A DNA stretch of 32,000 nucleotides from NCBI RefSeq assembly GCF_000011805.1, contig NC_006840.2, one strand, 5' to 3'. Of this stretch, positions 1-32,000 are shown piece after piece. The notes below the pieces were generated by a model that worked only from the letters and a program-made list of their open reading frames with translations, was not told the origin of the DNA and did no database searches. A program made the position numbers and the translations under genes. Numbering within the stretch: the stretch's first letter is position 1; each line of letters starts with the position of its first letter. This DNA is from Aliivibrio fischeri ES114 (GTDB taxonomy: Bacteria; Pseudomonadota; Gammaproteobacteria; Enterobacterales; Vibrionaceae).

Positions 1-274
1 TAAGACCATTGGTATGCGTGTACCGGATAATAAAATTGCTCTGGATCTGTTAGAGGCGTTAGGTGAGCCACTGATGTCTACAACATTGATTTTACCGGGT
101 AATGAAATGGCAGAATCCGATCCTGAAGCAATTCGAGATCAATTAGAACATGCCGTTGATTTAATTATGAATGGTGGTTATTTAGGTGAACAACCAACCA
201 CAGTAATCGACTTTAGTGATGATGATATTAAAATTGCTCGAGTTGGTGCTGGTGATCCAACACCGTTTGAATAA
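1..274 (+). CDS. yciO: YciO (Sua5/YciO/YrdC family), C-terminal part; 5' end outside window
   Basis: The frame is open from nt 2 (KTIGMRVPDNKIALDLLEALGEPLMSTTL...GGYLGEQPTTVIDFSDD). It is collinear with the C-terminus of enterobacterial YciO. Stop at 272-274, followed by a hairpin terminator. Confidence 0.85.
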   Translation, partial: KTIGMRVPDNKIALDLLEALGEPLMSTTLILPGNEMAESDPEAIRDQLEHAVDLIMNGGYLGEQPTTVIDFSDDDIKIARVGAGDPTPFE

Positions 275-292
275 TTAATAAATTATCGAAGT

Positions 293-321
293 AGCCAGAC
301 AGTTGTTCTGGCTATTTTTTT
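293..321. terminator. Rho-independent terminator between convergent yciO and sensor kinase genes
   Basis: Stem agccaga (293-299) pairs with tctggct (307-313). T-run at 315-321. Confidence 0.6.
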
Positions 322-328
322 ATCGGTG

Positions 329-2788
329 TTATAACCACTTATCTACGACCTGCAGTAATTGTGTTTTAGATACTGGTTTAGTTAAATACCCATCCATTAC
401 TTGCGTGATTGCACTGATTTCTTCGTGGCTAGATTCACCCGTTAGCGCAATAATAGGTAAATGAGGGTAGAGAATCTTGATTTTTTTAGCCGCATCTATT
501 CCATTCATTATCGGCATGCGAGAGTCCATAAAAATAAGATCGATCTTATTATTGGTTGCCATCTCTACGGCTTCTTCACCATTTTCTGCTTGTAGAAGCG
601 TTAAGTTATCTTTATTTATAAAAGTATGAATTAACATACGCTGTACTTTTTTATCATCTACAATTAATACTGTTTTAAGTGAATTGTCTTTATCTTTAAT
701 TAGTGGTGGGGAGCTTGGTTTGGTATTTAATGCGTTAATATTACCTTCTATACGAGGAAAGCTAAGGACAAATTCGGTGAATTCACCTTTGGTTGAATAA
801 CAAACTATGTTTCCCTCAAAGGCATGCATAACACGTAAGCAATAAGATAGTCCTAACCCACTGCCGCCTTTCTTATTATGAGTAAAGAAATCATCAAAGA
901 TATTAGGAAGAATGTGAGAATCAATTCCTGGGCCGGTATCTCTAAATATTAATTTATTGGTCGCAAATCCTCGAACTAATCGAATAGATATAGAACTTTT
1001 ATATTCATCAAAGTAATGTGTTGCATTCCTTAATAAATTAAAAAGTATGAATCCATATAGAGTATCATTGATATTTACGATGAAATCGTCTTCAAGATTC
1101 AGGGTTATTTTTTGTTTCATTTCTTCAGAGTCGAATACATATTCATCAATAATTTGTTGAGTTAACAGTGAAATTGAATAATGTTGGAATAGAGCATCAC
1201 TTATTGTTGTATTCTTTGCTTCACTAAGAATGATATCAATTAATTGCGCTCCTTTTTGAATCGCTAAACATCCTTGGTTTAATTCATTTTTTATCAGATC
1301 TTCTTGCTTTTCATGTTCAGTATTTTTTTGATAGTGATGTTTGATTTTTTCAAAATGATATTGAAGTTGTGATAATGGATTTCGCATCTCATGAGCAATA
1401 GAGTTAGCAAGAGCTTGTGATTGACGGACTTTTTGCTCACTTTCAATATAACCTTGAACCTTGGTTAACACCCATTGAATTGCTGAGATCTCTTCATTTG
1501 AAAAGGTTGCATTATCGTGTTTATTTGCTGAGATTAAGAAATGCGATATCAGCTTATTTTCACCAAAAATAGGTAAGATTAATGCGGTTTTGCTTTGATC
1601 CATTTTTTCTTGTACTTGATGAAGTGCTGAATTACCAGTTTCAAGAGCGTAATGGATTTGATAATCGAGCTCATCTTTAACTAGGGCGGAATGGCTTTCA
1701 TTTAAGTGCGGGATGAAAATATTGTAATTCGTGTTTTTTCCAATTAATAATAATTCTTCTTTTGGAGTATTTAGTATTGAGGCTAATTTTATGATGGCAT
1801 TACTGCTTGAGTATTTAAACTCCTCAGCTATCTTATATATTTTCTCAACGGGTGTTTGTTGATCTTTATATATAATAATAGATGCTATCTTTTTTGATTT
1901 TTTAAGTGTTTTATCCCAAAACAGTCCGGTTATTATAATTGATAAAGCATAAACATAGAATAAGTTAGGGTTACTTGATGAACTATAAATAATTACAATA
2001 GGGGTTATATACAATATTAAATTTATTGAATATGAGAGTGACCAGAATAATAGATATTTAAAACTATATAGTCGATGATAAAGTAGAGTGTAACCAATTA
2101 ATAAAGCTTCTGTGACTGATAAGGTTGGAGGTAGCCATGTATATGAAAAATCTGCCCATATGACAGGGATGATAATTTGAGAAGCAATGGTTGAGATCAT
2201 GTAAATAAATATCCCAATCATTAGATAAACAGATTTTTCTTTATTAAGTTTTATATTACTTTTTCTAAGTTTAAAGAAATTAATACTGGTTAGAATTACA
2301 AACAAAAATGCGTTTAGGAAAAACAAAGGAGCAAAGGGCCCGAACTCAATGGTGAATACGCTAGGAGCTTGAATTGTCACTCCTATAACCGTTAAGTTAG
2401 GGATAACATTCACAATTAGTGCGACAAGTGTTGTTATGCTTGTTAAGCCAAACTGCCATTTAGAGAGTCTTTTGTCTGAGTGTTTTGATGCTAAACGACA
2501 TGAAAATAGAAAAGCAAACGCAAATGCTAGATACGAAGTCATATTGGCAAAAAGTGCCATGAAAATAGCTACGGATTCATCGAAATAAGTGAGTAATGGT
2601 GATTGAAAGTAGGCGTTACTTAGTATCCATAGAATAATAAAGAACGCATAAAAAATGTATGATGAATAAATGTAAGGGTTTACCTTTGTCCGCTCTCTAT
2701 ATAGAGAGCGGATAAAATACCCTACCCAAAGCAAGATGATTGCTGAGGTTGTCAGTAGTAAATAAACTTTAGGTAAAGTAGTTAACAT
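329..2788 (-). CDS. ainR: Hybrid sensor histidine kinase with multi-TM N-terminal sensor (LuxN/AinR-type acyl-HSL receptor kinase candidate)
   Basis: 819-aa ORF. The first ~280 aa form about 8-9 hydrophobic helices. H-box IAHEMRNPLSQL, N-box LLRNATHYF, G-boxes DTGPGI and GGSGLGLSY. C-terminal receiver domain (LIVDDKKV...FMDSRMP...LTKPV). The kinase call is firm. The AinR/LuxN assignment is inferred from size, architecture and pairing with the upstream ~380-aa gene. Confidence 0.6.
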   Translation of the reverse strand: MLTTLPKVYLLLTTSAIILLWVGYFIRSLYRERTKVNPYIYSSYIFYAFFIILWILSNAYFQSPLLTYFDESVAIFMALFANMTSYLAFAFAFLFSCRLASKHSDKRLSKWQFGLTSITTLVALIVNVIPNLTVIGVTIQAPSVFTIEFGPFAPLFFLNAFLFVILTSINFFKLRKSNIKLNKEKSVYLMIGIFIYMISTIASQIIIPVIWADFSYTWLPPTLSVTEALLIGYTLLYHRLYSFKYLLFWSLSYSINLILYITPIVIIYSSSSNPNLFYVYALSIIITGLFWDKTLKKSKKIASIIIYKDQQTPVEKIYKIAEEFKYSSSNAIIKLASILNTPKEELLLIGKNTNYNIFIPHLNESHSALVKDELDYQIHYALETGNSALHQVQEKMDQSKTALILPIFGENKLISHFLISANKHDNATFSNEEISAIQWVLTKVQGYIESEQKVRQSQALANSIAHEMRNPLSQLQYHFEKIKHHYQKNTEHEKQEDLIKNELNQGCLAIQKGAQLIDIILSEAKNTTISDALFQHYSISLLTQQIIDEYVFDSEEMKQKITLNLEDDFIVNINDTLYGFILFNLLRNATHYFDEYKSSISIRLVRGFATNKLIFRDTGPGIDSHILPNIFDDFFTHNKKGGSGLGLSYCLRVMHAFEGNIVCYSTKGEFTEFVLSFPRIEGNINALNTKPSSPPLIKDKDNSLKTVLIVDDKKVQRMLIHTFINKDNLTLLQAENGEEAVEMATNNKIDLIFMDSRMPIMNGIDAAKKIKILYPHLPIIALTGESSHEEISAITQVMDGYLTKPVSKTQLLQVVDKWL

Positions 2789-2799
2789 TTATATAAAAC

Positions 2800-3942
2800 T
2801 CACTGATTTCGAAGTTTTTTTCTTAGGCTTATAATATTAGCATTGTATGCCTTAAAACTATATTGATTGAAAGCAGATGATGCATTTTTTAAAAGCCAGA
2901 TCCCTTTATAAGTGATTATTCCTGATTTATTTACATCTTGCTCACTTGTGAAAACATAAGGAGATTGAGTTGGTGTCAGTAAATTCATCGATTGATAAAA
3001 TAATACCATTGCTGGTTTTTCTATTATCGTGAATACAATATCTCTTCCACTTTCCTTTAAAGCCATAGCCAATCCTTTTTGTGCTAAATACAGATGATAG
3101 TTAGCTTTAGATTTCTCCCCACTAATAGTAAGTCGAATCGCTTCACATGCCTTTGTTTTATCTAAGATAGAATAAAATAAGTCATTTTCGATTTCGGTAC
3201 TGCTTTTATCAACAAAGTGTGACCTTGCTAACGGACTCATGAATGTCGCATGGGAAAGAGATAACAGTCCATCAGCGTTGAGGTTTGGTTTCCATTTGGT
3301 ATTTTGAAAGAAAGTGTCGAAAAAGAGCCAGTCATGCTTATTCGATGTGGTTTGGATTAAGGCAGATGAAATAATGGTTGGATAGATATTGTTGTCAGTA
3401 TATTGATAGAGAATAAAATGCTCTCCTTTGGACGAAATTTCTAGATGATTTAGCATTTCATACCACTTGTGTTCTTTAATGAAGGTTGCGATATTAATGA
3501 GTACAATGGCATCTGAAAGAGGAAGGGGGTGTTCGCTAAATTCAGTGTGGAAATAACGTTCGTCTGTTGAGATATCTTGAACCAGTTCGTAATGATATTT
3601 TTCATCAATAATGGCTGAGGTACTGTTTTTTTTCGTTACATCTAGATGACGATGAAGTACAGATATTGGTTTATGAATAAGTTTAAACATTTCAAATTCA
3701 GTACTGCATTTCAAAAGACAACCAAAAACTTTGATAGCCATTTGCTCTATATGAAAATAGACCTTAGGTAATGAACTACAAGGTTGTTTTCCTAAGATTT
3801 CTGCCGCTTCTGATGTTGAAAATAAGTATTCCAAATTTCCAATCGTTCCGCCTTCAAATTTATTCAAAATGATTCGTTCTCTTGCATTGATCAGTTGTTG
3901 AAGTAAATTAAAATTCTGCGTTTGAGAACAATAATCGTACAA
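2800..3942 (-). CDS. ainS: Hypothetical 380-aa protein co-transcribed with the hybrid kinase; LuxM/AinS-family acyl-HSL synthase candidate
   Basis: Long ORF in very AT-rich DNA, on the same strand as the kinase with an 11-nt gap. I can name no motif. The size and the position directly upstream of a LuxN-type kinase fit the luxM-luxN / ainS-ainR arrangement. The ORF-track start is a TTG without a good SD (see the T8-tract finding). Confidence 0.5.
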   Translation of the reverse strand: MYDYCSQTQNFNLLQQLINARERIILNKFEGGTIGNLEYLFSTSEAAEILGKQPCSSLPKVYFHIEQMAIKVFGCLLKCSTEFEMFKLIHKPISVLHRHLDVTKKNSTSAIIDEKYHYELVQDISTDERYFHTEFSEHPLPLSDAIVLINIATFIKEHKWYEMLNHLEISSKGEHFILYQYTDNNIYPTIISSALIQTTSNKHDWLFFDTFFQNTKWKPNLNADGLLSLSHATFMSPLARSHFVDKSSTEIENDLFYSILDKTKACEAIRLTISGEKSKANYHLYLAQKGLAMALKESGRDIVFTIIEKPAMVLFYQSMNLLTPTQSPYVFTSEQDVNKSGIITYKGIWLLKNASSAFNQYSFKAYNANIISLRKKLRNQ

Positions 3943-4322
3943 CTCTTTTATAAATTCATATTGCAGGTTTTTTTTCGACTATCTCTTCGTGAGAGATAGA
4001 TGGAAGTGTATTTAAAAGAAGTGTGAAGTTTTTCATAATACTACCTTATTGATTGATAAGTCATTAAAATTGCTGAGGAAATTACTTTCTCAGCATAATC
4101 AGTATAGTAAAAATAGGTAGTGGTGTTATGAGTACTTTGCGTGTCTTACGACAAAAATTAAAATTAAATTTTGATTAAATTCTTACCGCTTATTAGTAAC
4201 AATATTGTATAATCACGCTTCATAGAATTTGATAGTGATTAAGAGTGAAGGATTATCTATTCATCCTCTTGATTAATAAGAAGTTAATTGACGCCTGTGA
4301 AGGCGACATAAAAAGGTAAAGA

Positions 4323-5387
4323 ATGAGCGAAAAATTACAGAAAGTATTAGCACGAGCAGGTCTTGGTTCTCGTCGTGAGCTAGAAACCATGATTCAAGCT
4401 GGTCGTGTTAGTGTTGATGGTCAGAGAGCAAAATTAGGCGACCGCCTAGAAAACGTGGATGCTAAAATCCGTATTGATGGCCATGTCGTATCGGTTAAAG
4501 AGTCAACTGATGTGATCTGTCGAGTACTTGCCTATCATAAACCTGAAGGTGAGCTATGTACACGTCATGACCCTGAAGGTCGTCGTACTGTATTTGATCG
4601 TTTACCAAAAATTCGTGATTCTCGTTGGGTATCAGTTGGCCGTTTGGATGCTAATACCGCTGGTTTATTGCTTTTCACTACAGATGGTGAATTAGCAAAC
4701 CGTTTGATGCACCCAAGTCGTAAAGTTGAACGTGAATACATGTGTCGTGTATTTGGTGAAATTAACGAGAAAATGATTCGTAATCTAGTTACTGGTGTAA
4801 AACTAGAAGACGGTGAAGCGCGTTTTGAAGATGTAATGTACGCCGGCGGTGAAGGTATGAACCATACTTTCTACGTTGTTATTAATGAAGGCCGTAACCG
4901 TGAAGTACGTCGTTTATGGGATTCGCAAGGTGTAACGGTAAGTCGTCTAAAACGTGTTCGTTACGGTGATATCTTCCTTGAGAAAGCTTTACCACGTGGT
5001 GGTTGGATGGAGCTTGAACTTAAAGAAGTTAACTACCTACGTGAGATGGTTGAATTACCGCCAGAGAAAGAAAGTCTACTTGATGTAGATAAAGAGTCTC
5101 GTAAGCGTGCTAAATCAAAAACTCAAAAGATCCGTCGTGCTGTTAAGCGTTATGATGAGCGTTCAACAGAGGAGCGTAATACTCCAGCGGGTCGTCGTGG
5201 CCGCAACAATAAAAAACCAGTTGGTAGTTCACTGCCTTCAGCAAAACGTGGCTCTAATAATGGGGATAGCCAACCTTCTGGTAAGCCACAATCTAAAGGT
5301 AAAAAACCAGCAGCTGGTCAAAAACCAGTAAGAAGTAAGTTTTCACCAAACGGTAAAGCGCCAAAGTCTAAACCTAGACAGCGTTAA
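4323..5387 (+). CDS. rluB: 23S rRNA pseudouridine synthase RluB
   Basis: N-terminal S4 domain ([21 protein letters not shown]). RsuA/RluB catalytic core ([26 protein letters not shown]). Lys/Arg/Gly-rich C-terminal tail. Syntenic with yciK and sohB. Confidence 0.92.
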
Positions 5388-5420
5388 TTGCATCGTTAAA
5401 AACACTTAGATGAATAATAA

Positions 5421-5453
5421 AAGGGTTGTACCGTAAGGTAGCAACCCTTTTTT
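5421..5453. terminator. Bidirectional rho-independent terminator (rluB / yciK convergent)
   Basis: Stem aagggttg (5421-5428) pairs with caaccctt (5442-5449). Inner stem tacc/ggta. A-run upstream and T-run downstream. Confidence 0.7.
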
Positions 5454-5471
5454 GTTCGTCTCTTTAAAAAT

Positions 5472-6233
5472 TTATTTTGGCTGAGCATCAATACATTGAC
5501 TGTGTACGTTAACGCCTTCTGGTGCCATTAAATACACATAAAGAGGCATAATGTCTTTTGGTGTTTTAAGTAAACTAATATCTTCAGCTGGAAAAGCTTG
5601 AGCACGCATACGAGTGTGTGTGCCACCAGGATTGATAGCATTCACTTTTACAGTCGTTCCTTCCATTTCATGCGCCAGTGTCTGCATCATACCTTCTGTT
5701 GCGAATTTGGAGATAGCATAGGCTCCCCAGAATGCTCGCCCTTGGTGTCCAACTGTTGAAGTGGTAAAGACAATTCGAGCATCATCAGATTGTTGTAAAA
5801 CAGGAAGTAGGGCTTGTGTCATCAAAAATTGAGCTTTGACATTGATCTGCATGACTTCATCAAAAATGGATTCTTCAAATTGTTCAAACGGACTAAGCAT
5901 ACCCAATAGGCCAGCATTATGAAGAAGGCCATCTAGCTTTCCAAATTGGCTTTGAATGGTTTCAGCCATGTCAACGTAGTGCTGTTTGGTGGCACCTTTT
6001 AAATCTAAAGGAACAATTGCAGGTGTTGGGTAGCCTGCTGCTTCAATCTCATCATAGACCGCTTCTAATTTAGCGACAGTGCGCCCTAATAAAATAACGG
6101 TAGCACCATGTTGAGCATAATGTAAGGCGGCTTGTTTACCAATACCATCACCAGCACCAGTAACTAAAATAACTTTATTTTTTAATGCGTCAGAAGAAAC
6201 CTGATAATCCACTCTGTAATCCTTGTATTTCAA
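5472..6233 (-). CDS. yciK: YciK-family short-chain dehydrogenase/reductase
   Basis: VTGAGDGIG NAD(P)-binding motif and YAISKFATEG catalytic YxxxK. Collinear with E. coli YciK over its full length. Conserved position next to sohB. Confidence 0.88.
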   Translation of the reverse strand: MKYKDYRVDYQVSSDALKNKVILVTGAGDGIGKQAALHYAQHGATVILLGRTVAKLEAVYDEIEAAGYPTPAIVPLDLKGATKQHYVDMAETIQSQFGKLDGLLHNAGLLGMLSPFEQFEESIFDEVMQINVKAQFLMTQALLPVLQQSDDARIVFTTSTVGHQGRAFWGAYAISKFATEGMMQTLAHEMEGTTVKVNAINPGGTHTRMRAQAFPAEDISLLKTPKDIMPLYVYLMAPEGVNVHSQCIDAQPK

Positions 6234-6375
6234 CGTTCACCTTGAGAAATTTTTACAAATTTGTATTGTAAGTTGATGTAAAAATGCGCGTTTAGTGCGA
6301 TTTATTATCATAATGTGAACTAACTTCGAGTTAAGTCGAGTACAATACACGAAACATACTTAAGAGGGTATTACA

Positions 6376-7437
6376 TTGGAATTTTTGTTTGATTACGGTC
6401 TCTTTTTAGCAAAGATCGCCACCGTTGTTGTTTCTATTATTGCCATTTTAGTTGCAGCTAAAGCAGTGGGTGGTAAATCGACTGGTGCGAAAGGTGAATT
6501 AGAGGTAACTAACTTAACTGAGCAGTATAAAGATACTGTTGTGGAGTTAGAACATCATTTATTTGATGATGCAGAGTTAAAAGCGCGAGCTAAGGCCGAA
6601 AAGAAAGCAGAAAAAGAAACGGAAAAAGCAAAACAAAAAGAGATTAAGCAAGCTGCAAAATCTGGTGAGCTTGAATTAAAACGTGATGCCCGTTTATTTG
6701 TCTTAGATTTTAATGGCAGTATCGATGCGAAAGAAGTAGCAGCGCTACGTGAGGAAGTATCAGCTATCTTAGCGGTTGCTATTGAAGGCGACGAAGTACT
6801 TTTACGTCTTGAAAGTGGTGGTGGTATGGTTCATGGTTATGGCCTTGCTTCATCTCAACTTGATCGCTTACGTGATGCGAATATTAAATTAACGATTTCT
6901 GTTGATAAAGTTGCGGCATCAGGTGGTTATATGATGGCGTGTATTGGCGAAAAAATCATTGCTGCACCGTTTGCAATCGTTGGCTCGATTGGTGTTGTTG
7001 CTCAGTTGCCAAATTTCAATAAATTATTGAAGAAAAATGATATTGAATTTGAGCAATTAACCGCTGGTGAATACAAACGTACCCTAACAATGTTTGGCGA
7101 AAATAGCGATAAAGCACGTGAAAAATTCCAACTAGAATTGGAAGAAACTCATGTTTTATTTAAAGATTTTATTCGTGAACATCGTTCAGAGCTAGATCTG
7201 GAAAAAGTAGCAACAGGCGAGCATTGGTTTGGTAAACAAGCGTTAGAGTTAGGTCTAATTGATGAGATTCAAACGTCGGATGATTATTTAACAAAAGCGT
7301 GTAAAGATCGTGAAGTTTTAGCGATTCATTACGTTCAAAAGAAAAAGTTAAGCGATAAAATTGCGGGGATTGCAGGTCAGTCTGCGGAGAACGTATTTAT
7401 GCGTTTAATTAGCAAAGGTCAGCGACCGATTGTTTAA
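6376..7437 (+). CDS. sohB: SohB, inner-membrane S49-family peptidase
   Basis: TTG start. N-terminus (M)EFLFDYGLFLAKI matches the SohB N-terminus. S49 core motif AASGGYMMAC. Confidence 0.9.
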   Translation: MEFLFDYGLFLAKIATVVVSIIAILVAAKAVGGKSTGAKGELEVTNLTEQYKDTVVELEHHLFDDAELKARAKAEKKAEKETEKAKQKEIKQAAKSGELELKRDARLFVLDFNGSIDAKEVAALREEVSAILAVAIEGDEVLLRLESGGGMVHGYGLASSQLDRLRDANIKLTISVDKVAASGGYMMACIGEKIIAAPFAIVGSIGVVAQLPNFNKLLKKNDIEFEQLTAGEYKRTLTMFGENSDKAREKFQLELEETHVLFKDFIREHRSELDLEKVATGEHWFGKQALELGLIDEIQTSDDYLTKACKDREVLAIHYVQKKKLSDKIAGIAGQSAENVFMRLISKGQRPIV

Positions 7438-7509
7438 TTTTTGATGCAAGAAAGCGCATTAATTTAGACCATATCTGTTCAGTGATTTACAGGATAGATA
7501 TGACAAAAA

Positions 7510-7533
7510 AGGCTGAGATTTCAGTCTTATTTG
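7510..7533 (+). terminator. Probable sohB terminator hairpin
   Basis: Stem aggctga (7510-7516) pairs with tcagtct (7521-7527) with one mismatch. Followed by tatttg. Confidence 0.4.
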
Positions 7534-7609
7534 AGATTTTAATGCTTTGATTTATATTGTAACCTAGACTTATATCGCCACAAATTGCCCACATTCTGTT
7601 AGGAATAAA

Positions 7610-7638
7610 GCCGTACATATAGCATGTGCGGCTTTTTT
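7610..7638 (+). terminator. Strong orphan rho-independent terminator with no ORF in front of it
   Basis: Stem gccgtacat (7610-7618) pairs with atgtgcggc (7624-7632): 9 bp including one G-U. T6 run at 7633-7638. It lies immediately after a GTTAGGA core-like heptamer (7598-7604). Confidence 0.55.
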
Positions 7639-7803
7639 ATAGATGATTTTTACTAAATTAACTTAGTGAAAATAGTAAATTTGGGCTAAATTAGTAAATT
7701 TAAAACAATTAACGATATGCTATTCTGTATTTAGGGTGCGGTTTAATTTATACTTTACTATGAATCTGATTTGTATAATAAAATGTTATATGCAAGGAGT
7801 AAA

Positions 7804-8220
7804 ATGGAACAGATATTCAATAACTTAACATCACTTGATTGGTGGTTTACTGGTATTTTCTTTGTACTTGTTGGCTTGTTCTTTAATTGGTTATTCAAGT
7901 GGTTTCCATCTACATTTAAAAAGTTAAATAGGAATAATCGAGCTAAGCGATTGAAAAAAATTAGGCACTTAAGATGGAGTCAATCAGAAATTAATTATGA
8001 AATAAGCAAAGCAACTGGTCGCTTTGTTGTTTTTTGCATAATTTGCCTCAGCTACTTAAGTTGGTTAGCTTATAAACCGGTTCAAAATATCTTTGATTTA
8101 CATATTATTGTTGGGTTAATTTTTTCATTACCGCATCTATATTCATGGAATTTCTGTGGCTTAACCAAGCATGCTAAAGTTAAAGCACTTCAATCAGGTT
8201 GCAACGAAAATTGCGTATAA
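7804..8220 (+). CDS. Hypothetical small membrane protein (about 3 TM helices), first gene of array
   Basis: AGGAG at 7795-7799 precedes ATG 7804, which is in frame with the ORF-track start at 7771. Hydrophobic segments include WWFTGIFFVLVGLFFNWLF, FVVFCIICLSYLSWLAY and IIVGLIFSL. The stop TAA is embedded in the attC-1 inverse core. Confidence 0.6.
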   Translation: MEQIFNNLTSLDWWFTGIFFVLVGLFFNWLFKWFPSTFKKLNRNNRAKRLKKIRHLRWSQSEINYEISKATGRFVVFCIICLSYLSWLAYKPVQNIFDLHIIVGLIFSLPHLYSWNFCGLTKHAKVKALQSGCNENCV

Positions 8221-8325
8221 CAAAGCCATCACCGCGCATGCTTCATAATATTCGGCGTTTCTGGTTTGACAGTATAATTGGTTTGGAAGGTGCAGTCGTC
8301 AGCACGTGTTATGGCGGCGTTAAAT
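8215..8325 (+). repeat. attC-1 (family C, ~105-111 bp)
   Basis: Inverse core GTATAAC at 8215-8221 and core GTTAAAT at 8319-8325. The internal sequence is closely related to attC-7 (shared agtataattggtttggaa...gcacgtgttat.gcggc). Confidence 0.8.
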
Positions 8326-8340
8326 TCATTTGGAGATATT

Positions 8341-9291
8341 GTGCTGAAAGAAACAAAAATTGAACACCCGTATTTAGGAAAGTTGTCTTCAAATGCGTAT
8401 GTTAGCGCTCTTGGTAATGTTATCGAAACTTTGTCGATACATTTGACGCAATCAGAAATTAATGCACTAAAAAAGAAACTACAATTAACAACAAAAAACT
8501 TTAATGAGCCGCAATATCTTCAAACTGCGTGTGAGTTAAGTGTTTGTGCCTACTTTGCAGAAAAATTTAGTCAGGGATTTAAATACGAAGATAAAGTAAA
8601 CCCACCAAAAGATGTTGATTGTTCAGTTTATCATGATTATGCAAAATATAACATAGAGGTAAAATGCGCTACATTTTCTGATGATGAGAAACTAAAGAGT
8701 GAAGACTGCTTTAGGATGAGTGCCATAGGTAGAATGGAAGAGTACCCAGACTTAATTGAAAAACTTAGTGATGTGTTTTCAACTTCACCTAGTGGAAAGC
8801 CGTTGAAGGTATATAAGCACAAAGATAATAATCTTAAAGACTTTCTTATTAGTGCACATGAAAAGTTTTCAGATGAGGTTTACTGTGACATTGTTAATAT
8901 ACTTTGGGTGTGCTGTGACGATCCAATGGATATGACGAAGTGGACAGGTTACTTAACTGGTCTAAATGGTTTGTTTACATCTGATTCTTTCGTGGATCGA
9001 AATTTGTATAGTAAAGTTGATGTTGTTGTACTCTCCAACCTTTATCATCGCCATGCTAAATATCAGACTAAAAAAAATCTGGAAAATTATTGGAGTGTAG
9101 ATTCGTCGTTTAACATTATGTTTTGTAATCCGGGTCGATTGTCAAATAAAGAAATAGCAATTAAAAAATTCTACGAAATAGTACCTAATTTTTGTAAAGA
9201 AGTGATGGATTATGATGCTCCAGATCCATTAAAGCTTTCTGCATTTGTTGTTCATGAGTTAAAGGGGAAAGGGTTGTATTATTTCGATTAA
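8341..9291 (+). CDS. Hypothetical protein with PD-(D/E)xK nuclease-like motif arrangement
   Basis: The ORF-track start at 8278 lies inside attC-1. In-frame GTG 8341 follows GGAGA (8333-8337); ATG 8311 is an alternative. Motif series: TACELSVCAYF ... PPKDVDCSV ... YNIEVKC (E, D, ExK). Confidence 0.6.
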   Translation: MLKETKIEHPYLGKLSSNAYVSALGNVIETLSIHLTQSEINALKKKLQLTTKNFNEPQYLQTACELSVCAYFAEKFSQGFKYEDKVNPPKDVDCSVYHDYAKYNIEVKCATFSDDEKLKSEDCFRMSAIGRMEEYPDLIEKLSDVFSTSPSGKPLKVYKHKDNNLKDFLISAHEKFSDEVYCDIVNILWVCCDDPMDMTKWTGYLTGLNGLFTSDSFVDRNLYSKVDVVVLSNLYHRHAKYQTKKNLENYWSVDSSFNIMFCNPGRLSNKEIAIKKFYEIVPNFCKEVMDYDAPDPLKLSAFVVHELKGKGLYYFD

Positions 9292-9298
9292 AAAATGA

Positions 9299-9423
9299 AT
9301 TTAACAAATGCATCAATACGATTTATTACACTCGGCATCCCAAGTTGTCGGGTGTTTCTCGTTTTAAGGCGTCAATATTAAGTATATTTGCATAGTAGTA
9401 AACGTGTTATGCAGGCGTTAGGC
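9299..9423 (+). repeat. attC-2 (family A, 125 bp)
   Basis: Inverse core ATTTAAC at 9299-9305 and core GTTAGGC at 9417-9423. Near-identical to attC-3. Confidence 0.9.
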
Positions 9424-9457
9424 GATTTTAAGTAGTATATAACTAGAGGTATGATTA

Positions 9458-10618
9458 GTGAATTTATATGAGCCTAGGTTCAATGCAGATAGGTTACATC
9501 CGTATTTTATCAGATTAGTTACTGATGAAAATTACGAACCAGTTAAAGATGTGATTCTTAATTGGGCTGATGGTATGGATGGTAGAAAAGGAGAACTTAT
9601 AAAGTTTATTGATGAATTTCAATTAAGTTTTAATTCATCATTATGGGAGTTGTACTTAAATGCTGCATTTAAGTATATCGGATTTGATATTGATTACTCT
9701 AAAGAGTCTCCTGATTTCTGTTTAACATCTAAATGTGGCAAAGTAGTAAATGTTGAAGCGGTAACAACTAATAATTCACGAAATAAAGATAAATCATATT
9801 ACGATAGTAAATCTATAAGTGAGTCAACGTCTCAAGATAATAAAGAATTCCTTGATGAGTCCACAATAAAGTTACTTGGGGCTATTAGAGAAAAACGAAA
9901 TCTGTTTATTGGTGAAGATAAAAAAGCACATCCATACTCTTCTTTAGAGCATGTCAAAGATAATCCTTTTGTTATTGCTGTTGCTCCATTTGATAATCAT
10001 TTGTCATTTACACAGAATAATACAGCTATTAACCGTGTTTTGTTTGGAATTGATCCTCCAAGACAAAATCATAGGGGGGAGCTAGTTAGAGACGATGTTG
10101 AACATGTAATTAAGAAGAACGGGACAAAATTAGATGTAGGTATATTTACAAATGATTCGTACAAGGAAATAAGCGCGGTAATTTTTTCTACTACAGGAAT
10201 GTTTGGTAAAGCAATTTTACAAAGTAAAATTGATGCAATGGTTAGAGCTACCAAGTATCGAGAATATAGTAAGAAAAAATTTCTATCAAATAAGCGAAAG
10301 AATAAAATAGGGCAGTCAGTTAAGAGGTTGAGTAAAACACATGAAATATATTCAATTCGATATCTGATAGGGGATTTAGTTGCTGGCTCAGATGTTCATT
10401 TTTGTCATGCTTCAGAATGGCATGAAAGCCATATCGATGGGTTACATATTTATTACAATCCATATGCAGAAATAAAGCTCGATAAAAAATTATTCAATAC
10501 ATTCCAAATAACTCAGAATAGCTTTGACATCAAAAATGATTGCGAAGTGCAAATCCACCCTGATGGTTCCTTGGTTTCAAGACAGGTGATGACAAGTTAC
10601 GAGGAAGAAATCGCCTAA
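9458..10618 (+). CDS. Hypothetical protein, PD-(D/E)xK-like N-terminal core (variant lacking the Lys)
   Basis: GTG start after AGAGG. 386-aa ORF. Motif series: LWELYLNAAFKY ... SPDFCLTS ... VNVEAVTT. The stop TAA lies within the attC-3 inverse core GCCTAAC. Confidence 0.6.
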   Translation: MNLYEPRFNADRLHPYFIRLVTDENYEPVKDVILNWADGMDGRKGELIKFIDEFQLSFNSSLWELYLNAAFKYIGFDIDYSKESPDFCLTSKCGKVVNVEAVTTNNSRNKDKSYYDSKSISESTSQDNKEFLDESTIKLLGAIREKRNLFIGEDKKAHPYSSLEHVKDNPFVIAVAPFDNHLSFTQNNTAINRVLFGIDPPRQNHRGELVRDDVEHVIKKNGTKLDVGIFTNDSYKEISAVIFSTTGMFGKAILQSKIDAMVRATKYREYSKKKFLSNKRKNKIGQSVKRLSKTHEIYSIRYLIGDLVAGSDVHFCHASEWHESHIDGLHIYYNPYAEIKLDKKLFNTFQITQNSFDIKNDCEVQIHPDGSLVSRQVMTSYEEEIA

Positions 10619-10738
10619 CAAATGCATCAACACGATTTACTACACTCGGCATCCTCAGGTTGTCGGGTGTTTCTCGTTTTAGGGTGTCGATTTTAAGTAT
10701 AATTGCTTGGTAGTAAACGTGTTATGCAGGCGTTATAT
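10613..10738 (+). repeat. attC-3 (family A, 126 bp)
   Basis: Inverse core GCCTAAC at 10613-10619 and core GTTATAT at 10732-10738. Confidence 0.9.
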
Positions 10739-10859
10739 CTAAATAAAGCTGTACAATAGAACCTACTGATATTATTATACTTTTGCATGAGCGTTTCGCT
10801 TAAATTGCTGCAATCGAAAATGAAAAATATTTGTATATTGCTCTTAATTGAGCGCTGAA

Positions 10860-11050
10860 TAGTGAAGATCTAGTTACTTATCAGCTTGTGCCAAGGGGCA
10901 CACCCTATGCCTGCCTCGTCTTTTGACCGAGAGTAGTCGAGGACAATAGGCTTAGCCAAACTAAACGGTGGCTGTTTACAAATATTATCGATGAATGCAA
11001 CACCGTTTGTTAATCTCTAGAGTATGAGTGGCTAGGCCTTTATTGTGCTA
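10860..11050 (+). ncRNA. Candidate retron msr/msd-type structured non-coding RNA upstream of the RT (boundaries unresolved)
   Basis: There is no credible ORF in 10739-11060. Nested inverted repeats:
- hairpin gtgcc/ggcac (10888-10892 / 10897-10901)
- hairpin cctcg/cgagg (10914-10918 / 10938-10942)
- long composite hairpin with a ~14-bp outer stem (10943-10957 / 11030-11046) and a 9-bp inner stem (10962-10970 / 11001-11009)
The structure ends 14 nt before the RT ATG. Confidence 0.45.
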
Positions 11051-11060
11051 AAGTGGAATT

Positions 11061-12248
11061 ATGTATCAATTAGAACCTATCAAAAAAACCAAGCAAGTCA
11101 TCGCCTCAATTCCTAATTTATGTTCTGCTTTAGATATAACTATTGATGAGTTGAATAAAGCTCTATCACTATCTTCTGAAGAACGCTATGTTCAAGGGAA
11201 AGTTTCAAAAAGTGATGGTAGCTATCGAGATGTTTATAATCCTCATAATCTAATCAGAAAGATTCAGCGACGGATTAATCGTAGAATTTTTATAAAATTA
11301 GTGGGCTGGCCTAGTTATATATTTGGTTCGATACCAAATAATATAGATAAAAATGGTAAGGTATTAGAAGCCAAAGATTATGTAAACTGTGCTGCTCAGC
11401 ATTGTTTAGCAAAAAGCTTGTTAAAGATGGATCTTAAAGATTTTTTTAACAATATTCATATAGATCATGTCAAAGAAATGTTTGAGAAATTTTTTAACTA
11501 TCCTAAAGATGTTTCTGAGGCATTAAGCAATATTTGCTGTAGAGGGGACTCTCTGGTTCAAGGAGCCTTAACATCAAGTTATATAGCAAGTTTGTGTTTA
11601 TGGGATCTTGAGCCACATTTAGTTAAAAGACTAAAAAGAAAGCAGCTAATTTATACAAGATTAGTTGATGATATAACTGTGTCTTCTAAAATATCAAACT
11701 TTCAGTTTGATATGACTATTGAGCATATTACATCTATGCTACATGAAATGGATTTACCAATAAATAATAGTAAAACCAAGGTTGCTTATACATCAATTGA
11801 ACCTTTAACAGTACATGGAATGAGAGTTAACTTTAAAGAACCAAGATACCCATCAGACGAAGTTAGAAGGCTAAGAGCTGCCGTTCATAATATTGAAAGT
11901 TTAGCCTCAGAGCCCGGTTATAGAGTAACATTTGCATATAGAAAAGATTTTAACCGATGTATGGGACGTGTTAATAAACTAAAAAGGGTTGAACATGAAA
12001 AGCACCAAACATTGGTTAATAAATTATTAAAAATCCTTCCTCTTCCATCGGAAAAGGATTTAAAACGTTGTAAGGCATCCATTCTTCGGTTAGAAACTGA
12101 TTTCCCGCTTAAAGGTGATACGTATTGGTACAGGAAGCGGTTTTATATCGTTCATGATCGATTAAATGTGTTGCAAAGAACTTATAAGAGAACGGCGTTG
12201 AAATTAAGAAATAGAATGAAACCAATTAGGCCTGAATATGATGATTAA
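11061..12248 (+). CDS. Retron-type reverse transcriptase (395 aa)
   Basis: RT motifs in order: SYRDVYNPHNLIRKIQRRI; NCAAQH (NAxxH-like); MDLKDFFNNI; LVQGALTSSY; YTRLVDDITVSS; NNSKTKV; LTVHGMRVN (VTG-like). It is compact, with no maturase or endonuclease domain. It is preceded by a structured leader and followed by an overlapping effector gene. Confidence 0.8.
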   Translation: MYQLEPIKKTKQVIASIPNLCSALDITIDELNKALSLSSEERYVQGKVSKSDGSYRDVYNPHNLIRKIQRRINRRIFIKLVGWPSYIFGSIPNNIDKNGKVLEAKDYVNCAAQHCLAKSLLKMDLKDFFNNIHIDHVKEMFEKFFNYPKDVSEALSNICCRGDSLVQGALTSSYIASLCLWDLEPHLVKRLKRKQLIYTRLVDDITVSSKISNFQFDMTIEHITSMLHEMDLPINNSKTKVAYTSIEPLTVHGMRVNFKEPRYPSDEVRRLRAAVHNIESLASEPGYRVTFAYRKDFNRCMGRVNKLKRVEHEKHQTLVNKLLKILPLPSEKDLKRCKASILRLETDFPLKGDTYWYRKRFYIVHDRLNVLQRTYKRTALKLRNRMKPIRPEYDD

Positions 12249-12963
12249 AATAATAAATTCGAACAAAGCACTTCGAAATCTTGTTTTCATATTTATATTT
12301 GTTGGTGCTATTGGTCTTTTGTTGTCTTTATTATCAATAATCATGACTATGTTGAATAATGAAACTTATAACTTAAACGTATGTTTGACAAGTAGCTGTA
12401 TGAAATATACATACGGTTTATTTGAGTACTCTCTTAAAATTATCAATATCACAATAACTTGTTTAACCTCGATTGCTACTATTGGGGGGATTTTTGTTGC
12501 TTTATTAAGCTATGTTAGTACTTCAAACAGTAGTGCATTAAATAATCATATTTCGCACTTTAAAATATTTAATGATTATTTAGTTTTTGAAATATCAAAA
12601 TCCGATAGATTAAATGTCTCAGCTATAGATATATTTAAGCTATATAACCTTATTTTTAGTTCTTCACGCTCAGGAAATATGGATGTATCAAAGCAATACA
12701 AACAAGTCGTGGAATCTTTAAATCAAGAAATAAATAACTCTAATCAATATGTTCAAGAAGCTGAGCCTGAATCATTTAGATATAAAAATCATCAGGTAAG
12801 AATGATCAGTCGTTTTGAATCCTTTGGTATTCAATTAAATTTTCATCCGAGAAATGATTTTTATGAAATTGAGGGTCAATTATTAGAGTTGATATCTACG
12901 ATTAATCAGGCTTTTTGTACGGATAGTATGCTTCCTAATATTGTTCATCGTAAATATATTTAG
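12238..12963 (+). CDS. Two-TM protein with unknown C-terminal domain; putative retron effector
   Basis: ATGATG at 12238 overlaps the RT stop (12246-12248) by 11 nt. TM helices LVFIFIFVGAIGLLLSLLSIIMTML and ITITCLTSIATIGGIFVALLSYV. About 145 aa of soluble C-terminus. Confidence 0.7.
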   Translation: MMIKIINSNKALRNLVFIFIFVGAIGLLLSLLSIIMTMLNNETYNLNVCLTSSCMKYTYGLFEYSLKIINITITCLTSIATIGGIFVALLSYVSTSNSSALNNHISHFKIFNDYLVFEISKSDRLNVSAIDIFKLYNLIFSSSRSGNMDVSKQYKQVVESLNQEINNSNQYVQEAEPESFRYKNHQVRMISRFESFGIQLNFHPRNDFYEIEGQLLELISTINQAFCTDSMLPNIVHRKYI

Positions 12964-13098
12964 ATATAACGAATGCATCAACACGATTTGCTACATTCGG
13001 CATTCTAGGTTTCTTTGGCTTTACCGTGTTAAGTGGTAAATTTAGGCTTAATCTGCATAGTAGCAGACGTGTTATGCTGGCAAAATTAGGAGTTAGGA
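12964..13098 (+). repeat. attC-4 (family B) with degenerate or displaced R' core
   Basis: Inverse core ATATAAC at 12964-12970. The right arm gcatagtagcagacgtgttatgctggc is followed by AAAATT where GTTRRR is expected. The nearest core-like heptamer, GTTAGGA, is at 13092-13098 within TTAGGA-G-TTAGGA. Confidence 0.7.
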
Positions 13099-13100
13099 AC

Positions 13101-13664
13101 TTGAAAGGTTTAGATATAAATAGGCAGTTTAATATGATCTTGCGGGCTATCTCTGCAATTATTCTACTTTTAGTACCAATTTACTTTGGGTATTTAGGAA
13201 AGACGACTGAAATGGGGTTACTCATTGTTTCTGGTTTTTTAGGTTTAGTTTTTTCTAGCTTAGATAAATTTGAAAGCTTTAAAGCCGGTGGGGTTGAAGC
13301 CAAATTAAGGTATGAACAAATTAAAGCTGTTTTAGAAAAGGAAATTGAACCAGAGTATTCTAATGAAACTGAGTCTTCGGATATTAATAATCCAAACTTG
13401 AAACTAGTTCCTGAAAATGCACAATCTGTCTTAACGGCTTTAAATAATTCAGATTATACGTGGCGTTATGTTTCTGGTATTAGTCAATCGATAAAATTAG
13501 ATAGAATTGATGTTAAGGCAGCACTTAAATGGCTCTTTGAACATGGGTACGTTAAGAAATCTATTGGCAAAAACGGTCAGATTTGGACGGTAACTTCAGA
13601 AGGTAGGAATTTATACGTGAGGATTCGATTCAAAGATGTACAAGGTGGGGTTGTGCCAGCATAA
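13101..13664 (+). CDS. Hypothetical membrane-anchored protein with C-terminal winged-helix-like domain
   Basis: The ORF-track start at 13026 lies inside attC-4. In-frame TTG 13101 follows AGGAG (13088-13092); ATG 13134 is an alternative. Two hydrophobic helices (ISAIILLLVPIYFGY, LLIVSGFLGLVFS). The C-terminus YTWRYVSGISQSIKLDRIDVKAALKWLFEHGYVKK...GQIWTVTSEG looks wHTH-like. Confidence 0.55.
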   Translation: MKGLDINRQFNMILRAISAIILLLVPIYFGYLGKTTEMGLLIVSGFLGLVFSSLDKFESFKAGGVEAKLRYEQIKAVLEKEIEPEYSNETESSDINNPNLKLVPENAQSVLTALNNSDYTWRYVSGISQSIKLDRIDVKAALKWLFEHGYVKKSIGKNGQIWTVTSEGRNLYVRIRFKDVQGGVVPA

Positions 13665-13782
13665 CGCCTGCATCACACGACTTGCTATGCTCGGCATTCT
13701 AGATTTCTTTGAGTTTACCGTTTTAAGTGATAAATTTTGGCTTAATCTGCATGGTAGCAAACGTGTTATGCAGGCGTTATGT
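13659..13782 (+). repeat. attC-5 (family B, 124 bp)
   Basis: Inverse core GCATAAC at 13659-13665, which contains the stop of the preceding ORF. Core GTTATGT at 13776-13782. Confidence 0.9.
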
Positions 13783-13796
13783 TTTCGAGGTATATA

Positions 13797-14267
13797 ATGA
13801 AGTTAAACCCATATGATGATTTTATTTTCTTTGATTCTTGTGCATTTAATGGCGGTAAATTAGAAATGCAGGAAGCATCTATGCAATCACGTTATTTGTT
13901 AGAATTGAATAATAAGAAAGTTACGTTAATGCATTCTGTTGTGGATGAAATTAATGCCCCGCATACACCTCCGTGGATTCAAGAGTTGGAGCCAAATTCG
14001 CGTAAGACTGTGAAGCTTAACTTAACTTCTTGTGAACAAACTATATTGGCTGATATTACATCAATTGTTGTCGGTAATGGAAAACCAGAAAAACGTGCAG
14101 CGGATTGCTTTCACGTATTTGAAGCTCAAAAATATGGAGGATTCTTTGTTACATCAGATAATGGAATACTTAGACACAAACTAAAAATTAAAGAAAAGTA
14201 TGACTTAAATATAATCGATCCAATAGAGTTTTTAAGTTTAGTACAAGAGTTCAGCCCTGAAACATAA
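13797..14267 (+). CDS. PIN-domain-like protein (putative ribonuclease), no partner gene in cassette
   Basis: ATG 13797 follows GAGG; ATG 13779 is also in frame. Four acidic positions show PIN-like spacing: FFDSCAF, VVDEINAP, AADCFHVFEA, FVTSDNGIL. Confidence 0.45.
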   Translation: MKLNPYDDFIFFDSCAFNGGKLEMQEASMQSRYLLELNNKKVTLMHSVVDEINAPHTPPWIQELEPNSRKTVKLNLTSCEQTILADITSIVVGNGKPEKRAADCFHVFEAQKYGGFFVTSDNGILRHKLKIKEKYDLNIIDPIEFLSLVQEFSPET

Positions 14268-14385
14268 CAAATGCATCAACATGATTTGCTACATTCGGCA
14301 TTCTAGGTTTCTTTTTGTTTTCCGTATTAAGTGGTAAATTTAAGCTTGGTTTGCATGGTAGCAAACGTGTTTGCCAGCGTTATGT
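14262..14385 (+). repeat. attC-6 (family B, 124 bp)
   Basis: Inverse core ACATAAC at 14262-14268 and core GTTATGT at 14379-14385. Confidence 0.88.
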
Positions 14386-14445
14386 GCTTTAAGCGATATC
14401 TAGTTAGTTTGGTATGTGATTAATAATTCGTCGTATAGTTAGATA

Positions 14446-14473
14446 TAAGGGCAGCTAATTTCAACTGCCCTTA
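14446..14473 (-). terminator. Hairpin downstream of the reverse small ORF
   Basis: Stem taagggcag (14446-14454) pairs with ctgccctta (14465-14473). There is no clear U-tract. Confidence 0.35.
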
Positions 14474-14488
14474 AGAACCTAAAATGTT

Positions 14489-14638
14489 TTAATTTTTACA
14501 ACCGTTTTTATCACAAGTGATTTTGTTGTGTGAATCTACCCAATGAGTTGATTCTTTTTTTGTATCGAATCCACATCCAGTAATACCACCTTTCTTACCG
14601 TTATGAACTATGCCAGTTGGTGTATGTTTGACTGCCAT
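14489..14638 (-). CDS. Small 49-aa Cys/His-containing protein, reverse-oriented in its cassette (not in ORF track)
   Basis: Hand translation: MAVKHTPTGIVHNGKKGGITGCGFDTKKESTHWVDSHNKITCDKNGCKN. AAGGAA SD lies 7-8 nt upstream of the ATG (14636-14638, reverse complement). A 9-bp hairpin lies downstream at 14446-14473. Confidence 0.5.
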   Translation of the reverse strand: MAVKHTPTGIVHNGKKGGITGCGFDTKKESTHWVDSHNKITCDKNGCKN

Positions 14639-14769
14639 ATAATTATTTCCTTATTTCAAAGTATGCCTGATTGGCGAGGCTATTCTAAAGTTGAAATAGC
14701 AAATAAAACTGCGTACTTTATGACATATTTTAAGTAAAAATTTAATAAAATAGGTATTTGTGAGTTAGC

Positions 14770-14873
14770 GCATAACAAAGCAACCAACATGATGATTACA
14801 CTTAGCATTCGCGGTTTAGAGTATAATTGGTTTGGAAAGTAAGTCGTTCGCACGTGTTATTGCGGCATTATGT
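14770..14873 (+). repeat. attC-7 (family C) with mutated core (ATTATGT instead of GTTATGT)
   Basis: Inverse core GCATAAC at 14770-14776. The right end is cacgtgttattgcggcATTATGT (14867-14873). The internal sequence matches attC-1. Confidence 0.75.
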
Positions 14874-14894
14874 GTTTAAAAGTAGGAAATAGTA

Positions 14895-15131
14895 GTGAGT
14901 TACGATAATCTGATTGTCCAATATAGAAAAATGTCTCTTGAGGAGCTAGAAAATGAACTTTTATTTCCATATCTTGATGAAAACTTAAAAGATATTGTGT
15001 TAAATGAAATTTCTTTAAGGCGCAGTAGAAAAATAACTTGGCACACTATTTTGTCGTTGGCTTTATCTGTTTTTGCTTTATTGATATCTGTTGCTACAGG
15101 ATGGAATTCAATTGTAGCTTGGTTTTCATGA
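14895..15131 (+). CDS. Small tail-anchored membrane protein (78 aa), hypothetical
   Basis: GTG start after AGGAAA. Soluble acidic N-terminus and a C-terminal TM helix, ILSLALSVFALLISVATGW. Confidence 0.5.
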   Translation: MSYDNLIVQYRKMSLEELENELLFPYLDENLKDIVLNEISLRRSRKITWHTILSLALSVFALLISVATGWNSIVAWFS

Positions 15132-15139
15132 GTTATGAG

Positions 15140-15164
15140 GCTCCCTATATTTATTATAGGGAGC
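15140..15164. terminator. Perfect 10-bp hairpin shared by convergent small genes
   Basis: Stem gctccctata (15140-15149) pairs with tatagggagc (15155-15164). There is no strong U-tract on either side. Confidence 0.45.
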
Positions 15165-15170
15165 AAAAAT

Positions 15171-15302
15171 TTATTCACCTTTTTTATGTTTATGTACTTT
15201 CAATGAACTGTGGTTTGGTTTATTTTCAGGTGTTACTCGTTGTCTTTTATCCTCTTTCCCTGTTGACTTAGCGATTGGTTTCGGACCTGGTTTTATAGTC
15301 AT
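15171..15302 (-). CDS. Small basic 43-aa protein, reverse-oriented (not in ORF track)
   Basis: Hand translation: MTIKPGPKPIAKSTGKEDKRQRVTPENKPNHSSLKVHKHKKGE. A GGAGA SD lies 5 nt upstream of the ATG (15300-15302, reverse complement). Confidence 0.4.
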   Translation of the reverse strand: MTIKPGPKPIAKSTGKEDKRQRVTPENKPNHSSLKVHKHKKGE

Positions 15303-15435
15303 AATATTCTCCATTTAATATGATGTGGATTAACATTTTTCCACCGTATTAATATGGCCTGAGTGAAGTTGGTTCGTATACTAAAATTTTTTGTATATTT
15401 GTCGTTATATGCGCATTTATGTGACAAATAAACAC

Positions 15436-15556
15436 ACATAAATGCATCCACATGATTTGCTACATTCGGTGTTGTGGTTTTTTTTGGTTTACTGCGTTTA
15501 ATGGTAAATCTGGGCTTAGTTTGCATGGTAGCAAATTTGTTATGCAGGCGTTATAT
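15436..15556 (+). repeat. attC-8 (family B) with damaged inverse core
   Basis: The left end reads acataa-atgcatcc. Two nt are missing relative to acataacaaatgcatc of attC-6, so the AAC triplet is lost. Core GTTATAT at 15550-15556. Confidence 0.75.
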
Positions 15557-15571
15557 TTTAATGAGGAAAGT

Positions 15572-16090
15572 ATGTTCGAATGGTTTGAAAGTATTTTTGT
15601 TACATCGAGTGATAAATCTAGATTTATCGCAATTGTTGTTTCAACTTTTGTAGCTATCTTTGTTTTGTTATTAAGCCAGAGGTTTACAACAAAACGTGAA
15701 CGTTCGAAGTTATTAATCGAAAAAATTGAAGAAATGTATAAAGTTTCAATCGATTATTCTAGTGCTGCTAATCAGATACTTAAAGATCTTAATAATCCAA
15801 AGAAATATGATAAAAATGGATATTACATCATCGATCAAGTGGTATATGGGAATATGAATGATTCAATTAGAAAAATGGAAATGCTGTGTGGCCTTTATTT
15901 TCCTAAAATTGAGTTTAAGGTAAGTGATTATTCGATAGTTAATATGCCAATCGTTAATATTGCCATAAAAGGGAAAAAATTAAATGAGGGTGAAGCCTAT
16001 CATATTTATGAGGATTCCCGAAATTATATAATTAATGCAGAACAAAAAATCACAAAATTATGTAGAGAGCTTATAAGAAAATATGTGTAA
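15572..16090 (+). CDS. Hypothetical protein with N-terminal TM anchor (172 aa)
   Basis: The ORF-track start at 15452 lies in attC-8. ATG 15572 follows GAGGAAAG. TM helix FIAIVVSTFVAIFVLLL. The rest is soluble with no recognisable motif. Confidence 0.55.
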   Translation: MFEWFESIFVTSSDKSRFIAIVVSTFVAIFVLLLSQRFTTKRERSKLLIEKIEEMYKVSIDYSSAANQILKDLNNPKKYDKNGYYIIDQVVYGNMNDSIRKMEMLCGLYFPKIEFKVSDYSIVNMPIVNIAIKGKKLNEGEAYHIYEDSRNYIINAEQKITKLCRELIRKYV

Positions 16091-16095
16091 AAGAT

Positions 16096-16158
16096 ATATA
16101 ACAAATGCATCAATAACGATTTGCTACACTCGGCATATTAGTCTGCCGAGTGTTTTTT
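16096..16158 (+). repeat. attC-9, truncated (left half of a family-A attC only)
   Basis: Inverse core ATATAAC at 16096-16102, then the left arm caaatgcatcaataacgatttgctacactcggca. A perfect 10-bp hairpin (acactcggca 16126-16135 / tgccgagtgt 16144-16153) is followed by T6. There is no right arm or GTT core. The methyltransferase fragment begins at 16168. Confidence 0.7.
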
Positions 16159-16167
16159 CATTTAATA

Positions 16168-17093
16168 TTAACCTTTAAATGTATTAATTGTTTTTGTATA
16201 CATTTCTTCTTCCATCTCAATCCCCACAAACTTTCTATTAAGTGCTAAGCACGCTTTTCCTGTTGAACCAGATCCCATAAATGCATCAAGTACCACTGCA
16301 CCTTCTCGACTACTACTTGCAATAATATGCTCGAGTAAATTTGCAGGTTTTTCACAAGGGTGTTTGCCTGGATAATATTGAACTGGTGCAAATGTCCATA
16401 CGTCGGTATAAGGTACTTCGGCTGTGACATGAAAAGGCCTTCTGAGGTTTTCATATTCCGCTTTTAGTTCATCGTATTCCTTGATCAGTTTTCCGTATTC
16501 ATTGTGCAATGCTTGGTACTCAGTTGTAAGGTCGGAGTGTGATTTGGGTAATTGACCACTTTTTGATGCGAACAAGGTTTGCAGTTGTTGGTATTGTTTC
16601 TCTGTGGGCAGTTTCCATTGACTCGATGAAAACCAGTGTGAGCACATTTGTGTGCCAGTGGCCTCATTGATTTCTTTTGCTGAGATATTGAGTGCGTCCT
16701 TCGTGTTTTTGAAATAATCCATCAGTGGTTTAAAGGTGGTTTTTTTTAGTTCATTGCATTTGGTTGCGTACTGGCTACATCCTTTCGCGTATCCTTCAGA
16801 GTCATAATGTCCCGCAAAGATAATACGTTCAGTCGCAGGAAAGAACGCCCGTAAGTGCGGTTTGTGCGCGCGTTTCCACACCCCTGAAGGTTTCGCCCAA
16901 AAAATGTGATTAAATACGTTAAATCGCGCACGAATAAGCAACTCAGTATCCGCTGTTAACTTTGAACCGCAAAATAGATATAAGTTGCCAGAAGGTTTTA
17001 GTACTCGCCAAAATTCAACAAGCACTTCATCAAGCCATGCCAGGAAGGTTTCTACATCTGGCCATTGATTATCCCAGGCGTGATTTAAGCAGT
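16168..17093 (-). pseudogene. N-terminally truncated N6/N4 DNA methyltransferase (beta-class) fragment
   Basis: The C-terminal AdoMet motif region is present: HPCEKPANLLEHII...VLDAFMGSGSTGKACLALNRKFVGIEMEE. The reading frame is open upstream of the GTG to ...HCLNHAWDNQWPDVETFLAWLDE, then hits TAA at 17094-17096. The N-terminal (D/S)PPY motif is absent. Confidence 0.75.
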
Positions 17094-17352
17094 GTTATAA
17101 AGAATTCTATCAAGTTTTAAAGAGTATTGATTTTGAATTCCCTAAAGGGCAGGCAGTGCATGTATTGAGGCATACGTTTGTAAGTCACTTTAATATAAAT
17201 GTAAGGAATATTTTGACTTTAAAGAAAATTTTGGGCCACGGATAGTATTGCAAACAATGGCATATGCTCATTTAGCGCCAGATTATTTAGCTAAGCAGTG
17301 GAATATACCTTATTGTCTACACTATGACCGAATAGGGGCAGCAGGTTTGTAA
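17084..17352 (+). pseudogene. C-terminal fragment of a phage-type tyrosine recombinase, frameshifted
   Basis: Frame 1 reads FYQVLKSIDFEFPKGQAVHVLRHTFVSHF...NILTLKKILGHG then a stop. Frame +1 continues IVLQTMAYAHLAPDYL..., ending at TAA 17350-17352. This covers the box II HxLRHT motif and the catalytic Tyr region. No N-terminal part is present. Confidence 0.75.
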
Positions 17353-17424
17353 TAGTCGGTTATGTTTTCGGTTGATAATTGATTGGTTTAAGATGTAACA
17401 ATTTGATTTGTAAGGTAATAAAAT

Positions 17425-17447
17425 AGGCTGAAATTCAGCCTTTTTTA
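17425..17447. terminator. Bidirectional terminator downstream of yciN and of the island
   Basis: Stem aggctga (17425-17431) pairs with tcagcct (17435-17441). T-run follows on the + strand and an A-rich run precedes it. Confidence 0.6.
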
Positions 17448-17476
17448 TTTTCTACATTGTACCAAAAAAGTCGCAG

Positions 17477-17722
17477 TTATTTAACCGTAAACTCTTTTGA
17501 TAAATGGTGCGCAAGGTATTTAAACATATTGAAAACAGCGGTTGTTTTTTCAGTAGGAAGACCTTGGTCTGATAAGAAGTATTCTCCTTTAAACACAAGA
17601 ACTTCATCTTTCTCTTCTACGCTAGTCGCACGCATACCTTCAAGGTAGTTTTCGTGATCTTGAATGATTTGATTGGCAATTAACAGTAAATCAGCCTCAG
17701 AAATGGATTTTTTATCGCTCAT
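17477..17722 (-). CDS. yciN: YciN (DUF2498) small protein
   Basis: The 81-aa sequence is collinear with E. coli YciN (...VLVFKGEYFLSDQGLPTEKTTAVFNMFKYLAHHLS). It holds the conserved position next to topA. Confidence 0.8.
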   Translation of the reverse strand: MSDKKSISEADLLLIANQIIQDHENYLEGMRATSVEEKDEVLVFKGEYFLSDQGLPTEKTTAVFNMFKYLAHHLSKEFTVK

Positions 17723-18156
17723 AAGTCACTCATTTTTTGCTATATAAAAGAGGGATTCTAAGCTCAAAAAATGAAAATCACAACGAATGTGGCATATCAA
17801 TTCAAAATAATAGCTTACTTGTATTCACTTTTTCTTACCAAAGTCATTGAAAGATAAGTAGAGTCACAAAAAGGCATTTTATTGTGAGCAGGTGCAAGAT
17901 ATTAAACTAAGCTTTTGAGCTTAAACTCAGTAAATGCTAATAGATGCGCACTGTTATGGATTTGCTAGTTGAATAATCACATTTGATTAACAACTGTCCA
18001 AAGCGCGACCATTCAGCACTGTTTGTAAAAAAAGTGGTTGACGTGATGCCATACACCCTCAATAGTAATATATAGATAAACATTAGATTTTAGTTGTGGA
18101 TTAAACGAAAATCGGCAGCTAAGTAAATTTCAACACGAGGACGTTAGTGAGACATT

Positions 18157-20787
18157 ATGGGTAAATCTCTAGTTATCGTGGAGTCACCAGCCAAAGCGAA
18201 AACCATCAATAAATACCTTGGCAAAGACTTCATCGTAAAATCCAGTGTAGGTCACGTACGTGATTTGCCTATGGGTTCGACAAGCACTGGTAAAAAGGCA
18301 GCAGCGTCGACCAAAGGGTTAAGTGTTGAAGAAAAAGCACGAATTAAAAAAGAAAGAGATAAAAAGAACCTAATTAATAAAATGGGTATTGACCCATACA
18401 ATGATTGGGCAGCTAACTACCAAATCCTTCCGGGTAAAGAAAAAGTAGTAGCAGAATTACAAAAATTAGCAGAAAGCGCAGATACCGTTTATCTCGCAAC
18501 CGATTTGGACCGTGAAGGGGAAGCTATTGCGTGGCACCTTCGCGAGATCATCGGTGGTGATGATTCACGCTTCAAACGTGTGGTTTTTAACGAAATCACG
18601 AAAAATGCGATTCAACAGGCATTCGAAACTCCAGGTGAACTAAGCATGCCTGGCGTAAATGCACAACAAGCTCGTCGTTTCTTAGACCGTGTTGTTGGCT
18701 TTATGGCATCTCCATTATTGTGGAAGAAAGTGGCTCGTGGTTTATCTGCTGGCCGTGTGCAATCGGTAGCAGTGAAAGTATTGGTAGAGCGTGAGCGTGA
18801 AATCAATGCTTTTATTCCCGAAGAGTTTTGGGATATTCACGCAGACACGTTAACAGCAGATAAAGAAAACTTCCGTCTGCAAGTAGCACAACGTAACGGT
18901 TCAGCATTTAAGCCGCTTAATCAAGCAGATACAGAAGCAGCTGTAAGCATTCTTCAAAATGCAGAATACGAAGTGTGTAAACGTGAAGATCGCCCAACGA
19001 AAAGTAAGCCATCTGCACCATTTATTACATCAACACTGCAACAGGCGGCAAGTACACGTCTAGGTTATGGTGTTAAAAAGACGATGATGTTAGCTCAGCG
19101 CCTCTATGAGGGCGGTTACATCACTTATATGCGTACTGACTCAACTAACTTAAGTAAAGAAGCTGTAGAGGCGTTACGTGAGTTTATTGGTTCTGAGTAT
19201 GGCGATAGCTATTTACCAGCAGCTCCTATTGTTTATGGTAGCAAAGAAGGTGCTCAAGAAGCCCACGAAGCGATTCGTCCTTCAAGCGTAGAAGTAAAAG
19301 CGGACGACCTACAAGGTATGGAAGCTGATGCGCATAAACTGTACAACTTAATTTGGAATCAATTCGTAGCATGTCAAATGACACCTGCGCAATATGATTC
19401 AACAACATTGAGCGTAAAAGCAGACGAATTCACACTAAAAGCTAAAGGACGTATCCTGAAGTTTGATGGTTGGACGCGTGTACAGCGCCCAATGGGTAAA
19501 AATGAAGATCAACTGCTTCCTGCTGTGCAACTTGGCGATAAGCTAAAGTTAGAAAAACTGGATCCTAAGCAGCACTTTACTAAGCCACCAGCTCGTTTCA
19601 CAGAAGCGGCATTAGTTAAAGAACTAGAGAAAAAAGGCATTGGTCGTCCATCGACTTACGCATCAATTATTTCAACGATTCAAGATCGTGGTTATGTTCG
19701 CATTGATAACCGTCGTTTCTACGCTGAAAAAATGGGTGAAATCGTAACTGATCGTCTAAATCAATCATTTGATGATTTAATGGATTACGACTTTACAGCT
19801 CGCATGGAAGGCAATCTAGATAGAATTGCAGAAGGCGAAAAAGATTGGAAAGATGTGCTTAATACATTCTTCCAAGATTTTACTGCAGACATTGCAAAAG
19901 CAGAGCTGGATGAATCTGAAGGCGGTATGTCTCCAAATAACATCGTTGAGACAGATATTAAATGTCCAACATGTGGTCGCAATATGGGTATCCGTACTGC
20001 ATCTACAGGTGTTTTCCTTGGTTGTTCAGGTTATGCATTGCCACCAAAAGAGCGTTGTAAAACAACCATTAACTTAGGTAGTGAAGAGGGCATTGTAAAT
20101 GTTCTTGAAGAAGACGTAGAAACAGCTGCATTACGTGCGAAGAAACGTTGTCCTAAGTGTGAAACGGCGATGGATCCTTATCTAATTGACCAAGAGCGTA
20201 AGATTCACGTTTGTGGTAATAACCCGAACTGTGAAGGTTATGTGGTTGAAAAGGGTGAATTCCAACTTAAAGGATACGATGGTCCTGTTGTTGAATGTGA
20301 CAAGTGTGGTTCTGATATGGAACTGAAAAACGGTCGCTTTGGCAAATACATGGACTGTACGAGTGAAACATGTAAAAACACTCGTAAGATCTTAAAGAAT
20401 GGTGAAGTTGCTCCACCAAAAGAAGATCCTGTACATCTACCAGAATTAGTATGTGAAAAATCAGATGCTTATTTTGTATTGCGTGATGGTGCGTCAGGTC
20501 TATTCTTAGCTGCGAGCACTTTCCCTAAATCACGTGAAACACGTGCACCATTAGTGGAAGAGTTAGTTCGATTTAAGGATCGTTTGTCGCCTAAGTTCTT
20601 ATACTTAACAGAAGCGCCAACACATGACCCTGATGGTAAACCTGCGGTAGTTCGTTTTAGTCGTAAAACAAAAGAGAACTATGTTCGTTCAGAAGTGGAT
20701 GGCAAGCCAACAGGTTGGACTGGTTTATATATTGATGGAAAGTGGGCTATTACCGATAAGCGTAAGAAGCCAAAAGCTGAAAAATAA
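18157..20787 (+). CDS. topA: DNA topoisomerase I
   Basis: Toprim N-terminus [22 protein letters not shown]. Active-site region YITYMRTDS. Multiple C-terminal CxxC zinc ribbons. 876 aa. Confidence 0.97.
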
Positions 20788-20810
20788 TCAATAATAAGAT
20801 ATCAAATGAA

Positions 20811-20838
20811 AGAGCTGCAGAAATGCGGCTCTTTTTTT
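20811..20838 (+). terminator. topA rho-independent terminator
   Basis: Stem agagctgc (20811-20818) pairs with gcggctct (20825-20832) with one G-U. T7 run follows. Confidence 0.7.
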
Positions 20839-20934
20839 ACGTAATATTTGTCACAAATAGTCATATTTTTAATTATTTCAAAATAATCTTTGATCTAACA
20901 CGTTATACCGAATAGCAGTAAAAGTAGATAATCG

Positions 20935-22395
20935 ATGGAATTCAACATTTATTGTTCTATGGAAGTCGGAAACGTTATGCGTCAATACATGAAGTATTTA
21001 ATCCCAACAATTATTCCTCTCATCATTTTATTGATGCCATTGTCAGCCTTTCCATTTGAAGGCATGACCATAATCCAACAGCGTGTTATTGCTATATTTT
21101 TATTAGCAGCGCTATGTTGGGTATTTGAACCGATTCCAATTTATGCCACTTCGGTTGTGATCATCGTTTTAGAATTATTAATGGTATCAAATAAAGGTTT
21201 TTTCTTATTTAAGATGAACCAAGATTCACCTCAATTTGGTGAGTTGTTGAATTACAGCGACATCATGGCGACGTTTGCAAGCCCAATCATTATGCTGTTT
21301 TTAGGTGGTTTCTTTCTCGCAATGGCGGCAACGAAATACCGTTTAGACGTTAACTTAGCACGTGTATTACTAAAGCCGTTTGGCAGTGATCCTAAATTCG
21401 TAATGTTAGGCTTAATGCTGATCACTGGTATTTTCTCAATGTTCATGTCAAATACGGCGACAACGGCGATGATGCTATCTATCTTAACACCTGTTATTGC
21501 TGTATTTGGTCCTAAAGATCCAGGTCGTGTTGCTTTTGCCTTGTGTATTCCTATTGCAGCGAACATTGGTGGTATTGGTACACCAATTGGTACTCCTCCT
21601 AATGCAATCGCACTTAAATATTTAGTAGGTGATAATTTAATTACGTTTGGTGAATGGATGGTCTTTGGTGTGCCATTTGTTATTGTGATGATGGCGTTAG
21701 CATGGTTTTTAATTAACTATTTGTATCCTGCTAAACAAACATCCATGAACTTAAATATTAAAGGCAAATTCTTAAAAACGCCGAAAGCCATTACGGTTTA
21801 TATCACGTTTGCAGGGACGATTTTGTTATGGTTGATGGGATCAAGCCATGGCATGAATTCGTATACAGTTGCTTTAATTCCTGTAGCCATATTTTCTATT
21901 ACAGGGATCATAAACAAAGAAGATCTTAAGAAGATCTCATGGGATGTGTTATGGCTAGTTTCTGGTGGTATCGCTCTAGGCCTTGCATTAGATAAAACGG
22001 GGTTAGCGAAACTGGTTGTTCATAGTATTCCTTTTGACTCTTATTCTCCTTATGTTGTGCTATTTGGTGCTGCGTTCTTGTGTTTATTAATGGCAAACTT
22101 TATGTCGCACACTGCAACAGCAAACTTATTAATGCCAATTATGGCAGCTCTTGGTACTTCAATGAGCTCGTTAACTCCGCTCGGTGGCGAACTTACGCTA
22201 ATCTTAATTGTGACTTTTGCTGCATCTTTAGGTATGTCTTTGCCTATCAGTACGCCACCTAATGCGTTAGCACACGCAACAGGAAATGTAGAAAGCAGCC
22301 AAATGGCGAAAACCGGTGTTATTTTAGGGATTGTCGGGGTTTTATTAAGTTTTGTTATGGTGTGGGTTCTTCATTCAGTAGGTCATATTGGATAG
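20935..22395 (+). CDS. DASS/SLC13-family Na+-coupled anion (dicarboxylate/sulfate) symporter
   Basis: Polytopic membrane protein with duplicated SNTATTAMM ... PPNA and SHTATANLL ... STPPNA hairpin motifs. The true start may be ATG 20977 or 20989. Confidence 0.8.
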   Translation: MEFNIYCSMEVGNVMRQYMKYLIPTIIPLIILLMPLSAFPFEGMTIIQQRVIAIFLLAALCWVFEPIPIYATSVVIIVLELLMVSNKGFFLFKMNQDSPQFGELLNYSDIMATFASPIIMLFLGGFFLAMAATKYRLDVNLARVLLKPFGSDPKFVMLGLMLITGIFSMFMSNTATTAMMLSILTPVIAVFGPKDPGRVAFALCIPIAANIGGIGTPIGTPPNAIALKYLVGDNLITFGEWMVFGVPFVIVMMALAWFLINYLYPAKQTSMNLNIKGKFLKTPKAITVYITFAGTILLWLMGSSHGMNSYTVALIPVAIFSITGIINKEDLKKISWDVLWLVSGGIALGLALDKTGLAKLVVHSIPFDSYSPYVVLFGAAFLCLLMANFMSHTATANLLMPIMAALGTSMSSLTPLGGELTLILIVTFAASLGMSLPISTPPNALAHATGNVESSQMAKTGVILGIVGVLLSFVMVWVLHSVGHIG

Positions 22396-22398
22396 TTT

Positions 22399-23739
22399 AT
22401 GAATCAAGAAAAATTACAGCGATTAATTGGAGCGTATTTTTCTCAACCTGAGCGTCGGGTGACGCTTCCTGCAGGTGAAACACTACTTGAGCAAGGAGAA
22501 GATAACGATCGTTTGTATTATGTCTGCTCTGGTGAACTTGAAGGGTTTTATCAAGAAGAAAATAGCGAAGCGCAAGTCAAAGTGTTCAGTGCAGGAGAAG
22601 GGGCATTTATTGGCGTTCACAGCTTTTTCTCTGAAACCTTAATTGCGTCGTCGACGGTTATTACTAAAACAGAAACTGAATTAGGGTGGATTGACTCTAA
22701 AACAACGGCCATTGATTTGGATAGATATGGTCCTTTGACGGCGCAATTTACTCCAATTATTGTTAATGAGCTTTCACGTCGTCAGCGACGAGCAATGCAT
22801 GAATCTATAGAAAAAGAGAAAGCGTTACAAAAGTTATATACCGCAGAGCAAATGACAACGTTAGGGCAACTTGCCGCAGGTATTGCTCATGAGTTGAATA
22901 ATGCTGTTGGAGTATTGAGTAGTAAAACCGAAAGACTTCAAAGTATTATTTTAGAGCTACTCGAAGAGATTCATCCCGAAGCGAGCAGTTTTGTTGACCA
23001 AGGTTTAATGTTTGGACAAAACATCAGTTCAGCGGAGGTGAGAAAGCGTGGACGTGAGTTGGAAGTGACTTATGGTATAGAAAGAGATACTGCAAGAGAA
23101 CTCGCTCGTGCGGTTCCTGAAGGAGAACTTTCAAAGTATTGGTTAAAAAGCCCAGAGCAAGCAGTGCGGTATTGGAATATAGGACGAGATCTTCACGATA
23201 TGCGTCTTGCTGCAAGGCACTCGGTTGGGATTGTTCGTTCCGTTAAGCAACTAGGACGCACTGATATTGATACCGATGAAGTCTTAGACGTTAACGACAG
23301 CATAAATAAAGCCCTTGTGTTATTGCAAAGTGATTTACGACGAGTGTCGGTTCATTTAAGTCCTGCAGCAATGCCTATGGTAAGAGCATCGGCGACTGAG
23401 CTCGTCCAAATTTGGGCAAACATAATTAAGAATGCCAGTGATGCCATGAAGCATACACAGGAGCCGGAAATTGAAATATCAACTCGGGTATCGAATCGAT
23501 TTGTTTTGGTTACGATTGCTAATAATGGCCCTGAGATTGATGAAGCGACAAGAAGAAAAATTTTCAGACCAAACTTTACCACTAAAAAAGGTGGGCTTTC
23601 GTTTGGCTTAGGGCTTGGTTTAGCTATAGTTAAACGAATTATCAGTGGATATGGTGGTTCGATAGCGGTGAAAAGTAACCAAGAGAAAACCATTTTTAGA
23701 ATTAAACTACCTGTCGAGGACAGTCATGGAAAAACTTAA
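22399..23739 (+). CDS. Soluble histidine kinase with N-terminal cyclic-nucleotide-binding-like domain
   Basis: No TM segments. The N-terminus (GEDNDRLYYVCSGELEGF...GEGAFIGVHSFF) resembles a cNMP-binding fold. H-box IAHELNNAVGVL, N-box NIIKNASDAM, G-boxes NNGPEI and GLSFGLGLGLAI. It starts 3 nt after the transporter stop. Confidence 0.8.
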   Translation: MNQEKLQRLIGAYFSQPERRVTLPAGETLLEQGEDNDRLYYVCSGELEGFYQEENSEAQVKVFSAGEGAFIGVHSFFSETLIASSTVITKTETELGWIDSKTTAIDLDRYGPLTAQFTPIIVNELSRRQRRAMHESIEKEKALQKLYTAEQMTTLGQLAAGIAHELNNAVGVLSSKTERLQSIILELLEEIHPEASSFVDQGLMFGQNISSAEVRKRGRELEVTYGIERDTARELARAVPEGELSKYWLKSPEQAVRYWNIGRDLHDMRLAARHSVGIVRSVKQLGRTDIDTDEVLDVNDSINKALVLLQSDLRRVSVHLSPAAMPMVRASATELVQIWANIIKNASDAMKHTQEPEIEISTRVSNRFVLVTIANNGPEIDEATRRKIFRPNFTTKKGGLSFGLGLGLAIVKRIISGYGGSIAVKSNQEKTIFRIKLPVEDSHGKT

Positions 23740-24199
23740 TCTGATTTGTGTGGACGACCAAAGAGAAGTTCTGAGTGCCGTTTTACAAGATTTGGCACCA
23801 CTTAAAACTTGGGTGAATATTGAAGAGTGCGAGTCTGCGGATGAAGCATTAGATCTATTGGATGAATTAGATAGTGAAGGCGGCTACATCGCTCTTGTGA
23901 TTTCTGACCATATTATGCCGGGTAAAAATGGTGTTGAGTTATTAACGGATGTATCTCATGACTATCGTTTTTTGAGAACCAAAAAAGTACTATTAACTGG
24001 GCAAGCGACTCATCAAGATACTATTACTGCGATTAATCGAGCACGTATTGAAAGTTATATTGAAAAACCGTGGAATGCGAGTGAATTGTTGGCACTAGCT
24101 ACAAGACTTATCACTGAATACATTTTTGATAAAGGGTTGGAATATACGGATTATCAAGAACATTTAGATCAACAAGTCGTGCTAGATAGATTACGATAG
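23726..24199 (+). CDS. Stand-alone receiver-domain response regulator
   Basis: Receiver motifs: ICVDDQREV ... LVISDHIMPGKNG ... YIEKPW. There is no output domain. It overlaps the kinase gene by 14 nt. Confidence 0.8.
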   Translation: MEKLNLICVDDQREVLSAVLQDLAPLKTWVNIEECESADEALDLLDELDSEGGYIALVISDHIMPGKNGVELLTDVSHDYRFLRTKKVLLTGQATHQDTITAINRARIESYIEKPWNASELLALATRLITEYIFDKGLEYTDYQEHLDQQVVLDRLR

Positions 24200-24208
24200 G
24201 TAAGTAAG

Positions 24209-24244
24209 TTAAGCATCTCACTACAGTGAGTAGGAGATGCTTAA
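24209..24244. terminator. Long hairpin between convergent response regulator and ldhA
   Basis: Stem ttaagcatctc (24209-24219) pairs with gagatgcttaa (24234-24244). There is no clear U-tract. Confidence 0.4.
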
Positions 24245-24249
24245 GTCAG

Positions 24250-25245
24250 TTAATTGGTAATGAGTTCATTACCCGATGCTTCGCCTTTTAAGAAAGCATC
24301 AATATTTCCTAGTGTTGTTGACGCAATATTGTCTAGCGCTTCTTCAGTTAGAAATGCTTGATGCCCTGTGAACAGTACGTTGTGGCAAGCAGATAAGCGA
24401 CGGAAAACATCATCTTTAATAATGTCATTTGATTTGTCTTGGAAGAAAAGCTCTTTTTCGTGATCGTAAACATCTAAACCAAGTGAGCCAATTTTCCCAG
24501 CTTTTAATGCCTCAATTGCACTAGCTGAATTAAGCAATCCACCACGGCTTGTGTTAATGATCATTACTCCATCTTTCATTTTAGAAAATGAATCTGTATC
24601 TAGAAGATGGGTATTCTCAGGTGTTAATGGACAGTGCAGAGTGATCACATCTGATTGAGAAAATATTTCGTCAAGAGTTGTGTATTTCACTCCCATATCA
24701 ATGGCGACTTGGCTTGGGTATGGGTCAAAGCACAATATATTCATTCCCAATCCTTTTAGAATACGCATGGTTGCTAGACCAATTTTACCTGAGCCAATCA
24801 CCCCAACGGTTTTACCGAAAAAGTTAAATCCAGTAAGGCCTTCTAGAGAGAAGTTAGCATCACGAGTACGTTGATACGCTTTGTGGAAGCGACGGTTTAA
24901 ACACATCATCATACCAACGGCATGCTCGGCAATAGCCTCTGGTGAATAAGCAGGAACACGAACTACTTGCATTCCTAATTTCTTAGCAGCCTCAAGATCA
25001 ACACGATCAAAACCAGCACATCGCATAGCGATAAGTTTTGTTCCTTGCTTGGCTAGTATTTCTAGCACTGGTGCTGACAAGTCGTCATTTACAAATGCAC
25101 AGACAACATCAGCCCCATTGGCAATAGGAGCCGTGCTTTCAGTTAACTGAAAATTGAAAAACTGACATTCAAACTGATAGTTTTGATTGATACTATTGAA
25201 AGATGTTTCATCATAAGATTTGGTGCTGAACATTGCGATTTTCAT
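24250..25245 (-). CDS. ldhA: Fermentative D-lactate dehydrogenase
   Basis: Collinear with E. coli LdhA along its full length (MKIAMFSTKSYD..., GVIGSGKIG NAD motif, RLSACHNVLFTGHQAFLT). Confidence 0.92.
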   Translation of the reverse strand: MKIAMFSTKSYDETSFNSINQNYQFECQFFNFQLTESTAPIANGADVVCAFVNDDLSAPVLEILAKQGTKLIAMRCAGFDRVDLEAAKKLGMQVVRVPAYSPEAIAEHAVGMMMCLNRRFHKAYQRTRDANFSLEGLTGFNFFGKTVGVIGSGKIGLATMRILKGLGMNILCFDPYPSQVAIDMGVKYTTLDEIFSQSDVITLHCPLTPENTHLLDTDSFSKMKDGVMIINTSRGGLLNSASAIEALKAGKIGSLGLDVYDHEKELFFQDKSNDIIKDDVFRRLSACHNVLFTGHQAFLTEEALDNIASTTLGNIDAFLKGEASGNELITN

Positions 25246-25493
25246 ATAATATCCTTACAAATAAACAGGTTATATTTAATTTCACTGTTTCCACTCTACC
25301 ATTTAGTCTTAAGAATTCTCAAGACAGAATGGGATAAAAAAGGTTTTTAATTAAACTTAATATAAAGATACGTATAAACGCTATAATTTGTTCAGTACTG
25401 GTTTTTTATGAGAGTTTAGCGATTGCGTTCTAGTAATTGATAATGTTTATCATTTAGAATCAATGGAAAGATAATGCTTAAGAGGTTGATATT

Positions 25494-27203
25494 ATGATGC
25501 AAAAAGTAACAGAGTGGCTTATGCGAGATCCTGATCCTAAAACTCGTGAAGAGCTTCAGTGTTTGGTTGATAGTCATAATACACAAGAACTAGAAGAGCG
25601 TTTTCATTCACGTTTACAATTTGGTACGGCTGGTTTACGAGGTAAAGTCGGCGCAGGGCCAAATAGAATGAATCGTTTAGTGATTCAAGAAACCGCTACT
25701 GGGTTGGGACATTACCTTATTGACCAAGTGAAAGATGCTAAGCAACGTGGTGTGGTTGTTGGTTACGATGGAAGAAATGATTCAAAGCAGTTTGCACATG
25801 ATACCGCGAGTGTTTTAACAGCGCTTGGTATCAAGGTATTTTTAACATCAAAAGTAGCAGCAACACCGATCGTTGCTTTTGGTATTAAACATTTCAATGC
25901 GGCTGGTGCTGTGGTTGTTACAGCAAGTCATAACCCACCAGAATACAATGGCTTTAAAGTGTACTGGGAAAATGGGGCGCAGATTATTCCACCACATGAT
26001 TCTGGTATTGCGCAAACTATCGATATTGCAGCAACAAAATCGATTGTAATGATGCCGTTAGATGAAGCCGAAGAAAAAGGGCTACTAGTTTGGTTAGAAG
26101 ATGATTACTACCAAACTTATCGAAATACAATGAACAGCAATAAATTGCTTTCTAATCATACTGATCCATCAAGTATAACTATTGCTTATACCGCGATGCA
26201 TGGCGTGGGTGCTGATATGGCCGAAACGCTATTACGTGATGCAGGCTTTAACCATGTATTTAGTGTGGCAGAGCAAAGAGAGCCTGATGGTAATTTTCCA
26301 ACAGTAAACTTCCCCAATCCTGAAGAGGCTGGCGCAATGGACATGGTGGAAGCATTAGCCGCTTCTGCTAATGCTGATATTGCTTGTGCCAATGACCCTG
26401 ATGCAGACCGATTTGCACTTGCTGCAAGAAAACCTGATGGTGGATATAAAATGCTAACTGGTGACCAAGTAGGTACTTTATTTGGACATTATTTACTAAC
26501 GCATACAGAAGCAAGCGGGAAACTGGTTGGTAATACGATTGTGTCATCAACGTTACTTAAAAAAATTGCAGAATCGATGGGAGCTGAATACTTCCAAACA
26601 TTAACGGGTTTTAAATGGTTAACGAATGTTGCTATGCAAAAAGAGACGAAGGAAAAACAATTTTTATTCGCTTACGAAGAAGCGCTTGGTTATACCATTG
26701 GGAGTCAAGTTTGGGATAAAGATGGTTTATCTGCTTTAGTTGCCTTTGCACAATTAACGGCGGAATTGGCGACGCAAGGTAAGTGTGTATGGGATCAATT
26801 AGAAAGCATTTATCGTCAGCACGGAATTCATATTAATGCACAACGCAGTATTGCTCTTAACCCTGATTCTCCAGCAATAGGTGAACACTTGCGTGCAAAT
26901 CCACCAACACACATTGCAGGTGTGAAGATAGATGTTGTCGAAGATTTAAAAGCATCGTTACGTTATTTACCTGATGGAGCAACAGAATCGATCGATTTAC
27001 CCGCGAGTGATGTACTTATTTATCATCTTGAGAATGGGGCTCGAATTATTGTGCGTCCATCAGGAACAGAGCCTAAGTTGAAGTGTTATTACGAAGTAGT
27101 GGCAGATATCTCTGAAGGTGAAGATTATTTTGACAAACAAGTGCAAGCTCAAGCCGCGATGGATAATCTTATCGCTGAGCATCAAAAAAGCTTAACATTT
27201 TAA
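25494..27203 (+). CDS. Alpha-D-phosphohexomutase family enzyme (phosphoglucomutase/phosphomannomutase, PgcA-like)
   Basis: Active-site loop TASHNPPEYNGFKVY, metal loop NDPDADRF, phosphate loop RPSGTEPKLK. Confidence 0.88.
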   Translation: MMQKVTEWLMRDPDPKTREELQCLVDSHNTQELEERFHSRLQFGTAGLRGKVGAGPNRMNRLVIQETATGLGHYLIDQVKDAKQRGVVVGYDGRNDSKQFAHDTASVLTALGIKVFLTSKVAATPIVAFGIKHFNAAGAVVVTASHNPPEYNGFKVYWENGAQIIPPHDSGIAQTIDIAATKSIVMMPLDEAEEKGLLVWLEDDYYQTYRNTMNSNKLLSNHTDPSSITIAYTAMHGVGADMAETLLRDAGFNHVFSVAEQREPDGNFPTVNFPNPEEAGAMDMVEALAASANADIACANDPDADRFALAARKPDGGYKMLTGDQVGTLFGHYLLTHTEASGKLVGNTIVSSTLLKKIAESMGAEYFQTLTGFKWLTNVAMQKETKEKQFLFAYEEALGYTIGSQVWDKDGLSALVAFAQLTAELATQGKCVWDQLESIYRQHGIHINAQRSIALNPDSPAIGEHLRANPPTHIAGVKIDVVEDLKASLRYLPDGATESIDLPASDVLIYHLENGARIIVRPSGTEPKLKCYYEVVADISEGEDYFDKQVQAQAAMDNLIAEHQKSLTF

Positions 27204-27220
27204 CGTGAGATGAAATAAAA

Positions 27221-27250
27221 ACGGCGAGGATAGAACCTCGCCGTTTTTTT
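27221..27250. terminator. Bidirectional rho-independent terminator
   Basis: Stem acggcgagg (27221-27229) pairs with cctcgccgt (27236-27244). T7 run follows. It overlaps the 3' end of the LysE-family gene. Confidence 0.75.
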
Positions 27251-27884
27251 ATGCGGTGACAAAAGCACTTAACATCCATACGGCCAGAATGATGAATATT
27301 CCGCCCATAAACTTATGTTGGTACGTTCTAAACTTAACGTTATTAAGTAATGATTTACCAAGAGTGCCAACCAATGCAACAAGCAGTAAATTAAACAGTA
27401 AACCAAGCACATTTAGTAATAGGCCAAGAGCGAGCATCTGCTCTCCAGATGTTGCTGTAATGTTTGTTGAAACAAATTGAGGTAAAAACATTACAAAGAA
27501 AACAAGTGCTTTTGGGTTTAATAGATTACTTACTAATGCTCGTTGATAAAAGGTAGTCGCCATTTTAGAACCATCAGTTAATTCAGGTGCTTCATCTGCT
27601 TCTGCTCGGATGCAATCCCATCCCATTTTTAGTAAGTACATACCACCAAGAAGGTGTAATGCTTTTAATGCAAGAGGGCTCATTGCGATAAGAGCTGATA
27701 CACCAAGAGCTGCTAATAACGTCAAAATAATACCTGACGTTGCATTCCCTAAGCTTGCAAATAATCCTACTTTTCGTCCATAGCTCATGCTTGAACTTGC
27801 AATAAGTAGCATATCTGGACCTGGAAGTAATAAGAGGGCAATAACAGCAGTCAAATAAACTGGAAGAATAGTAATATCAATCAT
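27249..27884 (-). CDS. LysE/RhtB-family amino-acid exporter
   Basis: 211 aa with about 6 TM helices. The N-terminus ...LLLPGPDMLLIASSSMSYGRKVG is typical of the LysE family. Confidence 0.8.
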   Translation of the reverse strand: MIDITILPVYLTAVIALLLLPGPDMLLIASSSMSYGRKVGLFASLGNATSGIILTLLAALGVSALIAMSPLALKALHLLGGMYLLKMGWDCIRAEADEAPELTDGSKMATTFYQRALVSNLLNPKALVFFVMFLPQFVSTNITATSGEQMLALGLLLNVLGLLFNLLLVALVGTLGKSLLNNVKFRTYQHKFMGGIFIILAVWMLSAFVTA

Positions 27885-28053
27885 TATTTTATTTTGAATT
27901 ATAAATAAGAGGGCGGATTTTATAGTAGAGTAATCCAGATTTCCATTCTTAAAGATTCAAAATAGAATAAAAAATCAGCATATTAAATATTATAAATAAT
28001 ATTGTTAATATATGGTTGTGCTATTGATTGTTAATTGTATTTAATTAAAGACG

Positions 28054-28668
28054 TTACCTTGCAACCCATTCCGTTTCTATTAGTGTTTTTCCATCTAATT
28101 TTAATCGAGCAAGAAAGATATCCCCCATGTGTATTTCGCCTACACCTTGTGGGGTGCCTGTCATAACGACATCACCATCACATAATTGGGTATAACTTTT
28201 TAAGTCATTTAAAATCGTTTCAGGAGAATAAATCATTTGGCTTACGTTGCCACATTGAACTCGCATACTATTAATAAATAATTCGATTTGGAGTGCATCG
28301 ATATTAAGGTTATCAATAGGGATAAAACGGCTGAAGATAGCAGAACCATTAAACGCTTTTGCTCGTTCCCAAGGTAATCCTTTACTTTTAAGTTCAGCTT
28401 GTAAGTCACGTTTGGTTAAATCGAGCCCAATGGCCACTGCATTTAATTGTTCATCTTTAATTAGGAAACAAATTTCAGCTTCATAATGTAAGCGTTCTTG
28501 ATGGAATGAACTTAAAGTAGAAGTGATGCAGGAATTGGGTTTATTAAATACCACCATTTGATCAGGAATCGAATTATTAAGTTCACTAATATGATCAATA
28601 TAATTGCGACCGATACACAGCAACTTAGTTGGGGTGATCAGCTGCTCTCCAAAACGAATGGTATTCAT
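28054..28668 (-). CDS. Fumarylacetoacetate hydrolase (FAH) family protein
   Basis: LLCIGRNYIDHISE ... EAEICFLI ... GDVVMTGTPQGVG pattern typical of small FAH-family hydrolases/isomerases. Confidence 0.8.
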   Translation of the reverse strand: MNTIRFGEQLITPTKLLCIGRNYIDHISELNNSIPDQMVVFNKPNSCITSTLSSFHQERLHYEAEICFLIKDEQLNAVAIGLDLTKRDLQAELKSKGLPWERAKAFNGSAIFSRFIPIDNLNIDALQIELFINSMRVQCGNVSQMIYSPETILNDLKSYTQLCDGDVVMTGTPQGVGEIHMGDIFLARLKLDGKTLIETEWVAR

Positions 28669-28948
28669 TGCTTTTCCTTAGCACAAAAATAATTCGAAAT
28701 TGTATCGTGAAATTATTTCAATTACGTTTAATTTTATGAGTATTTATTAAAAATTCGACATTTAGCTAAAAATTAGAAAATACTGTCATGCAACGGTCAT
28801 TATCATTTAAATAATAAAAATAACTGAAGTAAAGTCACGAATCGTTATTTTATGTCGTCTTATTAGTGATAATAAATTAAATTTCCCTGCTATATTCCGA
28901 TCAGTCGGTTACCGGCTAAATCTAATAATAAGTAAATAAGGGAATTTT

Positions 28949-30616
28949 ATGAAACTAAATAGTCTGTGCATTGCTGTTATGCTTGCGACTTCTGCCTATG
29001 TAAATGCAGCTGAAATATATAACCAAGAGCAAAGCTACCAAGCTGGTAGCCAAGTATCATTTAATGGGGATATATATGAAGCTAAATGGTGGGCAAATCC
29101 GGGTCAAAGTCCTGCTGATGTTGCTGCAAATCCATGGGATACACCTTGGGAGCTTATCTCAGAAGGAGATGGTGTAACGCCTCCGCCACCCGTTGTTGAT
29201 CCTGAAGAGCCTGAGGTTGAATTACCTGAAGGCGACTATCCTCAATATAAAGAGGGTGAAAAATACAAAGGTGGTGATGTTGTTCAAAACGAAAATCAAT
29301 TATACCGTTGTAAAACAGGCGTTACAGCTACTTGGTGTTCAGGAGCCGCTTGGGCCTATGCTCCAGGAACAGGTACTGCATGGGTAGACGCTTGGGAAAA
29401 AATTACTGAAGATGATCTTGTTCCACCAGTAGACCCAGAAATTCCACCAGTTGATCCTGAAGTTCCTCCAACGGGCGGAGACTATAAAGTAAATCAATCT
29501 GCATTGGATGCTAAAGAAGCGGAATTAACAAATTTTGATGTAATGAATGATGTAAAAGCATCCATTGCCACATTAGATAATGAATCTGTTGAACGCATTA
29601 TTCCTGGTGCAGAATCAAACCCTGAGAACGTAAAACGTATTGAGCAAATTGTTTCTGAAAGTACATGGAATTTCTTATTCCCTAAGCGTGCTCCTGAATA
29701 TACATACCGTCATTTCTTGCAGGCAACGGGTAAATTCCCAGCTTTCTGTGGTACTTATGAAGATGGACGTGACTCTGATGCTATCTGTAAAAAGTCACTA
29801 GCAACTATGTTTGCTCATTTTACTCAAGAGACCGGTGGACATACTGCTCATTGGGAAGTGCCTGAGTGGCGTCAAGGTTTAGTTCATGTTCGTGAGATGG
29901 GCTGGACTGAAGAAATGCGTGGTGGCTATAACGGTGAATGTAATCCTGACGTATGGCAGGGGAAAACATGGCCATGTGGTACGTTTGATAACGGCGAATT
30001 TAAATCATACTTTGGCCGTGGAGCGAAGCAGTTAAGTTATAACTACAACTACGGACCGTTTTCTGATGCGATGTTTGGTACCGTTCGAACTTTGTTAGAT
30101 AACCCTGAAATGGTGGCAGATACGTGGTTAAACCTGTCTTCAGCGGTCTTTTTCTTTGTTTATCCACAACCACCAAAGCCAAGCATGTTGCATGTTATTG
30201 ATGGAACATGGCAACCAAACCAAGCAGATTTAAATAATGGCTTAGTTCCTGGGTTTGGTGTAACGACTCAGATCATTAATGGTGGTGTTGAGTGTGGTGG
30301 CAGTATTGAAGTAGCACAATCGTTAAATCGTATTAAATATTACAAAGAAATGGCAAATTACCTAGGTGTGCCAATTGAAGATACCGAAATACTTGGTTGT
30401 AAAGGCATGAAGCAGTTTGATGCTGCAGGCGCTGGAGCGGTTAATATTTACTGGGAGCAAGATTGGGGATGGTCAAGTGAAACGCCAGATGGTAAAGCTT
30501 ACGCATGTCAATTAGTAGGTTATCAAACACCTCATTCGGCATTTAAGTTCCGCGATTATACTAAATGTGTAGAAGCGAACTTCCCGAATATTGAAGTAAT
30601 TAATGATGTAGATTAA
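28949..30616 (+). CDS. Secreted GH19 chitinase with two N-terminal CBM5/12 chitin-binding modules
   Basis: Signal peptide MKLNSLCIAVMLATSAYVNA. Chitin-binding modules YQAGSQVSFNGDIYEAKWWANPGQSP and YKGGDVVQNENQLYRCK. Pro-rich linkers. GH19 motifs FAHFTQETGG and YFGRGAKQLSYNYNYGPFS. Confidence 0.88.
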   Translation: MKLNSLCIAVMLATSAYVNAAEIYNQEQSYQAGSQVSFNGDIYEAKWWANPGQSPADVAANPWDTPWELISEGDGVTPPPPVVDPEEPEVELPEGDYPQYKEGEKYKGGDVVQNENQLYRCKTGVTATWCSGAAWAYAPGTGTAWVDAWEKITEDDLVPPVDPEIPPVDPEVPPTGGDYKVNQSALDAKEAELTNFDVMNDVKASIATLDNESVERIIPGAESNPENVKRIEQIVSESTWNFLFPKRAPEYTYRHFLQATGKFPAFCGTYEDGRDSDAICKKSLATMFAHFTQETGGHTAHWEVPEWRQGLVHVREMGWTEEMRGGYNGECNPDVWQGKTWPCGTFDNGEFKSYFGRGAKQLSYNYNYGPFSDAMFGTVRTLLDNPEMVADTWLNLSSAVFFFVYPQPPKPSMLHVIDGTWQPNQADLNNGLVPGFGVTTQIINGGVECGGSIEVAQSLNRIKYYKEMANYLGVPIEDTEILGCKGMKQFDAAGAGAVNIYWEQDWGWSSETPDGKAYACQLVGYQTPHSAFKFRDYTKCVEANFPNIEVINDVD

Positions 30617-30634
30617 TTAGTTAAATAAAGATAA

Positions 30635-30668
30635 ACACCTTCCAGATGATTTTGGAAGGTGTTTTTTA
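30635..30668 (+). terminator. Chitinase rho-independent terminator
   Basis: Stem acaccttcca (30635-30644) pairs with tggaaggtgt (30653-30662). T-rich run follows. Confidence 0.75.
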
Positions 30669-30781
30669 TTTTTGCAATATAAATAACCATTTTTATATTG
30701 TGGTTATTGAGAGAGTAGTCACTTAAATAAGATGGAGAGTTTGTAATATCGTTGTTTTATCAATCGTTTTGGATTAAAGCA

Positions 30782-32000
30782 ATGAATGTAGTAGAACGTT
30801 TCTTAGGTTACACAAAGATTAATACGACAACAAACCAAGCTAATGGGGCAGCGGGCATTATGCCTTCAAGTGAAGGGCAATATGAATTGGCTTGTTTGGT
30901 TAAAAAAGAATTAGAAGCGCTAGGTTGTACAGATATTCTTCTTCGTGATACCGCTATTCTTACGGCAACTCTGCCATCTAATACCGAAAAAAAATTACCA
31001 ACCGTTGCTTTCTTTGGGCACCTTGATACCAGCTCTGAACGTACAGAAGACACCCATGCCGTAGTGGTTCATTATAAAGGTGGCGATATTCCTCTCGCAA
31101 CAGGACCTGTTTTATCTTTAGCTGAATATCCAGAACTAACTAATTATATTGGTCAAGACATCATTGTAAGTGACGGTCAATCATTATTAGGCGCAGATGA
31201 TAAAGCAGCCATTGCCGCTATCTTAAATGCGTTACAGTTTTTTAAAGACAACCCAGATGTTGAACATGGAATGGTTAAGGTTGGTTTTGTTCCTGATGAA
31301 GAACAAGGTCTTTTAGGGGCGAATGCTTTTGATGTTGACGGTTTTGGCGCTGATTTTGCGTACACTTTGGATTGCTGTGGTATTGGTGAGTTTGTATGTG
31401 AAAACTGGAATGCAGGTAATGCGGTTGTTACGTTTACAGGGCAGTCTGCACACCCTATGAACTCTAAAGGTAATTTGATTAACTCTTTGCTACTGGCTAA
31501 TTCATTCATGTCCCGTTTTCCTGAGAAAGAAACTCCTGAGCATACAGAAGGAAGAGAAGGCTATTACTGGATGAAGAAGTTGGCGGGAAATTCTGCCAAA
31601 ACAGTGCTTAATATGGATATCAGAGATTTCACTGAATCAGGATATATGTATCGTAAAGCCTTTATTGCTGAACAAGTTCGAATGTTCAATGAAGAAAACA
31701 ATAACCGTGCAACTCTTGAATTAAGTGATCGTTACAGTAACGTTCATAACTTCTTAAAAGGCTCCATGCTGCCAGTTGATCTTGCAATGGAAGCATATAA
31801 GGAAAATGACATTGAACCTAAAGTTATACCGATGCGCGGCGGCTATGATGGTGCAGTTTTGTCTGAAAAAGGTTTGCCATGCCCTAACATTTTTACCGGC
31901 GCACATAACTTCCACTCTATATTTGAATACCTTCCTGTCCCATCTTTAATTGCTGCAAGTAATGTTGTGAAAACAATCATTATTAACTTAACGAAACATG
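30782..32000 (+). CDS. pepT: Peptidase T (M20B tripeptide aminopeptidase), 3' end outside window
   Basis: Hand translation from ATG 30782 stays open to the window end (406 codons): MNVVERFLGYTKINTTT...FFGHLDT...LLGADDKAAIAAIL...GFVPDEE...PMRGGYDGA. It is absent from the ORF track because no stop is reached. The track ORFs on the opposite strand are shadows. Confidence 0.88.
   Translation, partial: MNVVERFLGYTKINTTTNQANGAAGIMPSSEGQYELACLVKKELEALGCTDILLRDTAILTATLPSNTEKKLPTVAFFGHLDTSSERTEDTHAVVVHYKGGDIPLATGPVLSLAEYPELTNYIGQDIIVSDGQSLLGADDKAAIAAILNALQFFKDNPDVEHGMVKVGFVPDEEQGLLGANAFDVDGFGADFAYTLDCCGIGEFVCENWNAGNAVVTFTGQSAHPMNSKGNLINSLLLANSFMSRFPEKETPEHTEGREGYYWMKKLAGNSAKTVLNMDIRDFTESGYMYRKAFIAEQVRMFNEENNNRATLELSDRYSNVHNFLKGSMLPVDLAMEAYKENDIEPKVIPMRGGYDGAVLSEKGLPCPNIFTGAHNFHSIFEYLPVPSLIAASNVVKTIIINLTKH

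Follow-up and report, generated by a model that had tools for sequence, protein, structure and literature searches.

How do a reverse transcriptase gene, a gene for a small membrane protein and a leader with little coding capacity come to lie together between integron recombination sites, and do they form a single system? The question arises in a 32,000-nt stretch of Aliivibrio fischeri ES114 chromosome I (here, the window), where the pair of genes concerned is VF_1044 and VF_1045. We conclude that positions 10733-13081 very probably represent a complete type IV retron of the Ec48/Retron-Eco6 family, taken up in its entirety as a single integron gene cassette. The locus is a further member of the known Ec48 family, and its packaging as a cassette is the chief point of interest. 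An earlier note, made from the letters of the window without database searches, had pointed to a retron-like cassette at this site, and all the coordinates that it gave were correct on recheck.

The reverse transcriptase (RT) VF_1044 occupies 11061-12248 (+ strand) and, as the note had read it, is 395 aa long with its catalytic aspartates, D203 and D204, encoded at nt 11667-11672; its exact sequence is on record as AAW85539/WP_011261677. The note had left the retron clade undecided, and the PADLOC profiles put the RT in type IV: residues 6-391 match positions 2-385 of the 386 in RT_IV (4.8e-177, 587 bits), with RT_V (233 bits) and RT_VI (187 bits) as runners-up. The protein also matches Pfam RVT_1, and its best PDB matches are all retron RTs, while a PDB sequence search found no solved structure of a type IV retron. 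The LVDD catalytic motif, taken at first for an oddity, turned out to be the family norm, with D203 and D204 invariant and L201 and V202 at least 90% conserved across 25 relatives. The retron signatures NAXXH and VTG are present only as variants (N109-C-A-A-Q-H114 and V251-H-G253), and these variants are kept in the family as well: C110, A111, H114 and H252 are invariant, and V251 and G253 are at least 90% conserved.

The partner gene, VF_1045 (12238-12963, + strand), encodes 241 aa and, in agreement with the first description, shares 11 nt with the VF_1044 ORF. The earlier comparison with Ec48-type retrons held for both genes, since VF_1045 matches PADLOC 2TM_IV end to end (2.1e-82) and NCBIfam NF038235 (retron_Ec48_2TM) at 246 bits against a cutoff of 65; RefSeq already names it "retron Ec48 family effector membrane protein". 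Its C-terminal region had been listed as an unusual, unrecognised domain, a view that did not survive comparison with the whole Ec48 family, of which it is typical: the domain comes with two transmembrane (TM) helices in every one of 253 cluster representatives, all similar in length, and this cytoplasmic, helical C-terminal domain is the defining, family-specific part of Ec48 effectors. Structurally, the AF2 model of VF_1045 is all-alpha (pLDDT 88.9), and the Foldseek search that the note had proposed gave nothing in PDB or BFVD below E = 0.6. The pairing of RT and 2-TM gene is kept in 49 of 53 related loci, among them three E. coli loci that RefSeq assigns to the Ec48 family. Evolutionarily, both genes are under purifying selection relative to the sister cassettes described below, with dN/dS of 0.09-0.11 for VF_1044 and 0.07-0.08 for VF_1045.

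A retron further requires an RNA gene, and the 328 nt ahead of the RT (10733-11060) are as poor in ORFs as had been reported, the longest on either strand being at most 32 aa. A consensus scan predicts a sigma-70 promoter at 10750-10778 (+ strand; TGTACA, 17-nt spacer, TATTAT), from which transcription would start at about 10785-10788. When 26 relatives are anchored on the 5' hairpin of the RNA, a TTGCAT-like -35 box and a TAnnnT -10 box are conserved in position, which contradicts the earlier presumption that the cassette depends on an outside promoter; with a predicted promoter of its own, the retron cassette would need no integron promoter. The ES114 -35 box (TGTACA) is weak, and the promoter in this strain is a consensus match only.

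The predicted RNA begins with hairpin H0 (10788-10802, + strand; TGAGCG-TTT-CGCTTA), in which 98.7% of alignment cells are paired and four of six pairs show compensatory changes. It is followed by the a1 strand (10805-10835, + strand), made up of the outer segments TTGC (10805-10808) and TCGA (10814-10817) and the core AATATTTGTA (10826-10835), which forms a perfect 10-nt inverted repeat with the a2 core TACAAATATT at 10977-10986. The a2 strand (10977-11000, + strand) also holds the outer partners TCGA (10988-10991) and GCAA (10997-11000), and in the outer helices so formed pairing stands at 96-98% and compensatory changes occur. Across loci the a1/a2 repeat is fixed in position and variable in sequence, and in 52 loci the a2 stretch (30-33 nt) is the full-length complement of a segment about 126 nt upstream. 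G10833 is a candidate branching G. Between the two strands lie the msr stem-loops (10840-10902, + strand): GCTC/GAGC at 10840-10853 and GCTGA/TCAGC at 10854-10885 are 95% and 94% paired, with compensatory changes in three of four and four of five pairs, and a third hairpin at about 10887-10902 appears only in the minimum free energy (MFE) fold. The predicted 48-nt msd template (10929-10976, + strand) is placed by the distance from a conserved GAG(T/G)AG motif to a2, which is 46-48 nt in 26/26 aligned relatives, and the msDNA would accordingly read 5'-AACAGCCACCGTTTAGTTTGGCTAAGCCTATTGTCCTCGACTACTCTC-3'; that of Ec48/Eco6 is 48 nt, or 45 nt by sequencing (PMC8989520). Taken as a whole, the leader folds at z = -3.8, and its nine helices all find support in the alignment (paired cells 90% versus 76% in shuffled alignments; compensatory changes in 44 of 55 pairs), a level equalled by none of 500 shuffles. 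No Rfam family reached its gathering score anywhere in the window, and matches in 10600-11200 were at chance level, so that the RT-1 to RT-19 motifs of PMC5737381 do not cover this RNA.

The RNA does not end at a2. Using RNAalifold, we found a 3' element (10948-11039, + strand), whose helices were rechecked on a MAFFT alignment: Px (10948-10958 with 11029-11039) is 94% paired, Py (10960-10970 with 11001-11010) is 95% paired, and a small hairpin occupies 11014-11028. The element joins the msd template to RNA on the 3' side of a2, immediately ahead of the RT start, in a helix that covaries strongly family-wide (94.9% of cells paired versus 66.7% in shuffled alignments; compensatory changes in 23 of 25 pairs). 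A covariance model of it, R1, detected the element in 52 of 58 sources, a single time in each locus and in every case immediately 5' of the RT; the ES114 element scores 87 bits, inside the range of other family members, and the E. coli family loci carry it at 48-80 bits. With a2 in the apical loop of the element, Px and Py cross the a1/a2 pairing. We tentatively propose that in type IV retrons generally the a2 priming site is held in the apical loop of a helix that pairs the msd template with a non-transcribed 'anti-msd' strand 3' of a2. If this possibility were borne out, only one strand of the stem would be copied, which would explain why type IV retrons have the smallest msDNA, and the 3' helix would imply a pseudoknot or conformational switch, which would either be required in priming or link msDNA production to what becomes of the RT-effector mRNA. 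We found no description of the element in the literature, in which published retron consensus structures are trimmed at a1/a2 (PMC7736814). The idea that the element masks the RT ribosome-binding site once the template is removed was dropped: unpaired probabilities in the full leader and in the 3' fragment followed an inconsistent pattern over 18 loci, 3 of 21 having no scorable Shine-Dalgarno sequence.

Is this unit, then, a cassette? On its left lies the attC of the preceding cassette, which carries another defence gene, PD-T7-5. That attC (10612-10732, + strand; R'' GCCTAAC at 10612-10618, from the attC repeat alignment) folds on its bottom strand into a long imperfect attC hairpin (z = -3.3), and its recombination point is between G10732 and T10733, the position assigned to it by G|TTRRRY, the general form of a cassette's 5' boundary. 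The retron cassette is the mobile unit from there to 13081 (10733-13081, + strand); it starts TTATATCTAAAT and ends at the last base common to sister copies. Its own attC (12965-13081, + strand) was recognised by R'' ATATAAC (12965-12971) and L boxes and aligned with the upstream attC. The first 6 nt of each of three consecutive cassettes are complementary to the cassette's own R'' (8316 GTTAAAT with 9297 ATTTAAC, 9418 GTTAGGC with 10612 GCCTAAC, and 10732 GTTATAT with 12965 ATATAAC), and a 21-nt attC consensus matches the window four times against none expected, with further copies found by BLAST.

The attC-bounded, mobile character claimed at the outset is confirmed by other arrays. The retron cassette occurs in contigs L054, L057, L058 and L059 and in L056, where it is flanked by VCR sites; L054, L057 and L059, each a different array, are 93.6-94.4% identical in nucleotides to window positions 10617-13081. 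Its start, G followed by TTATATC, stands in five other contigs behind four different upstream attCs, one of these attCs being of VCR type (L056), three other contigs place three different cassettes downstream, and the same start and end motifs recur in six other contigs. Since the unit recurs in other arrays with different neighbours, the retron is a true cassette. A metagenome search for close relatives added one more (L061, 78% aa identity), whose boundary is ambiguous, and a plasmid search returned attC matches only and no retron. We also considered the Photobacterium phosphoreum copy as the first cassette of a complete integron and rejected this, the recombinase there scoring 164 bits against an integron-integrase cutoff of 265; that recombinase adjoins an IS91-type transposase.

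Of the borders first proposed, the left core, GTTATAT at 10732-10738, stood, and the right core at 13092-13098 did not. Sister copies read GGCG followed by TTA..., ES114 reads GGC followed by AAAATTAGGAGTTAGGA, and the sequences diverge after 13081; the GTTAGGA of ES114 is shifted out of register by 10 nt. In ES114 the retron's own attC lacks an R' core in register, and its MFE fold differs from the canonical hairpin (bottom strand, z = -1.8), whereas a sister copy's attC folds canonically (z = -3.4). With the R' core lost, the ES114 copy may no longer be mobile. No intI was found to the left of the array or in the window, the array being flanked by sohB and DUF2498/topA, and the integron of ES114 is on chromosome II (PMC11014356). 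The array is thus an integrase-less attC cluster, which does not disqualify the cassette itself. At the array's right end lie a truncated attC, a truncated methylase gene and a recombinase remnant.

These features give some weight to a reading in which the retron is a decaying relic, stranded in an integrase-less cluster between sohB and topA and no longer expressed or protective: the integrase is missing, the attC on the right has a weakened stem and no R' core any more, and decay is visible at the array's right end. We nevertheless judge this improbable. Neither ORF is shortened relative to its profile, dN/dS is 0.07-0.11 for the pair, the catalytic DD is intact and the 3' RNA element scores in the family range, and a loss of mobility does not imply a loss of function.

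Mechanistically, we favour a complete type IV retron, for which the proposed steps are drawn from experiments on Ec48 (10.1101/2020.06.21.156273, PMC8989520, 10.1101/2025.10.22.683967). The internal promoter would give one RNA with the structured msr-msd leader in front and, behind it, two translationally overlapping genes, for the RT and for the 2-TM effector. The RT would prime on the branching G beside the a1/a2 duplex, and its product, a small branched msDNA, would be a copy of about 48 nt of msd. By analogy with Ec48, the complex of RT and msDNA would be expected to silence the membrane effector for as long as no phage interferes with a host function; after such interference the effector would compromise the membrane and the infected cell would die ahead of phage release (abortive infection). 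We infer promoter use, the branching G, the production and length of the msDNA, the trigger and the killing mechanism. Ec48 guards RecBCD (10.1101/2020.06.21.156273) and responds to inhibitors such as lambda Gam and T7 gp5.9; given the low identity to E. coli members (45-57% for the RT, 28-40% for the effector), the ES114 trigger may differ from RecBCD inhibition. Overexpressed by itself, the Ec48 effector is non-toxic (PMC8989520), and a 'pore-forming toxin' step is for this reason unestablished even in the model system.

That lack of toxicity also counts against the reading that the locus acts mainly as a toxin-antitoxin-like addiction module that keeps the cassette cluster stable, the part played by TA cassettes in Vibrio superintegrons, with defence secondary. 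In its favour, tripartite TA behaviour is known for some retrons (cited in PMC12082036), the P. phosphoreum sister array has ParE/Phd and TacA-type cassettes nearby, and the retron cassette persists in an array without an integrase; on the other side, the PD-T7-5 neighbour fits a defence role, and we give such addiction less credence still than decay. That VF_1044 is a DRT/UG, Abi, group II intron or DGR RT merely resembling a retron RT, the group II and DGR cases having been singled out in the earlier note, is extremely unlikely, because RT_IV dominates over its full length and the weak NCBIfam matches (E = 3e-7 to 4e-8) score roughly ten-fold under their cutoffs (group II intron RT 33 vs 300 bits, Drt3a 30 vs 200, Drt2 24 vs 390, AbiA 26 vs 250), and, for all that LVDD replaces YADD, every best PDB match is a retron RT, and both the partner gene and the a1/a2 RNA ahead of the RT are typical of retrons.

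Compared with Retron-Eco6 (Ec48), the type IV retron of ES114 shares the order of ncRNA, RT and a 2-TM effector overlapping or abutting the RT, the profile families of both proteins, an msd spacing of 46-48 nt against the 48-nt Ec48 msDNA and, in the E. coli family, the 3' RNA element. It differs in sequence, as noted, and in setting: the E. coli copies sit in P2/P4-like prophages or islands, whereas the ES114 copy is an attC-bounded cassette. Types V (Retron-Sen1/Se72) and VI (Retron-Vpa2) have related RTs, sister groups in RT clade 3, and type VI likewise has RNA reaching past the canonical msr-msd (10.1101/2025.10.22.683967). However, type V is partnered by a cold-shock-domain protein and type VI by an HTH protein and a small toxic peptide, while the ES114 leader holds no credible small ORF; in the same comparison, leaders of the ES114 type do not consistently sequester the ribosome-binding site. 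CBASS-like 2-TM effectors share the two N-terminal TM helices and presumed membrane disruption (analogy: 10.1101/2020.06.21.156273), but no sequence or fold similarity to VF_1045 was detected (Foldseek, PDB and BFVD). A parallel in packaging is offered by the defence cassettes of sedentary chromosomal integrons (10.1101/2024.07.02.601686; 10.1101/2024.07.02.601719), in which, as here, a complete system lies between two attCs in a Vibrionaceae array and next to another defence cassette. By comparison the retron cassette is large (about 2.35 kb), with two genes, an RNA gene and a promoter of its own, and its array is integrase-less and outside the main integron. The word 'retron' is absent from the main text and one supplementary file of the first of these studies, and the second mentions retrons only through retron-escaping T7 mutants. 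A 'streamlined' integron version of the retron was considered and rejected, its gene lengths being those of non-cassette relatives.

For the family, the cassette means that a whole retron, with promoter, RNA gene, RT and effector, spreads as one integron cassette through Aliivibrio/Photobacterium-type arrays and into a Vibrio cholerae-type array. The predicted internal promoter has a bearing on how cassettes originate, which is still an open question, as a cassette that contains its own promoter cannot stem from reverse transcription of its own mRNA. The 3' element extends the model of type IV retrons in a way that can be tested, and the segment 10733-13081, with natural borders, a size of about 2.35 kb and a predicted promoter of its own, is well suited to functional tests.

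The reverse transcriptase (RT) gene VF_1044 (11061-12248, plus strand; 395 aa; AAW85539 / WP_011261677) places its catalytic residues D203/D204 at nt 11667-11672 and overlaps by 11 nt the effector gene VF_1045 (12238-12963, plus strand; 241 aa; AAW85540; accessions by exact-sequence look-up), which confirms the ORF positions, sizes, overlap and DD coordinates given in the earlier note. The RT matched PADLOC RT_IV over its whole length (4.8e-177), with RT_V at 233 bits and RT_VI at 187 bits, and its best PDB matches were all retron RTs of other types, with no type IV entry among them. The 241-aa protein matched PADLOC 2TM_IV (2.1e-82) and NCBIfam NF038235, retron_Ec48_2TM (246 bits, cutoff 65). 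Since type IV is defined by a clade 3 RT with a 2-TM protein overlapping it or just downstream, its described member being Retron-Eco6 (Ec48) (PMC7736814), we conclude, judging by sequence, that the A. fischeri system is a type IV retron. The retron had thus been recognized correctly and its Ec48-type reading is borne out by these RT_IV, 2TM_IV and NF038235 matches, while the placement of the RT against group II intron, DRT and Abi enzymes is decided by profile for RT_IV, scores for group II intron RT, Drt2, Drt3a and AbiA all falling about ten-fold under their cutoffs. This identity is already known, as RefSeq names VF_1045 a “retron Ec48 family effector membrane protein”.

Features of the proteins that had seemed unusual proved to be family traits. 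The two aspartates of the LVDD motif (D203, D204) never vary among 25 relatives, in which L201 and V202 are at least 90% conserved, and the effector C-terminal region, previously taken for an oddity, is the conserved core of the Ec48 effector family, which carries the motifs ALNNHISHF, WYNLIF, GSFRYK-HQ and PRNDFYEIE, with two invariant cysteines in the loop joining the TM helices. Among 1.84 billion representatives, a profile search returned 253 proteins, nearly all of 220-260 aa and matching end to end, so that the C-terminal domain is absent from other architectures. Structurally, the AlphaFold2 model of the effector (pLDDT 88.9) is all-helical, with TM2 running on into a very long helix, and Foldseek against PDB and BFVD found nothing better than E = 0.6. 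The positive-inside rule predicts a cytoplasmic location for the N-terminus (K4, K10, R13) and the C-terminal domain, and a periplasmic one for the cysteine loop. The RT family is spread through Gamma- and Betaproteobacteria (619 hits; 50 genome loci) and also occurs in a P2-like phage; an effector homologue follows the RT in 49 of the 53 loci examined, and three of these are E. coli loci that carry an Ec48-family annotation and lie in P2/P4-like prophage or island settings. A streamlined cassette version was ruled out, as both proteins (395 and 241 aa) are of ordinary length for the family.

The packaging of this retron as an attC-bounded cassette, proposed in the earlier note, is well documented by attC repeats, a boundary rule and the recurrence of the same unit in other arrays. 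A 21-nt attC consensus occurs four times in the window, where none is expected, and BLAST found more copies; each of three successive cassettes opens, after G|TT (the bar marking the recombination point), with 6 nt that are the reverse complement of its own R'' box; and the upstream attC, on its bottom strand, adopts the long imperfect hairpin typical of such sites (z = -3.3). By these marks the flanking repeats are genuine attC sites. The retron unit is 93.6-94.4% identical in nucleotides over 10617-13081 in GCA_001557995.1 (L054), Photobacterium phosphoreum (L057) and metagenome contigs (L058, L059), and L056 holds a 74%-identical version of the cassette, in flanking sequence that we take to match Vibrio cholerae-type repeats. 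All copies begin G|TTATATCTAAAT and end ATTTAGATATAAC, a 12-nt inverted repeat; upstream of them lie four different attCs and downstream three different cassettes, starting G|TTATAT, G|TTATGC and G|TTATAC. Among the copies, dN/dS is 0.07-0.11 for both genes, indicating purifying selection, and this speaks for translation of the 241-aa ORF.

Several of these settings deserve description. Many defence-like cassettes surround the retron in L054 (1-17188), among them two OLD-like TOPRIM/AAA_15 proteins, a SieB-domain protein and an ASCH protein. In L057 (221-2166), an IS91-type Y2 transposase and a XerC/D-like recombinase, the latter scoring under the integron-integrase cutoff, lie about 80 bp from the attC preceding the retron cassette, an arrangement that suggests an IS insertion at the array edge. 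A Vibrio lentus contig (L060, 746-9645) carries a 69%-identical, non-cassette type IV retron adjoining a second RT gene and an AAA_15 ATPase, and is probably a small mobilisable plasmid, given its Rep3 and Mob_Pre genes. The same attC family occurs at 90-91% identity in Aliivibrio wodanis plasmids LN554850.1 and LN554848.1 (three and five copies; H11, H12), which could be vehicles moving cassettes among Aliivibrio strains.

Transcriptionally, the cassette had been presumed promoter-dependent, which is contradicted by a predicted promoter within it. Comparison of 26 loci anchored on the 5' hairpin revealed a conserved TTGCAT-like -35 box, a 17-nt spacer and a TAnnnT -10 box about 7 nt before the hairpin; in A. 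fischeri this corresponds to TGTACA-17-TATTAT at 10750-10778, also found by a consensus scan. Because the cassette boundary lies just 17 nt upstream of the -35 box and the effector stop codon falls within the R'' inverted repeat, the whole transcription unit fits in the cassette almost without spare sequence. The cassette should thus be independent of the integron promoter Pc, and we infer from its internal promoter that it cannot stem from reverse transcription of its own mRNA.

The ES114 attC array spans about 7.7 to 16.15 kb (7700-16150) on chromosome I, between sohB (SohB, AAW85535) and DUF2498/topA (TopA, AAW85546), with a GC content of 0.30-0.36 inside versus 0.41-0.42 in the flanks. No integron integrase is present in the array and the ES114 integron sits on chromosome II (PMC11014356; PMC1382264), so this is an attC cluster without integrase. 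The right-hand recombination point of the ES114 copy appears to have been lost: past 13081 the sequence reads AAAATTAGGAGTTAGGA where sister copies have G|TTA, the TTATGC start predicted by the next cassette's R'' (GCATAAC, 13659-65) is absent, and stem substitutions leave the canonical hairpin of the retron attC no longer the MFE fold. The missing R' core at the non-canonical junction (13082-13098 and 13659-13783), with the absent TTATGC start, suggests that a small deletion or rearrangement fused the retron cassette with the next one. In the upstream cassette (9419-10732), ORF 9458-10618 encodes a full-length homologue of PD-T7-5 (PADLOC 1e-133), a single-gene defence system, so that two neighbouring cassettes are both defence systems. 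Farther right, a truncated attC (16095-16150) adjoins a type II DNA methyltransferase gene that lacks its N-terminal part (16168-17025, minus strand), followed by a tyrosine recombinase C-terminal remnant with in-frame stops (about 17080-17320, plus strand); region 16095-17320 is either a degraded array end or the remnant of another element. Left of the array, a LuxM/AinS-type acyl-homoserine-lactone synthase and a hybrid sensor kinase (329-3942, minus strand) are ordinary chromosomal context.

Functionally, the A. fischeri retron would by homology act like Ec48, whose defence needs RT activity and the TM helices and whose cell death is set off by lambda Gam, T7 gp5.9 or RecB loss (10.1101/2020.06.21.156273), with Gam triggering confirmed for types IV and V (10.1101/2025.10.22.683967). 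Two points qualify this reading: the Ec48 effector by itself was not toxic (PMC8989520), and the A. fischeri proteins are quite diverged from their E. coli Ec48-family counterparts (RT 45-57% and effector 28-40% identical). It is well established that integron cassettes can carry defence systems (10.1101/2024.07.02.601686; 10.1101/2024.07.02.601719), and in the literature searched we found no description of a retron as an integron cassette, nor of the A. fischeri retron.

On neither strand does the 328-nt leader (10733-11060) have an ORF of more than 32 aa, in line with the earlier note's view that it lacks a credible ORF, and its architecture is conserved in the upstream 260-280 nt aligned for up to 50 loci. 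For nine helices counted on a 26-sequence MAFFT alignment, pairing reaches 90% of cells, versus 76% in shuffles and 31-47% in slid controls, with compensatory changes in 44 of 55 pairs; none of 500 shuffles equalled this result. The elements comprise the 5' hairpin (10788-10802), the a1 (10805-10835) and a2 (10977-11000) strands, msr hairpins 1 (10840-53) and 2 (10854-85) and an msd region reaching 10976. Within the window the two copies of the core a1/a2 repeat match perfectly, and across loci the repeat keeps its position while its sequence varies; register shifts reduce its pairing in the MAFFT alignment to 62%, versus 96-98% for both flanking helices. A conserved GAG(T/G)AG motif sits 46-48 nt from a2 in 26/26 sequences, a spacing that agrees with the reported length of Ec48 msDNA (48 nt, or 45 nt by sequencing; PMC8989520), and on both grounds the predicted msDNA is 48 nt long, with 10929-10976 as its template. 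For the branching G, G10833 is the probable candidate.

Beyond this architecture, RNAalifold favoured long-range helices crossing a1/a2, namely Px (10948-58 with 11029-39) and Py (10960-70 with 11001-10), which together with a small hairpin (11014-28) form a strongly covarying 3' element (10948-11039) pairing the msd template with sequence beyond a2. A covariance model spanning 101 positions found one match per locus in 52 of 58 type IV sources, in every case directly ahead of the RT start and including non-seed sequences such as E. coli loci (80, 51 and 48 bits), with no further matches elsewhere in 510 kb. In the alignment fitted to this model 94.9% of cells pair versus 66.7% in shuffles, and 23 of 25 pairs show compensatory changes, with four pair types near-equal in some columns; in the MAFFT alignment Px and Py are 94-95% paired. 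The apical loop of the element (30-33 nt) is the a2 strand, fully complementary to a1 about 126 nt upstream, so that in the precursor 29 of the 48 template nucleotides would pair with the uncopied RNA strand beyond a2. GCCA at 10955-58 can alternatively pair locally with TGGC at 10970-73, the hairpin expected in msDNA, and both partners of GCCA co-vary (ACCA with TGGT in loci L020 and L022). On simple geometric grounds, a single straight stack could not hold every helix fully formed, since a 6-nt linker would need to bridge about 23 helical steps; a kinked pseudoknot or a switch is thus likely. Masking of the RT ribosome-binding site by the element gave no consistent signal on testing. Because Mestre et al. 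cut their ncRNA alignments at a1 and a2 (PMC7736814), the 3' element may be undescribed so far, and we regard it as a family-wide RNA feature that deserves testing.
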